Shown here in pieces: positions 1 through 64,000 of a stretch of DNA of 64,000 nucleotides. Source of the stretch: Longimicrobiales bacterium (GTDB lineage Bacteria; Gemmatimonadota; Gemmatimonadetes; Longimicrobiales; Gaopeijiaceae); the NCBI GenBank assembly GCA_965238005.1, contig OZ250165.1, positions 4,448,001 through 4,512,000 on the forward strand. Direction: 5' to 3'. Within the stretch, counting starts at the first letter, position 1; each line of letters starts with the position of its first letter. Below the pieces are notes generated by a model that had not been told where the DNA came from, did no database searches, and saw only the letters and a list, made by a program, of their open reading frames with translations. Made by a program: the position numbers and the translations under genes.

Positions 1-608
1 AGGGTCTCCTCGTCCAGGTAGGGAGCCAGCATGCGTCCCGAGTACGCTCGGTGGATCAACTCCGCCACGGCCGGAGCGTCACTGGGCTCTGGGTGTCGAA
101 TCCGCAAGTCGTCGGTACGCGGAAACCTCCGCAGGAGCGGGAGCGTGACGATGTCGAAGGGGAAGATCTTCAGGATAGGGAAAACAGGCCATCGCCAGGC
201 AGCCACGATTCGCTCCGCCGGTCGATTCCCGCCGATTACAATTCCCGAGGCCACCGATGCCCTGGGAATGACGTATTCGCCAAATCCCTCGATGAGCATG
301 CGCAGGAGCCCCCGGCCCCGGGCCTCGGGAAGCACCCTTCCGTCCGCGATGTACGCGTGCGTGGTCCAGTCCCTTTCCATCCATGACCGGTGAAAGCCCA
401 CCATGCAGTAGCCGACAATCCGGCCCTTCTCGAACACGCCCAGGTGAATGTGGTCTTCGAATGCCTGCCTAGGCCATGCAAAGAAGTCCGGACCTCGCTC
501 TAGGAGGTGAGTAAAGACCCCCTCGATGGGGCAGGCGCGGTTGATGGCGAGGAGCTCTTCGTTGAAGGATTCGTCCAGGAGACCGAATTCAAGGCCGCTC
601 CCCGTCAT
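1..608 (-). CDS. GNAT-family N-acetyltransferase (runs off the left edge)
   Basis: My translation from ATG 608 gives MTGSGLEFGLLDESFNEELLAINRACP...YIADGRVLPEARGRGLLRML, with the acetyl-CoA motif V.P..RG.G. The start overlaps the upstream stop (ATGA). Not in the ORF track because it is open at the edge. Confidence 0.75.
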   Translation of the reverse strand, partial: MTGSGLEFGLLDESFNEELLAINRACPIEGVFTHLLERGPDFFAWPRQAFEDHIHLGVFEKGRIVGYCMVGFHRSWMERDWTTHAYIADGRVLPEARGRGLLRMLIEGFGEYVIPRASVASGIVIGGNRPAERIVAAWRWPVFPILKIFPFDIVTLPLLRRFPRTDDLRIRHPEPSDAPAVAELIHRAYSGRMLAPYLDEET

Positions 609-1744
609 TCTCCACCCTGGTTCACGCTGGCTGGAATCAGGTCCCAGATGGGGAGCATCTCGTCCTTTCGAAGCTCTCGACCGAGGTCATCATCCACCAG
701 AATCGTGCCTTGCAAGTCCTCTGGAATGGCGCGGCGAACGTGCATCTGCCGAGTGAGGAGGCGGGCCTTCTTCTTCGAGGCCCGGACTACACCCCTCAAC
801 ACTCGCTCAAACTCACTCTGGGAGAGCCAGTCGGGGAGGTTGGAGAGGTCAAACCCGTCGAATGGTCCCGGAACCGTCTCCCCCCCCAGAAAGGCCGTTA
901 TGTCCGCCCTGATCGTCTCTAGGCCTCCGGCCCGGGTTCGTACTTCCGGAAAGCCCTCCTCAGACAGGAAGACGGGGACGGAGTCAGGGGAGATGACTCT
1001 CCCCAGCAGCAGCAGCTGCATCACGTGATTCTGTCGAATGGGCGTTCCGGTCATGCCCACCCTCATCACCCCGAAACAGTACTCTCCGAATGATTCCTGT
1101 CGCTCTCGGTGGGTCAGACTTTGAGGATCGGTGCCGAAAGCGGTGAAGAGGGTCGGATGGAAGACCACCTGAAAGGCTCGGCGAAGCCAGGAGGTCTCGA
1201 AGTAACGACGGAATACCTCTTCCTGCTCAGCGAGGGTCCGGCACTCGAACAGCGCCCGCGTACCAGCAGCGACGAAGGTTCGAATGACCCACCCGATGTG
1301 CCGCATATACCTCCCGAGACGAGCCCCGTGGATGGCGCCCCGCTTCACGAAGACCTGTTGAGAATCCCAGAACGCCAGCGACTCACTGTCCAGGGCCGAC
1401 CTCACCGTCCTATACCAACTCAGCCGCTGAGAGGCCTCGGCCGGGAGATAGCCCAGAAAGGAGATGGCGTCCTCCCTCAGAAGGCTCACCACCGTCGCCA
1501 GTTTCAGATGGACCAGGTGGAGCTGCTCGGGGCTGATGTCCAACGCCGTCACCTCATCGGCGCCCTGCGCCAGAAGGCCCAAAGGGACCTCGCCCCCACT
1601 GGCGATGGAGAGGAAGGCGCCACCCGGCAGGTCCAGGGCCCTGCCATCCAGGCGGTCGTTCTCCAAGGCGAACCCATAGCGGAAGAGCTGTGACATCGCC
1701 TGGTCCAGGTGGAGAGAGGGCGTGGGCGGCCGGGACGGGTTCAT
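605..1744 (-). CDS. DUF3419 / BtaA-like SAM-dependent transferase
   Basis: LSIASGG, ALDISPEQLHLVHLK and FDGFDLSNLPDWL motifs. Start uncertain (ATG 1744 or the later MSQLFRYGF). Confidence 0.75.
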   Translation of the reverse strand: MNPSRPPTPSLHLDQAMSQLFRYGFALENDRLDGRALDLPGGAFLSIASGGEVPLGLLAQGADEVTALDISPEQLHLVHLKLATVVSLLREDAISFLGYLPAEASQRLSWYRTVRSALDSESLAFWDSQQVFVKRGAIHGARLGRYMRHIGWVIRTFVAAGTRALFECRTLAEQEEVFRRYFETSWLRRAFQVVFHPTLFTAFGTDPQSLTHRERQESFGEYCFGVMRVGMTGTPIRQNHVMQLLLLGRVISPDSVPVFLSEEGFPEVRTRAGGLETIRADITAFLGGETVPGPFDGFDLSNLPDWLSQSEFERVLRGVVRASKKKARLLTRQMHVRRAIPEDLQGTILVDDDLGRELRKDEMLPIWDLIPASVNQGGE

Positions 1745-2182
1745 GATGAACCCCACTCCTGAGGGTAAAGTAGGAACCCGAATCGGTGGTGGAAAGGATC
1801 GACCTGCTTTGAGGGCCGTTGCGATGGACGGGGAGCACGGGGATGCGGGCGGACGTTGAAGGCGGTAGTCGAGCCGTTGACGCCCTTCTAAGCCACAAGG
1901 GCGCTCTGCCCTAAGGTCGCTCACACGGTAGCCTCGCCAGTTTCTGGCGGTGGAGAGAATGCGTCAGCAGTCTCAGCGATGTCCACTTCCCCGATCATTG
2001 TGAGTTCCTTATCGCCAGAGACGTGCAGCCGCCAGTGACAAACATCTTCGACACTCACGAGGGAGAGTCTCTCCACCCAAATGTTGTGTGGTCCTCCGAA
2101 TTCTTCGTGCTCGTCTTGGCATAGCTCTCAGCCCCCCCTTAAGAACGAAAAGACCCCCCAGATCAACGACGTGGAGGGCCAC

Positions 2183-2209
2183 GCGGAGCCGGTGGGATTC
2201 GAACCCACA
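2183..2209 (-). repeat. 27-bp duplicate of the tRNA-Ser(CGA) 3' end (att-like scar)
   Basis: gcggagccggtgggattcgaacccaca is identical at 2183-2209 and 3264-3290. Confidence 0.9.
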
Positions 2210-2249
2210 AGTCCGTTAGGAGACAAATCTTCGACCGACTTGTCGTCTG

Positions 2250-2969
2250 CTACCCCGTCCCCGGCCGCGGCAGCCCCGGCGTCCCGAAGATGATCTCGGT
2301 GATCGCCTTGATGCTCCGATTGCCATACCGGAACGGCATGACGAGACGCAGGGGCGCTCCGTGTTGGGGATCGAGCGACTCCTCGTTCATCATCCAGACG
2401 AGCATGACCTGCGGATGCCGCAACTCCTCCACGGACTCGTCCACGTAGTGGCCGTCCGACCCGGTCAAGCGGCAGTAGTGGGCGCCCGGAACGAGGCCGA
2501 GCATGTCCGCGAAGTCGGTGAAGCGAACCCCGGTCCACTTCACGATACCGGTGGGCTCCGGTGCACCGCACTGCATGAGGAAGGTGTGCGAAACCCTCGT
2601 CAGGGGTTCGAGGTCGCTGAACCGCATCGTCCCACGCTTGGTGCCAAGCCCGCGCGTGTCCACCCGGATCGCCATCCTCGTGTAGTCGTACTCGATCTCG
2701 GGCGCCCTGCGGTCCGACGTCCTCCACATGAGGCGGCCCCGGATCGGGCCGGCGGCCGACTCGGGATGCTCGGGGGCCGAGCCGTCGGGGTTCAGCGGGA
2801 GGTCCACCGGGAACGTGGCGCGCGGATCGACGTCGATGAGTCGGTCCGGGAACTCCTGCTCCTGTCCGGCGACCTGAGCCGCCAACTCCTTAGGATCCAA
2901 GCCGCCGACCGACAGGCCAACGATTGCGGACCCGGATACGGCGATGGCGTCGCGTCTCGAGATCGTCAT
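2250..2969 (-). CDS. Molybdopterin-dependent oxidoreductase (sulfite oxidase/MsrP-like Mo domain) with Tat-like signal
   Basis: MTISRRDAIAV signal; Mo-ligating Cys in FLMQCG; KWTGV, HGAPLRLVMP.RYG and SIKAITEI motifs. Confidence 0.8.
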   Translation of the reverse strand: MTISRRDAIAVSGSAIVGLSVGGLDPKELAAQVAGQEQEFPDRLIDVDPRATFPVDLPLNPDGSAPEHPESAAGPIRGRLMWRTSDRRAPEIEYDYTRMAIRVDTRGLGTKRGTMRFSDLEPLTRVSHTFLMQCGAPEPTGIVKWTGVRFTDFADMLGLVPGAHYCRLTGSDGHYVDESVEELRHPQVMLVWMMNEESLDPQHGAPLRLVMPFRYGNRSIKAITEIIFGTPGLPRPGTG

Positions 2970-3264
2970 GCGGGACTGCTCCTCCGAGGGGACAGGCGCG
3001 GGCGTGCGCGCAATCAGAATACTCCGGCACGCTCGGCGGGGATAGTCCGACCTCACGGACTTTTCATGGAGATCTGATGGGGGGCGCGTAGCGGGTCCGG
3101 ATCATCACCCCCCCCCCCTTTCCGGGGAGGGTCCGCTAAGACCCTGCAAGGTCCGGTACGCGGGTAACGAATCGGGTAACGCGACAGGCAAAGTTCGGGT
3201 CTACAAAAAAGGTGGTCACCGAATCGGGAATGCCCGATGTGCCGTAAGTCGCTGTGCTATAAAG

Positions 3265-3347
3265 CGGAGCCGGTGGGATTCGAACCCACACACCCTCACG
3301 GGCGCCGGTTTTCGAGACCGGTGCAATACCAATTATGCGACGGCTCC
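3265..3347 (-). tRNA. tRNA-Ser(CGA)
   Basis: Cloverleaf with CCGGT-CT CGA AA-ACCGG anticodon arm, long variable arm and GGTTCGAATCC. Confidence 0.95.
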
Positions 3348-3358
3348 AAACGTCGCAA

Positions 3359-3381
3359 TCAGTCGGGGCGCCCGGATTTGA
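3359..3381 (-). repeat. 23-bp duplicate of the tRNA-Pro(CGG) 3' end (att-like scar)
   Basis: tcagtcggggcgcccggatttga is identical at 3359-3381 and 3507-3529. Confidence 0.85.
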
Positions 3382-3510
3382 GCTGCGGTCGCCCTCGGCG
3401 ATCCTCGCTCGTCTCGGCGGTCAGCTCCTAGACCGCAGAGCGGATCACACCAAGTCGCCTCGGCTGAACCTCCCGCTCAAACCCGGAAAAACCCAATCTG
3501 TTTTCCTCAG

Positions 3511-3584
3511 TCGGGGCGCCCGGATTTGAACCGGGGACCTCTGCGTCCCGAACGCAGCGCTCTACCGGACTGAGCCACGCCCCG
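3511..3584 (-). tRNA. tRNA-Pro(CGG)
   Basis: CTGCG-TT CGG GA-CGCAG anticodon arm. Confidence 0.95.
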
Positions 3585-3715
3585 AATTCTACCATTAAGC
3601 GCCCAGAAACCGCGTTCCTACGGGACGCGTGGGCCATCCTACTCCTAGCGGAAAGGGGTGGGAGTGTACTCGAACCGAATCACACAACGCCCGCGGTGGC
3701 CTCGTGTACTCCAAG

Positions 3716-3800
3716 CGGACGGGGTGGGATTCGAACCCACGTGGGCTATCAACCCACACGATTTCCAATCGTGCGCCTTAAGCCGCTCGGCCACCCGTCC
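3716..3800 (-). tRNA. tRNA-Ser(GGA)
   Basis: CACGA-TT GGA AA-TCGTG anticodon arm; long variable arm. Confidence 0.95.
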
Positions 3801-3846
3801 AGTTGTCAGTGAAGAATCCCACGTCCAACGCATTCAAGTACCTAAG

Positions 3847-3930
3847 CGGAGGGAGTGGGATTCGAACCCACGCGGACTTGCGTCCAACGCCTTAGCAGGG
3901 CGCCGCCTTAAGCCACTCGGCCATCCCTCC
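3847..3930 (-). tRNA. tRNA-Ser(GCT)
   Basis: CT GCT AA anticodon loop; long variable arm. Confidence 0.95.
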
Positions 3931-3937
3931 CAACAAG

Positions 3938-4010
3938 TTGCCCCTCTAGGGCTCGAACCTAGACTCTCCGGAACCAGAATCCGGCGTGTTGCCAATTACA
4001 CCAAGGGGCA
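3938..4010 (-). tRNA. tRNA-Gln(CTG)
   Basis: CCGGA-TT CTG GT-TCCGG anticodon arm. Confidence 0.95.
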
Positions 4011-4016
4011 TCTGAG

Positions 4017-4090
4017 AGCCACCTGTCGGAATCGAACCGACGACCCCGTCATTACGAGTGACGTGCTCTACCAGACTGAGCTAAGGTGGC
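4017..4090 (-). tRNA. tRNA-Thr(CGT)
   Basis: CGTCA-CT CGT AA-TGACG anticodon arm. Confidence 0.95.
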
Positions 4091-4096
4091 AAGCAG

Positions 4097-4169
4097 TGGA
4101 GCCGAGGGGAATCGAACCCCTGACCTCAGCATTGCGAACGCTGCGCTCTCCCAACTGAGCTACGGCCCC
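4097..4169 (-). tRNA. tRNA-Ala(CGC)
   Basis: CAGCG-TT CGC AA-TGCTG anticodon arm; G3:U70 pair. Confidence 0.95.
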
Positions 4170-4213
4170 CGACCATATCGGCCACTCGGCGTGTCCGCCA
4201 AGGGCCGCCAAAA

Positions 4214-4287
4214 TGGGCGCGAGAGGACTCGAACCTCTGACCTCTACGATGTCAACGTAGCGCTCTAACCAACTGAGCTACGCGCCC
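4214..4287 (-). tRNA. tRNA-Val(GAC)
   Basis: CTACG-TT GAC AT-CGTAG anticodon arm. Confidence 0.95.
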
Positions 4288-4297
4288 GGTCCCCTCC

Positions 4298-4335
4298 TTG
4301 TACTCCAACTTTGTACTCCAACTTTGTACTCCAAC
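4298..4335. repeat. Three tandem 13-bp repeats (ttgtactccaact) at the tRNA-Arg 3' end
   Basis: Copies start at 4298, 4311 and 4324. Confidence 0.9.
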
Positions 4336-4409
4336 ACGCCCGGAGGGACTCGAACCCCCGGCCTCCTGATCCGTAGTCAGGCGCTCTAATCCAACTGAGC
4401 TACGGGCGC
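4335..4409 (-). tRNA. tRNA-Arg(ACG)
   Basis: CTGA-CT ACG GA-TCAG anticodon arm. Confidence 0.95.
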
Positions 4410-4460
4410 AAACAAACAAACTGCAATACAGACGGTCTCGAAGACCACTCCTTTTCATCA

Positions 4461-4571
4461 GGCGACTTTGGTGCGGCGGTAGGAGGGCAAGGCGACCCGA
4501 CTGAGGCGTACACTCGTACGCCGCAGGGAGGGGAGACCGCAGTCCCGACACCGCGCTGCGCCAAAAGCGCC
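4461..4571. repeat. Imperfect palindromic REP/MITE-like spacer element
   Basis: Outer arms ggcgactttggtgcggcggt / accgcgctgcgccaaaagcgcc and an inner gcgtac-actc-gtacgc hairpin. Confidence 0.55.
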
Positions 4572-4580
4572 CGTGAAAAG

Positions 4581-4664
4581 TGCCCACGACAGGACTCGAA
4601 CCTGTACGCCGTTTCCGACACTGGTCCCTCAAACCAGCCTGTCTACCAATTCCAGCACGTGGGC
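4581..4664 (-). tRNA. tRNA-Leu(GAG)
   Basis: CTGGT-TT GAG GG-ACCAG anticodon arm; long variable arm. Confidence 0.95.
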
Positions 4665-4696
4665 GCTCTGTCGGACCGAACCGAGCCGAGCAGAAA

Positions 4697-4781
4697 TGCT
4701 CGGGGAGGGACTCGAACCCTCACGGGGTTAACCCCCACAGGGTCCTGAACCCTGCGCGTCTACCAATTCCGCCACCCGAGC
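4697..4781 (-). tRNA. tRNA-Leu(CAG)
   Basis: CAGGG-TT CAG GA-CCCTG anticodon arm; long variable arm. Confidence 0.95.
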
Positions 4782-4794
4782 CCGATCTGCACAG

Positions 4795-4867
<73 letters not shown>

Positions 4868-4906
4868 CGCACAATCAACCTGTGAGATGTCAAACAGCGT
4901 CTCCAG

Positions 4907-4981
4907 CGGGGCTGACGGGACTTGAACCCGCGACCTCCGGTGTGACAGACCGGCACTCTAACCAAGCTGAGCTACAGCCCC
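4907..4981 (-). tRNA. tRNA-Asp(GTC)
   Basis: CCGGT-CT GTC AC-ACCGG anticodon arm. Confidence 0.95.
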
Positions 4982-5025
4982 AAACGTCTACCGCGTCCGG
5001 ACCCCTGGTCCGGTGTCCTGCACCA

Positions 5026-5097
5026 TGCCCCCACGGGGAATCGAACCCCGATCTCCACCTTGAAAGAGTGGTGTCCTAGCCGCTAGACGATGGGGGC
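5026..5097 (-). tRNA. tRNA-Glu(TTC)
   Basis: CCACT-CT TTC AA-GGTGG anticodon arm. Confidence 0.95.
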
Positions 5098-5113
5098 GCA
5101 CTCCCCTGCCCAA

Positions 5114-5186
5114 CAGGCCCGGAGGGACTCGAACCCCCAACCCCCGGTTTTGGAGACCGGTGCTCTACCAGTTGAGCTACGGACCT
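5114..5186 (-). tRNA. tRNA-Trp(CCA)
   Basis: CCGGT-CT CCA AA-ACCGG anticodon arm. Confidence 0.95.
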
Positions 5187-5224
5187 CTGTTGTCCCGCGA
5201 CCGCAGAGGCGATCGGTGCATCAG

Positions 5225-5297
5225 TGGCCAGGGGCGGAATCGAACCACCGACACCGCGATTTTCAGTCGCGTGCTCTACCAACTGAGCTACCTGGCC
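5225..5297 (-). tRNA. tRNA-Phe(GAA)
   Basis: CGCGA-CT GAA AA-TCGCG anticodon arm. Confidence 0.95.
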
Positions 5298-5300
5298 GAC

Positions 5301-5335
5301 AAAAAAACCGCCCGGGCCTCTCGGCTACAGACGGT
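5301..5335 (-). terminator. Intrinsic terminator just upstream of tRNA-Phe
   Basis: ACCGTCTG-TA-GCC-GAGA-GGC-C-CGGGCGGT stem followed by a T run. Confidence 0.6.
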
Positions 5336-5466
5336 CTGACGAAGGGTGCGCGCTCGAAGTTTCTAGCGGCTCCCCTCGACCGCCCACGGTCGCAGGCTAG
5401 ACCACGTATCGGCCATCGTCCAACCCCGGGCCTGCTTGGCATCCGTCTGGAACATCGACCGACTCC
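5301..5466 (-). ncRNA. Candidate structured leader/attenuator RNA inside the tRNA operon
   Basis: Helices CAGACGG/CCGTCTG, GCAGGC/GCCTGC, GACCG/CGGTC and AGGG..CGCT/AGCG..CCCT. The closing helix overlaps the 5' arm of the terminator. Confidence 0.45.
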
Positions 5467-5493
5467 CTGAAAGCTGAATGGCCAGCACGTGGA

Positions 5494-5515
5494 AACGCCG
5501 CCCGAAGGCGGCGTT
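5494..5515 (-). terminator. UUCG hairpin after tRNA-fMet (weak terminator or processing hairpin)
   Basis: AACGCCGCC-TTCG-GGCGGCGTT with only a short T tail. Confidence 0.5.
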
Positions 5516-5524
5516 GTCAGCAAG

Positions 5525-5598
<74 letters not shown>

Positions 5599-5610
5599 CT
5601 GTAAAGCAAA

Positions 5611-5639
5611 AAGATATTGGAGATCGCGGAAAGGTTCAA
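5611..5639 (-). promoter_or_regulatory. sigma70-type promoter of the tRNA operon
   Basis: TTGAAC-17 nt-TATCTT, ending 12 nt upstream of tRNA-fMet. Confidence 0.6.
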
Positions 5640-5708
5640 CCCCGATCCTCGTACCTCAGAAGTGCTAGTTTAACCCACTCGCCGAACAGCACCTCGAGAG
5701 GTGAGACG

Positions 5709-6302
5709 ATGATGATGCGAGGTTGGAGCTGGGCAATCGTGGGCGCTGCGCTCGCCCTCCCCATGGCCGCATGTGGGGCACCCGATGATGGCGCGACCGC
5801 ACAGGACGACATGGGCGGTCGGGACACCGGCCTCAAGAGCTGGCACGAGGAGCAGGTGGCCGACTTCGAGACCATGCGGGACAAGTTCCTCGCCCTGGCC
5901 GAGGCCTTCCCCGAGGAGACCTGGGACTGGCGTCCCATGGAAGGCGTCCGCTCGGTCCGAGACGTCATGGCGCTCATGGTCGCCGAGGGATACCTCTTCC
6001 CCAGGCTTTGGGGCGCCACGGCTCCGGAGGGCGTGGCCTCGGGCTTCGGGGCTGAGATCGCCCGCGTGGCCGCGCTGTCCAAGAGCGAGATCATGGCCGA
6101 GATGGAGAAAGCGTTCGAGCACTTGCTCGCTTCGTGCCGGGACATGACCGAGGCCGAGCAGAACGCCGAGGCCAACTGGTTCGATCGGAAGGTGACGGCC
6201 ACCGCGGCCATGGGCCTCGCGGCCGGAGACATGCACGAGCACTTGGGGCAGTCCATCGCCTACGCGCGCACGAATCACATCGTGCCGCCCTGGAGTCGGT
6301 AG
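5709..6302 (+). CDS. DinB-family lipoprotein
   Basis: Lipobox-like MAAC; WRPMEGVRSV and HEHLGQSIAYAR motifs; GAGG RBS. Confidence 0.75.
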   Translation: MMMRGWSWAIVGAALALPMAACGAPDDGATAQDDMGGRDTGLKSWHEEQVADFETMRDKFLALAEAFPEETWDWRPMEGVRSVRDVMALMVAEGYLFPRLWGATAPEGVASGFGAEIARVAALSKSEIMAEMEKAFEHLLASCRDMTEAEQNAEANWFDRKVTATAAMGLAAGDMHEHLGQSIAYARTNHIVPPWSR

Positions 6303-6317
6303 GGGGCGCTTCGCGAG

Positions 6318-7001
6318 CTAGAACGGCCGTCCTAAGTCGGCCTGTACCCGGACCCTCGTGATCTGGGTCGCGTCGAGGAACGTGCGCGAGCCCAGCGTAC
6401 ATCCCGTCGCCATGAGGTTGCCCTGGGCGGTGCACGGCACGTGTATCAAGCCCAGGGAGTGACCCAGCTCGTGGGCGAGGATGCGCGCCATGCCTCCGTC
6501 GATGTCGCGCCCTCCCAGGGGATCGATCTCTGTGGAGACCACCACCTTCTCGCTCGGCAGGTACACGCCTCCCAATCCGCCCCCTAAATCCCGGATCATG
6601 AAGACGTTCCAGATGTCGGGCCGCAGGTTCTCCGGTGAGAGCACGGACGTGATCAATCCGAGCGGGCTCACGGTGGGATCCATGAGAGCGCGGCGGAACA
6701 GAGACTCGTTCCGCGCATCCTCGCGGACGATGCTCTCCAGGCCCCAGATGATGCCGGCCTGCGCCCAAGTCTCGTTCACCGCGGTCACGAGCTCGGTGAC
6801 TTCCTCGTCGCTCAGGCGAACGTTCAACGCGTCCAGCTCGTCGGACTGAACCAAGTGCAGCCGGACGGCGAGCTCGTTGGCCCCCGGCTCGCTGGTTTCG
6901 GGCCCGATCGGCTCATCGGTGCCGTCCGAGCAAGCACCCAGGATCAGTGCGACTGCCATGAGGACCGACAGCCGGTTCCTCGGATTGGCTCTATTGGTCA
7001 C
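6318..7001 (-). CDS. Lipoprotein zinc metalloprotease (metzincin)
   Basis: LGAC lipobox; HELGHSLGLIH zinc motif plus an NLM Met-turn. Confidence 0.75.
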   Translation of the reverse strand: MTNRANPRNRLSVLMAVALILGACSDGTDEPIGPETSEPGANELAVRLHLVQSDELDALNVRLSDEEVTELVTAVNETWAQAGIIWGLESIVREDARNESLFRRALMDPTVSPLGLITSVLSPENLRPDIWNVFMIRDLGGGLGGVYLPSEKVVVSTEIDPLGGRDIDGGMARILAHELGHSLGLIHVPCTAQGNLMATGCTLGSRTFLDATQITRVRVQADLGRPF

Positions 7002-7172
7002 GTATTCCCCGGTTGCCGAGTAATTCAGCTATGGTGGGTATAACCGTCGGGCCTCGGCACCAGTTCCAGCGAATCGAGATCGGGATCCCCCAGGGGCGAC
7101 CACGGCACCTGCCGGGAGTAGCTCGGCCCTGGTGTTGAGGGGCGTAGGACCGAGCTTACCTTTCCTCTTCCA

Positions 7173-7246
7173 CGGGACGTGGCGCAGCTCGGTAGCGCAC
7201 CTGAATGGGGTTCAGGGGGTCGCCGGTTCGAATCCGGCCGTCCCGA
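7173..7246 (+). tRNA. tRNA-Pro(GGG), likely integration site
   Basis: CCTGA-AT GGG GT-TCAGG anticodon arm; the integrase ends 28 bp downstream. Confidence 0.95.
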
Positions 7247-7273
7247 CTGTGGAGGTGATTGCCCCGCTTGATG

Positions 7274-8509
7274 TTACAGCATCAGGCGGGGTTTTGCGTT
7301 TGTCCCAAAAGTGGGACTTGTGCCTTTTCGTGTGCCTTTTCGTGCGCCATTCTGGCACTCTTTCCGGCGTTCCAACGCCCCTCGGAGTTTGTCTTCGTCG
7401 GGTCGTTGGTAGCACTTGATGACGGTCTCGATGTCCCGCCAGCCACCCAACTGGCACACCACACTGAGGGGCTCCTCATGGAGATCGGTGGCGAACTTCC
7501 TCCGGAGCGAGTGCCATCCCCGCCCTGGTTTCCGCTCGAGCCCGGCCCTCACCTCCGCCCGCCTCCACCAGTTCCTGAGCAGATAGCGCCCCACGGGCCT
7601 CGCAGGGTCCTTGGGCGCCGGGAGCACCGGGGAGTCACCGATGCCAGGGCCATGCACTCGAGCCTCCTCAAACGCGACCCTGGCGTCCTCCGTCATCGGT
7701 GTGACGTGGGCATAGCCCGTCTTCTCAGACTCAGCACGCCAGTGGATGCTCGCCCCTTCGAAGTCGAGGTCGGACCACCGGAGCACCCGGATGGCGCCGA
7801 TCCTGTGGCCTGTTTCGTGCGCCAGGATCAGCGCAACACGGAACCTCCAGTCGACCTCACCCGCGACGCCGAGCAAGACCGAATACTCATGAGCAGTCAG
7901 GGTAATACGCCTCGGGTTCTTCTCTTTCGGCAGGCGGTACCCCTTGAGGGGGTCCCGCTCAAGCAGCACTCCACCGTGGCCGTCCCCTGCCATGGTTGCC
8001 CACGTGAGCACCGACCTCAGGTAACTCAGATCCTTCTGGACGGTGCGGGTGGCCACCGGCTCCCACTGCCCGGGCCGTGGTCCAATACGACCCGATCCAC
8101 GGTCCCGGATGAATCCATCCCAGTCCCTCCTGTTCAGCGTCGTTGCTCGACGATCCGGACCGAAGTACCGGACAAACATGTCCGCCGCCTTGCGGTCGTA
8201 TTGCTGATGACGCTCCCCGTTTCTCGGGGTCACCTCACCTAGGTATATGTCAAACAGCTCTTGGAGCGTGAGCTCCGGCGGAGCCTCCTCGATCACGGAC
8301 TCCGCTCTTGCGAGCTTGGCCGCAACCTCGTCAGCCTTACGCTTCGCCTTCTCGCGGTCGGAGTGACCCAGGGCGATGCGCTTCCGCTCACCGTCGTCCC
8401 GGAACTCGAGGGTCAGTGATCCTCCCGGCCGCTCGAAGATCCGAACACGGTTCCTGCCCTTCTCGCCGGACAGGTAGCTCCATCCCTTCCTTGTGCGTCT
8501 GGCCATCAT
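7274..8509 (-). CDS. Tyrosine recombinase/integrase
   Basis: Catalytic R (TGHRIG), HSLRR, LGGW in place of LGH, and KCY tyrosine. Confidence 0.9.
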   Translation of the reverse strand: MMARRTRKGWSYLSGEKGRNRVRIFERPGGSLTLEFRDDGERKRIALGHSDREKAKRKADEVAAKLARAESVIEEAPPELTLQELFDIYLGEVTPRNGERHQQYDRKAADMFVRYFGPDRRATTLNRRDWDGFIRDRGSGRIGPRPGQWEPVATRTVQKDLSYLRSVLTWATMAGDGHGGVLLERDPLKGYRLPKEKNPRRITLTAHEYSVLLGVAGEVDWRFRVALILAHETGHRIGAIRVLRWSDLDFEGASIHWRAESEKTGYAHVTPMTEDARVAFEEARVHGPGIGDSPVLPAPKDPARPVGRYLLRNWWRRAEVRAGLERKPGRGWHSLRRKFATDLHEEPLSVVCQLGGWRDIETVIKCYQRPDEDKLRGALERRKECQNGARKGTRKGTSPTFGTNAKPRLML

Positions 8510-8886
8510 TGGTCTCCTGCTCTGATGGCAGATTGCACGACCTCCGTCCGTGAAATCTGGAGGTTCTGGGGGTGCCGTACCACCCCTGCCCTGACCGGCA
8601 GGTCTCCTCGGGCGATCCGGGGAGCTCCAGGCCTACCAGCGTTCGCGATCCTTCCCTCTCGGACGAGGCGCCCGAGGTGGTCTGTAGAGTACCCGCTGAG
8701 GTCGGAGGCCTCGGTGAGGGTCAGGGGGGCGTCGGCTCCCTCGCGGAGGGCTTTCTCGAGGGCGTCAGCGCATTTCTCGTAGGCGAGGGCCACGGAGGTC
8801 TCCTCGTGCTCTCGAAAGAGCCTACTCCTATCGCGCCACTCCTCAGGGAGGTCAGCGGGGAGCACGGGGCCGTTGGCGGACTTCAC
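8506..8886 (-). CDS. Excisionase-like winged-HTH DNA-binding protein
   Basis: LTLTEASDLSGYSTDHLGRLVREGRI; overlaps both neighbours by 4 nt. Confidence 0.65.
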   Translation of the reverse strand: MKSANGPVLPADLPEEWRDRSRLFREHEETSVALAYEKCADALEKALREGADAPLTLTEASDLSGYSTDHLGRLVREGRIANAGRPGAPRIARGDLPVRAGVVRHPQNLQISRTEVVQSAIRAGDQ

Positions 8887-11294
8887 GACCCCACCTCCTC
8901 GTCCTCCGTCGCCGACTCATCCACTAGATCAAAGAGGTCGGCGACGTTCTCGACGCGACCGCCGTGTCCGGCCCGCCACCCGGGAATAGCGTAGTACCTG
9001 TGCCGGTTCCCAGTGCGCCTGTTCTCGATGGCTCCACGGTGGATCAAATCACGAACAGCTTCCTGTTTGGCACCGTTACGACCCTCGACACGGTCGCGGA
9101 TGTGTTGCGCAGCACAGCCCGGCTCGCTCTCAATGAACTGGAACACACGTGCGAGAAGGGAGAGCTCTCTTGGGACGTCCACGAGCTCGACCACGGCGCT
9201 CGCAAAGAGAGTTGGTTCACTGTCGTCTGTGGTCGTCAGCGACAGACCCGTAAGCCCCTTCAGACGGAAGCCGAGCGGCAGAGGTTTGTGGCCGCCGTCC
9301 CGCATCTTCCGTGTCTTGAGGGTCATGGGGTTGCCGCTATCGAGAGCTTCCCTCGTGCCTTTGATCACATAGGAGAAGTCCAGGCCCTGTTCCCAGGCCG
9401 AAGCCCCCCGTAGGCGGTCGCTGTCGCCGTATCCCACGTGGTGCGTGAAAAGAGACGTGCAGTCAGTTTCGGCTGCAAACCGTGAGAGTAAGCCAGTGAT
9501 GGCGTTGGCAGTGTCGTTGTCATTCTCCGACTGCTCTGCCCCTAACGTTTTTCCGAGCGTGTCGATGATGACGAGGCCAGCGCCGGTCTGATTGATTGTG
9601 TTGATCAATCCGGTTTCAAAAACCGGGTCGTCGAACCGAGGCGGGTACTCGCTGATTATGACACGGCCCCGAAGCACCTCCTCCATCTCGGCGAGCGTAG
9701 CACTCTCGCGTAGGTACCCGTGTTCAACCAACCAGCCGAAAATCCGCTTTGGGAAGTCGCGATTTCCCTCGGCGATTAGAAAAATGACGGGCTGCTGCGT
9801 CGTCTCGGACCCGAGCCAGGGCCGCCCGAAGGCGACCGAGCATCCCAGGTCGATCACCAGCCAGGTCTTCCCAAGAGAGAAATCTGAGACGATGGCGCCA
9901 ACGCCAGCAGCGGGGATGCGCCCGTCGACGAGGTACCGATCTTCCAATCGGATGTCCTTTATATTTAGGGCTCGGAGAACGGGCACCCCGTCAGCATCGC
10001 GCACGAAGGCGGCCCGCCCATTGGATGGCTTGACCGAGTTCAGTACATCCTGCGCCCCCTGCCTGCCCAGAAGGTTGTCCAACTTGCGGGTCAAGGCGGC
10101 TTCGGCGAGCGTGCGCTCCCGATGATCCAACGTGGGGAGCATCGCCAGCACCCGGTCACTCGTGTCCAGTGCTGTCGCCAGTGAGTTCGGACCGAGCTGC
10201 CCAATCAGCTTAAGCGCGGTGGACAGGGCGTCAGAGCAGCATGCAGGGCCCTCCGTAGCCTCTGGAGCGTCCTGGTCAGCCTCAAACAGCCCTTGAATCT
10301 CCTCCACCCTCTCTTGGGAGAGTTCCTCCTTGAGGGTGTCCTCCCCAACCTTGAAGCCCTGCCCCCGTAGCCACTTCCACCCGATCTCGAATGGGGGTTT
10401 GAGACTATCCCATGTCCTCTCCACGAGATCAGGATCGTTCTCGCCCCCCTTCCAGCGGCCGGAAAAGTCCTGAAACATCTCAAGCCCTGCGATCACGTCG
10501 TCCTGGGCCGCCGCCCGGATCGCGATTCCAAACCTGATCCACTCGTCGCGGGTCTCGTACGTGTTCGGGATCCGGGCAATGAGCTCCTCGAGCTCCTTGA
10601 TCGAGGGGGCCTTGAGGTCCTCCTGCGGAGGCGCCTCCTTCACTCTCCCGTCCCCCACGATCTCGACGTCGAAGCCCTCGTCGCGAAGAAGGGTCGCGAG
10701 GTGCTCGAAGAAAGCCTGAGCGCTCACCCTGCTCACCCACGGGAGGGTCTCCGGGTCTACCTCCCAGAGCGGGGCGCCCTCCCATCCATAGTCGACCCCG
10801 GAGGGGTGACGGCCGTGGATGAGGTACTGGCGGCCCTTGCCGAGCCACTCGATCTCTGCCGATTCGTCTCCCTTCCGGACCTTGAGGACCATCTTGGGGA
10901 AGGGCTCCTTCGTCCGATAGACGAGGAGGCCGCGAGGGTGGCGCGAGGTCCGGTAGGGCGACGGCCCGAAGGAGGACTCGGCCTCCTTGCGGACCAACTG
11001 CGTCAGCTTCTCGAAGTCAGAGTCGATGTCCAGAGCTGGGAAGCGGTTACCGAGGAGACCAATGTTCGCCCTCCACTCGTCGATGGTGGCGGGGTCGATG
11101 CTCTCCTTCGTGAAATTGTAGCCCCGCCACCCGTGGGGTCCCATCTCACCAGGACATTTCCCGCGCTGGCCGGGGTCTATCTTAGAGTACGGTGAAAGGT
11201 CACCGTCCGGTGGGATGACGGAAACGAGCTCTGTGTAGCCTCTGTTGTAGAGTTTGGTCGCGACGTCGTTGTCGCGGCGTGTGTTGTGAGACAT
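8883..11294 (-). CDS. Bifunctional Prim-Pol + PriCT-2 + AAA_25 (RepA-like) primase-helicase
   Basis: ALDID and HPSG..Y.W (Prim-Pol); RDEWIRFGIA (PriCT-2); Walker A SDFSLGKT, Walker B VIIDTL, HHVG and LRGAS. Confidence 0.85.
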   Translation of the reverse strand: MSHNTRRDNDVATKLYNRGYTELVSVIPPDGDLSPYSKIDPGQRGKCPGEMGPHGWRGYNFTKESIDPATIDEWRANIGLLGNRFPALDIDSDFEKLTQLVRKEAESSFGPSPYRTSRHPRGLLVYRTKEPFPKMVLKVRKGDESAEIEWLGKGRQYLIHGRHPSGVDYGWEGAPLWEVDPETLPWVSRVSAQAFFEHLATLLRDEGFDVEIVGDGRVKEAPPQEDLKAPSIKELEELIARIPNTYETRDEWIRFGIAIRAAAQDDVIAGLEMFQDFSGRWKGGENDPDLVERTWDSLKPPFEIGWKWLRGQGFKVGEDTLKEELSQERVEEIQGLFEADQDAPEATEGPACCSDALSTALKLIGQLGPNSLATALDTSDRVLAMLPTLDHRERTLAEAALTRKLDNLLGRQGAQDVLNSVKPSNGRAAFVRDADGVPVLRALNIKDIRLEDRYLVDGRIPAAGVGAIVSDFSLGKTWLVIDLGCSVAFGRPWLGSETTQQPVIFLIAEGNRDFPKRIFGWLVEHGYLRESATLAEMEEVLRGRVIISEYPPRFDDPVFETGLINTINQTGAGLVIIDTLGKTLGAEQSENDNDTANAITGLLSRFAAETDCTSLFTHHVGYGDSDRLRGASAWEQGLDFSYVIKGTREALDSGNPMTLKTRKMRDGGHKPLPLGFRLKGLTGLSLTTTDDSEPTLFASAVVELVDVPRELSLLARVFQFIESEPGCAAQHIRDRVEGRNGAKQEAVRDLIHRGAIENRRTGNRHRYYAIPGWRAGHGGRVENVADLFDLVDESATEDEEVGS

Positions 11295-11473
11295 CTCATA
11301 GTTCCTCCACTACCTACCCCTGGCATCGTGCCGATGCAGGGGCTCGGCTCTCTCTAACCTCATGCGTCGGTCATCCGACGCAGACCTCATTGCCCGAGGG
11401 CGGGGCTTGCCTCACGCACCACGGCGGGGGCAACCTGTCCTGGACTTTAATTATGAAGAGTCGGGGCCGATGC

Positions 11474-12418
11474 ATGCGTGACGAAAATGAGGAACAATCC
11501 ATGCATCACATCAGGATCGTCGACGACGAGAAGCTCAGGGGCGTGGTCGAGGAGCTGAGTGGGCGGTATGGGAGCGGTCGGAAGGCCGCTAAGCGCTGGG
11601 GGATAGGGCAGTCTACGTTCGCCCGGATCCGGAATGGCACGACAACGAAGGCCATGTCTTATGACACGTACGCGAGCATCTGCTGGGCGCTTGACGCTGA
11701 TCCGGACGTCCCCCGACGACGGCTTGACCAGGGTCCTCCGGCTCCGACGGTAGAGGGTTTTGACGTTTGGGGGAGGGCGGTCCAGATCAAAGCACGGGAA
11801 CTGCAAGCAGGGGAGGGGGAGATCCACTCCGACGACCTGGATTCGGCCGTGCAGTCGATCCCACCAGACGTTGTAATCGGGCCTGATGAGCTCGAGGAGG
11901 CTCGGCAGGCTCTCATCGAGGAGCAGGTGCAGCTCGCCCTCGCCGACCATTCCCTGTTAGAGAGGTTCCTCGACAGTGTTCTGACGGTGGATGAGCGAGA
12001 GGTACTGGACCGGTACGAGGCCTGGCTCGATAGGGAGTTGAGATGGTTCACAAAGCGGGTCAAGCCCGTTCTCGGTGTGTTGCTGGAGCGGGAAGAGCTC
12101 AACGAGCTCATCGGGGACTTCCTCGCCGCAGTCCGGAAGGAGGACGAACCGGAATCCTACCAGAAACGGTGTACGTTGGCCCTCTACCGAGCCGTTGACC
12201 CCTTGGTCGACGCCCACGATACATGGGGAGTGGAACGGTCGTGGCGGGAGCTCGATGACGTCGATCTCCTGCTCCCGTATCTAAGGGCCGCGCTCGACCG
12301 AGAGGAGATTCTGTTGCGGGAGCGTGAGAGTGAGCTCACGAGGATCAGAGGGGCCCACCCGCCAACAACCCACGACGAGGACGGGGAAGAAGAGGAGATG
12401 GACTCGGATTCGGGTTAG
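11474..12418 (+). CDS. N-terminal XRE-HTH protein, putative island repressor
   Basis: SGRKAAKRWGIGQSTFARIRNG HTH; divergent from the replication operon. Start is 11474 or 11501. Confidence 0.55.
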   Translation: MRDENEEQSMHHIRIVDDEKLRGVVEELSGRYGSGRKAAKRWGIGQSTFARIRNGTTTKAMSYDTYASICWALDADPDVPRRRLDQGPPAPTVEGFDVWGRAVQIKARELQAGEGEIHSDDLDSAVQSIPPDVVIGPDELEEARQALIEEQVQLALADHSLLERFLDSVLTVDEREVLDRYEAWLDRELRWFTKRVKPVLGVLLEREELNELIGDFLAAVRKEDEPESYQKRCTLALYRAVDPLVDAHDTWGVERSWRELDDVDLLLPYLRAALDREEILLRERESELTRIRGAHPPTTHDEDGEEEEMDSDSG

Positions 12419-12932
12419 ACCCGTGCCGGTCAGGGAGGGATCGGCACTCGCCCCGGTAGGGTGTGCCCGTAAGGGCACCCCCGGGCGAGTAGGCCAGGCC
12501 TTGGAGGGACGGACAGATGTCACACCTTGAGTGGAGAGACTGGGTCGGACCTGCGACAGAGCCGTGTCTCAGCGATATTCAGTGCGGCGTCGCGGAGCAT
12601 CTGACTTGCTGATCGTCAATTGATCTCAGGCATTTCTTTCGGAACATGAATCGACAAGAACTGGATACAATCGTCACGGGCGGTGAGTCAGAGCAAGTCG
12701 AGTTCAAGCGCACTACCGGCCAAAGGACGGAAGGAGCAAGAGCCGTCTGCGGAATGCTGAACGGATCAGGTGGCTTCGTCTTTTGGGGTGTAGCCGACGA
12801 CGGGCAGATTAGTGGCCAAGAGATCGGATCAGGGACGATCGAAGGGCTGGTTGCCGCTCTTCGGCAGCTGGAGCCACCTGTGCTTATGCAGCCAGAGCTC
12901 GTCCCTATAGGCAACAATCGATCAGTGATAGC

Positions 12933-14410
12933 CCACTGATAGGTAACGCTTTTCTCACCCCTGATGGGTGACAGTCTCGACCCGTAACGTGGCGCTCCTT
13001 CGACACGCTCTTGGAGCTGCCCATGCCATGGTTGGAGACCGATCCCATGAACGAACGCAAGCGATTCATCCTCGAGGCCACCGCGAGCCTCTTCTCCCAC
13101 TCCGAACTCTGCCGACGCTACAACATCAGCCGCAAGACGGGCTACAAGTGGCTCGAACGATACGAGACCCAAGGACCCGACGGGCTGCTCGACCGCTCCC
13201 ATCGGCCCCATTGCTGTCCCCACGCTACTGAGCCCCACATCCTCGAGGCTGCCTTCGAGCTCCGCCGTCGTCGACCCCGGTGGGGAGCTGCCAAGATCCT
13301 AGGCCGCCTCCTCGAGGTGCACCCCGACTGGTCGCTACCCGCGCCCCAGGTCCTGCACAGACACTTCCTGCGCGAGGGCCTGGTCAACAAGCTGCGGCGC
13401 CGACGTAAATCCTCTCATCCCGGTCGACCCACCGCGCCCTTCGATGCGCCCAACTCCATCTGGTCCGCCGACTTCAAGGGGCAGTTCAAGACCCTCGACG
13501 GCGTCTACTGCTACCCGCTCACCGTCCAGGATGGCTTCAGCCGCTACCTGCTCGCTTGTCAGGGCCTCTCAGGGACCACCTACGCCGGTTCCAGACGTGT
13601 TTTCACCCGCCTCTTCCACGAGTTCGGGATCCCCGACCGCATCCGTACCGACAACGGTACTCCCTTTGCCTCCATAGCCTTAGGGCGCCTCTCCAGGCTC
13701 TCCGTCTGGTGGATCAAGCTCGGCATCCTGCCCGATCTCATCGAGCCCGCATCTCCCCAGCAGAACGGCCGCCACGAACGCATGCACAAAGACCTCAAGG
13801 CTGAGGCCACCATCCCGCCCGCCGGAAACCGATCCGCTCAGCAGAAACGCTTCAATGCCTTCCGCATTGATTTCAACGAGATCCGGCCCCACGAGGCCCA
13901 CGGCCAGAGGCCGCCCGCCTCCGTCTACGAGCCCTCAACCCGTCCCTTCCCCAGCAAGCTCTTGACCCCCGACTACCCCGCCCACTTCGAGACCCGTAAG
14001 GTCTCCATCAACGGCGGCATCCGATGGCACTCCGCCTGGGCCAACGTCTCTCATCTGCTCGGCGGCGAATACATTGGCCTCGAGGAGGTCGCCGACGATG
14101 TCTGGGCTGTCTACTTCGGTCCCGTCGCCCTCGGTTGGCTTCACGTCCGAAAAGCTGCCATCCTCGATCACGATGGCTCCTCGTCCCGTAATCCACGACG
14201 CTGAGGCCGCGTGAACTGCCCAGCCCCTCAGACGTCGACGCGAACCGCTACCTTCGTGGAACTCCGCTCGCTTCTACTCCCCTGCGCTCCGGCGCAGCGG
14301 AAGCTTCTGACTCCACCGGTGGAGGTAACAAAAAAAACAGCAGCTTACCTGACAAGAACTGTCACCCATCAGGGGTGTGTAACTGTTGGTACCCATCAGG
14401 GGTACCGCTC
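12933..14410 (+). mobile_element. IS481-family insertion sequence
   Basis: 19-bp perfect subterminal IR acccctgatgggtgacagt (12957-12975 / 14358-14376), plus degenerate outer copies. Confidence 0.85.
13023..14204 (+). CDS. IS481-family DDE transposase
   Basis: MPW..., ISRKTGYKWL, WSADFKG, RTDNG.PF and PQQNGRHERMH motifs. Confidence 0.92.
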   Translation: MPWLETDPMNERKRFILEATASLFSHSELCRRYNISRKTGYKWLERYETQGPDGLLDRSHRPHCCPHATEPHILEAAFELRRRRPRWGAAKILGRLLEVHPDWSLPAPQVLHRHFLREGLVNKLRRRRKSSHPGRPTAPFDAPNSIWSADFKGQFKTLDGVYCYPLTVQDGFSRYLLACQGLSGTTYAGSRRVFTRLFHEFGIPDRIRTDNGTPFASIALGRLSRLSVWWIKLGILPDLIEPASPQQNGRHERMHKDLKAEATIPPAGNRSAQQKRFNAFRIDFNEIRPHEAHGQRPPASVYEPSTRPFPSKLLTPDYPAHFETRKVSINGGIRWHSAWANVSHLLGGEYIGLEEVADDVWAVYFGPVALGWLHVRKAAILDHDGSSSRNPRR

Positions 14411-15660
14411 ACTGGGAGTACCGGGCGGTCGTATCGAACCCTACACCTATGACGGACGTCCATATGTCCGCCATGGTCCGACGACGCTGCAAATGCCTCA
14501 GGAGGAGTATCGGCGGCGACTGATTGAGCAAATGCACCCCACGCAGCGATGGGAGATCCAGCCCGCTCACGAATTGTCCATGGAAGACCTCGATACGTCT
14601 GAGATCGTCAGAACGGTTGAAGAGGCGATCCGTCGAGGCCGTTTGGATGAGCCCGCCACGAGGGACCCTGGGCATCTACTCCGTGGGTTGGGACTCCTCC
14701 GAGATGACCGAATCCTAAATGCAGCGGTCGCGCTATTTGGTCTTGAGAGCTCGTTTCTCCCTCACTATCCCCAGTGCCTTCTAAGGATGGCCCGATTTCG
14801 AGGGGTTACCACGCACGACTTCGAAGATAATCGACAAGTCCATGGTAACGTCTTCGACCTGCTTCTGCGCGCCCAGCGCTTTCTTCGGGAGCACCTGCCC
14901 GTCGCTGGACGGATCGTCCCGGACCTCTTTCAGCGGCAAGACGATCCGCTCTACCCTCCAGAGGCTCTTCGGGAGGCACTCGCCAATGCGTTTTGCCACA
15001 AATCCTACGGGATAGGAGGTGGCTCGGTGAGTATCGCGATCTTCGATGACCGACTCGAAGTCTCAAGTACGGGTCGCCTACCATTTGGTCTCACGGTAGA
15101 CGACCTCACTCGACCCCATCCATCCCGACCGTGGAATCCACTCATGGCGGGGGTCCTGTACCGAAGGGGCCTTATCGAGCAATGGGGTAGGGGAACGCTC
15201 CGTATCGCGGAGCTAATCGAACAGGCTGGATTAGCCGAACCAGAGTTTGAGGAGCGAGGTGGGGAGGTCGTGGTCCGCTTCTTTCCGACCGGATATGTGC
15301 CGCCTCGGCGGGTCGATCATCCGTTGACGGACCTTCAGCAGCAGCTCCTTCGGGCTCTTGCGGAGATCGGCCCAGCTCTGTTGAATGAAATCCTCACCCT
15401 ACTCCCCGCAGGTGTTGCTTCCAGGACCGTGCAGTACAACCTAGGGACGTTACGCGAGCTAGATCTAGTTGAGCTGCAGGGCTGGGGCCGAGGAGCTCGT
15501 TGGCGCCTAACGGGCAGGTGACTGGTTGCGCCTTTTTGTTCCTTTTGCGCCTTTATAGTGCTGACCGTTTGATCGGCGACGAAACTCGGTTGGAATAGCC
15601 AGGGCCTTAGAACCAGGGCCGTTCCGGGTCACTTAGGCAAAAGGGCAGCGAGACTCCGTT

Positions 15661-15729
15661 CGGGCTCATTCGGGTCCATTCGGGTCCATTCGGGCTCATT
15701 CGGTCCATTCGGGTCCATTCGGGTCCATC
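15661..15729. repeat. Seven tandem ~10-bp repeats (cgggtccatt / cgggctcatt)
   Basis: Read directly from the sequence. Confidence 0.9.
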
Positions 15730-15768
15730 TACCTTCTTCGACAGTCGTAGCGCGCGCGTAGCACACCG

Positions 15769-16089
15769 CCCCCCCCTTGGGGCCCCTCCCCCCGGGGGCG
15801 AGGCAGACAAATCTCGACAGCACTTTGGCCGTGACAGTCCTCGCGCACGCGTGAGACACGCGCCGAGATCGGCAGTCGATAACTACACGGCCGAGCTGCA
15901 TACTCGAGCGCAATCTCTCCCGTAGCGACGAGCTCATGAATATCCGCTGATCTGTAAATGACTGTCCTGCACTCACTTACGGCACAGTACAGGCTGCGTA
16001 TAATAGGGATTATGTAAAGCATCTGACCCCGGCACCCGGCGCTGCCGTGCACCCCCCCTTTGGGGCCCCTCCCCCCGGGGGCGAGGCAG
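15769..16089. repeat. ~38-bp C/G-run direct repeat at 15769-15806 and 16052-16089
   Basis: ccccccc(t)ttggggcccctccccccgggggcgaggcag occurs twice. Confidence 0.85.
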
Positions 16090-16238
16090 TCGCCTACCCC
16101 TCACAGCGCGACGCGGGGAGTCCCGCCAAAAAAAATGGGGGATCTGGCCATTTTCTCCGATCCGCCCCCCTCCGGGCATTTCTCGACCCAGAAAAACCCT
16201 TTCCCTGGGGAATCCATTAGTTGGGTCATACAACTACT

Positions 16239-16703
16239 ATGTCAGGACGACCGTTTCTACAAATGATCTCAAAGAAGATCGAATCCCTCGGCGGGGACGA
16301 GTGGTTTTTTGGGCGGATCATCAACGGGGACACGATGGCGGCCATCGCGGAGACCGTGGAGTGCTCCCGTCCGTTTCTGTACCAGTGGCTCGACCTCAAG
16401 CGGGAGGAGCGCCGGGCGGCGCTCCCTGCAGCTAGACGGCTGTCGGCGGACGCCCACGTCGAGGGCGGGCAGGAGCTCCTGGACCGCCTGGCGGGCACCG
16501 ACGCGACCTCGTCCGAGGTCTCCCTGACCATCGCCCGGGCCAGGTACAGGCAGTGGCGGGCCTCGCGGTACAATCGGGAGCTGTATGGGGAGCCCCGGCC
16601 CGGGCTGGATGTGAGTATCTCGATAGGGCAGCTCCACCTGGACGCACTTCGGGCGAAGGGGGCCATGGAGGTCCCGGAGGCGGAGGTCAAGCTTGTCGAG
16701 TAA
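16239..16703 (+). CDS. Phage terminase small subunit-like protein
   Basis: N-terminal HTH (GDTMAAIAETVECSRPFLYQWL), helical core, RQWRASRYNRELYG and IGQLHLDALR tail, as in Sf6-like/podovirus TerS. Confidence 0.65.
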   Translation: MSGRPFLQMISKKIESLGGDEWFFGRIINGDTMAAIAETVECSRPFLYQWLDLKREERRAALPAARRLSADAHVEGGQELLDRLAGTDATSSEVSLTIARARYRQWRASRYNRELYGEPRPGLDVSISIGQLHLDALRAKGAMEVPEAEVKLVE

Positions 16704-16805
16704 TCGCGCACCCCCCTCAGGGCTTCAGCCAGCGTAGTAGTATCAAGAAAAAGTGGGTCGACGAGCGGTCCCTGGCGGAAGTCCGGCCGCTGTCGCGGAG
16801 GGCCG

Positions 16806-17261
16806 TTATCGGCGACGGGAGGTTCGTCCTCTCGACCAAGACTTGAGCGTTTCCGCAGCCTCGTAAGCGCCTGCTGACAAGACCGCCGCAAGCCCGACAG
16901 CCACAGCCATCCAGACCAGACCCAGCCAAAGCACATTGCCGTTGAGGAAGAACTCTGCAAGGACTCGCTGCCCGTGAACCCAAGAGGGGTCTGGCACGTA
17001 GACCGCCTCCGGCGAAAAACTTCCGCCCCAGAGCTGGTAGGCGCTGACGCTCCGGGCGGTACCCTCGTACCACCAGTTGACGAGCGGGGCGCCGATCCCG
17101 ACTAGCACCATGACAAGACCGGGCGACATTAGGATGAGATTGATGCCAACGAGGGCGTTCTCAAGCCTGGGATCTTCCACCTGATCCACCTTTGTGTCAG
17201 CACGGTCGCGCGGGGGGGGGGCGCCATTTGCGGCCCCCACGTCGGTTCTGTCCGCCTTCAA
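16806..17261 (-). CDS. Hypothetical two-TM membrane protein
   Basis: Two hydrophobic segments; start uncertain. Confidence 0.45.
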   Translation of the reverse strand: MKADRTDVGAANGAPPPRDRADTKVDQVEDPRLENALVGINLILMSPGLVMVLVGIGAPLVNWWYEGTARSVSAYQLWGGSFSPEAVYVPDPSWVHGQRVLAEFFLNGNVLWLGLVWMAVAVGLAAVLSAGAYEAAETLKSWSRGRTSRRR

Positions 17262-17310
17262 TCAATCGGACGGACAGAAAACCACCCTGTAATGAACAAA
17301 GAACCGCTAC

Positions 17311-17345
17311 TTCTATGGTGTCGATGCCTATGGTAGGAACGCCTA
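17311..17345 (+). promoter_or_regulatory. 15-bp-periodic operator-like repeats upstream of the XRE gene
   Basis: ctatggt at 17313 and 17328; gccta at 17326 and 17341; palindrome cctatggtagg. Confidence 0.4.
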
Positions 17346-17357
17346 ACGTCCTCGTCA

Positions 17358-17627
17358 ATGGATCAGGAGGCCGAGAGACTACATCGGGCCATTGGCCGAC
17401 GTCTACGGGAGCTGCGCCGTGCCGAACCGGAGCTCTCGCAGGAGAAGCTCGCCGCACTAGCGGGCTTCCATCGAACGTACATAGGGAAGGTCGAGCGCGG
17501 AGAGACGGCGACGACGGTGGACGGCCTGGCGGCACTCTGCTCAGCGCTCGGCACAACCCTCGCCGAGTTCTTTCAGCCTTTCGATCGGCCCCTCAAGCTC
17601 CGCGGCCCCCGTCGTCGTCGTCCGTAA
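17358..17627 (+). CDS. XRE HTH regulator, controller (C.) protein-like
   Basis: LSQEKLAALAGFHRTYIGKVERGE; no obvious RBS. Confidence 0.85.
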   Translation: MDQEAERLHRAIGRRLRELRRAEPELSQEKLAALAGFHRTYIGKVERGETATTVDGLAALCSALGTTLAEFFQPFDRPLKLRGPRRRRP

Positions 17628-18257
17628 CGACGAATCCCGCTCCTGACGTATGTGGAGCGGTGCGTTATCAGAGAGCAGGAGACGATGCGCCGCTTCAGAG
17701 AAACGACTGCGTTCCTTACGGACGTCGCCAAGCCGTCATCGGACCGGTGAGGTCTGAGGAAAAAGACGGCCTACAAGCGGCTGGTGTAGAAAGGGGCCTA
17801 TGAGGACCGCGAATCCCTATATCTTTGCGGGGTTCGCGGTCCTCACGTTGTTACGGAATCGTGAGAATCGGCACCAGAAACGGCACCCGATGAACCTGGC
17901 GCCGCCAAGGGGTCTTCGTGACGGCCCGGCGGATGTCTTATATTATGAACGTGCTCGGGCCGGAGTGGCCCTAGCGCCGGGACATACCAAGGGCGGCAGT
18001 CCTTGGATATCAGAAGGATACCTCTAATGGCGGTTTATCCGGTCACGCTGGGCCGTTCCCTTATTGCACCTGTTCCGGTGCTCTGCCTATTAGGCAGCCT
18101 CCCGCGCCACCATCACTCCGCGATCCCGCCTGCACGTCCGTGATGTGGCGAGGCCAGCTACTCGGCCCCGTCGCATCCTCCTGCTAGGGCCCACCCGGGG
18201 GCCTAGCCGAACGACCGCCAAGGGCCATGTCCTTGGGTGATATGAAAGGGTACTGCT

Positions 18258-20180
18258 ATGGTTTTCGATCATGGTGTCCTGCCCATGAAGACGGCAGGAA
18301 CACATCACTTCATCGACCGGACGTATCGCGAGAGCGGGCAATTCCAGTGGGTGCGAGAGACCTTCACCAACGCCATCGAGGCCGACGCGACGCGCGTAGA
18401 GTTCGGCATCGAATGGCAGGCAGTGGAGAGCCTCGGTGTTTACCGGCGTGTGATCGCCGATAACGGTCAGGGGATGACCGCCGACGAACTCGTCGAGTTC
18501 TTCAACACGTTCGGTGGAGGCGGGAAGCCGATCGGTGGGGTCCACGAGAATTTCGGTGTCGGCGCGAAGACGTCCCTACTTCCATGGAACAAGTATGGTC
18601 TCGTCGTCATCTCTTGGGTCGACGGTGACCCCGCGATGATCTGGGTTCGCCATGACCCCAAGTCAGAAGAGTACGGCCTCCAGGTTTTCGAGGCGTTCGA
18701 CCCGGACACGGACGACATGAGTCTGGAAGAGGTGGTCTTCCCCTTCGACGACCCTGATCACGGGTGTGACTGGGAGTTGGTCAAGCCGGACTGGATTCAG
18801 GAGCACGGCACCGTTGTGGTGCTGCTCGGCGACGATCCCACGGCCCATACCGTTCTGGGTGATCCAAACCGGGAGGAGGCTGACATCAAAGGCATCTCCC
18901 GCTACCTGAATCGTCGGATCTGGACCGTCCCGGACGACGTGGACGTGCTTGTGGATGAGCTTCGCACCAACGATCGGGCGAATTGGCCCCGATCTGAGGA
19001 GGAGGCTCACGGAGCTCCGCCAGACAAGGGGTACGACAGGCGGTCGAACCTGCGGCGTATCGAGGGGGCCGAGTACTTCATCGAGTATCCAGCCAAAGGC
19101 TTCAAGAAGGGTGCGCTGGAGGCTTCGGGGGTCGTCGGGCTGGAGGACGGTACCGACGTGGCGTGGTATCTCTGGAGCGGAGATCGTCCCGCCGTTCAGT
19201 CGTATGCTGCCATCGGCGGGTACATAGGCGCTCTCTACCAAAACGAGCTCTACGATATCACCGCCCATGCAGCCACCTACCGGTCTTTTGGTGTCAGCGA
19301 GGGCGATGTTCGTCGGCGGCTCTGGCTGATTGTTATGCCGGCGCGGCTAGATGACGATCGGACCCAGGGCGTGTACCCCAGGACCGACCGAAACTCGCTG
19401 CTGTTGAAGGGTGGCCCGAGCGCCGGGGAGCCCCTCCCCATCAACGACTGGGGGAACGAGTTCTCCGACCTCCTGCCAGAGCCCATCCTGGCGGCTATCC
19501 GATCGGCTCGTGGAGGAGCGCACGGTTCGATCACGGACCCGACGTGGCGAGATCGTCTGGCAGAGCGGTTTGGGAAGCTGTGGCGGATTCCAAAGCTCAG
19601 GCGGAAGAAGGGTGGCCCAGTATCGATGGATCCCGACCAAGAGGGGACCGATCCGCGACCGGTTAGAAAGCCCTCTCGCAGGCGCGGAATGAAGGGGTCG
19701 GGAGGAGGTGGTGGCACCAAGGGAGCCTCGAACACAGGCAGCGCCGGTTCCAAAGAGGAGGGACGGAAGTCCAAGGTCTCCGGCGGCATTCCGGAGTTCC
19801 TCTGGCGACCCGCGACCGACTTCGAGTCGCTCGGATATCTCGGTGCCTGGCAACCGAATGACCCTGATTACCCCCAGGGCGTCGTACTCCTGAACGTCGA
19901 GCATCCAGTGATAGAAGGCGAGATCGAACGCTGGCAGTCGATGTATGCTGACCATCACGCAGACGGTGTCCGGGAGGAGGTACTCCGGGCCTACGGGGAG
20001 ATCGCGGTCTCGAAAGTGGCCCACTCCGAGTTTCTCAAGGCCCACCTCGCCTCTGGGAAGGTCGATGAAGAACTTCGATCGCCAGGAGCGCTAACGATGG
20101 CGCTTCTTGGGCTCCTGGCTGAGGAGGCCGTCATCTCAACCCGAGTGGGTGGAAAGTTCGGCCGCAGGCGAACCGCCTGA
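18258..20180 (+). CDS. GHKL (Hsp90/MORC-like) ATPase
   Basis: N-box ETFTNAIEA, G1 DNGQGM, G2 NFGVGAK; Lys/Gly-rich linker; C-terminal LNVEHP motif. Confidence 0.8.
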   Translation: MVFDHGVLPMKTAGTHHFIDRTYRESGQFQWVRETFTNAIEADATRVEFGIEWQAVESLGVYRRVIADNGQGMTADELVEFFNTFGGGGKPIGGVHENFGVGAKTSLLPWNKYGLVVISWVDGDPAMIWVRHDPKSEEYGLQVFEAFDPDTDDMSLEEVVFPFDDPDHGCDWELVKPDWIQEHGTVVVLLGDDPTAHTVLGDPNREEADIKGISRYLNRRIWTVPDDVDVLVDELRTNDRANWPRSEEEAHGAPPDKGYDRRSNLRRIEGAEYFIEYPAKGFKKGALEASGVVGLEDGTDVAWYLWSGDRPAVQSYAAIGGYIGALYQNELYDITAHAATYRSFGVSEGDVRRRLWLIVMPARLDDDRTQGVYPRTDRNSLLLKGGPSAGEPLPINDWGNEFSDLLPEPILAAIRSARGGAHGSITDPTWRDRLAERFGKLWRIPKLRRKKGGPVSMDPDQEGTDPRPVRKPSRRRGMKGSGGGGGTKGASNTGSAGSKEEGRKSKVSGGIPEFLWRPATDFESLGYLGAWQPNDPDYPQGVVLLNVEHPVIEGEIERWQSMYADHHADGVREEVLRAYGEIAVSKVAHSEFLKAHLASGKVDEELRSPGALTMALLGLLAEEAVISTRVGGKFGRRRTA

Positions 20181-20261
20181 GGCCGTGACCAACACTCACA
20201 AGCTCGGCATCACGGTACCGCCGGGGGGTCCCCCGGTGGTGCCTGTCGGGAAGGAGATGAC

Positions 20262-21161
20262 ATGAAGAATGCGTTCTACAGGGCTCGTCGTCGCGGTTCA
20301 GTTATCCTCGGCCCTGACGGACTCCCCGTGCGCAGGAACCGGCGCTACGCTGCAGACAAGCTTTCGTTCTTTGATCGGTGGCTACCTCCCGCACTGAAGA
20401 TTACCAGAAAGAAGATCCACAGACACTACGTGGACTTCTTCGCCGGCTACGGAGCGTACCAGGATGAGAACGAGGAATTCTGCCAGGGATCACCCATAAA
20501 GGCCCTTACCCTCTCTCCGGACGAAGCTGGATTCACCCACGCAACGTTCGTGAATCTGGACGAGGAGGCTCACTACACGCTGCAGGAGCGGGTACGGCAA
20601 GTAGTCGACGCGGGGAAGACGGGTGTCCCTTGGTCCAACGTCCGCTTCATCCTCGGAGACGCCAACGAGGTCGTTGAGGACGTGCTCTCCGAGATCCACC
20701 CACGGGCCTTCGTCTTTGCGTTTATCGACCCGGAACAGGTGCGACAGTGGCACTGGTCCACGGTGCAGAAGCTGGGTGGCGGCCGCCATGAGAGTGTGGA
20801 CATCTATATGCTGCTTCCACTGGAAATGGGGATTTTCCGAGAGATGGGATATGACCTAGAAGCCTGGCCCGCCGACGATCTGGACACGTTCGTAGGCTCA
20901 CGCGAGTGGGAGAATCTGAAGCGACTCCGGACTTCGCAGCGCAGGAGTCGTGAGATGCGGGCAGCGTTTGAGAAGTTGTACGTACGACGACTCCGGCAGC
21001 ATTGGTCCTATGCGGGGAGGCAACGGAAGGTCTACCTCAGGGGTAACCAGGCGCTATATCGGATGATATTCGCGACCAACAATGAGCATGCGTGGGACCT
21101 GGCGGAGTGGGAAGTCTCAGGCCCCCGCCCTCGCGACCCTCAACTCAGCCTCGACCTGTAA
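20262..21161 (+). CDS. tcmP: Three-Cys-motif partner protein TcmP (Rossmann methyltransferase-like)
   Basis: K-L, YVDFFAGYG, GSP, GDAN, FAFIDP and Y.MIFAT motifs. Confidence 0.8.
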   Translation: MKNAFYRARRRGSVILGPDGLPVRRNRRYAADKLSFFDRWLPPALKITRKKIHRHYVDFFAGYGAYQDENEEFCQGSPIKALTLSPDEAGFTHATFVNLDEEAHYTLQERVRQVVDAGKTGVPWSNVRFILGDANEVVEDVLSEIHPRAFVFAFIDPEQVRQWHWSTVQKLGGGRHESVDIYMLLPLEMGIFREMGYDLEAWPADDLDTFVGSREWENLKRLRTSQRRSREMRAAFEKLYVRRLRQHWSYAGRQRKVYLRGNQALYRMIFATNNEHAWDLAEWEVSGPRPRDPQLSLDL

Positions 21162-21923
21162 TCGGTTTGTCGACGGATACTGATCCCACGTCACACCGTC
21201 GAGTAGGCGGCCGTGTGCCTTCGGCGTGCGGCCGCCTACTTGCTTGAAGAAGAAGGGCACGCCGGCCGCAAGGGATTGATCGCGGACGCCACGAGCCCAA
21301 TCCAGGTCCATCGGCCGGTGGTGGGGCCCGCTCTCCCCTCCCGCGATCACCCAGTGCACTCCTTCGAGCTCCAGAAGGAGTGGGCCGAGGAGCGGCTCGC
21401 AGGAGAGGAATCGGACCGCTGCTGGTACCTGACGTAGCTGGCTTACACGGTAGTAAACCTTCTGCCCCTCGACGGAGGTACCGATCCAGATGTGGGCCGG
21501 TATGGCCTCGCCGCCGAAGAGGTCCACATTTCGCCTGTAGAATCGATGAGCTCGCGACGGACGCTTGGTAAGGACCTGATATACATGCCGATCCTCGTCG
21601 AGCATGACTCTAAAGATCCGGCGGATATACTCGTTGGGGATGTCGTTGTGGAAGAGGTCGCTCATCGAATTGACGAAGACCATCCGCGACGCGGACCAGC
21701 TTCGGGGCTGGCCCAACCGTTCGGGCCAGAGCCGGACAGCGAAAGGGTCTCTCCGATTCTCAGCGGTATCGACAACGGGAAGGCGACGAGTGTAGGTCTT
21801 CCTCAGCCGGCGTCCTGCAAGCTCGGCGGCATAACAGTGGTCGCACCCAGTCGACACCTTCGTGCAGCCAGTGGTCGGATTCCACGTAGCGTCCGTCCAC
21901 TCGATGCCGGTTTTCTCACCCAA
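21117..21923 (-). CDS. DUF5131 / phage Gp37Gp68 radical-SAM-like protein
   Basis: IEWTDATWNP, CTKVSTGCDHCYA (Cx6Cx2C), FVNSMSDLFH, LTKR, EPLLGP and GGESG; TTG start with GGGAGG RBS. Confidence 0.92.
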   Translation of the reverse strand: MGEKTGIEWTDATWNPTTGCTKVSTGCDHCYAAELAGRRLRKTYTRRLPVVDTAENRRDPFAVRLWPERLGQPRSWSASRMVFVNSMSDLFHNDIPNEYIRRIFRVMLDEDRHVYQVLTKRPSRAHRFYRRNVDLFGGEAIPAHIWIGTSVEGQKVYYRVSQLRQVPAAVRFLSCEPLLGPLLLELEGVHWVIAGGESGPHHRPMDLDWARGVRDQSLAAGVPFFFKQVGGRTPKAHGRLLDGVTWDQYPSTNRLQVEAELRVARAGA

Positions 21924-22249
21924 GGCTTGCCCTCCCGAATAAAAACCGAATCTACGATAACAAGATCGCTGCTACTGTGACAAACCGGCGATAGCTCTCG
22001 CCCCCAGGGGGAGGCCACGCGGGCCAATGATATAGTCTAACCCGTGGACATGACTACCCCGTCCTCCGGATGACCACGCTACGACTGGACACCTCAGCCA
22101 CTACTCGGGCGACGGTCTCCGAATCGCGGTACCGGCGCCGGGAAAGGGCCCTAGGAGCAGCGTCGCGGGTGAGGTCCGGCCTCCGGGGCCTCTGGGATCT
22201 ATATCGGGGTCCCCAGACCTTCAGCAAGCCCGACCCTTTATGGCCCCCA

Positions 22250-22283
22250 GCGTAGAAACGGGCCACTCCGAAGGATGACCCGC
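22250..22283 (-). terminator. Intrinsic terminator after the small ORF
   Basis: CGGGTCATCC-TTCG-GAGTGGCCCG followed by TTTCT. Confidence 0.5.
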
Positions 22284-22290
22284 TCCCGTC

Positions 22291-22398
22291 CTACTTGCGT
22301 ATGGCCATCCACGTCTCGTGAGCCCACTTCATGGCCCACAGGATCGGGGCTACAATCAGTGCGGCTTTGATCGCACCCACCACGGACGTTGCTTCCAT
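22291..22398 (-). CDS. 35-aa single-TM small protein
   Basis: MEATSVVGAIKAALIVAPILWAMKWAHETWMAIRK, with a purine-rich RBS and its own terminator. Below the ORF-track size cutoff. Confidence 0.45.
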   Translation of the reverse strand: MEATSVVGAIKAALIVAPILWAMKWAHETWMAIRK

Positions 22399-22440
22399 GC
22401 GGGATCGCCTTCCCCCATACCGGGGTGAACGAGTGACTCC

Positions 22441-22630
22441 CTACGTGCTCTGAAGTGCCACGGCTGGCGAGGTACGAGCGGCCCGCTGGGCAGGGATAGC
22501 ACCGGCCAGAGCGGCCACCGTGAGGAAGATCACCGACCCACCCACCAGCGTTAGTGGATCAAAGCGGCTCACCCCGAAGAGGAAGGAAGTCAGGAGCCTA
22601 CCCGCTGCTGCGGCCGCTAGGAGTCCGATC
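22441..22630 (-). pseudogene. C-terminal fragment of an FtsX/MacB-type ABC permease
   Basis: LTSFLFGVSRFDPLT...AGAIPAQRAARTSPAVAL; no N-terminus. Confidence 0.65.
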
Positions 22631-22639
22631 ACGACCCAG

Positions 22640-23300
22640 CCTCTGCGAGTCGCATTGCTTGCTTGAGAATCATGGTGCGAACGCTCTCCGAATCCGCACC
22701 CAAGGACCATCCACCATCTCGTTGTCGACCGGGATATGGCTCTCCCTCGCGAGCTCGGAGGCGCTCAATTCTTCCGAAGGGAGACCCTCGGACATCTAGC
22801 GGAAGGGCGCGACGCTTACCTGAGTCCGAAACACACGGTCTATACTCCGTCATTACGTAATCGCGCGCGCTGACCTCCTCCTCCGTGAGCTCACCCAGCC
22901 GACTTCCCCAGCCGGCCAGCGCCGCGCGTAGTTCTCGATCTTCAATGAGACCGAGTTGGGCTGAGCCGATGAGGCCATTGAGCGTGCCCAGAGTCAGTCT
23001 GAGTGGTTGGAGCCTACCGGCCCCGCTTGATGATCGCCTCTTGGATTTCGATGTACGTACCCGCCGCATCGATGAACCGCTGGTAGTCGATCGACGGCGT
23101 CCGGTCGGCGTAGCCCTTGGATCGTCGGAAGAGCGTCAGCGCCTGCTGGAACATGGGCAGTGACCGGTTGGCCGTCTCCAGCGTCTCCTGTGATCCGACC
23201 GCCATCCCCTGGTTGAAGAGGCTGTAAGCGTGCCAGAAGTCGAACTGCTCACGGGTCTGAGCCGTGACTGGAGTGAGCGAGGCGATTGGGGTCATCCGAA
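22640..23300 (-). pseudogene. Two further abutting gene fragments of unknown helical proteins
   Basis: LNGLIGSAQLGLIEDRELRAALAGW and FWHAYSLFNQG...YIEIQEAIIKRGR are protein-like but have no credible starts. Confidence 0.4.
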
Positions 23301-23339
23301 TATCCCGAGCGCTTCCAGGATGGCTTCTTACGAGCGGGG

Positions 23340-25883
23340 TCAGCGCCCCTCCCACTCCGCCCGAAGCCGCGCGATCACCTCGCGGGTCTCGGCGATGCGG
23401 TCCTCAAGCCCCGCTCGGTATCTCCAGGCCAGCTGATTGAGCGTCTCGTTCGGCTGCACGATCACGGCCGCGAGTTCATCGAGGTACCGGACGTTCAGCG
23501 CCAGGTAGTCGAGCGCGGTGTCGGGGTTGTGGAAGCTCGAGCCGTCCGTGGTCACGTACACGGGCGTCGTGTGCGCCACCTGGCCCTCGGCCCCCCGGGC
23601 GCGGGCCGCGACCCAGACGCCGTGGTCCAGCTCGAGGTCGAACTCGACCGTGAGCGCCGCCGGCGATTGACCTGGCTGGTCGGGGCTCGCGGACGCGATC
23701 ACCTCGCCGTGGACGACGATTTCGAGCGCGGAGAGCGGCACCTGTACCGCATGGCCGAGTGCCTCCGCGGTGACGCTTAGCGTCGATCCCGCGCTCAGGT
23801 CGAGCTGGTCCCCGGGAATCGCTCCGTTGACCCGCAGATCGATCACGGGGCCGTTGCTCACGAAGGTGTGGCCCGCGTGCAGGCTCTCCCGCCATGCCTC
23901 GAAGGACAGCCCGTCCTCAAGGTAGGTGTAGAAGCGGGCGTCACCGATCTCCCCGCCGAAGGGAAAGTCGGATCCGGCCATCGCCGTGAGCTTGTAGCCG
24001 AGATCGAGGAAGTGGTAGTAGTGATCGAGCACCATCTCCCCGAACTGCAGGATCTCGATGAAATCGACCTTCTCCCTCAGGACGTCCAGCGTCAGCCCGC
24101 GGTAGCCGAAAAACCCCACCCCCTTGTGTGCGTAACCGGTCAGGCCACCGAGCTCGTGGACAGTGTCGAAGACACGGTCGTAGTAGTAGTACTGCCCCGC
24201 GAAGCGCACGAAGTCGTCCGCCGCCAGGGAGATGGTGTTCCCGATCTCGTGGGTCCTCGGCTCTTCCTGACCCGAGGAGAGCATGTAATCCTCCACCCGG
24301 TATGCGCCGTCCTCGCCCCATGCGTATTGGGCGAAGTAGGTGGCCCAGAAGTCGCCCATCTGGAGGAGCGCGCCGACGTGGATGTCCTCGGCTGCGATCC
24401 ACTTCAGGATCAGCGGGTCCTCTCGGGGCGATCGCCTCAGATGGATGTGATCGTCCGTCGAGAACCACCCCCGCTCCGGCATGTCGACCCAGCGCTCGAG
24501 CCGGACCGTCTCCGACCGGTCCACCCCCGGCGCGAGTTCCAGCTCCAGCTCCTGCACCAGGTACTCGTAACCCTTGGAAACTTCGAGGTGATAGGTGCCG
24601 GGCTGCAGCTCCAGTTCGAAGCTGCCATCGATGTAGAAAAACCTGCCGTATGGGGCGTCGAACCCGCGGGCGACGTCGTTCGGGCCGTGCATGATCCCGA
24701 TCGCGGCTTGAGGGATCGGCGCGACGGCACCGCTTGCATCTGTGAGCCGTGCTCGGACTGGAGTGGGGTTCCCGCTCGCCGCGTCGACGATTGTGGCCGA
24801 GAGTCTGACGGAGGTATACAGGGTCGGGTTCCTCCAGAGCGCGACCGTCCCCTCGCGATCCGACTCGGCCTCCAGTGTCAGGACGACCGATTCGCCGGCG
24901 AAGGCGGCCAGGTCGACCGACCGCGCCGCCCACTCCGCACGGTCCGCCCACACCTCATCGAACAGTCGCTCGGTGCGGCCATCCTCGGAAGTTATCAAGA
25001 CGCCGAAGGTCACCGGCGCATCGTCGCGCAAGACGCCGAGGGCCAGATCCAACCGTCCCTCGTCCGGCACCTCGACGTTGAAGTCGATGCGACCGGGAGC
25101 GCGAATGTAGAGGGCGGGCGGCTCCCGCACGTCGACGGACCGTACGCCTACCGCCGCGTCCGAAAAGGGGGCTTCCTTCGAGACAATCCGGATCGACAAG
25201 ATGTCGATACTGACGGGCTCGGTGGAGCCGATCCAGAGACCCAGCTCGCGCCACACTCCATCCCAGCCCTGCTGTCCGGGGGGGAAATCCGCACGCAGTA
25301 GGTACGCGTGGACCTCGCCGTCTTCAATCACTGCAGTGCTGGGGGAATTGAACTCGAACGGGTACGGCTGTTCCCGGACCGTGCCCGACCCCTCGCGTAG
25401 GTTGAACGCGGTACCGATGTATTGGACCGGATCGGAGGTCCGGGCGCGCACCTCGATGAAACCCCAGTCCCACATTTGGAGATCGGGAACCTCCACAACG
25501 AGCCCCCCGCGCGGGAAGCCACCCAGATTCCGAGTGCCCTCGGTGAGCGTGACGCGAAGGGCGTCCGTGGTATGGGTGACGGTCGCCGACTCGATCTCAG
25601 GGTTCCAGGGGACCACCGCACCCCAGTCCGGCTGAGGCCGATCGAAGATCCACTCGATCAGGCTCGGAACATCGGTGGGCATCGCCGAGCCACTCACTGT
25701 CGCCTCAGCTAGCATCTGGTCGAGGTGCGCCGGGTTAGGAAAGTCCGAGCCCGGACCGGCTGGCCCGCAACTGACCAGGGTTGCCGCAGTGACGAGAACA
25801 GCGAGAGCGGAACGGGTGAGCCGGGCGAGCGAGCGGGTTGGCGCCGGTCGCGGGAGACGGGAGGACGGAGCGTGGTGTCGCAT
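23340..25883 (-). CDS. CehA/McbA-family (PHP-like) metallohydrolase lipoprotein
   Basis: GWFSTDDHIH, GYAH, AMAGSDFP and TFVSNGP motifs; lipobox LVSC. Confidence 0.75.
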   Translation of the reverse strand: MRHHAPSSRLPRPAPTRSLARLTRSALAVLVTAATLVSCGPAGPGSDFPNPAHLDQMLAEATVSGSAMPTDVPSLIEWIFDRPQPDWGAVVPWNPEIESATVTHTTDALRVTLTEGTRNLGGFPRGGLVVEVPDLQMWDWGFIEVRARTSDPVQYIGTAFNLREGSGTVREQPYPFEFNSPSTAVIEDGEVHAYLLRADFPPGQQGWDGVWRELGLWIGSTEPVSIDILSIRIVSKEAPFSDAAVGVRSVDVREPPALYIRAPGRIDFNVEVPDEGRLDLALGVLRDDAPVTFGVLITSEDGRTERLFDEVWADRAEWAARSVDLAAFAGESVVLTLEAESDREGTVALWRNPTLYTSVRLSATIVDAASGNPTPVRARLTDASGAVAPIPQAAIGIMHGPNDVARGFDAPYGRFFYIDGSFELELQPGTYHLEVSKGYEYLVQELELELAPGVDRSETVRLERWVDMPERGWFSTDDHIHLRRSPREDPLILKWIAAEDIHVGALLQMGDFWATYFAQYAWGEDGAYRVEDYMLSSGQEEPRTHEIGNTISLAADDFVRFAGQYYYYDRVFDTVHELGGLTGYAHKGVGFFGYRGLTLDVLREKVDFIEILQFGEMVLDHYYHFLDLGYKLTAMAGSDFPFGGEIGDARFYTYLEDGLSFEAWRESLHAGHTFVSNGPVIDLRVNGAIPGDQLDLSAGSTLSVTAEALGHAVQVPLSALEIVVHGEVIASASPDQPGQSPAALTVEFDLELDHGVWVAARARGAEGQVAHTTPVYVTTDGSSFHNPDTALDYLALNVRYLDELAAVIVQPNETLNQLAWRYRAGLEDRIAETREVIARLRAEWEGR

Positions 25884-26161
25884 GAGCACTTCCCCCTGAT
25901 CATGCCTCGCTAGAGCAGTCGTGCCTTCCCCGTAACCTACCTCTCGTTCAGGTAGTCGTGCACGAACCGGATCGAAAGTGAGCCGTGGCCATCCCGCCCT
26001 CACCAAACTCGCGCTCGCTGGAGTAGCGGCCTTCTAGGGCAGCGTTCAGACGGGTGATAGGGTCGGACATGGGCACCTCACAGCCACATGAGCCTTCGGA
26101 TCATCATGGGCGACCCCTCTCAGACATTGTGCGTCCACTTCATTATCAAGCGTCTCCCCGA

Positions 26162-26930
26162 CTAACGCGCGGCTTCGACCAGTGCGTCGATCAGCGCGTC
26201 GCGCAGGTTTGAGTTCGCTCCACCGAACAGGTTCCAGCTGTTGATCACGGCGACGATGTCGTGATCCGGCAGGACCAACAGGAACTGCCCGCCGAACCCC
26301 TGCCCCGCCCAGACGTCGACCCCGTTCCGGTCGGGCCGGCACCACCGGTATCCGTACCCGGTCGAGCTGCCACCGATGCCGTCGACGTGCCGGGCGGTGG
26401 CCGTATCCGCCCATCCTTCGGGCAAGATGCGCAGACCATCCCAGACACCACCCCGCAGATACAGATAGCCGACCTTGGCGAGCTGCTCCGCCTCCAGGTA
26501 CAGCCCTCCTAGAGCGTCGGGCAGGCCGGCGGGGGTCATCTTCCACTGGTAGTCCGTGATTCCGAGCGGCCCGAAGAGGTGCTCCTCCGCGTAGCGGTCC
26601 ATCGTGAGCCCGCTAACCCGGCGCAGAATGGCCGACATGAGCTGGCTGCCACCGGAGTTGTAGACCCACTTGACCCCGGGAGCCGCGTCTGAGGGCTGAT
26701 CGAGCGTGTATTGGACCCAGTCGTCGCTCCGCTCAAGCTGGATGGTCGTATTGCTGTCGTTCATGGGCCGGTCGGTCTCGTGCCACTCGATGCCCGTCCG
26801 CATGGTCAGCAGATCCTGGAGCGTGGCCCTGCGCACGCGAGGGGCCAGGCGCGAGAGGTCATAGACCTCGAGAAGAGGCAAGAGCGGGGCGTCCACGCCC
26901 GAGACGGCGGCAAGTTGGTACGAATCTCCT
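26162..26930 (-). pseudogene. 5'-truncated serine hydrolase (beta-lactamase family)
   Basis: LLTMRTG, YNSG, LFGPLGI and G.GGQ motifs present; SxxK region absent and there is an in-frame stop upstream. Confidence 0.7.
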
Positions 26931-27424
26931 CGTCAGCTTGCCCCCGCCGTTCCTGATCCTTACTTTGACACTCCCGCCATTGAAATAGGGGGATTCTTCC
27001 TTCATCGACCACCGCGTTAGCATCCGAAAATGCTTACGTCTTACACGATCTCCAGAAGCGTTTACGCCTCACGGCGACGTTCGGGTGAGCCCCACCCTAC
27101 GGATATTCAAAACTTGTTTTGTCAACCGCTAGCTTGGTTATCGCAAATGCGGCTGCTGCCGTCTGTAGACGGCGGTGAGTATGCTCTCATGGTTTTACCT
27201 GCCCCAAGACGCTGAGACAGAACCCCATACCACGACATCAAAGAACGGCACGGGCAACCTACGAAAAACGGGTGTCACCCCTATGACACCCGTTTCTTTT
27301 TCGTTTCGTCAGCCTCTCAACCCAATCGCGGCTTCCTCCCCCCTCTGGGGGAGGGGGGTTCCGCCTACCGTCCTTATGATCAAGCTACCATGCCCCTACT
27401 CCTTCACCGTCAACCCCTGTTCCC

Positions 27425-27895
27425 ATGAAGCATAGAAGATCCTTCTTGAAAGTGACAGGCGCTCTTTTGGCCGCCTTCGGTGTCGGTACGGCAAGCGCCC
27501 TCGCTTCCGATTCCCCTTCGACGGGCGGCAAACGGGTGGTGGGCACTGTCGTGCGAGACGACGACGACCCGCTGTTCTCGAGCGCCGTAGCCCATGGCAA
27601 CCTGCTCTACCTGGCCGGAAAGGGGGCGCATTTTGAAGGAGACATCAAAGCCCACACCGATCATGTGTTAAGCGAGCTCGAAAAAGAGCTTACAAAACAC
27701 GGATCCTCCATGGAAAAGGTGCTCAAAGTGAACGTGTACCTCCACGACCTGAATGACTACAAGGCCATGAACGAAGTGTATCGGGGCCGGTTTGGGAAGC
27801 ACCCGCCGGTACGCACGACGGTGGCCTGTCACGCGGGCATCCCCGGAAATTCTCTGGTAGAAATCGACTGCATCGCCGCGCTGGACCAACCCTAA
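27425..27895 (+). CDS. RidA/YjgF-family imine deaminase with Tat signal
   Basis: RRSFLK Tat motif; KVNVYL, MNEVY, PPVRTTV (catalytic Arg) and LVEIDCIA. Confidence 0.88.
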   Translation: MKHRRSFLKVTGALLAAFGVGTASALASDSPSTGGKRVVGTVVRDDDDPLFSSAVAHGNLLYLAGKGAHFEGDIKAHTDHVLSELEKELTKHGSSMEKVLKVNVYLHDLNDYKAMNEVYRGRFGKHPPVRTTVACHAGIPGNSLVEIDCIAALDQP

Positions 27896-27977
27896 TTACA
27901 TAGGGATAATTCCTGCGCGTCCTGCTTTTTCAGGGCCATCATGAGTCACGAGTCATTGGTTTGTTTGAGAGATCCTA

Positions 27978-28011
27978 ATGACCCATGACCAGTGACCCAT
28001 GACCCATGACC
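27978..28011. repeat. Short heptamer tandem repeat (atgaccc)
   Basis: atgacccatgaccagtgacccatgacccatgacc. Confidence 0.7.
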
Positions 28012-28021
28012 GATCAAAGCC

Positions 28022-29227
28022 ATGCTGACCCGTAGAAAACTTCTCCAATACCTGCCCAGCCTGCCCTTCGTCGGCGGAGGCTTGGTCTCGGAGGGCGAAG
28101 CTATCGCTCCCTCCTCCCTCCCCTACAGAGACTACTTCAAAGAACTGGGGCTGCGAACCTACATCAACGCGGCAGGAACCTACACCTCCCTCACCGGCTC
28201 GTTGATGCCCAAAGAGGTCACCGAGGCCATTCAGTATGCCGCCCGCGAATACGTACGCCTCGACGATATCCAGGACAAGGTCGGAGAGCGAATCGCTTCC
28301 ATGCTCCAGTGCGAAGCCGCTGCGGTGACGGCCGGGGCGGCGTCGGCCCTGACCCTGGGCACCGCCGGGATTCTGTGCGGGATGGATGAGGAAAAAGCCG
28401 TTCAGCTTCCGGATCTAACCGGGATGAAAACGGAAGTGATCCTGCAGAAGGCCCATCGCATCGGCTACACCCATGCCGTGCGTAATTGCGGCGTGGAGAT
28501 CATCTATGTGGAGACCCGGAAAGAGTTGGAAGACGCCATCAACGAAAACACCGCCCTGCTGTTGTTTATCAACGCGTACAATTTCGACGGCGAGGTCCGG
28601 GATGAGGAATTTGTGGCCATCGGCAAGGCGCACGGGATTCCCACGTTTAACGATTGCGCCGCCGACGTACCCCCGGTCGAGAACCTGTGGAAGCATACGC
28701 AGATGGGCTTCGACCTGGTGACGTTTTCCGGCGGCAAAGGACTGCGAGGACCGCAGAGCGCCGGGCTGCTGTTGGGTCGTAAAGACTTGATTGCGGCGGC
28801 CCGTCTTCATGCGGCGCCCCGAGGCAATACCATTGGCCGGGGGATGAAGGTCAATAAAGAAGAAGTGCTGGGCATGCTGGTGGCGTTGGAACTCTACCTG
28901 GAAAAAGATCACGAAAAAGAATGGAAACTCTGGGAAGCGCAGATTCAACTCATAAGTGATCAGGCCCGCGCCGTAGCGGGCGTGGAGACCGAAATCCACG
29001 TGCCGGAGGTGGCCAACCACGTCCCCTCGCTACGCATTCGCTGGGATCATGATCAAGTGAAAATCACGCCCGATGAAGTACGGGAAACTTTGCGAAACGG
29101 ACACCCTTCCATCGAAACGGTCGGCGGGGCCGAATCGGTAGGCATCACGACCTGGATGATGCGCCCCGCCGAAGAACGGGTGGTGGCCCGACGCCTGCAT
29201 GACATCCTCAGACAAGCGGCGAGGTAG
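28022..29227 (+). CDS. SelA-like / DgaE-like PLP-dependent enzyme with Tat signal
   Basis: TRRKLL signal; INAAGTYTSLTGS, DCAAD, FSGGKGLRGPQSAG (PLP Lys) and GRGMKVNKEE. Confidence 0.85.
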   Translation: MLTRRKLLQYLPSLPFVGGGLVSEGEAIAPSSLPYRDYFKELGLRTYINAAGTYTSLTGSLMPKEVTEAIQYAAREYVRLDDIQDKVGERIASMLQCEAAAVTAGAASALTLGTAGILCGMDEEKAVQLPDLTGMKTEVILQKAHRIGYTHAVRNCGVEIIYVETRKELEDAINENTALLLFINAYNFDGEVRDEEFVAIGKAHGIPTFNDCAADVPPVENLWKHTQMGFDLVTFSGGKGLRGPQSAGLLLGRKDLIAAARLHAAPRGNTIGRGMKVNKEEVLGMLVALELYLEKDHEKEWKLWEAQIQLISDQARAVAGVETEIHVPEVANHVPSLRIRWDHDQVKITPDEVRETLRNGHPSIETVGGAESVGITTWMMRPAEERVVARRLHDILRQAAR

Positions 29228-29339
29228 TGTTTTAACGAATCGTAGAGACGGTAAGGTTTGCGGGGGCAGGTTCCGGAACGCGTTGGGCGGTCCCTCGGCC
29301 ATTTCCCGGGACAGGTCTATTGAGGGGGCGCTGGCGGGC

Positions 29340-30569
29340 GTGACCCTCTCGCTGATTCTCATCTCACTCAGCCTGGCCTCGCCCGTCCACGCACAATCCC
29401 TGGATCTGTTGATCAAGGGCGGGCACGTCATCGATTCGAAGAACGGCATAAGCGGGGTGATGGACGTAGGGATTGCCGACGGTAGAATCGCAGAGGTGGC
29501 TCGCAACATCGCGGAGGACCGCGCCGCAACGGTCGTCGATGCCTCGGGCCTTTACGTAACCCCTGGCCTGATCGACCCGCATGCCCATGTCTTTTCGGGC
29601 ACGGAGTCCGACGGCGGGCTGAGCAATGGCCGTGAGAGCCTTCCGCCCGATGGCTTCGTCTTCCGCTCGGGTGTGACCACGGTGGTCGACGTGGGAGGAT
29701 CCGGTTGGCGGAATTTCGCGCAGTTCAAAGCGCAAACCATCGATTATGCTAAAACGCGGGTCCTGGCGTTTCTCAACATCGTCGGTTCCGGGATGAAGGG
29801 CGGGCACATCGAGCAGAATAACAACGACATGGACCCGAAGATGACCGCGTTGGTGGCCAAGCAGTACCCGGGCCTCATTGTCGGGGTTAAGCTCGCCCAT
29901 TACGAGGGACGGGAGTGGGAGCCGACGGATCGGGCCGTCGAAGCAGGACGTCTGGCCGATCTGCCCGTGATGATTGACTTCGGCCGCGCTGAACCCGTAC
30001 TCCCGTTGGATGAACTGCTGTTCCAGCATCTGCGGCCAGGCGACATCTTCACGCACACGTACGGCAACGTGGGGCGTCGGATGGCTATCGTGGACGAAGC
30101 AGGGCATGTACGTCCCTTCCTCTTCGAGGCCCAGGAGCGGGGTATCATCTTCGACGTCGGCCACGGTGGCGGCAGTTTCGCCTTCAGCCAGGCCGTGCCG
30201 GCTACCGAGCAGGGCTTCTGGCCTAACTCGATCAGCACCGACCTGCACACCGGCAGCATGAACGGCGGGATGAAGACCCTGGCGAACGTGATGTCGAAAT
30301 TTCTCAATCTGGGCATGTCCATCGAGGACGTGATCCGGAGCACGACCTGGACCCCGGCGCAGTACCTCCATCGGCCCGACCTCGGCAACCTGGACGTGGG
30401 CGTCGTGGCAGATGTCGCTGTCTTCAACCTCCGTACTGGCGACTTCGGATTTTTGGACGCCCGGGACCTCCGAATGCCCGGTACGCAAAAGCTGGAAGCG
30501 GAGCTGACGATTCGGGAGGGGGAGGTGGTGTGGGATCTCAACGGAATTTCCCGGCCGTTGTGGAACTAG
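29340..30569 (+). CDS. Amidohydrolase/deacetylase-family metallohydrolase (dihydroorotase-like)
   Basis: PGLIDPHAH, GVTTVVD, GDIFTH, DVGHGGGSF and ISTDLH; signal peptide. Start uncertain (ORF open from 29199). Confidence 0.85.
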   Translation: MTLSLILISLSLASPVHAQSLDLLIKGGHVIDSKNGISGVMDVGIADGRIAEVARNIAEDRAATVVDASGLYVTPGLIDPHAHVFSGTESDGGLSNGRESLPPDGFVFRSGVTTVVDVGGSGWRNFAQFKAQTIDYAKTRVLAFLNIVGSGMKGGHIEQNNNDMDPKMTALVAKQYPGLIVGVKLAHYEGREWEPTDRAVEAGRLADLPVMIDFGRAEPVLPLDELLFQHLRPGDIFTHTYGNVGRRMAIVDEAGHVRPFLFEAQERGIIFDVGHGGGSFAFSQAVPATEQGFWPNSISTDLHTGSMNGGMKTLANVMSKFLNLGMSIEDVIRSTTWTPAQYLHRPDLGNLDVGVVADVAVFNLRTGDFGFLDARDLRMPGTQKLEAELTIREGEVVWDLNGISRPLWN

Positions 30570-30647
30570 GACGCTGCTTATTGACCTCAGGGGGCGTCGG
30601 ACCTTGAGGTCGGGTTCGCGGGATACACCTTAAACACCATCGAATCC

Positions 30648-31376
30648 ATGAAACGTAGAGACGTCGTGAAAGGTCTGGCTGTGCTCCCCTTTACCGGGGG
30701 CCTGATGGCCTCGGACTCGGTTCGAGCGACTGCGGCCGGAACACATCCCCTGCAGTCGAGTGATGATTAGTTCACCCCACCATGGCCCGGGCCGAGACAA
30801 CAAGGTGGGAAAGGAAGAGATGCTGGGAATGGTTGCCGCGGTTGAGGCGTGGACAACCAGGGATCACGAGGGGGAATGGAACACCTGGCTGACGTGGTTG
30901 GACAATATTTCCAACCGAGTACTTAGGGTTCAAGGAGTTACGACAAGCATTCAACAGCCCGAAGGCCTCAATAATCGAGCTCCCAGGCTGATCATTTCCT
31001 GGGATCCCGACAGATTGAATATTACAGGTGATGAACTGGCCGAAGAAGTGGCCCGAAAGAAGCCGAGGCTGGCGATCGGCAGTGGCCAAGATGATGGCAT
31101 GACCTCGGTCAACATCACACCGAGTCAGATGCAGCTTTTCCGTGCGTGACATGGTGGGCACGATCGAGGGGGATCAGGTGAAGCTCCGTAGCATGGATCG
31201 TCAGGTTGCCGATCGCATTTACGTTCATATTCCACGGTACTCTCAAGGGCGACACCATCTCCGGATCGATCTTCTTGGGAGAGTACATGAATGCCGAATT
31301 CGAGGCTATCCGAAACAGTTATCCCGAGTCTAGGCAGAGGATCTCCGTTCCGGGAGGGCCACCACTGGCCACGTGA
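30648..31376 (+). pseudogene. Second SelA-like PLP enzyme, internally deleted and frameshifted
   Basis: Tat start MKRRDVVKG jumps to GRDNKVGKEE, so the PLP-Lys region is missing; the C-terminal part is broken across frames. Confidence 0.7.
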
Positions 31377-33181
31377 TGGTCGGCTCTTTCTCAGAATCAG
31401 GTACTCCACGAGTTGTTTGTGAGCCTCCTACGGCTTTTCCGATCTTGATCAAATCGTTCGCACGGCACGGGCTTCTCCTTCTTGCCCTGGTTGGGCTCTC
31501 CCAATGTCAGCGGAGCACGATGCTGCCTCCCGGGGATCCCGACAATGGAGGGCTTTACCTTCCCGAAGGGTTTGAAGCGGTAGTAGTCCTGGATAGCCTG
31601 AAGGGGAGGGCTCGACACTTGGCCGTCAATGAAAACGGAGATGTTTATGTCAAGCTGGCGATGGATGATGGGGGTAGGGGGAATGCCGCGTTGAGGGATA
31701 CGGACAACGACGGGCATGCGGATATCGTTGAGATATTCGGAGAATACAAGAGCTATCGCAGGTATGGGACGGCCATGCGGATTCACGATGATCATCTCTA
31801 CTTCTCTTCCGAATTGGTGGTCTATCGTCAGAGACTAACTCCGGGCAAGCTGGTGCCTGAGAGTGACCTGGAGGAGGTCGTGGTCGACGATCATGAACAC
31901 GGCCCGCACGAACACATTGGCAAACCTGTAGCGTTTGATGAACAAGGGAACCTGTATGTGCCATTTGGCGCTCCATCCAACGCGTGTCAGGATCCGAAAA
32001 GAACGCGTGGTGCTCCGGGAATCGATCCCTGCCCTGAGCTCGAAGCGCATGGTGGGGTCTGGAGGTTCGATGCCAACAAGACTGGACAGACTCAGCAAGA
32101 TGGTTACCGATACGCCAGTGGCATCCGTAGCGTAGTGGGTATGGCTTGGAATCCAGTCGACGACGACTTGTACCTGGTAATGCACGGCCGGGACGATTTG
32201 CTGAGGTTGTTTCCCCGATTTTTTTCGCCGTTACAGAGTGCCGAATTACCTTCTGAGGAGTTCCTACGAGTCAGGGACGGTTCGAATTTCGGATGGCCCT
32301 ATTGTTACTACGATCAGATTCAGGGAAGGAAGGTCCTGGCACCGGAATACGGTGGAGATGGCGATGAGATAGGCCGATGCGAGCAGTTCGATGCACCGGA
32401 GATCGGCTTCCCCGGACATTGGGCCCCCAATGACGTGGTGTTCTACCAGGGAAGCCAGTTTCCCGAGCGGTACCGAAATGGTGCTTTCATCGCGTTTCAT
32501 GGTTCCACTATCCGTGCGCCATATCCGCAAGCCGGGTACTTCGTTGCCTTTGTCCCCTTTGAAAACGGTCGGGTTACCAGGGAGTGGGAAGTTTTTGCCG
32601 ATGGATTTGCCGGAGCGGATCCAATTGTGAGCGTCAGTGATGCGACGTATCGGCCGACCGGTATAGCGGTGGGTCCTGATGGGTCGTTGTATATCAGTGA
32701 TACGGAAAAGGGCAAGATCTGGAGAATCATGTTCAAGGGAAACCGGAGCGAGTTCGGGGACCAGCAACTGGCTGCGATGGGAGACAGGAAGTCCGAATCC
32801 AATTTGAGAAGACCCCATCTTATTGACGACAATCTTCAAGGCGATGCGGAGTTTGCCGGGCAAACCACTTATTGGACCTACTGCAGCACCTGTCACCAGG
32901 AGGATGGACGGGGTGCCTCCGGACGGTTTCCACCCCTTGCCGGGGCTGATTGGGTAACAGGGGCTAAGAACAGATTGATCGGAGTAGTCTTGAACGGCTT
33001 GCAGGGCCCTATTGATGTGGGCGGCGTCCCATATCAGGGCGTCATGCCCCAGCACGGCTTCTTGAGCGATGAGGACATCGCTGAAGTGTTGACCTACATT
33101 CGACAAGACTTTGGGAACGATGCAAGTGAAGTGACTGTGGCCGACGTACAGGCGGTCCGAAACGTTCCGAGTACTCGGTAA
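31373..33181 (+). CDS. PQQ-type sugar/sorbosone dehydrogenase beta-propeller fused to cytochrome c
   Basis: GAPSNAC, YASGIR, NFGWPYCY and RPTGIAVGPDGSLYISD; C-terminal CSTCH heme motif. The real start may be TTG 31445 (lipoprotein). Confidence 0.85.
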   Translation: MMVGSFSESGTPRVVCEPPTAFPILIKSFARHGLLLLALVGLSQCQRSTMLPPGDPDNGGLYLPEGFEAVVVLDSLKGRARHLAVNENGDVYVKLAMDDGGRGNAALRDTDNDGHADIVEIFGEYKSYRRYGTAMRIHDDHLYFSSELVVYRQRLTPGKLVPESDLEEVVVDDHEHGPHEHIGKPVAFDEQGNLYVPFGAPSNACQDPKRTRGAPGIDPCPELEAHGGVWRFDANKTGQTQQDGYRYASGIRSVVGMAWNPVDDDLYLVMHGRDDLLRLFPRFFSPLQSAELPSEEFLRVRDGSNFGWPYCYYDQIQGRKVLAPEYGGDGDEIGRCEQFDAPEIGFPGHWAPNDVVFYQGSQFPERYRNGAFIAFHGSTIRAPYPQAGYFVAFVPFENGRVTREWEVFADGFAGADPIVSVSDATYRPTGIAVGPDGSLYISDTEKGKIWRIMFKGNRSEFGDQQLAAMGDRKSESNLRRPHLIDDNLQGDAEFAGQTTYWTYCSTCHQEDGRGASGRFPPLAGADWVTGAKNRLIGVVLNGLQGPIDVGGVPYQGVMPQHGFLSDEDIAEVLTYIRQDFGNDASEVTVADVQAVRNVPSTR

Positions 33182-33299
33182 GTACGGCCCGACCTTGAAC
33201 ACCCGGCAGGCGTCTGGTCCTCCATTCTCGGGCTGCAGTAAGGCCCCCTGCAACGCACCGGTGTAGCAGAACCCTACCCGGTGCCCTATTTCAAAGACC

Positions 33300-33689
33300 A
33301 TGGACGATTCATCGGTGGAACCACAGATTGCTGCACAGTGCGTTCGAGGGGGCATGGTCGGAATCGGCATGATCTTCGCCGAGACCTATCGGCCCTTCTT
33401 CGAGAACACGAGGCGCGACGGGTTCTACGACCGCCGTTTTGGTCTCTTCGAAGTGGACCTCACGGCCGTTGCCAGCCGCACGGGCCACCGTGCGGAGGTG
33501 TACAAGCGAGCCTCACGTGGCAAAGTGGCCGATTTTCAGAGTTTTGCCGGATCGGATGCGGTCGCCCAACTAGTGGACACCGATCTCGATTTCGTCTGCG
33601 TCCCCGGCCTGGACCTATCCATGGAACAGAGCGTCACTATTCTGAGTCGGGATAATGCGCAACATGGGCACCCGCAGACTTTGCGATGA
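33300..33689 (+). pseudogene. Gfo/Idh/MocA oxidoreductase remnant (internal deletion)
   Basis: Rossmann start GGMVGIGMIF, LTAVASRTG and DLDFVCV, then an abrupt end at 129 aa. Confidence 0.5.
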
Positions 33690-34612
33690 CTGACGAGAGA
33701 TTGGCTCTCGCCCTGATGCTTGGCAGTCTGCTCCTTCACGGAGGGTGTCAACGTCCGGCGCAGGAGACGGGGGAGGCCGACCTGTTCGTGAGCAGGGCCT
33801 TCACAGAGCCTGGCGCCTTCACTTCCGGGATCGAGGGCCCGGCCGTGGACGGGCGGGGCAATATCTACGCCGTCAACTACGAGCGTAAGCACACCATTGG
33901 GATCGTTACGCCCGAAGGGCAGGCGAGCGTCTTCGTTGCGCTTCCCGACAGCAGCACCGGCAATGGCATTCGTTTTACCAGGGACGGCACGATGCTGGTG
34001 GCCGATTACGTTAACCACAACGTGCTCAAGGTCGATATGGCCACACTTGCGGTCAGCGTCTACGCCTACGAGCCGGGCATGAACCAGCCGAATGATCTGG
34101 CAATTGGCGCCAATGACATGGTCTACGCCAGCGATCCGAACTGGAAGGAAGGGACGGGCCAACTCTGGCGGGTGGATCCCGACGGCGCCGCCTCGCTACT
34201 CGAAGCCGGCATGGGAACCACCAATGGTATCGAAGTCAGTCCGGACGAGAAGACACTCTACGTGAACGAATCGGCGCAACTCCGCGTGTGGGCGTATGAT
34301 CTGTCCGAAGCTGGAGAAATCAGCAACAAACGCCTGCTCATCGAATTCCCGGACTACAGCCTGGACGGAATGCGCTGTGACGTCGAGGGCAACATCTACA
34401 TCACCCGCCACGGGAAGGGCACGGTAGTTAAAGTCTCCCCGCAAGGTGAGGTGCTGCTTGAGGTAAACGTGTCAGGACAGAAACCCAGCAACATCGCCTT
34501 CGGTGGTCCGGACGGCCGCACCGCGTACGTGACATTGGCCGATCGCGGCCTCCTGGATGTGTTCCGGGTGGACCACCCCGGGAGAAGCTGGGCGTTGCTT
34601 CAGGCACGGTAG
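33686..34612 (+). CDS. SMP-30/gluconolactonase family lipoprotein
   Basis: IEGPAVD, QPNDL, TNGIEVSPD and DGMRCDVEGN motifs. Confidence 0.88.
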   Translation: MTDERLALALMLGSLLLHGGCQRPAQETGEADLFVSRAFTEPGAFTSGIEGPAVDGRGNIYAVNYERKHTIGIVTPEGQASVFVALPDSSTGNGIRFTRDGTMLVADYVNHNVLKVDMATLAVSVYAYEPGMNQPNDLAIGANDMVYASDPNWKEGTGQLWRVDPDGAASLLEAGMGTTNGIEVSPDEKTLYVNESAQLRVWAYDLSEAGEISNKRLLIEFPDYSLDGMRCDVEGNIYITRHGKGTVVKVSPQGEVLLEVNVSGQKPSNIAFGGPDGRTAYVTLADRGLLDVFRVDHPGRSWALLQAR

Positions 34613-34713
34613 CTCTCCGCCCGGGTGACGGCATTGGAGGTTGCGACCGACGGAATCTCCTTGCTTTCCGCCGGTCATGTCGGACGCCGGCATGTCGAGT
34701 CTCGGCAATCCCG

Positions 34714-35135
34714 TTAGGGGGCGCCGCCCTCGAATACCAAGTATCCGAATCGGTTCGGCTGATGGAAGTCTAAGAGAGTGGGGGACCAAGCCAGCTCTTC
34801 GACCTGGTAGCCTTCTCCACGGTTGAATCGATAGAAGCCCCCCCGCCACACTTCTCCGGGCGCCGGTGTCGAGACCGCCAGATCCGAGAACGGCACCGTG
34901 ACCTCCACGACCCACTGAACGTCCGAGTCGCTGCCGTCCCCCACCGTCCCCTTCACAACGACGGCGCTGGTCATGCCGGCGGCCGTGTAGCTCCAGTCGC
35001 CTTCGATCCCTGAGGAGATTCCGGAGTCGTCGAGGGTGTTTAAGATAACGGCGTCGAAGACGGCCCCCAGGGGATTCCACTGGAACTCGATATACCGAGT
35101 AGGTCCCTCCACGGCGAGGAAAAACTCAGCGGTGA
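34714..35135 (-). pseudogene. C-terminal fragment of a CBM9-like/DOMON sugar-binding protein
   Basis: YIEFQWNPLG, WVVEVTVPF and WRGGFYR...AWSPT..DFH.P..FG; upstream part unrelated. Confidence 0.55.
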
Positions 35136-35544
35136 GTATGGCTGAAAGGCGTGCGAGCTTGGCGTAGGGTTCACTATCGTCTGTGGGCAACACGATCGGC
35201 CGGCGGCCTCCTGGGAGGTCGATGACCGGAAGCGAGCCAAGCCCCCTGTGCGTCACGCAAATATCCCAAGCCCACACCCAGGTGAAATGGCTCCCCAACC
35301 CGCCATGAACCGGCTGGAACCCGATCCCCTCGGGCAGGAGGTCCGCTGGGGAGTCGGACCGTCCTATGCAAGAGAGCCGATCACCGCATCCAGTCCGCAA
35401 AGATCCCGGTTCGCGCGCTTCGCCCGCGGTCACCGCATTAGCCGCGCCACAGAATCTCAGTGACGTTAGGCATCGCTCAGGCAACCGGATCCAACTGGAC
35501 GAGCAACGTCTTCCGAGGCTGCGGACTGCAGCCACGTTGTGAGA

Positions 35545-36033
35545 TCAGCCCCCGCCTCCGAGCAGCTCCCGTGATTCATCTTCGGTAAGCCCCGCCTCGG
35601 CCACGTTCGCACCTGCGTCCAGCGATTCTCGGTCCTCCGCCATTCTGGCTAGGGCCAGCGAACCAGCAGCGGAGCCCGCACCCGCCAGTGCGAACACGGG
35701 GCCCAACACCAGAATCTCTAGTGTGGTGTCCCCTGCAATGGCCACGGCCAAGACGAAGATCACGGACAGCAGAAGACCCCCAACCGCCCCCCACCCTGCG
35801 AAGCGCGGAAGCGACATCTGATCAAACCTGCGACGGCCCTCGACAACCCCGAGGACCCCAGAGAACGTGGTGCCGGCAAGAAAGCCGAGCAGGCCAAAGA
35901 AGAGGGGAAACGGGACGTCGGCGGCGCCAACACCGACTACCAGCAGGAGGACGATGCCCGCGCCGAACCATGCCATTGCCCAGGTCAGGCCCATCCCGAT
36001 CGCACCGCGGATGCGTCGCACCCACTTCTTCAT
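35545..36033 (-). CDS. Hypothetical 4-TM membrane protein
   Basis: MKKWVRRIRGAIGMGLTWA; GGGGAGG RBS. Confidence 0.7.
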   Translation of the reverse strand: MKKWVRRIRGAIGMGLTWAMAWFGAGIVLLLVVGVGAADVPFPLFFGLLGFLAGTTFSGVLGVVEGRRRFDQMSLPRFAGWGAVGGLLLSVIFVLAVAIAGDTTLEILVLGPVFALAGAGSAAGSLALARMAEDRESLDAGANVAEAGLTEDESRELLGGGG

Positions 36034-36185
36034 TGACACCTCCCCATGCACCTAGACGTTCTACTACCGATGCTGCCGATCAGGTCTGCGTCACGAGAAC
36101 CGACCATTGTAGGCCTCTGGCCCGTGCAGATCGCGGATTCGGCAAGGAACATCAGCGACTTCATAGTACAAGTACTGGCTATCGC

Positions 36186-38474
36186 CTAGTTTTGCCAGCG
36201 CTCGGTCCTGACCTCGGCGAGCACCGATTCGAACGGATTGAACACAATGTCCTCGGGCTCCATTGGCAGCAGGGGCAATTCTGTCACGGTTTCCGGTCCA
36301 GTAACCATGATGTTGACCTGGCTATGCCCCGCGACACCGAAATCCAGGTAAATGGGAACGATCATCTGGAACGTGTCCGGCACCTTCTCCTGACGCACTC
36401 GCACAGTAGCCCGGTACTCGCCGCTGGGGAGCTCCTGGAGGTTATACGAAAAACGGTACTCCGGAATTCCCGTACCGTACACCCACTGGTCCAAGAACCA
36501 GTCCATGGGGATCCCGACATGTTTCTCCACCACGGCCATGAACTGCTCGGTGGTTGCCGTTTGGCCGAAGTAGGTCGTGTAGAACTCCTTGATCATCGCT
36601 TCGAACGCCGCGTCGCTTCCCGTTTCGGGGTCGGTCAGCAGCACTCTCAACATGTGCAGGACCCATGCGCCCTTTTGGTAAACCGTCAGAGCGTAGTCCT
36701 CGGGATCACGTGAGGTCCCCGCGCGGGTGCCCAGGCAGATCGGCGCGGCTTCATCGCGTCGATCCGTGATCTCTTCGCGGGTTTCCTTCAGCCGTCTCAT
36801 GAACATCTCATGCGACCCTCGCACTCGGCCCATGTACCAGAGGCCCGAGAACTCCGCGAATCCTTCGCTGAGCCATTGGTCATGGTAGGTCGCGGGACGC
36901 ACTCCGATCCCCCACCACTGATGCGCCACTTCATGAGCGCGAAACATCTCGTCGTAGCCCCGTTCAGAGGTCCACTGGAACGTAGACCACGAGAGCAACA
37001 CCAATCCGGCGTAGGCTTCACCGTGATCGTACGGGATCTCGCTAGCCGTGAACTCGCTGACGGTCGTCGGGCCATAGACTTGCTCGAAGAACAAGAAGCT
37101 ATTGGCCAGATCCAACGCCACCCGCTCCGTCATGTCCCGCTGTCGTATTAGCAGGACGGCATCCACACGAATCAGCTCACGGTGTGCGGCCTCGTCGACC
37201 TGCACCGTGAGATTGGGAAACCGCGCATCACCCGCTTCACGTTCCGTGAACCGCCCGAGGTTGAACGTCACCTGTCGTACGATGGGCGTCTCCCACGTCG
37301 TCGTCACCATGTCGTCGTCATCCGCCGGTGATTCGCTCACCTTGGACCCAACCGCCGCGACCTTGTAGCGCTCGTGATGGTAGAACGTCATGCGGTAGGT
37401 AGCGGGGCGCCCGTACTCGTATACGGGGAGCCACAGGGTCGTCGATCTCATCTCCACCCACAGATTCCGAAAGCGATCGAACAGGTCACCCTGATAGAAG
37501 AACGTGAGCGACGTGGCATCAGCCGGCGCAGAGCCGAAGTCGACCCACAGATCACTCGACTCTTCCGGTCGGACGAACGTCGCTGCGGTGCCATTGCCCC
37601 ATAGGATCGAATCGACCTCGAGCTCAGAGTAGAGGCGGAACGGAATCCAGTCGAATCCGTCGCGTATCCTCTGGATCGAGAGAGTTGCCCGAGCCGAAAA
37701 ATCGAGGTTGCGCTCCACCGTAGTGGCGATCTCGTAATGCCCAATCCGGATCAGATCCAGTCCTTCCTGGTAGACCGAGCGTCCCGTCTCGTGATCCTGC
37801 TGCCGATAGAACTGTGCGACCGTTTCCCGAGTCTGCTCTCTCCGCGCTCGCTTGGACAGCGATACTTCCTCGGCATCGAAGGGCGTGACGGTGAAGATCA
37901 ACGGGTCGCCCCGCCCCTCCGCGACGTGGGCATAAAAGAATCCGGAGGTATTGTTCAGCATCGGAAGCGCGAGGTCCCGATGCATCCATCCGTCTCCGTC
38001 GGACACATATTTCATGGCTTCTTCCACCTCGCGCCGTGCGTCGTTCGGCGGAGGGCCTGCCTCCCAAGTGACACCGGGAAAGACGGAATCCAAGTCGTCG
38101 GTAAAGAAGAAGACCGCGCGGCGGATGACCTGGTCGATGTCGTCCGACTGGTAGAACCGCCGCAACTGGGCCCGCTCCACTTCGATGGGGGCCTCCATCA
38201 AGAACCGACCCTCGCCGATCCATACCGCGCCGATGGTGCGGCCGTCGACGGGCTGCAGGAGATGCAGGTCTCCACTGTTTAGATGGAACGTCGCGGCGTC
38301 GTGCACGAGCATGAGATCCTGGACCGCTGTTCCGCGGGTTGGGTCGGGCTTCATCTCGCGGAGGGCGTTGTACCACACATCGTACGCCGTCGATTGCTCC
38401 TGGGCGGCCGCAGGCGGTGAAAACGCGACGCTCAGCGAAAAGAACAGCGGCAGACGACCGCCAAGGACTACCAT
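36186..38474 (-). CDS. M1-family aminopeptidase, secreted
   Basis: HEVAHQWW...WLSEGFAEF and YQKGAWVLHML. Confidence 0.9.
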   Translation of the reverse strand: MVVLGGRLPLFFSLSVAFSPPAAAQEQSTAYDVWYNALREMKPDPTRGTAVQDLMLVHDAATFHLNSGDLHLLQPVDGRTIGAVWIGEGRFLMEAPIEVERAQLRRFYQSDDIDQVIRRAVFFFTDDLDSVFPGVTWEAGPPPNDARREVEEAMKYVSDGDGWMHRDLALPMLNNTSGFFYAHVAEGRGDPLIFTVTPFDAEEVSLSKRARREQTRETVAQFYRQQDHETGRSVYQEGLDLIRIGHYEIATTVERNLDFSARATLSIQRIRDGFDWIPFRLYSELEVDSILWGNGTAATFVRPEESSDLWVDFGSAPADATSLTFFYQGDLFDRFRNLWVEMRSTTLWLPVYEYGRPATYRMTFYHHERYKVAAVGSKVSESPADDDDMVTTTWETPIVRQVTFNLGRFTEREAGDARFPNLTVQVDEAAHRELIRVDAVLLIRQRDMTERVALDLANSFLFFEQVYGPTTVSEFTASEIPYDHGEAYAGLVLLSWSTFQWTSERGYDEMFRAHEVAHQWWGIGVRPATYHDQWLSEGFAEFSGLWYMGRVRGSHEMFMRRLKETREEITDRRDEAAPICLGTRAGTSRDPEDYALTVYQKGAWVLHMLRVLLTDPETGSDAAFEAMIKEFYTTYFGQTATTEQFMAVVEKHVGIPMDWFLDQWVYGTGIPEYRFSYNLQELPSGEYRATVRVRQEKVPDTFQMIVPIYLDFGVAGHSQVNIMVTGPETVTELPLLPMEPEDIVFNPFESVLAEVRTERWQN

Positions 38475-38640
38475 AGGGACCTACCCTGCCAGGGAATGCG
38501 TAGACTGCCGGTCCGGTCGGGGCTCGTCAAGCCGGGCAGGCTCCGCCTGCTCGATGCACTTCGGATGGACCTCGGCGATGAGGACCAGAGTGACGACGTT
38601 CAGGGCCGCACGCCACGGACAAGATGTCAGGGAAGACGAG

Positions 38641-38730
38641 CTAGATTGAGGGCCCCGGCCGACGCGCCAGAGCACTGCGAGGATCTCCCACATGGCCACC
38701 TCCCGATACGCCATCTCGCGCACCTCCCTT
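38641..38730 (-). pseudogene. IS21-like istA N-terminal remnant
   Basis: MAYREVAMWEILAVLWRVGRG, then truncated. Confidence 0.45.
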
Positions 38731-38775
38731 GGGTTGGTTAGTCTATCTCAGGCTCACTCGAAGGGAGCGTGAAAC

Positions 38776-41004
38776 ATGTCAATCAGAAGAAGTGCATCAT
38801 CATGTCTCCGTCTGGCTGGCTTCCTGGCTTTCCTTGCAGTTCACGCCGTGGACGGTTCAGCGCAGGTCCCCGCTGAAACTCAGAATCGGTTGCGGGCGAT
38901 CTTCGAACAGGGTGAGTTGAATGCCAAGTCCTTTAGCGCGACCTGGCTCCGAGATGGCTCGGGTTACGTCGTGCGTGAACCAGTTTCCGGATCGGGAGAA
39001 CCGGCGCTTGTGCGCTATGACGCTGCAAGTGGCGATCGCACTGTGGTGGCTTCACCGTCACAGCTCAAACCTCAGGGGGCGGACACGCCACTCGAGGTCG
39101 TAGACCACGCATTCTCACCGGATGGTAGTTGGCTGTTGCTGCAGGCGTTCCGGGATGAGGCCGGAAACCGTGTCGTTGATTACTGGACGCTGGAGAGGTC
39201 ATCGGGAGCGCTTCGAAGAGTGGTTGCCGGGGTGTCTTCCTCATCCAGCAACAGCATTGCCCCCGACGGGCAGCGTTTCCTCTATTCCGATAAGGGAAAC
39301 CTGCACGTGTACGATCTGCGCCGTGACCAGACGATTGCTCTCACGAAGGACGGGGTCGTCGGCTCGGTTTCGAACGGTCGCTCGGTCTGGAGCCCAGATG
39401 GAAAGCGGATCGCTTATGTGCGGTCGGACAGGTCCGACGTCCGGTTGCGATCAATGCTTGTCCCGGGGGATCCAACGTATCCCGAGGTTAGAGAGGTCCG
39501 CTATGCCAGAATAGGCGGGACCATCGCGACACTTGGTGTCGGCGTCGTCGCTGCCGAGGGCGGCGAGACAAGCTGGCTCTCCATTCCTGCGCCGGCGGAG
39601 GGTTTCTATCTCGGACAGATCGGCTGGGCCGGAAATTCCGATGAGCTGCTGGTGGAGCAGTGGAGCAGATTCAGGGACAAGCGGGAGTTTCTCATTGCCG
39701 ACGTCCGCACTGGTAAGATCACCAGTATGTACGAGGAATCCGATCCGGCCTGGGTCATCGCGAGCTACCGTAAGAATGCCGGACTGGAGTGGATCCGCGA
39801 CCACCGCGCATTCATTGTAATGAGCGAAAAGGATGGCTGGCGGCATGCCTATGTCTACTCACGCAAGGGCGAGGAGCAAGCCCTGTTGACACCAGGCGCT
39901 AGCGATATCATCGAACGTAATATGGTGGACGAAGCAGGAGGTTGGTTTTACTACAACGCATCCCCTGACAACGCGACCCAGAAGTATCTCTATCGTGTGC
40001 GGCTGGACGGCAGCGGAGAGCCCGAACGGGTCACACCCATGAACCAGCCCGGTACGCATGACTACGTCTTCTCCCCCGACGCTAAGTGGGCGTTCCATAC
40101 CTACTCCACCTTTGACACGCCTCCGGTTACCGAACTCGTGGAACTATCCGAGCACCGGGTTGTGCGTGTGCTTGAGGACAATCATGAGGTGCGCGCCAAA
40201 ATGGAGTCCCTTATCGCCCGGCCAGCCGAGTTTCTTCAGCTTGATATTGGCGACGACGTGGTGATGGACGCATGGATGCTCAAGCCCAAGGACTTCGACC
40301 CTTCCCGGAAGTATCCCGTCTTCATTTATGTGTACAGTGAGCCACACGCACAGACCGTGCTGGACCGCTGGTCCAGCCGAAACAATTACCATCGCGTGAT
40401 CGCCGACCTCGGTTATCTCGTCGTGAGCATGGACAGCCGTGGCACACCGGCGCCGAAGGGCGCTGCATGGAGGCGGGCAGTGTTCGGTAGCCTTGGCCCG
40501 ATTTCTACCGAGGAGCAGGCATCGGCTCTGCAGGAGCTTGGCCGTACCCTGTCCTATGTAGACTTGTCCCGGGTCGGGATCTGGGGCTGGAGCGGTGGAG
40601 GTTCGAACACCCTCAATGCCATGTTCCGGAAGCCGGATGTCTATCATGTAGGGATCGCCGTTGCAGCCAAGCCGCAACCGGACCTCTACAATGCATCTTT
40701 CCAGGAGATCTACATGAATACCCCGGGGGTGAATCCGGATGGATACCGTGAGTCTGCCCCAATCAACTTTGCCGAAGGCCTCAAGGGCGACCTCCTGATC
40801 ATCCATGGCTCGGGAGAGACCAACACCCATGTCCAAATCATAGAGGGTCTGGTAGATCGCCTCATAGAACTGGGCAAGCAGTTTGATTACATGACCTACC
40901 CCAACCGTAACCATGGTATCCGGGTGGGTGAGGGCACATCGCTACACCTGCGCAATCTTATGGTACGGTATCTGTTCACGCATCTGCCGGCCGGTCCCCG
41001 GTAA
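38776..41004 (+). CDS. S9B dipeptidyl peptidase IV
   Basis: Beta-propeller plus GWSGGG nucleophile elbow and YPNRNH. Confidence 0.92.
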   Translation: MSIRRSASSCLRLAGFLAFLAVHAVDGSAQVPAETQNRLRAIFEQGELNAKSFSATWLRDGSGYVVREPVSGSGEPALVRYDAASGDRTVVASPSQLKPQGADTPLEVVDHAFSPDGSWLLLQAFRDEAGNRVVDYWTLERSSGALRRVVAGVSSSSSNSIAPDGQRFLYSDKGNLHVYDLRRDQTIALTKDGVVGSVSNGRSVWSPDGKRIAYVRSDRSDVRLRSMLVPGDPTYPEVREVRYARIGGTIATLGVGVVAAEGGETSWLSIPAPAEGFYLGQIGWAGNSDELLVEQWSRFRDKREFLIADVRTGKITSMYEESDPAWVIASYRKNAGLEWIRDHRAFIVMSEKDGWRHAYVYSRKGEEQALLTPGASDIIERNMVDEAGGWFYYNASPDNATQKYLYRVRLDGSGEPERVTPMNQPGTHDYVFSPDAKWAFHTYSTFDTPPVTELVELSEHRVVRVLEDNHEVRAKMESLIARPAEFLQLDIGDDVVMDAWMLKPKDFDPSRKYPVFIYVYSEPHAQTVLDRWSSRNNYHRVIADLGYLVVSMDSRGTPAPKGAAWRRAVFGSLGPISTEEQASALQELGRTLSYVDLSRVGIWGWSGGGSNTLNAMFRKPDVYHVGIAVAAKPQPDLYNASFQEIYMNTPGVNPDGYRESAPINFAEGLKGDLLIIHGSGETNTHVQIIEGLVDRLIELGKQFDYMTYPNRNHGIRVGEGTSLHLRNLMVRYLFTHLPAGPR

Positions 41005-41034
41005 ATACAGACTGTGGCTGGTTGGAGGTTGGTC

Positions 41035-42327
41035 CTATGCCTCCATCGGCCGATCAATCGCGGCGCTTGGTACCGAAAACCATTTTGGTCCGTCTTCGGT
41101 GATGTAGGCGCAGTCCTCAAGCCGCACGCCGAACTCACCATAGATCGCGACCATTGGCTCAACCGAAAAGCACATGCCGGGCGCCAGCGGTGTCTTGTTC
41201 CCCAGCACCATGTTGCCCCACTCATGCCCGTCCATGCCGATACCGTGGCCGGTTCGATGCGGGAGACCAGGCACTTTGTATCCGGGGCCGAAGCCCGCGT
41301 CTATGATGACCTTTCGGGCGGCAATGTCCACTTCCTCGCAGGGGACGCCCACTTGCGCCGCGTTGAATCCGGCCGCCTGCGCCGCCTTTTCAAGGTTCCA
41401 GATTTCCGTCTGACGGGTGGTTGGCGTACCAAAGACCGTTGTGCGGCTGATGTCCGACCTATAGCCATGAACGTTGCATCCACCATCCATCAGGACCATA
41501 TCGCCGTCCTTCAAATACTGGGGTTCGATGCTTCCGTGCGGAAATGCTGTCGCCCCCGCGAACGAAGCGCCGATCCGCCCACCTGGAGCACCAAGCCTTG
41601 TATGCGCTTCTGCCGTAATCGCGGCGAAGTCCTCAGGGCTCATACCTTCTTCCAGCTGGGGGATGCTGGCGCTGTAAGTCGTAATCGTAATATCCGAGGC
41701 TTTCTGCATCAGTTGCAACTCATGCGCGGTCTTGTACATGCGGCACGGAATGGTGACCGGGTCGGCACTCACGTAATGGTTCCGCGCGGCTTCCTGGCGA
41801 ACGCCATCGAACAGGAAGAAGCGTACCCGCTCCTCCATTGCGACGCGACCGGCGCTAATACCGAAATCCTTCAAGATTCCGGCAACAACCCTGTAGGGGC
41901 TCTCATGCTCCTGCCAGACGCGAACATCGTCGCCAAGGGTGATCAACTCGCGGGCCCGCGCTTCCTCGAACCCTGGTGCGACATATTTGATGTCGCCGTT
42001 GGCTGGAATCACAGCTGCAAACATGCGTTCGCCACCACGCCAGCTAATGCCGGTGAAATAGTCCATGGACGTGCCCGTATCCAGGAACATGGCGTCGATC
42101 TCGTTCTCCACCATCAGGCGCTGTGCTTTCTCAACCCGCGCCTCGCGTTCCGCAACGCTAATCGGCGACACTCCGTCCAGCATGGGCTCCAGGTCATCCA
42201 GCGGACCGACCGGTGGGGAGGCCTCTCCACCGGGCCCGGACGCCTCGCACGCCACTAGTCCTGAGGCAGCGGTCACGGCGCCGAGGGTTCCGGCCCTCTT
42301 CAAGAAGCTTCGTCGGTTGCTATACAT
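41035..42327 (-). CDS. M24 Xaa-Pro peptidase with Tat signal
   Basis: RRSFLK; DGG, SDISRT, HRTGHGIGMDGHE, SVEP and VRLED. Confidence 0.92.
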   Translation of the reverse strand: MYSNRRSFLKRAGTLGAVTAASGLVACEASGPGGEASPPVGPLDDLEPMLDGVSPISVAEREARVEKAQRLMVENEIDAMFLDTGTSMDYFTGISWRGGERMFAAVIPANGDIKYVAPGFEEARARELITLGDDVRVWQEHESPYRVVAGILKDFGISAGRVAMEERVRFFLFDGVRQEAARNHYVSADPVTIPCRMYKTAHELQLMQKASDITITTYSASIPQLEEGMSPEDFAAITAEAHTRLGAPGGRIGASFAGATAFPHGSIEPQYLKDGDMVLMDGGCNVHGYRSDISRTTVFGTPTTRQTEIWNLEKAAQAAGFNAAQVGVPCEEVDIAARKVIIDAGFGPGYKVPGLPHRTGHGIGMDGHEWGNMVLGNKTPLAPGMCFSVEPMVAIYGEFGVRLEDCAYITEDGPKWFSVPSAAIDRPMEA

Positions 42328-42486
42328 GAAATATCTCCTACCTGGGTTCGTGTGTGTGCTCAGGTCTCAAGAAAAATCGATTTGAGTGGAATTCCAGCAA
42401 ACAAGAAAACGGCGCCACGCACAGGGGCCAGCAAACGTCGGGTCTCTGGGATCGAATGTGGTTCCGTCGAGTCTCCCCACGCAAGA

Positions 42487-43821
42487 TTACGCCGACAACG
42501 CTCCACTGTCGGCGACCAGCACGACCTGAACGTCGCCCACGTTGGTACCGGTGGCGCCGGTGATCACCGCGTCGCCTAGGGCATCGAAGAAGTGGTGAGT
42601 GTCGTTGTCTGCAAGAACAGCCTTCGGATCGAGGCCGAGCGCATTAGCACGGTCGAGCGAGTCGGGGCCCGCGACGGCCCCGGCAGCGCTGGAACTACCG
42701 TCGATTCCGTCGGTCCCAACTGATCCTACCACGATCCCCTGCCGATCACCCAATGCCATGGCCGCGCCGAGAGCCAACTCGTGATTTCGGCCTCCGCGGC
42801 CGTCCCCGACAACTGTCACCGTCGTCTCGCCCGCCGCCACCAGGCACACAGGTGGAGGGACGGGGCTGCCGAAGTCCTGAATCTGGATAGCCGTGGTGGC
42901 GAGCTCCCCCCCAACACGACGGGCCTCACCCACGAGTTCCGTCGTGAGGATGTGGGACGCGTATCCCAATCGCTCTGCCTCTGCCGCCGCCGCACGGGCG
43001 GCTAGGGCGCCGTTGCCAACGATGGATGTCTCCACCTTCGCGAAGCAGGGATGTCCTCGGGACGGAGTTTCCTCCAGGGCACCTCTCTGGCCAGCCCGGA
43101 GATGCTCCTTCACGACCTGAGGTACTGCATCGAACACCCGTTTCGCCTCCAGCACCCTGACCGCTTCGGCGTAGGTCGTGGAGTCCGGCGCCAAGGGACC
43201 CGATGCGATCACGTCTAGTGGATCGCCCACCACGTCCGACAAAACGAGCGCTCGAACGTCCACGCCTTGCAGGAGCCTGGCCAGGCGTCCTCCCTTGAGC
43301 CCGTCGAGGTGCTTCCGCACCGTGTTGAGCTCCCCGATCGTCGCGCCTGCCTCAAGAAGGAGACGTGTCGTCTCACTCAAGTCGTCCAAGGATAGCCCCC
43401 CCGCAGGTAGCGCGAGCAAGGATGAGCCGCCGCCGGAGATCAAGCACAGCAAGTGGTCTCCTCGAGGAAGACCGGAGGCAAAGACCGCAACCCTCCTCCC
43501 CGCGTCTAGCGACCCACGGCCAGGAACGGGGTGTTCGGCCAACAACGTCTCCAGTCCATCGATATCGTCGACCGGATAGCCCCTTGGCACTACGATCATG
43601 CCCCCGGCGACTACGGCCCCGATCTGGGAAACCGCCCCCCTCACCATGGCCGGTGCCGCCTTCCCGACGGCCAGCACGTGGACCGGCGCAGACGCGAGCA
43701 CACGGGACGATGACTCCTCAGATCCACGAAGGGCTTCTGCCACCAGGGCAGACGGCTCTACTGCTTCGATCGCAGCTCGAAGGCATGCGACGGCCTGCGC
43801 CTTCATGTCACGGGAGACCAT
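42487..43821 (-). CDS. Glycerate 2-kinase (DUF4147/MOFRL, TtuD-like)
   Basis: GKAA, LISGGGSSL, VRKHL..LKGG, GGRN.E, GTDGIDG and TGTNVGD. Confidence 0.9.
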   Translation of the reverse strand: MVSRDMKAQAVACLRAAIEAVEPSALVAEALRGSEESSSRVLASAPVHVLAVGKAAPAMVRGAVSQIGAVVAGGMIVVPRGYPVDDIDGLETLLAEHPVPGRGSLDAGRRVAVFASGLPRGDHLLCLISGGGSSLLALPAGGLSLDDLSETTRLLLEAGATIGELNTVRKHLDGLKGGRLARLLQGVDVRALVLSDVVGDPLDVIASGPLAPDSTTYAEAVRVLEAKRVFDAVPQVVKEHLRAGQRGALEETPSRGHPCFAKVETSIVGNGALAARAAAAEAERLGYASHILTTELVGEARRVGGELATTAIQIQDFGSPVPPPVCLVAAGETTVTVVGDGRGGRNHELALGAAMALGDRQGIVVGSVGTDGIDGSSSAAGAVAGPDSLDRANALGLDPKAVLADNDTHHFFDALGDAVITGATGTNVGDVQVVLVADSGALSA

Positions 43822-43867
43822 CGGTGGCTCACTCCTCAGGAGATGTCCTTCTGTCGCGAATACCGCC

Positions 43868-44070
43868 TGTCCTCAGTTCTCCATGCGACATGCGTAGGCC
43901 GCCGTTTGATACATCTCGAGGTTGACGCAGTGGGGTGCCAGTCACCGCTCCAGGTGGGCCACGCTGCTCTAGACCGCCATCTGGGCCATGCGGGCTCGTG
44001 TGTCTCGGCTTGCGCTGGCGATGTGGGGAAAGAGGACGGCGTTGGGAAGCTCGGCAAGTCCGGCAGCAGC
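43868..44070 (-). pseudogene. C-terminal remnant of a D-glycerate dehydrogenase/glyoxylate reductase
   Basis: My translation gives LPNAVLFPHIASASRDTRARMAQMAV*, with internal stops. Confidence 0.6.
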
Positions 44071-44081
44071 TGAGGGCCGGC

Positions 44082-45131
44082 TCAGGAAGGGCCTTCCCGG
44101 TCCTCGATTTCCCCGAGTGATTGGCTCAGCCATCCCATCACGTTGAGTAGAAACCGAGCGTTGTGCGGAGCGGCCGAGTTGTTCATGCCGAACGGATACG
44201 GGCCCGTGGCCCGATCTTGGATCTGGGCAGAAAAAGCCGCCGCCTCACCGAAGACGGCGACGCGGCCGGCTCCATGTTCGATCAAGACGCCTTGCAGGAA
44301 TCCCACCCCCGGAATTCGGGCAGCGCTTTCGTCGAAATCGTACGCCCGCGTCGGCAACAGCAAGAAGGAATCGCCCGGCAGATGAAGGAGCGGTGCTGCC
44401 CGCACCCCCGGGAGGACGCGGAACCCCTGGCCGGTGAACGTCACCACGAAGGGGACTTCGCCACCTCCTTCGGCGCGTGTGACGGGATGATCCGCAAGGA
44501 GGCCCTCCTCCTTCGAAAAGACCAACTGGCTCTCGCGGTTGTCGAAGCTCACCGGGTCGTAGGCGTAGCTGTCGTAAAAGACGACGCCGAAGGCCCTCGC
44601 CAGGTTCTCCGCCGCCCCGGGGAACGGCATGTGATCCGCGATGAGCATGAGCTTGCCGCCCCCACTCACCCAGGTCTCGACGGCGTCGACTTCCTCCTCG
44701 GTGCAAGCGGGAGGCGTCGGCAGGCTCCACTCGTCTTCCTTCTCAGCGGAGAGCGCGTTCGAGATCACGAGAACGTCGATTTCGGCGAGCGCATCCCGCC
44801 TGAACGTCTCGGTGAACCCCCCGACCCGATAGCCGTCGCCGCGCAACAGGTTGGCGAACGACCGGTACTTGTCGTCAGCCGTGTGGTAGTTCCGGTGCGC
44901 TTCGTCGATGCCGACGGTGGGACCCTCGTCACGGGGGTGCCGCGGTTCGCCGCCATCGGGCACGACAAAGGCGTCGTCAGGGTATTGAACCGTGCCGTCC
45001 GTTCGGTCGAGATCCGCACATGCGCTCAACCCCAGAACGAGGGCGAGAGAGATCGAGCGCGCAGATCGAGCACCGGCGGCGATGGGCACGCTCAGGCCAT
45101 CGGAATGTACGTGACGCCCGCGATCTTCCAA
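44082..45131 (-). CDS. DUF4350-like / class I GATase-fold lipoprotein
   Basis: LSAC; IDEAHRNYH, GGKLMLIADHMPF and GRVAVFGEAA. Start uncertain. Confidence 0.65.
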   Translation of the reverse strand: MEDRGRHVHSDGLSVPIAAGARSARSISLALVLGLSACADLDRTDGTVQYPDDAFVVPDGGEPRHPRDEGPTVGIDEAHRNYHTADDKYRSFANLLRGDGYRVGGFTETFRRDALAEIDVLVISNALSAEKEDEWSLPTPPACTEEEVDAVETWVSGGGKLMLIADHMPFPGAAENLARAFGVVFYDSYAYDPVSFDNRESQLVFSKEEGLLADHPVTRAEGGGEVPFVVTFTGQGFRVLPGVRAAPLLHLPGDSFLLLPTRAYDFDESAARIPGVGFLQGVLIEHGAGRVAVFGEAAAFSAQIQDRATGPYPFGMNNSAAPHNARFLLNVMGWLSQSLGEIEDREGPS

Positions 45132-45134
45132 CCC

Positions 45135-45315
45135 TCATCCGTCATGAGAAGCGAGAGCGCGTCGATCCCGCAGTGGCTAAGCTCTCCGTCGTTGTGAAAG
45201 TCATAGGGGGTCCACACGACCGCGATGCGTCCGTGGAGCATCGTCCGGTTCCCGTGCGGCGACTGAAAGCACGAAGCCGAAAATGAGCAGAAGGGCGAGG
45301 GCGGGCTTCTGCATG
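45135..45315 (-). pseudogene. NTF2/lumazine-binding-like protein fragment
   Basis: Signal peptide, then a frameshifted VWTPYDFHNDGELSHCGIDALSL..TDEGWKI. Confidence 0.45.
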
Positions 45316-45325
45316 ATCGAGCGGG

Positions 45326-46888
45326 TCAACGCACCAGTGACAACCGCGCTGGGCGGGCTGACAGTGCCGCCTCGATGAGCCGGGCGATGTTGCGCTTGAG
45401 GTTCATCAGCTCCTCCTCGTGGATGTACATCATGTGCCCGGCCTCGTAGTAGTTGTGCTCGATGTTGCCTCGCAGTTCGTCGGGCAGGTTCATGTGATCC
45501 ATGGTCCACTCGGTGGCAAAGAACGGTGTCGCCAGGTCGTAGTAGCCGCTCTCGATCTGCACCTTGAGGTTGGGGTTGCGGATCATCGCCTGCGCGAGAT
45601 CGGACGCCACGTAGGCTGCCCCAGGCCGGCCGCGGGTGCCGCCACGGTTCCAGTTCCAATTCCGCGTGCCGCCGCCGGTAACGTAGGTCTCGGTGGTCTG
45701 GAATCCGAGCTCTTCACGCAGGTAGCGGTTGATCCCTGCGATGTAGGCTCCGGAGATGGCGGGCTGCTGCGGATCGTAGCCGGCCGTTTCTCCCAGTAGC
45801 TCGCTGGTGAGGCCTTCGTAACGAGCATCCAGCCGTGATGTGACCATTCCCTGGCTGCGCTGGAGCTCGGCACGAAACTGCGTCGCGCGGACGCGCAGGT
45901 TGGCGCGCTCGAGGTATTCCTCGGAAAGCCCGGTGTATCCGGCCATTTTCGCGCGCACGGCGGCCACCTGCGGCGCGGGAGCGGAGGAACCCTGTGCCAG
46001 CACGGGGGCGTATTCGTTGACGGCAAACGCCCGCACCTCGTCGAGCCAGCTCTCGAGGTCGTCCGGCCAGGGGATGATGCCGTGATGTGCCGCGGTGATG
46101 GCGTATGAAGGCAGAAATGTCACATACGAAACGTCCTGCCCGGCGTTGAAGCGCAACGTCTCGAAGTCGAGAACCGAGGAGATCAACACCACACCGTTGA
46201 AGTGCATACCGGCGCGGTTCTGCAACATGTTCACCAGCACCGCCGAGCGTGTCGTGCCGTATGACTCACCCATCAGGAACTTGGGCGAGTTCCAGCGCCG
46301 GTTGTCGGTGATGTATCGCGAGATGAACTGCGTCAACGAGGTCGCGTCCTCGTCGACGCCCCAGAAGTCGCTCCCCTGGCCGACGCCGACAACGCGGCTG
46401 AAGCCGGTGCCGATCGGATCGATGAAAACCATATCGGTGACGTCGATCAGCGTGCCGGGATTGTCGACCAAGTCGTACGGGGGCGGAGGTGTAGGGCCGG
46501 TATTGCTGACAGGCACCCGCTTGGGGCCGAAGGCGCCCATATGCAGCCACATCGCGGGCGAGCCGGGACCGCCGTTGTAGATGAACGAGATCGGCCGTGT
46601 GTTCGGGTCGACGTCGGGTCGGGTGTAAGCCGCATAGAAGAGGTTGCCGATGACCTCACCGTCGTCGTTGACCAAGTTCATGGTCGCCGCCGTTGCCGCG
46701 TACGGAACGGTCTCGCCATCAACGACGATCGTGTGCTCAGTGACCGACGATTGTTCATCGGGCACCGGCGCCATGGCTTGCGGGGTCTCCGGCGTCAGAC
46801 CGCCACCTCCGCCTCGCTGCTGCGCCTGGCTGGAAGGTACGAAGGCCACAAGGAAGGCGACTGCGATGGCGAGAGACTTGATCCTCAT
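45326..46888 (-). CDS. S10 serine carboxypeptidase
   Basis: YNGGPGS, IDPIGTGFS, GESYG and YEAGHMMY. Confidence 0.92.
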   Translation of the reverse strand: MRIKSLAIAVAFLVAFVPSSQAQQRGGGGGLTPETPQAMAPVPDEQSSVTEHTIVVDGETVPYAATAATMNLVNDDGEVIGNLFYAAYTRPDVDPNTRPISFIYNGGPGSPAMWLHMGAFGPKRVPVSNTGPTPPPPYDLVDNPGTLIDVTDMVFIDPIGTGFSRVVGVGQGSDFWGVDEDATSLTQFISRYITDNRRWNSPKFLMGESYGTTRSAVLVNMLQNRAGMHFNGVVLISSVLDFETLRFNAGQDVSYVTFLPSYAITAAHHGIIPWPDDLESWLDEVRAFAVNEYAPVLAQGSSAPAPQVAAVRAKMAGYTGLSEEYLERANLRVRATQFRAELQRSQGMVTSRLDARYEGLTSELLGETAGYDPQQPAISGAYIAGINRYLREELGFQTTETYVTGGGTRNWNWNRGGTRGRPGAAYVASDLAQAMIRNPNLKVQIESGYYDLATPFFATEWTMDHMNLPDELRGNIEHNYYEAGHMMYIHEEELMNLKRNIARLIEAALSARPARLSLVR

Positions 46889-46961
46889 GTGTACTCCTCC
46901 GAACTGTGTCTGCTAGAAGGGTGGCGACCTCATATATGTCAGCGCCGCCATTGTTCTGTAA

Positions 46962-48575
46962 TCATTGGGCAGCTCGCCTGCGTTTCTGCCTCTCGACCAT
47001 TGCCGCGACGTCAGCTAGGAGCTGCCTGGCGTCGTAGACAATCCCGTCCTTGATGGTGTAAATGATGCCGCCGCGGCGCTCGGCCTGACCGGTCGAGTCG
47101 TTGAGACGCACGACTCCGGTGCCGTAAAGGACCTTCAAGTCCTCAATCGGATTCTCGTCCACCAGCACGAGGTCCGCAAGAAATCCTTCGCGCACGACAC
47201 CGAAGTCGATCGGCTTACCGGTGGGCTTCATCAGCGTCTCTGCACCATGCATGGTCGCACCGCGGATGACTTCCAGAGGATGGAAGCCGGCCTCTTCTAG
47301 CAGCTCCATCTCCTCGATGGTCGAGAAGCCGAAGAGGTTGTATGTGAAGCCGGCATCGGAACTGACCGTCACTCTGCCGCCCATGTCCTTGTAGTCGTCC
47401 AGTAACTGCATCCACACGCGGTAGAAGTTCCGCCACGCCACCTCATCGGTGGACGTCCAGCGGTAGTAGTAGGAGCCGTGATTCGTGCGGCTCGGTTCAT
47501 AAAAGTCCCATAGCGATGGGAGTGTGTACTGCTCGTGCCAATCGGCAGTGCGCGCGCGCATCACGTCGCGGGTGGCAATATAGGCGGTCATCGTCGGGTC
47601 GAGGGTAACGTCCAGATCGAGCAGCTCCTCGAGCAACGCGCGCCACTCGTCGCCGCCGGGCGGGTGGATCATGTTCCACTGGCGTGCCACCTGGCCGAAG
47701 CGGTGTTGCTCGTTCGCGTAGTTCATGTCTGAAGGCCACGGTTGGACGTCGTGGTCGTCGTAGAGCGCCTCGAAGAGCCCGTAGTAGTGCGTGACCGAAC
47801 CCAGCCCGAGTCGCCCAGCATCGATTGCGTTCATCTGGGCCACACCGGTTTGCCCGAGGTGGGCGGTGGATCCCAACTGATGCTTCTTCGCCTCGTCGAG
47901 AAGGGCGGCCATGATCGCCGGGGGATGCGAGCCCAGCTTGAGTCCGTCGATGCCCTTGTCGGCCGCCCATCGCACCCACGCTCGCGCGTCGTCCGGGGTT
48001 CTGATCGGACCGCCGTCCCAACCCTGCCCAGGGCGCTGATATACCCACATCCGCGGGGCGGTGATCGCGTTCGCTGCGCTCCGCTCTTTCTCTTTGAGCG
48101 ACCAGTCGACCCCGCCAAACGACACGCCGCGCCCAGTCGTTACGCCATGGGCCATCCACAGCTTGTAGGCGTACTCGGCATCAGGCGCTTTCGGGACCCC
48201 ACCGGTGTGGAGGTGCAGATCCACGAAACCGGGCAGTACGTACATGCCCTCCGCGTCGATCTCGTGGACGGCACCTTGTGGTCGGCGCGATTCGTCCCCG
48301 GCGACGCCGGGCACTCCGACCCCGGCGATCCGGGTGATCAAGTTGCCTTCTATGACGATGTCGACGGGGCCGCGTGGCGGAGCACCGGTGCCGTCGATGA
48401 CGATGGCGCCGCGGATGATCAAGCGGTCGAACGGGCCCTCGCCCTCATCGGGTCCGCGGTCCGGACCCGGCGCTACCTGTCGCCCGAGAATCGGGGATAC
48501 GGATCCGAGGAGCAGGGCAAGGGCGGCCACGATGGCGACCCTGCAGCGACTGCCAGAGACGTAAGAAGTGAGCAT
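46962..48575 (-). CDS. Secreted amidohydrolase
   Basis: PGFVDLHLH, SSDAG and ADLVLVD; start at MLTSY has an RBS. Confidence 0.85.
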   Translation of the reverse strand: MLTSYVSGSRCRVAIVAALALLLGSVSPILGRQVAPGPDRGPDEGEGPFDRLIIRGAIVIDGTGAPPRGPVDIVIEGNLITRIAGVGVPGVAGDESRRPQGAVHEIDAEGMYVLPGFVDLHLHTGGVPKAPDAEYAYKLWMAHGVTTGRGVSFGGVDWSLKEKERSAANAITAPRMWVYQRPGQGWDGGPIRTPDDARAWVRWAADKGIDGLKLGSHPPAIMAALLDEAKKHQLGSTAHLGQTGVAQMNAIDAGRLGLGSVTHYYGLFEALYDDHDVQPWPSDMNYANEQHRFGQVARQWNMIHPPGGDEWRALLEELLDLDVTLDPTMTAYIATRDVMRARTADWHEQYTLPSLWDFYEPSRTNHGSYYYRWTSTDEVAWRNFYRVWMQLLDDYKDMGGRVTVSSDAGFTYNLFGFSTIEEMELLEEAGFHPLEVIRGATMHGAETLMKPTGKPIDFGVVREGFLADLVLVDENPIEDLKVLYGTGVVRLNDSTGQAERRGGIIYTIKDGIVYDARQLLADVAAMVERQKRRRAAQ

Positions 48576-48795
48576 CGTGCTGTCCTTCCTTGAAGAGGTC
48601 ACGGGACGAGCCTGGTGTCCGGCGCGATTTCTCAAACCTGCTTCCGGAGCGGGGTTGGAACTTCCTCCAGGCCACTGGTCTGCTAGAATGCTAACAGTAT
48701 ACGTGCCGTATACTGAGTAGAGAAAGGCGCCTGCCCCCCGGAGCGATCTAAGAGGCCGCGATGCATCCGTTTCGTGGAGAAACGTGGTTCTCGGG

Positions 48796-51456
48796 CTAGG
48801 CGCCCTGGGCGGTGGACTCGAGGTCATCCCGCTCGAGGTCATGCAGCACGCCACGGATTCGCTCGATCAGCTCATCGTCTGAAAGTTTGTTCTCACCGGG
48901 ATCTCCGAGGAGCTCCGTCAGCTCGTCCCGAAGGTGCTTGCCCGCGTACGCGGGGCGGCTTCCCAAGCCTTCCCAGATGGCCCGCGCGTCCTCCATATGT
49001 CCCGCGCCGATGAGGAAGAAGGCGAGGTCGTGGGCGCAGAACCACAATAGCGGCAGGTCTCCGGACACGATGAACGAGCGAAGCGCTCGAGAGAGTTGTA
49101 CTCGCCCCCTGCCGGGCTCTTCCACACGGACGATGGCAGTCGCTGCTTGGGCCGCCGCAATGCCAGCGACCAGGGGGAGTCCGTGACGCCCGGCGAGCTC
49201 GCATGATCGATCGAAGTTCCGCAGCGCGAGCTCGGGGTCGCTATCCGAATAGGCACGCCCCGTGGCGAAATACGCCCAGCCGAGGGCCGTGGTGTTCCCG
49301 GTCTCCTCCGCGGCCTCGAGCGCCTCGGCCGCGATGCGCTTAGCCTCGTCCATGCGCCCCGCCATCACCGCTTCTGTCGCCTCCAGGCTCTTGAGCGTCG
49401 TCGCCCAGGCCTGGTTCCCGGTGCGCACTACGCTCTCCACCGCACGCTGAATGACGTCGTCGATATCGGCGCTCCCCAAGACTGCCGCAACCGACCACCT
49501 AGCCCACGCTTGGAGGCACGCCTCATCGAGGTCGATGTTCTCGGAACGATCCATTCCGGACGCGAGCCGGGTCGCATCGTCGATTCGCCCACCCTGTGCG
49601 CGGAGGTGGACGGCCACGGCCCGAGCGTAGGGCGGCTCAGGGATGAGGGCCAGCGCCGCTTCGGCCCAGTTCCCCACCTCGTACCGTAGCGATTGCCACG
49701 CCCACCATTGGAGTGGTTTCAACAGCGCGCCCACGGCATCGCGGTCCTCGTTGTCGATCGCCGCATGGACGGCCGAGCGGAGATTCTCGAACTCGTGGCC
49801 GATAGCCCGGATCCAGGGGGCGTCATCCGGGCTCCAGAATCCGGTCCAAGCGTCCCGCATGAAGCTGGCGAACCACTGGACGTGCCGGTCTTGAACCTTC
49901 CCTCCTTCACCCGATGCGATCAACTGCTCCTCACCGAATTGCCGGAGCGTCTCGAGAAGCCTGTAGCGCGTTCCGTCTTCGGTGTCCGATGCCAGGACCA
50001 TCGATCGGTCGACCAACGCGGCGATGGCCTCCTCGGCATCCAACGCGTCCATGTCGTCGCCGCTCGTAACTTCTTTGGCCGCTTCCAGCGTGAATCCCCC
50101 TGCGAACGCACTGAGTCGATCGAAGACGCGCTGTTCCAAGTCCTCGAGCAGCTCGTATGACCACGCGACCGTATTCCGCAGCGTCTGGTGACGCTCCTCA
50201 CGACCTCTCCGGCTGCCCCGAAGGAGCCGGAAGCGATCGTCGAGGCGCTTCTCGATCTCTTCCGGGCTCAAACTCGCGCATCGGGCCGCCGCGAGCTCGA
50301 TAGCTAAAGCAATGCCGTCCAGGCGAGCGCTCAGCCGGGCGAGCACCTCCGGGTCCATCTCGCTCTCGGAGCCCGCAGCCCTTGCCCGATCCCGGAATAG
50401 CTCCGCGCCCTCCGTGTCGCTCAAGGACTTCAGGCGCAGTACCCGCTCGCCCCGGATCGCCAGGCTCTCGCGGCTCGTAGCGAGAATCCGGGCCGCCGGA
50501 CATCGGGTGGTGACGGCGCTCGCGAGATCGGCCGCGACTTCGAGCACGTGTTCGCAGTTATCCAGGACGAGCAGGACCGAGCGGTGCCTCAACGAGTCGA
50601 CCACGGACTCGGTGATCGACTTGCCCGGCTGCTGGACCGCACCGATCACATCAGCGATCACATGAGGTACCGCCTCTTCAAGCGTCGCCGGGGCAAGCTC
50701 GGCCAGCCAAGCTCCATCACCAAAGCGTGGAAGTAGGCGAGTCGAGGCTTCGATCGCCAGCCGGGTCTTTCCCGTGCCGCCTGGTCCGGTGAGCGTCAGC
50801 AGATCAACGCCGTCGCCCAGTAGGTCAGTGATTTCAGTGATCTCCCGCTCGCGGCCCACGAGCCGCGTCACCTGGATGGGGAGGTTAGTCAGTCGGTTCT
50901 CGAGGGTTCTGAGCGGCGGGAAGTCGCGCGGCAGCGCCGCGTGGAGGAGCTGGAATAGCCGGTCCGGCTCGCTCAGATCCTTGAGGCGATGCTCGCCGAG
51001 ATCGAGGACCGCGAAGCCGGTGTCCTCTTCCTCGATCAGTCCACGCGTCGTGTGCGAAAGGAGAACCTGCCTGCCGTGCCCGGCCGCGCAGATGCGCGCC
51101 CCGCGGTGGACACCTACGCCGACGTAACCCTCGCTCGTCGCCGTCGCCTCGCAGGTGTGGATGCCCATGCGCACCCGGAGCTCTCGGCCGTCCGGCCACG
51201 CGTGCCCCGCGAATGTGCGTTGCGCCTCTACCGCGGCACGGACGGCATCCTGCGCCCGTCTGAACGCTACGAAGAAAGCGTCCCCCTGCGTGTCGACCTC
51301 GTAGCCACCGTGCCGTGCGACCACGTCGCGCAGGAGCCGGCGGTGGCTCTCAAGTGCGTCCCGGTATCGATCAGCTCCCAGTTCCCGGAGTAGCTGGGTC
51401 GACCCCTCGATGTCCGTGAAGAGGAACGTGACAGTCCCGGTCGGGAGATCAGGCAT
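48796..51456 (-). CDS. Class III adenylate/guanylate cyclase + STAND (NB-ARC-like) ATPase + TPR
   Basis: FLFTDIEGST, GDAFF, GPGGTGKT, LVLDNCEH and LDGIALAIELAA. Confidence 0.9.
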   Translation of the reverse strand: MPDLPTGTVTFLFTDIEGSTQLLRELGADRYRDALESHRRLLRDVVARHGGYEVDTQGDAFFVAFRRAQDAVRAAVEAQRTFAGHAWPDGRELRVRMGIHTCEATATSEGYVGVGVHRGARICAAGHGRQVLLSHTTRGLIEEEDTGFAVLDLGEHRLKDLSEPDRLFQLLHAALPRDFPPLRTLENRLTNLPIQVTRLVGREREITEITDLLGDGVDLLTLTGPGGTGKTRLAIEASTRLLPRFGDGAWLAELAPATLEEAVPHVIADVIGAVQQPGKSITESVVDSLRHRSVLLVLDNCEHVLEVAADLASAVTTRCPAARILATSRESLAIRGERVLRLKSLSDTEGAELFRDRARAAGSESEMDPEVLARLSARLDGIALAIELAAARCASLSPEEIEKRLDDRFRLLRGSRRGREERHQTLRNTVAWSYELLEDLEQRVFDRLSAFAGGFTLEAAKEVTSGDDMDALDAEEAIAALVDRSMVLASDTEDGTRYRLLETLRQFGEEQLIASGEGGKVQDRHVQWFASFMRDAWTGFWSPDDAPWIRAIGHEFENLRSAVHAAIDNEDRDAVGALLKPLQWWAWQSLRYEVGNWAEAALALIPEPPYARAVAVHLRAQGGRIDDATRLASGMDRSENIDLDEACLQAWARWSVAAVLGSADIDDVIQRAVESVVRTGNQAWATTLKSLEATEAVMAGRMDEAKRIAAEALEAAEETGNTTALGWAYFATGRAYSDSDPELALRNFDRSCELAGRHGLPLVAGIAAAQAATAIVRVEEPGRGRVQLSRALRSFIVSGDLPLLWFCAHDLAFFLIGAGHMEDARAIWEGLGSRPAYAGKHLRDELTELLGDPGENKLSDDELIERIRGVLHDLERDDLESTAQGA

Positions 51457-51476
51457 CGTAGCGGCCTTCGAGGGCT

Positions 51477-53154
51477 GAGGCCGTGTGAAAACTCACCATG
51501 ATTGAACGGGGAGCGAGCACCTAGGGCGGTGAGCTTGACATTTTGCTGGGAGGGGCGGGAAAGTAGTCGGGTGGGGCGTTGCGGACCTGACAGGGCCGTC
51601 TGGAAGCGCCCCGAAGGGCGAAAAACGGCGCTGAGGACCCCCTCTACGCGAGGGCGTCCAGCAGCTGCGGGACCTCGACGATGTTGAGGACCCGCTTCAG
51701 GTTGTAGGCAAGCACGGTCAGGCTGAACTCGCCGCGGACCTTCCGCATGCCTTTGAGCAGAAAGTACCCCTGGTCCATCCCGCGCTTCATCGTGCCAAAC
51801 GGATGCTCCACTAGCGCTTTGCGCTGCGCGAAGCGCGCCTGCTCCCGCTGGAGCCGTTGCGCCATCTCCTCCATCAGGTGCTCGTCCGCCCACCGTGTGA
51901 TCTTCCGCCCGTCTTTGTTGCGCGTACAGCGGGGCCTGAGTGGACACCGCTTACAGGCGGTGGTCCGATAGTTCTTGATGGTGCGCCCGAGCTCGACGGT
52001 GGTGGTGCGGTAGGTGAGCGTCTTCCCCGCAGGACAGCGATAGAGGTCCCGAGTCCGGTCGTAGACGAAGTCATCTTTGGTGAAGAGCCCGCGCTTGGCA
52101 TTGGCCGAGGTGATCGGTCGGGGCACCAGCGGCGTGAGGCCCGCCTCCACACACGTCTTGATCTCGGCGCCGTGGTAGTAGCCCCGGTCGGCCACCACCA
52201 CCGGCGTCACGTTCCCCAGTACCTCCTGGGCCGCCATGGCCATCGGACTGAGCTGATTCTGGTCGGCGGCGGCGTTGGTGACCGTCTCGGCCACAATCAA
52301 CTTGTGCTTGGCGTCGACCGCGGTCTGGACGTTGTAGCAGATCTCGATGCGGCCCCCGCTCATCATCGGCCGACTGTCGGCATCGGTGAGTGAGAGCGCG
52401 CTCTCCCCACTCGCCGCCAGCTCTTGCTGGAGATCCTCGTAGCGCTCCCGGCGCTGCTTAAGCGCCGCAATCTTCTCGCGCAGGGCGTCGGCGCTCGGCC
52501 GCTCGGTGCCCGCCTCCGCCTCGTCCTGGCGCTCCAAGTCTCGCAGATAGCGCGCGATCGTGCGCTCGATGTCCCGTTGTAGCTTGGCCAAGCGGGCCGC
52601 GGTGTAGCTCCGATCCCGGGCATTGACCGCCCGGAACTTGCTCCCATCGATGGCGAGCAACTCGCCGCCAAAGAGGTCCAGCCGCTTGCACAAGAGAATG
52701 AACTCGCGGCATACGCCCTTCAGCGCCTGCGGGTGATCCCGGCGGAAGTCAGCGATGGTCTTGAAGTCGGGTCGCAGTCCTCGCACCAACCACATCAGCT
52801 CGATGTTGCGATGCGTCTCCTGCTCCAGCCGCCGGCTGGAGCGAATGCGGTGCAGGTAGCCGTATAGGTACAATCGCAGGAGATCACCGGGATCGTAGCC
52901 CGGGCGGCCCGTATCTGCAGGCACCGATCGCTGAAAACTGAGCGTGCCGAGATCGAGCTGCGCCACGAAGGCGTCGAGGAAGCGCACTGGGTTGTCAGCG
53001 GTGACGTAGTCGTCGAGGACCTCAGGGAGGAGCACCACTTGGGTGCGATCCCTGCCGGCGATATAGGCCATGGGCGAAGCTCCGAGCAAGGGGAGCACTG
53101 GCCAAAACACGGGACGTATAATATATGGCACGTCAGGAGTTTTCACACAGGCTC
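51477..53154 (-). mobile_element. IS1182-family element, copy 1
   Basis: IRs gag(c/g)c(t/c)gtgtgaaaactc; ggct flanks both ends (51473-51476, 53155-53158). Confidence 0.92.
51644..53071 (-). CDS. IS1182 transposase
   Basis: GRPGYDP, SSRRLE, PDFKTIADFR, IDGSK, ADRGY and VEHPFGTMK. Confidence 0.93.
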   Translation of the reverse strand: MAYIAGRDRTQVVLLPEVLDDYVTADNPVRFLDAFVAQLDLGTLSFQRSVPADTGRPGYDPGDLLRLYLYGYLHRIRSSRRLEQETHRNIELMWLVRGLRPDFKTIADFRRDHPQALKGVCREFILLCKRLDLFGGELLAIDGSKFRAVNARDRSYTAARLAKLQRDIERTIARYLRDLERQDEAEAGTERPSADALREKIAALKQRRERYEDLQQELAASGESALSLTDADSRPMMSGGRIEICYNVQTAVDAKHKLIVAETVTNAAADQNQLSPMAMAAQEVLGNVTPVVVADRGYYHGAEIKTCVEAGLTPLVPRPITSANAKRGLFTKDDFVYDRTRDLYRCPAGKTLTYRTTTVELGRTIKNYRTTACKRCPLRPRCTRNKDGRKITRWADEHLMEEMAQRLQREQARFAQRKALVEHPFGTMKRGMDQGYFLLKGMRKVRGEFSLTVLAYNLKRVLNIVEVPQLLDALA

Positions 53155-53399
53155 GGCTGCGGTTAGGCGAGAGACGGGATCGGGCACGGGCGCACTCCGG
53201 GATCAGTCCGTGGTCAACATCCGAGAGCGGTCCGGTAGGCGCAAGCGGAAGCCCTCCAGACGCTTGTAATCGCGTTCTGAGCGTCTTCGGGGTTTATTCG
53301 GTATCCTGGGTAGGGTAGCGCGTCCTCGTGGCCTGTGGGTGGCGAAAACCTCGTCTGGCGCGAGATTACTGACCTTTCACGGTTCGATGAGAGCGGGTG

Positions 53400-54339
53400 T
53401 GGATGTGGGATTGGGTACGTATCGTGGGCTGGGGTGTCGTCTCCGCTGAGGAGTCAACGCGATCTCGCGCTTGAGAACGTCGCACTTCGCCACCAGCTGA
53501 TGGTGCTCCAGCGGCAGTCCGGGAGGCCACTGCTCAGGGACCGTGACCGGCTCGTCTGGATGTGCCTGCGCCGCCTCTGGCATGGTTGGCACCGAGCCCT
53601 TGTCGTCGTCAAGCCTGCCACCGTCGTGAAGTGGCACTGCAAGGGTTTCAGAGCTTATTGGCGCTGGAAGAGTCAGCCCGCAGGTGGTCGGCCGAGGATC
53701 GATCGCGAAATACGAGAGTTGATCCGCGACATGTGGCGCTCGAATCCTACCTGGGGCAAGCCGCGCATCCAGGCCGAGTTGCGGCAAGATCGGCATCGAG
53801 GTAAGCGACTCCACGGTCTGGCGGTACCGGCCACCTCGAGGCAGTCCGCCCTCCCAGAGCTGGCGTGCGTTCTTGGACAACCACGTCAGGGGCATCGTCG
53901 CGATCGGCTTCTTCGTGGTTCCAACGGCGACGTTCCACGTCCGTCTACGTGCTCCTCATCATGTCCCACGACCGGCGTCGCATCCTGCCGTGACCGTGAT
54001 GGCATCTTCGGTACTGACTTCGTCCGGTGTGTCGAGTCGATGGGCATCACGGAAGTCGTCACAGCCCCCGCCTCGCCGTGGCAGAATCCTTATTGTGAGC
54101 GCCTGATCGGATCGATCCGGCGAGAGTGCCTCGACCATGTCATCGTTCTCAATGAACGGCACCTCAGGCGGGTTCTTCGCGGCTACGCGTCCTACTACCA
54201 CTCGTCGCGAACTCATCGGTCATTGGACGACGACTACCCTGATCCGCGTCCTGCGGAGCCGCCCGAGATTGGCGATGTGGTAGTCATCGCCCAGGTTGGC
54301 GGGCTTCATTACCGCTACACCCGCCGGCTCGCTGCCTGA
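53400..54339 (+). pseudogene. Integrase-core (rve) transposase, frameshifted and internally deleted
   Basis: LENVALRHQL, GRPRID, RDRDGIFG and PWQNPYCERLIGSIRRECLDH; the middle part is in another frame. Confidence 0.8.
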
Positions 54340-55031
54340 TCTCCCGCCTCCCCGAGGCTGATTGATCCCACCGTCGCGTGCACATGGCGGGACGAGCATC
54401 CTTTTACGTGCTCAAATCCCGATCGTCATGTGCTGAAGTCTGACAAGGCCCAGCCAGATGCATACTCTCCCTGACACCACCAGTGGACAGCCGGTTGACC
54501 CATCCGTATCCCGTCCTGTTTCAAAACCCTGCCTAGCGTGAATCGGTGATTATTCGGGGGGTTAGGATGCCTGCGCCAGGATATTTGCGGTCGGCCGCGG
54601 CGGGTTTTGGAGCCCCGGACCCGATCCAACCTGTGGAACTTGGGTGTGGAAGGTTGAGGCCGAAAAAGCGCCTCAACACCCACTCAACGGGTTTGATCAG
54701 CCCGAATCAGCGGGAAAGGGCGGCATCATCCGGGATTGAGCGGCATCAGCGGCAATTCTCACATAGTCCAGTAGCGACCACTCCCTAACAGAAAGCGCCG
54801 CAAGGTTTTCTGGACCTGCGGCACTTTTGCGTTTCCCTTGCTGTGTCCCGATTGTGTCCGGGAATCAGCCCTCCAACTCCATCCCGGCGCCTCCGTCTAG
54901 CGACCGAGTTCCATCGCGTGGTCATCAAGGGTCGTGGATCAGCCCGTTGGATCGGGTCGAAGCCGTGTGTTGCTCCGCCCGAGTAGCCATATATTGCGGG
55001 ACTCATCGCCCAGCCATCCGAGGAGTTTCGC

Positions 55032-57641
55032 ATGCTCAGTGCCCTCGTTCTCGCCACACTCGTCCAAGTCTCCACGCCTCCTCAAGAGCTCTCTCCCGGG
55101 ACCCGATACGATCCGGCCATCCCAACGCTCGAGAGTGTCGCAGGACATGATTTCAGGGAGAGGGTGACTCCGCCGGACCAGATCATTCGGTACATGGAGG
55201 CGCTGGCCGAGGCGGCCCCGGACCGCACGCAGCTCATTCAGTATGCGGAGAGTTGGGAGGGGCGTCCACTCGTGGTGCTCGTGATCGGCTCCCCGGAGCG
55301 CATGGCTCGGCTCGATGACATCAAAGCGGATCTGGCCTTGCTGGCCGATCCCCGCGGACTGTCGGATGAGGAGTCCCAGGCAGTGCTCGATCGCCTCCCC
55401 GTCGTCACGGCGTTGATGCACGGCGTCCACGGGAACGAGATCAGTTCGAGCGGAGCCGCGATGGCGGAGGCTTACCATCTACTCGCCGCCCGGGGGGACG
55501 CCGGCGTGGACATGGTGCTTCGCGAGTCGCTCGTCCTGATCGATCCGATGGAAAACCCTGACGGCCGGAATCGATTCGTGAATCAGAACACGATGGCCGA
55601 GTCCCGCTGGCCGGATCCCAATACGGCGTCGGCCGAGCACGACGAGCCCTGGCCCGGCGGGCGCGTGAATCACTACCTGTTCGACCTGAACAGAGATCTC
55701 TTCATCCAGAGCCAACCGGAGACCCGCGGCAAGGTCGCATTGTTCAGGGAGTTTCAGCCCCAGATAGTCGTGGATCTCCATGAGATGGGCGGCGACGCCA
55801 CCTACTTCTTCCCCCCAACGGCTCCACCTGAGAATCCCTGGTACGGGGAGCGCCAGATTGCACTCATGGACGTCTTCGGGGCTGCCAACGCCAAGGTCTT
55901 CGACGAGCGGGGCTTCTCCTACTTCAACCGTGACGTCTACGACCTGTTCTTCCCGGGATATGTGGACATGTGGCCCATGAGCCACGGTGCGCTGGGCATG
56001 ACGTATGAGCAGGCGTCTGCGCGGGCTCTCGTTCTCCGCCGCAGCGATGGTGACCTGCTGACGTACGGCGACGGGGTCCTCCATCACTTCACGGCCGCGA
56101 TCGAGACTGCCAAGACGGCTGCGTTGCACCGCGAGCGGATCTTGACCGACTACCTCGCGTTCCGACAAGAGGGGGTCGAGCTGGGTCGCAACGGGCCGGC
56201 CGAGTTGGTCCTGCATTCGGCCCACGATCAGCATGGCGGAGGGCCTGGCCCGAATGCTGGCAAAGAACGGAGTAGAGGTACGTGAGGTGACCGGTCCGGT
56301 CACGGTAGCGGGGCGTACCCTCCCGGCCCGTGGGACCTATATCGTGCCGATGGCGCAACCCGCACACCGCCTGGCTCATGACCTACTGGACGAGCATGTG
56401 CCGATGGACGAGGCCTTCATCCAGCGGCAGGTCGATCGCCGTGCGGAGCGTCTGCAAGACGAGATCTACGATGTGACCGCGTGGAGCCAGTCGCTGCTCT
56501 CGGACGTCGAGGTGCTCGCCTCGGACGACGAGACCGGGGTTGCCGGCGCCATCGTTATGGAGGAGAGACCTCCTGCCCAGAACACGACACTCGCCCCGGC
56601 ACTCGTCGGATATCTGATTCCGTGGGGCTCGGCTGCGGCTTCCACGGTCGCCGAAGCACTCAGAGAGGGCATTCGGATTCGATCAGGAGGAGGTGAGTTC
56701 GTCTTAGGCGATCGCACTTATGCGGTAGGAACCGCCATCGTTCGCACCGGGGAAAACGGACCCGACCTGGCCCTACGCTTGGGTGCAATTGCGGCCAAGC
56801 ACGGCGCCGAGGTCGTGCCGATCGACGACTCCTACGTTCGGGAGGGCATGTCTCTGGGTAGTCGACGGGTGCGAGCCCTCCGCGAGCCGAGAGTGCTCCT
56901 GGTCTACGATCGTCCGGGGGCTACGTATTCGGTCGGCTGGGCCCGTTACGTGCTGGAGCGTCGCTATGGCCAGCGCACGACGGTGGTGCGGACCTCCAGT
57001 CTCGGACGCGTGTCGCTCTCCGATTTCGACGTGGTGATCTTTCCGAGCGGCAACTATTCCGGTTCGGTAGGCGGCGGTCTGGTGCGGAGGCTGCAGGATT
57101 GGATGCGTGACGGCGGCACCCTGATCACGTTGGGCTAGTCCACGCGTTGGGCCACACTCGAGGACGTGGGGCTACTCGCCACGAGGGCCGAGCGGCGGGG
57201 TGGACGCGCCGAGGGCACCGATGCGCCCTCGGAGGACGCGCCGGATCAGCCCATCGACTTCTTGGCGGCCATCGTTCCGAACGACGAATCCCCCGAATCG
57301 GTACCGGGCGTGATCCTCAGGACGCTCTTGAACACGAAGCACTGGCTTTCCTCGGGGACCGATGGCGAGGTGGGGGTTTTCGTGACCGGGGGCCGCGTCT
57401 TCCAGCCCATCACGTTGGATGAGGGCACGAACGTGGGGCGTTATGCAGAGCTGGACGAGCTCGTCATGAGTGGTATGGCCTGGGAGGAGACGCAGCCGTG
57501 AACAACAAGGCGTTCCTGATCCACCAACCGGTGGGCCGTGGACAGATCATCGCCTTCGCCGAGGACCCCAACTATCGAGCCTACCTGGAGACCACGCAGC
57601 TGCTCTTCATGAACGCCGTTCTGCTTGGACCAGGAAGGTGA
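55032..57641 (+). pseudogene. M14 zinc carboxypeptidase with three lesions
   Basis: HGNE, NPDG, DLNRD and DLHEM motifs; frameshift near 56232, in-frame TAG at 57136-57138, frameshift near 57499. Confidence 0.8.
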
Positions 57642-57857
57642 CGTGGGGAAGGCCGAGGGGCCTTCTGTTTTCTCGAGAGCCCCTCAGCGCAGCACCCGGA
57701 AGATGCGGTTGGAGAGCACCGTCACGAGTGGCGTAGCCACGGTGAGGAGCAGAGCTCCTACAACCTTACCCTCACCCCCGGATTCTCGAGGATCTCTTCG
57801 AGGCCGGTGGAGCGGGGGAGATCCACACCCGGGACCTGTCGCGTCCCAACTGGAGCC

Positions 57858-59535
57858 GAGCCTGTGTGAAAACTCCTGACGTGCCATATATTATACGTCC
57901 CGTGTTTTGGCCAGTGCTCCCCTTGCTCGGAGCTTCGCCCATGGCCTATATCGCCGGCAGGGATCGCACCCAAGTGGTGCTCCTCCCTGAGGTCCTCGAC
58001 GACTACGTCACCGCTGACAACCCAGTGCGCTTCCTCGACGCCTTCGTGGCGCAGCTCGATCTCGGCACGCTCAGTTTTCAGCGATCGGTGCCTGCAGATA
58101 CGGGCCGCCCGGGCTACGATCCCGGTGATCTCCTGCGATTGTACCTATACGGCTACCTGCACCGCATTCGCTCCAGCCGGCGGCTGGAGCAGGAGACGCA
58201 TCGCAACATCGAGCTGATGTGGTTGGTGCGAGGACTGCGACCCGACTTCAAGACCATCGCTGACTTCCGCCGGGATCACCCGCAGGCGCTGAAGGGCGTA
58301 TGCCGCGAGTTCATTCTCTTGTGCAAGCGGCTGGACCTCTTTGGCGGCGAGTTGCTCGCCATCGATGGGAGCAAGTTCCGGGCGGTCAATGCCCGGGATC
58401 GGAGCTACACCGCGGCCCGCTTGGCCAAGCTACAACGGGACATCGAGCGCACGATCGCGCGCTATCTGCGAGACTTGGAGCGCCAGGACGAGGCGGAGGC
58501 GGGCACCGAGCGGCCGAGCGCCGACGCCCTGCGCGAGAAGATTGCGGCGCTTAAGCAGCGCCGGGAGCGCTACGAGGATCTCCAGCAAGAGCTGGCGGCG
58601 AGTGGGGAGAGCGCGCTCTCACTCACCGATGCCGACAGTCGGCCGATGATGAGCGGGGGCCGCATCGAGATCTGCTACAACGTCCAGACCGCGGTCGACG
58701 CCAAGCACAAGTTGATTGTGGCCGAGACGGTCACCAACGCCGCCGCCGACCAGAATCAGCTCAGTCCGATGGCCATGGCGGCCCAGGAGGTACTGGGGAA
58801 CGTGACGCCGGTGGTGGTGGCCGACCGGGGCTACTACCACGGCGCCGAGATCAAGACGTGTGTGGAGGCGGGCCTCACGCCGCTGGTGCCCCGACCGATC
58901 ACCTCGGCCAATGCCAAGCGCGGGCTCTTCACTAAAGATGACTTCGTCTACGACCGGACTCGGGACCTCTATCGCTGTCCTGCGGGGAAGACGCTCACCT
59001 ACCGCACCACCACCGTCGAGCTCGGGCGCACCATCAAGAACTATCGGACCACCGCCTGTAAGCGGTGTCCACTCAGGCCCCGCTGTACGCGCAACAAAGA
59101 CGGGCGGAAGATCACACGGTGGGCGGACGAGCACCTGATGGAGGAGATGGCGCAACGGCTCCAGCGGGAGCAGGCGCGCTTCGCGCAGCGCAAAGCGCTA
59201 GTGGAGCATCCGTTTGGCACGATGAAGCGCGGGATGGACCAGGGGTACTTTCTGCTCAAAGGCATGCGGAAGGTCCGCGGCGAGTTCAGCCTGACCGTGC
59301 TTGCCTACAACCTGAAGCGGGTCCTCAACATCGTCGAGGTCCCGCAGCTGCTGGACGCCCTCGCGTAGAGGGGGTCCTCAGCGCCGTTTTTCGCCCTTCG
59401 GGGCGCTTCCAGACGGCCCTGTCAGGTCCGCAACGCCCCACCCGACTACTTTCCCGCCCCTCCCAGCAAAATGTCAAGCTCACCGCCCTAGGTGCTCGCT
59501 CCCCGTTCAATCATGGTGAGTTTTCACACGGCCTC
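57858..59535 (+). mobile_element. IS1182-family element, copy 2 (inverted relative to copy 1)
   Basis: Same IRs; agcc flanks both ends (57854-57857, 59536-59539). Confidence 0.92.
57941..59368 (+). CDS. IS1182 transposase
   Basis: Protein identical to copy 1 in the ORF track. Confidence 0.93.
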   Translation: MAYIAGRDRTQVVLLPEVLDDYVTADNPVRFLDAFVAQLDLGTLSFQRSVPADTGRPGYDPGDLLRLYLYGYLHRIRSSRRLEQETHRNIELMWLVRGLRPDFKTIADFRRDHPQALKGVCREFILLCKRLDLFGGELLAIDGSKFRAVNARDRSYTAARLAKLQRDIERTIARYLRDLERQDEAEAGTERPSADALREKIAALKQRRERYEDLQQELAASGESALSLTDADSRPMMSGGRIEICYNVQTAVDAKHKLIVAETVTNAAADQNQLSPMAMAAQEVLGNVTPVVVADRGYYHGAEIKTCVEAGLTPLVPRPITSANAKRGLFTKDDFVYDRTRDLYRCPAGKTLTYRTTTVELGRTIKNYRTTACKRCPLRPRCTRNKDGRKITRWADEHLMEEMAQRLQREQARFAQRKALVEHPFGTMKRGMDQGYFLLKGMRKVRGEFSLTVLAYNLKRVLNIVEVPQLLDALA

Positions 59536-59595
59536 AGCCGTCGTTAGGAGTGCTCTTGGGGCGCGGGCTGAGAGGGGCTCGCGGAACGGAAGGCT

Positions 59596-60459
59596 CTACC
59601 GTCCCACGAACTTCTCGATAGCCTTCGCGATCTCGGCCGGCGCGTCTTCCTGGATGTAGTGCTTGGCGTTCAGCCGCGTCGTGCGGACCGATGCGAAGTC
59701 GGCCTTGAAGCGCTCCATGTGGGCCGATCCGAACAACGGATCGTAGATCCCCCAGGTCAGGAGCAGCGGGAGCTGGCTCAGCACTTCGGGCGCCTCGTCG
59801 GCGATGGCTCCAAGCCATAGAGCCGCCCTGGTGATCTCCTTGGGGAGCTCCGCCACGCCGGCTCGAGAGTCCAGCGTGCGCAGGGGGCCACGGTAGTGAT
59901 CTAGGACCTCGGGGGCGAGCTTATACTTCACTCCCATGGGCATGATCCTCTCCACGAGGAGGTTCTTCTTGAAGATCTGAGCCTGGACGAACCCCGTGGA
60001 CATGACCTTCGAGAATCCCTGCATGAGGAGGGAGTCGGCGGGCCAGTACCAGGTGTTGCCCATGACCAGGGAGCGCATGCGGCCGCGCTCGTTCAGTGCC
60101 ACCCGCATCCCGATGGGCCCGCCCCAGTCCTGTCCCATGATGGTCAGGTCGTCGAGACCCAGCTCACGCACGAGCTCGCTCACGACGTCTGCGTGCTCGG
60201 CCGCCGTGTATCCGTATGTGGGGGGTTGGACGGAGAGGCCGAAGCCCGGATAGTCCACGGCGATGCACCGGAAGTGCTTCCTCAGGCGGATGACGATGCC
60301 CCGGTAGAGGAAACTCCACGTGGGGTTGCCGTGGAGGAAGAGGATGGGCGGTCCCGAGCCCTCGTCGAGGTAGTGGACCTGCCCCACGCTGCTCTGGAAC
60401 CAGCGGGAGTCGAACGGATAGAGCGATCGATCCGGGACGAAGGGTTCCGCGGTCGACAT
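59596..60459 (-). CDS. Haloalkane dehalogenase-like alpha/beta hydrolase
   Basis: HGNPTWSFLYR, GQDWGG (Asp nucleophile) and HYIQED. Confidence 0.85.
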   Translation of the reverse strand: MSTAEPFVPDRSLYPFDSRWFQSSVGQVHYLDEGSGPPILFLHGNPTWSFLYRGIVIRLRKHFRCIAVDYPGFGLSVQPPTYGYTAAEHADVVSELVRELGLDDLTIMGQDWGGPIGMRVALNERGRMRSLVMGNTWYWPADSLLMQGFSKVMSTGFVQAQIFKKNLLVERIMPMGVKYKLAPEVLDHYRGPLRTLDSRAGVAELPKEITRAALWLGAIADEAPEVLSQLPLLLTWGIYDPLFGSAHMERFKADFASVRTTRLNAKHYIQEDAPAEIAKAIEKFVGR

Positions 60460-60486
60460 TACCAATCGATCATCGGTAACAGGCCT

Positions 60487-60861
60487 CTAGACCATGGCCA
60501 GTTTGCGAGGCGTGATGGGCTCGATGGTCTTTCCGGGCTCCCACTGGGTCACCCCTGGGTGGAGCCGGGCGAGGCGGGGTTCTTCCACACCGACCCCTGC
60601 TCGATGCGCTCCTGGCTTGCCCCGGCGCTTCCCGGCTACGGAGCAGACGAAGCCCCCGTTCCTCACGGCGTTCCGCCCGACCGGGGACTCGCTGGCGCCG
60701 GTCTCCGGATTGACCGTCGACAGCGCGAGATACGGGAAGTCTCCCAGGGTCTCGTCGTAGAAGAGGCAGACGTATGCGGGCGTGATCTCGTCGGTGTTGA
60801 TCTGATCGCGAAGCCCGACCTTGAGCTCCTCGGTGAGCTCCAGGTCCTTGCCGCCGGCCAA
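60487..60861 (-). CDS. Hypothetical protein
   Basis: ORF in operon position with a GGGAGGG RBS; no family recognised. Confidence 0.5.
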   Translation of the reverse strand: MAGGKDLELTEELKVGLRDQINTDEITPAYVCLFYDETLGDFPYLALSTVNPETGASESPVGRNAVRNGGFVCSVAGKRRGKPGAHRAGVGVEEPRLARLHPGVTQWEPGKTIEPITPRKLAMV

Positions 60862-60882
60862 CTGAGCCCCCCTCCCACCCGA

Positions 60883-62271
60883 TTACGAGAAGTCGGCGCC
60901 GAAGAACATGACGGCGATGAGGATGGCCGCCACCGCGGCGGGGGCGACGAAGCGGATGAAGAACCGCCACGCCCCGTAGTTGAACCAGCCCGGTGTAGTC
61001 TCGTCGACGAGCTCCGACTCGGTGTCCTCGCGGGACATGAACCAGCCGGTGGCCAGGGTGATCAGCAGCCCGCCGATGGGGAGGGCCCAGTTGGAGGCGA
61101 AGTGGTCGAGCGTCGCGAAGACGCCGGGCTTCCCGGCGAAGATCTCGAAGCTGGACAGCGCGGGCAGGGCGCCGAAGGACAGCGCTGACAGGATCGTGAA
61201 GACGAAGATCGAGCCGCCGCTCAACAGGGTGGCTTTGGAGCGGCTCATCTTGCGCTCGTCGATGAAGTAGCTCACCACGACCTCGAGCAGCGAGATCGTG
61301 GACGTGAGGGCGGCGAGCGCCACCAGCACGTAGAAGAGGGGCCCCAGGATCCGGCCGAAGGGCACGACCTCGTAGAAGAGCTGTGGCAGGGAGATGAACA
61401 GCATCCCGGCCGCCCCCTTGTTCACCTGATCGGCCATGCCCGGGACGGTGAAGATGACCGAGAACATGACGATGGTGGCGAACAGGGCGATGATGGTGTC
61501 GAGGGCGACGATGACCCCGGCGGTGTTCACCAGCGACCTGCCCCGCTGCACGTACGACCCGTAGGTGATCATGGCGCCCATGCCCAGCGACAGGGTGAAG
61601 AACGAGTGCCCAAGCGCCTCGAGGATCCCACGTGACTGCAGCTCGCTGAAGTTGGGCCGGAAGATGAAGGCCAGCGCCTCGCCAGAGCCCTCCATGGTCA
61701 GAGCGCTCAGGAGGAGCATGATGAGGATCCCGAACAGGACGGGCAGGAAGATGCGGGTCACCCGTTCGATTCCGCTGTGGACCCCGAAGTACACGACCCA
61801 AACCGTCGCCGCCATGAACAGGCCGGAAAGAATGAACTGTGTTCCGCCGTTGCCGATCAGATCGGTGAACACGGTTCCTGCTTCCAGCCCGACGGGGAAG
61901 CCTCGGAGGCTCCATCCCACCGTCTTCACGAAGTAGATCAGTGACCACCCGGCAACGACGGCGTAGTAACTGAGAATGATGAACCCTGCCATCACCCCCC
62001 AAGCGCCGACCCAGCCCCAGAGCGGACCGACGGCCTCCTTCAGGGCGCCCACGGGGCTCTTCTGCGTCTTACGGCCGATGAGGAGCTCGGCCATCATGAT
62101 GGGGAGGCCCACGGCCGCGATGCAGGCCAGATAGAGGAGTACGAACGCCCCGCCCCCGTTCACCCAGGTGATGAATGGGAATTTCCAGAGGTTTCCCAGA
62201 CCGATGGCGCTACCGGTGGCCGCCAGGATGAAGCCCAGGTTGGAGCTCCACTGGTCGCGGGGCTGATTCAT
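60883..62271 (-). CDS. Sodium-dependent transporter (NSS/SNF family)
   Basis: GSAIGLGNLWKFP...NGGGAF and FFTLSLGMG. Confidence 0.93.
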   Translation of the reverse strand: MNQPRDQWSSNLGFILAATGSAIGLGNLWKFPFITWVNGGGAFVLLYLACIAAVGLPIMMAELLIGRKTQKSPVGALKEAVGPLWGWVGAWGVMAGFIILSYYAVVAGWSLIYFVKTVGWSLRGFPVGLEAGTVFTDLIGNGGTQFILSGLFMAATVWVVYFGVHSGIERVTRIFLPVLFGILIMLLLSALTMEGSGEALAFIFRPNFSELQSRGILEALGHSFFTLSLGMGAMITYGSYVQRGRSLVNTAGVIVALDTIIALFATIVMFSVIFTVPGMADQVNKGAAGMLFISLPQLFYEVVPFGRILGPLFYVLVALAALTSTISLLEVVVSYFIDERKMSRSKATLLSGGSIFVFTILSALSFGALPALSSFEIFAGKPGVFATLDHFASNWALPIGGLLITLATGWFMSREDTESELVDETTPGWFNYGAWRFFIRFVAPAAVAAILIAVMFFGADFS

Positions 62272-62466
62272 CGATTACCCTCCGGGGCAGATAGGCCGTT
62301 TGAAGTTCGCCCCAACATATCCGTGCCTTCGAGCTTCGGACAAGGAAAGGATTTCGCATGCAGAATCCCGGGGACCCCCGCCCAGGGGCACTTCCGTGGC
62401 CCGGTGAGAGTAGGTAGTGACCGATCCGGATTTTCGCGCATCCGGGGCGGGAGATACGTTCGTGGC

Positions 62467-64000
62467 ATGACGACAAGATGCAGGAGACGCCCGTGGGGTT
62501 GGAGTGCGCCCCGGCCGACAACGGTTCTGATCGCGGCCCTGGTGGCGTCGATGCTCGGCGCCGGACCGCTCTCGGCGCAGATCGGTCCGGAGGGGAGTGG
62601 CGTCGTGGAGGCCGGACTAACGCTCCGGCGGCTCGATGGAGTCAAGCGAGTGCTCATGATCGGGGCTCACCCCGACGACGAGGATACCGGTCTGCTTACG
62701 GCCCTGGCCCGGGGTATGGGGGTCGAGACGGCGTATCTCTCCCTGACCCGGGGGGACGGCGGCCAGAACCTCATCGGTCCCGAGCTCGGCGAGAGTCTCG
62801 GAATCATCCGCACCGGGGAGCTCGAGGCGGCGCGCAGGTTGGACGGCGGGCGGCAGTTCTTCACGCGGGCCTACGACTATGGCTTCTCCAAGAGCGCCGA
62901 CGAGGCGTTCGCCCACTGGCCCAGGGACGAGGTCCTGAGGGACGTGGTGTGGGTGATCCGTACCTTCCGTCCACAGGTCATCGTCTCGGTCTGGTCCGGG
63001 ACGCCCCGCGACGGCCACGGACAACACCAGGCCAGCGGCATACTTGCCAGCGCGGCCTTCGATGCGGCGGCCGACCCGACGAGATTCGCAGATCTGCCGA
63101 GAGGCGGGGACCGGCCCTGGAGGGCGGACAAGCTCTACCACTCCGTTCGCCGCAGCCCTGAGCCGCCGCCTGTCACGGTGCCCACCGGGACGTTCGACCC
63201 CCTTCTCGGCCGATCCTACTTACAGTTGGCCATGGAGAGCCGGAGCCAACACAGATCCCAGGCTTTGGGAGTCCCTCAGCCTCTCGGCCAGCAGGCCTCG
63301 GGCCTTCGGCTCGCGAAGAGTCACGTGCAGGAGCCGGCCGGCGACGACGGGATGTTCGCCGGAGTCGACACGACGCTGGCCGGGCTCACGGCGGGGTTGC
63401 CGGGGGAGACGGCCGTGCCGATCCGGGAGCACCTCAGGGCGTACCGGACCGCCGTCCACGATGCCGCCCAGTCCTTGGACGCTCTTCGGCCCGAGCGGGC
63501 GGCCGTACCGCTGGCTCTGGCCTATCGCCACCTCCAGGCGACCTTCGAGCTCGCCCGAGACCTGGCGGACGCTGGATCGATCCTGGCCGAAGTCCTGGCG
63601 GTGCGGGCCGCTCAGGTCCGCTGGGCGCTTCTCAAGACAGCGTCCATCGTGGTCGATGTCAGGGCCAGCGACGATCTCGTGACCGCAGGCCAGGAGGTGG
63701 ATCTGGACGTGCGGGTCTGGAACGGCGGGCCGTTCCGCATAGACGGAGCGCTCGTCCGGACCGCGGGGCCGGGAGAGTGGGCCGGCGGATCGGCGGAGTT
63801 CGTCGCTGCCGACGGGCAGACCCTCGATCCTCGGAGGCTGGATTCCGGGGACGTGGCGCGCTGGAGCTACCGGGTGCGCCTCGATGACGCGCTCCCAGTG
63901 TCCCGTCTCTACTACCTCGAGTCCCCGCGGGACGGGGACATGTATCGGTGGACGGGTACCGAAGGCTCGGAGAGCCTCCCTCGAAATTGGAGGGCACTCC
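62467..64000 (+). CDS. PIG-L/LmbE-family deacetylase, secreted (runs off the right edge)
   Basis: My translation: signal peptide, MIGAHPDDED, LTRGDGGQNLIG, TRAYDYGFSK and GHGQHQ. Confidence 0.88.
   Translation, partial: MTTRCRRRPWGWSAPRPTTVLIAALVASMLGAGPLSAQIGPEGSGVVEAGLTLRRLDGVKRVLMIGAHPDDEDTGLLTALARGMGVETAYLSLTRGDGGQNLIGPELGESLGIIRTGELEAARRLDGGRQFFTRAYDYGFSKSADEAFAHWPRDEVLRDVVWVIRTFRPQVIVSVWSGTPRDGHGQHQASGILASAAFDAAADPTRFADLPRGGDRPWRADKLYHSVRRSPEPPPVTVPTGTFDPLLGRSYLQLAMESRSQHRSQALGVPQPLGQQASGLRLAKSHVQEPAGDDGMFAGVDTTLAGLTAGLPGETAVPIREHLRAYRTAVHDAAQSLDALRPERAAVPLALAYRHLQATFELARDLADAGSILAEVLAVRAAQVRWALLKTASIVVDVRASDDLVTAGQEVDLDVRVWNGGPFRIDGALVRTAGPGEWAGGSAEFVAADGQTLDPRRLDSGDVARWSYRVRLDDALPVSRLYYLESPRDGDMYRWTGTEGSESLPRNWRAL

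Follow-up and report, generated by a model that had tools for sequence, protein, structure and literature searches.

A conserved translated leader between tRNA-fMet and tRNA-Phe as a putative ribosome-mediated attenuator inside a core tRNA operon of Longimicrobiales

Control of bacterial tRNA synthesis is understood mainly at the level of the promoter. For amino-acid genes, regulation by a translated leader peptide is textbook knowledge, with trpL, hisL, ilvL and pheM-pheST as the classical attenuators. Among the papers listed by searches of the open-access literature, neither attenuator or leader-peptide control of tRNA genes nor such elements in Gemmatimonadota were found described. In the pheL-pheA attenuator the outcome follows a 2:3 antiterminator logic (PMC3082878). 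The uORF of whiB7/wblC is reported to give an intrinsic terminator on efficient translation and an antiterminator on slow or absent translation, and its mixed codons to sense several amino acids (10.1101/2023.06.02.543512). Here we describe the spacer between tRNA-fMet and tRNA-Phe of a Longimicrobiales bacterium, which, judged from comparative sequence data and folding models, is very probably a conserved, translated, ribosome-mediated transcription attenuator inside a core tRNA operon.

The window, i.e. the whole stretch of DNA that was analysed, comprises 64,000 nucleotides of contig OZ250165.1 (assembly GCA_965238005.1). On its minus strand all parts of the layout given in the original prediction (promoter, tRNA-fMet, UUCG hairpin, element, tRNA-Phe) were found, the promoter by its match at 8 of 12 positions, and the 16 tRNA genes downstream of tRNA-fMet were confirmed (Table 1). 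These genes follow each other in the order Phe, Trp, Glu, Asp, Ala, Leu, Leu, Arg, Val, Ala, Thr, Gln, Ser, Ser, Pro, Ser, which is the same in relatives of the Longimicrobiales family, and the array holds the sole genomic copy of several anticodons (e.g. Phe-GAA, Ala-GGC, Leu-GAG, Val-GAC and Ser-GGA). Comparison of the four CAT-anticodon tRNAs of the genome revealed initiator features only in the tRNA-fMet of the operon, which we therefore take to be the only canonical initiator tRNA gene. The spacer measures 226 nt, of which the switch element occupies ~170 nt. The TTGAAC-17-TATCTT sequence is the probable operon promoter: relatives carry better -35/-10 matches than the window at the same place, and only one further 8/12 site, a weak one at 4201, occurs within 3201-5700. 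Neither this promoter, which lies below the threshold of the tool, nor the spacer terminator was among the calls of a consensus scan. A hairpin like the UUCG hairpin follows tRNA-fMet in most family relatives, as judged by eye, and may act as a pause, a weak terminator or a processing element.

Table 1. Features of the tRNA operon and of its switch, in window coordinates.
Feature	Position	Strand	Basis or remark
Candidate sigma-70-type promoter	5611..5639	-	-35 TTGAAC, 17 nt, -10 TATCTT; 8/12 match
tRNA-fMet(CAT)	5524..5598	-	ARAGORN and Rfam
UUCG hairpin after tRNA-fMet, 9 bp, short U tail	5494..5515	-	-17.7 kcal/mol
Shine-Dalgarno site AGGGAG	5463..5468	-	7 nt before leader start codon
Leader frame, 30 aa: MFQTDAKQARGWTMADTWSSLRPWAVEGSR	5363..5455	-	relatives' spacers and translation
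Conserved codon strip W12-T-M-A-D16-T-W18-S19	5399..5422	-	codon conservation, pN/pS
Hairpin 1:2 (5392-5387 with 5382-5377)	5377..5392	-	GACCG/CGGTC stem; competes with antiterminator
Predicted antiterminator 2:3 (5385-5378 with 5329-5336)	5329..5385	-	-30.8 kcal/mol
Terminator-shaped hairpin 3:4 with 7-T run 5307-5301	5301..5337	-	hairpin 5337-5305, -15.9 to -18.3 kcal/mol
tRNA-Phe	5297-5224	-	first gene 3' of switch
16 tRNA genes 3' of switch	3264..5297	-	Phe at 5297 to Ser at 3264

Several further features were noted in and around the array. Between tRNA-Asp and tRNA-Ala lies an 11-nt motif (4898-4888, minus strand) that looks boxA-like to us; it recurs almost exactly in the rRNA leader, ~180 nt before the 16S gene at G000:C1:1577235, and a looser version was found in 12 of 85 loci (some loci were short). 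A 13-nt unit is repeated three times between tRNA-Arg and tRNA-Val (4335-4298, minus), and the 169-nt Leu(GAG)-Arg(ACG) spacer (4579-4411, minus), which measures 80 nt and 181 nt in two genomes of the same genus, contains an imperfect inverted repeat. About 150 nt downstream of tRNA-Pro(CGG), a 22-nt copy of its 3' end (3380-3359, minus) resembles the scar of a lost integrated element. On the other side of the operon, genes for a tyrosine integrase (7274-8509) and then a PriCT-2/AAA_25 primase-helicase (8883-11294) come after a plus-strand tRNA-Pro(GGG), and the region 7173-11294 is probably an integrative element. The distance from tRNA-Pro(GGG) to tRNA-fMet is ~1.6 kb in the window, with a DinB-family gene in between, and ~240-1400 nt in several relatives. 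A second array at G000:C1:1035994-1037821, with 17 predicted tRNAs, among them Ile(AAT) and divergent copies of Trp, Asp and Met, looks foreign.

A 30-codon leader frame, absent from the original prediction, runs through the element. The anti-Shine-Dalgarno sequence CCUCC is present at the 3' end of the genome's 16S rRNA, and the relatives' spacers have a short frame with a Shine-Dalgarno site in the corresponding place. Conservation was assessed in 213 fMet-Phe spacers, 169 of them distinct and 125 of these at least 180 nt long; some of these spacers stem from a search that made the terminator (its 3' arm) a condition. Of the 125 distinct long spacers, 111 contain D-x-W followed at the expected distance by a stop in the same frame, compared to none of 125 on the reverse strand and 0-2 in each of 20 dinucleotide shuffles. 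In total 113 spacers could be anchored on D-x-W, from which one with an early stop and one that was mis-anchored were removed to give the 111; the stop lies 12-13 codons after W in 100 of the 113. A Shine-Dalgarno-like site with a start codon was detected by a loose pattern in 105 of the 111 motif-bearing spacers.

The conserved motif reads W-x-x-[AST]-D-T-W-S and is followed in frame, usually 12-13 codons on, by the stop. D and W served as selection criteria; at the positions that were left free, the 111 spacers have W(-6) in 95, Ala, Ser or Thr(-3) in 108, T(-1) in 104 and S(+1) in 108. Synonymous codons are used in the motif (Asp GAT/GAC; Thr ACG/ACC/ACA; Ser TCN in 64 and AGY in 44), and all three stop codons occur. 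Over the eight codons of the strip pN/pS was 0.43 in frame, compared to 0.94, 1.40 and 1.13 when other frames were tested; it was 0.79 when restricted to codons -6 to -3 and 0.91-0.94 in the flanks. An RNA hairpin enclosing the motif found no support as the cause of its conservation. Variants exist in which the second Trp is replaced by Arg (loci L164-166, L196, L260/261 and L283/284) or D-T is changed (L217, and L179-181, a genus in which W is kept), and in L269 the stop comes two codons after W. Searches of Pfam, NCBIfam, solved structures and the ESM Atlas with the leader peptide gave nothing useful, only two chance-level matches. A profile search of 1.84 billion proteins returned 17 matches, all with the leader motif, from a library without genomic context; in three of them translated tRNA-fMet sequence stands in front of the leader peptide.

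Three helices can form in the element, and according to folding they are mutually exclusive. Segment 2 lies inside the leader frame, and 2:3 continues as a long hairpin that has the stop codon close to its tip; the core stem of hairpin 3:4 contains two G-U pairs. For comparison, alignment A1 was built from 57 representatives at <85% identity, minus two without a clear T run. In the remaining 55, 77.8% of cells were paired for 1:2, 78.5% for 2:3 and 86.4% for 3:4. On percentage paired and covariation score, all three helices exceeded 500 shuffles and slid registers, with the qualification that relatedness inflates covariation scores and that part of A1 was selected by the terminator 3' arm. For 1:2 none of the 500 shuffles reached the observed pairing. 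Helix 2:3 had 27 cells with both sides changed and was unmatched by any of the 500 shuffles on three of five measures, while on the two that count pairs or pair types shuffles were as high in 216 and 111 of 500. In 3:4, 8 of 11 pairs showed two-sided change, so that the intrinsic terminator that the original prediction had recognized by its shape and T run is also backed by covariation over the 55 representatives. RNAalifold on A1 recovered the terminator only. Taken together, the arm partner conserved inside the reading frame and the codon-level conservation point to a translating ribosome, and not to a ligand-binding RNA, as the most likely sensor.

The effect of ribosome position was modelled with an assumed footprint, no pairing being allowed as far as 13 nt from where the A-site codon begins. 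While the A site lay between W-6 and W+1, the mean terminator probability of the 55 representatives was 0.43-0.56; it rose to 0.77 at W+2, 0.88 at W+3 and 0.97 at W+4, and stayed at 0.97-0.98 from there on. Since this rise comes just after the motif, the predicted switch point is where conservation of the peptide ends. In transcripts cut before segment 4, segment 3 was held by upstream RNA in 53 of 55 with the ribosome at W and in 11 of 55 at W+4; truncated transcripts without a ribosome held it, and thus favoured the antiterminator, in 54 of 55. In the full-length equilibrium fold of the window the terminator is present even with a ribosome at W18, so antitermination in the window would have to be kinetic, with 2:3 forming first.

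Two poly-Cys leaders of the same genome behaved alike in this model: both lost the antiterminator once the ribosome was a few codons beyond the Cys run. Their stops lie 48-49 nt from the T run, compared to 55 nt in the tRNA-operon leader, and their sensor-to-stop geometry equals the W-to-stop distance of this leader. The model thus suggests that ribosome-coupled attenuation operates in the organism, usually with a geometry of 12-13 codons between sensor and stop. Poly-Cys leader frames with terminators are located at G000:C1:1719361, 1719640, 1745169 and 1745448 (plus strand) and 3870879 (minus strand); an identical repeat of the pair 1719361/1719640 lies at a distance of 25.8 kb and may reflect a duplication or an effect of assembly.

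From these data the following course of events can be proposed. A single transcript would begin before tRNA-fMet, and a ribosome would load on the leader behind the polymerase. Once past the W-x-x-[AST]-D-T-W-S strip, this ribosome would cover segment 2, the terminator would form and only tRNA-fMet would be made. Delayed at or before the strip, which presumably is the sensing and stall window, it would allow 2:3 to form before segment 4 is made, and the array would be transcribed. We consider it rather likely, on comparative and modelling grounds, that a ribosome held up in the leader, most probably by shortage of the tRNAs that the array encodes, causes the attenuator to open the 16-tRNA array. 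Trp, Asp and Phe codons would be the best reporters, because their core tRNAs lie only in the array.

To describe the codon content of the leaders, array-read codons were assigned by wobble rules. In 49 leaders, from the start to W+1, 70% of 1365 codons are array-read, compared to 50% off-frame, 52% in the long ORFs of the genome and 43% after the switch; these tests are post hoc, use a baseline of one genome and draw on relatives that are not independent. The share is 401 of 456 among motif codons and 23 of 29 in the window's own leader. Distinct substitute codons stay array-read in 44 of 58 cases in the motif, while the flanks give 169 of 302 (post hoc Fisher test, p 0.005). The enrichment is partial, as ACC, GTG and ATG are common in the motif though read by tRNAs from outside the array, and a weaker enrichment of the same kind is seen in the flanks. 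In ten leaders of a sister family with a larger array, 88% of 252 codons are read by that array, compared to 71% off-frame. Its array adds tRNA-Gly(GCC), and 14 of its 16 leader Gly codons are GGC or GGT, compared to 43 of 98 in the window's family. Codons read only by the extra tRNAs of the sister family are no commoner in its leaders (19/252) than in those of the window's family (108/1365).

As part of the collection required the terminator, the motif was counted anew in 123 loci picked by their tRNA genes, namely 14 family loci with both tRNA genes plus 30 returned and 80 fetched loci (the latter two sets from 138 matching genomes), less one duplicate. The full motif was present in 86 and a variant in six by the script's rule, with three more recognized by eye. 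At the level of genera of one Longimicrobiales family (n = 48), the same rule gave the full motif in 37, only a variant in two and none in nine. Many of the nine frameless genera keep a hairpin and T run before tRNA-Phe, and named Longimicrobium records have spacers of 48-58 nt with a hairpin and T run only. In the genera without leader represented by L043-L060, L150-L151 and L158-L161, a different long hairpin with a T run precedes tRNA-Phe, and these hairpins often begin with letters matching the 5' end of tRNA-Phe. In the sister family, 12 of 30 loci were judged by eye to carry a related leader, its motif being D-[SA]-W or a variant. In 30 loci of another family of the same class, one of them with only 39 nt upstream, no tRNA-fMet was found upstream of tRNA-Phe. 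The Longimicrobium records and the loci of this other family include two loci, L017 (G025) and L250 (G293), from genomes marked unpublished; each is a single row among many, and no conclusion depends on either. Named relatives with tRNA-Phe and terminator, among the 80 of 89 loci listed, are almost all Gemmatimonadota, many of them Longimicrobiales.

A pattern scan of metagenomes that did not require a tRNA gave 37 matches, of which 23 lie before tRNA-Phe, all with in-frame D-T-W; the other 14 are without the Asp and look like chance. No gene context besides tRNA-Phe was found for the leader among the 37. RNA data comprised 21 runs with small shares, and contigs were obtained from four, all of other organisms, which are distant relatives. 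One assembled RNA contig of such an organism, at depth 2.4, spans the leader frame with 14 differences; it is silent on transcript ends and expression.

Within the same attenuator, the motif might act as a nascent-peptide arrest sequence, with a ligand-dependent stall (by free tryptophan as in TnaC, by a metabolite or by a ribosome-targeting antibiotic) inducing the tRNAs; we regard this as unlikely, yet still a candidate role, since the residue positions are fixed, in a way that for D, T and S suits a nascent-peptide motif no less than a strip of codons. Both the identity of the residues and their spacing persist in 37 genera, Ser being encoded by both codon families, and conservation stops at the predicted switch point. 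The two positions limited to Ala, Ser or Thr also resemble, as we take it, a chloramphenicol stalling context. The W-x-x-x-D spacing is that of W12 and D16 in TnaC (PMC10941005), whereas I19 and P24 before the stop have no counterpart and the stop follows 18-19 codons after the first W. Against an arrest peptide speak further that no match to solved nascent chains or families was found in the searches above, that substitutions track array-read codons, and that the distance from W to the stop is the same as in the poly-Cys leaders of the genome.

Were the leader instead a plain tryptophan-starvation attenuator, a scarcity of Trp-tRNA would stall the ribosome at UGG, and the remaining residues would be passengers. 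Leaders contain on average 2.3 Trp codons, with at least two in 43 of 50, tRNA-Trp is the second gene behind the switch, and the variant genus L179-181 keeps W while changing D-T. However, the leader has no tandem run of one regulating codon: the motif Trps stand six apart in a mixed strip, and outside the motif Trp codons are not enriched (1.9% vs 1.5%). D, T and S are conserved about as much as W, the lineages with W replaced by R retain the rest of the motif, and the window's genome leaves no space before trpE or trpS for a Trp-rich leader, even though 211 of 221 family genomes carry trpA. The lack of tandem Trp codons, the W-to-R lineages and the leaderless trpE and trpS make a pure Trp sensor improbable.

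A gauge of general translation stress of the whiB7 type, in which any delay or failure in the leader opens the array without codon specificity, would agree with the truncated untranslated RNAs, 54 of 55 of which favour the antiterminator in folding, the window's own untranslated fold being different. The whiB7 uORF is described to work in this way (10.1101/2023.06.02.543512), and a cyanobacterial tRNA operon is reported to be induced by ribosome-targeting antibiotics (PMC8421152). Such a gauge leaves the invariant eight-codon strip and the bias towards array-read codons unexplained, and as the sole explanation it appears quite improbable; it can nevertheless be compatible with sensing of array tRNAs.

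The original prediction pointed to an ON-type attenuator or a free ncRNA, considered here as a ligand-binding riboswitch or free ncRNA with a three-stem fold and CAGACGG (5449-5443) as the antiterminator. This sequence is indeed complementary to the 5' arm of the terminator, and in the window's genome the duplex is as stable as that of segment 2 (-12.5 vs -12.6 kcal/mol); a terminated leader RNA would moreover be released and could act in trans. The CAGACGG helix is, however, not conserved: at least seven Watson-Crick pairs are possible in only 2 of 55 representatives, both same-genus genomes are mismatched, and the mean longest run is 4.4 compared to 6.8 for segment 5385-5378. The upstream GCAGGC/GCCTGC stem found no support either (96 of 500 shuffles reach the observed pairing; mean z -0.12). 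The three-stem multi-branch fold is not supported; its GACCG/CGGTC stem corresponds to the covarying hairpin 1:2. Conservation follows a codon pattern, and Rfam 15 covariance models matched tRNAs only, and nothing in the spacer, at the gathering threshold and at E<=10, with no match to a known metabolite riboswitch or T-box. No second copy of the spacer in the 4.84-Mb genome was found by blastn, and the leader-peptide profile over its six frames gave a best other E of 0.24, which speaks against the dispersed repeat that had also been considered. Thus the proposed switch that uncouples initiator from elongator tRNAs is upheld in its terminator and antiterminator by conservation and covariation, while its framing as riboswitch or free ncRNA is very doubtful. 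Equally doubtful is the view that a leaky, constitutive terminator, or a processing hairpin, fixes the initiator:elongator ratio beside a vestigial frame: it would fit the hairpin and T run kept by frameless lineages, which indicate that the leader is dispensable and that hairpins of this kind may leak or take part in processing, but in most genera the frame, the stop position, the motif and two competing helices are under selection.

Returning to the preferred reading, in which a ribosome delayed by shortage of array tRNAs opens the array, termination is probably partial, since in frameless lineages the array must be expressible past the hairpin. The chances seem about even that this free-living lineage autoregulates its core tRNA pool, with a strip of codons for its own tRNAs gating 16 elongator genes while the initiator is always made. 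If such self-regulation is true, the strip would co-evolve with the tRNA content of the array; the motif may also be a new arrest-peptide motif. Coupling of decoding speed to transcription of tRNA genes would, if true, be a new mechanism for adjusting the supply of tRNA to the demand of ribosomes, and the switch would set the ratio of initiator to elongator tRNA. With a ~170-nt element and more than 100 natural variants, including losses, sensing of tRNA shortage in cis is directly testable.

Compared with known systems, the spacer resembles the classical attenuators in its short translated leader, its segments 1-4, the choice between 2:3 and 3:4 and a stall that frees segment 2; exclusive helices 1:2, 2:3 and 3:4, with a ribosome at the stop codon covering segment 2, were found by computation. 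As the tRNA-operon switch would, pheM-pheST controls the supply of charged tRNA rather than of amino acid. The spacer differs from the classical attenuators in that its targets are 16 tRNA genes and not biosynthetic or synthetase genes, in that it lies inside an operon after a tRNA gene and has no tandem codon run, and in that the untranslated RNA is predicted to read through and not to terminate. Because two defining features, tandem codons and amino-acid genes, are absent, the leader is a variant rather than a member of this class.

The other systems, as described in their sources, each share some properties of the spacer. The whiB7/wblC leader has in common with the tRNA leader a mixed-codon uORF and, as far as folding predicts for the tRNA leader, a terminator on efficient translation and an antiterminator otherwise, but it controls a transcription factor, is Ala-rich and is described without a fixed W-x-x-x-D-T-W-S strip. 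TnaC shares W12 and D16 in both numberings; where it has I19 and P24 before the stop, the leader has S19, W24 and a stop at codon 31, and termination is Rho-dependent in TnaC whereas an intrinsic terminator is predicted here (PMC10941005). The T-box riboswitch ties a choice between terminator and antiterminator to tRNA status (PMC2494555), as the leader would, but it binds tRNA directly, while the spacer has a conserved reading frame instead and gave no Rfam match to the T-box motif or stem I at the gathering threshold or at E<=10. The trn operon of Anabaena is a functional parallel, a tRNA operon induced on translation challenge (PMC8421152, PMC10272220), but with a different mechanism; it is a horizontally spread spare array under the repressor TrcR, whereas the operon of the window is core, vertically conserved and contains a putative cis-acting leader.
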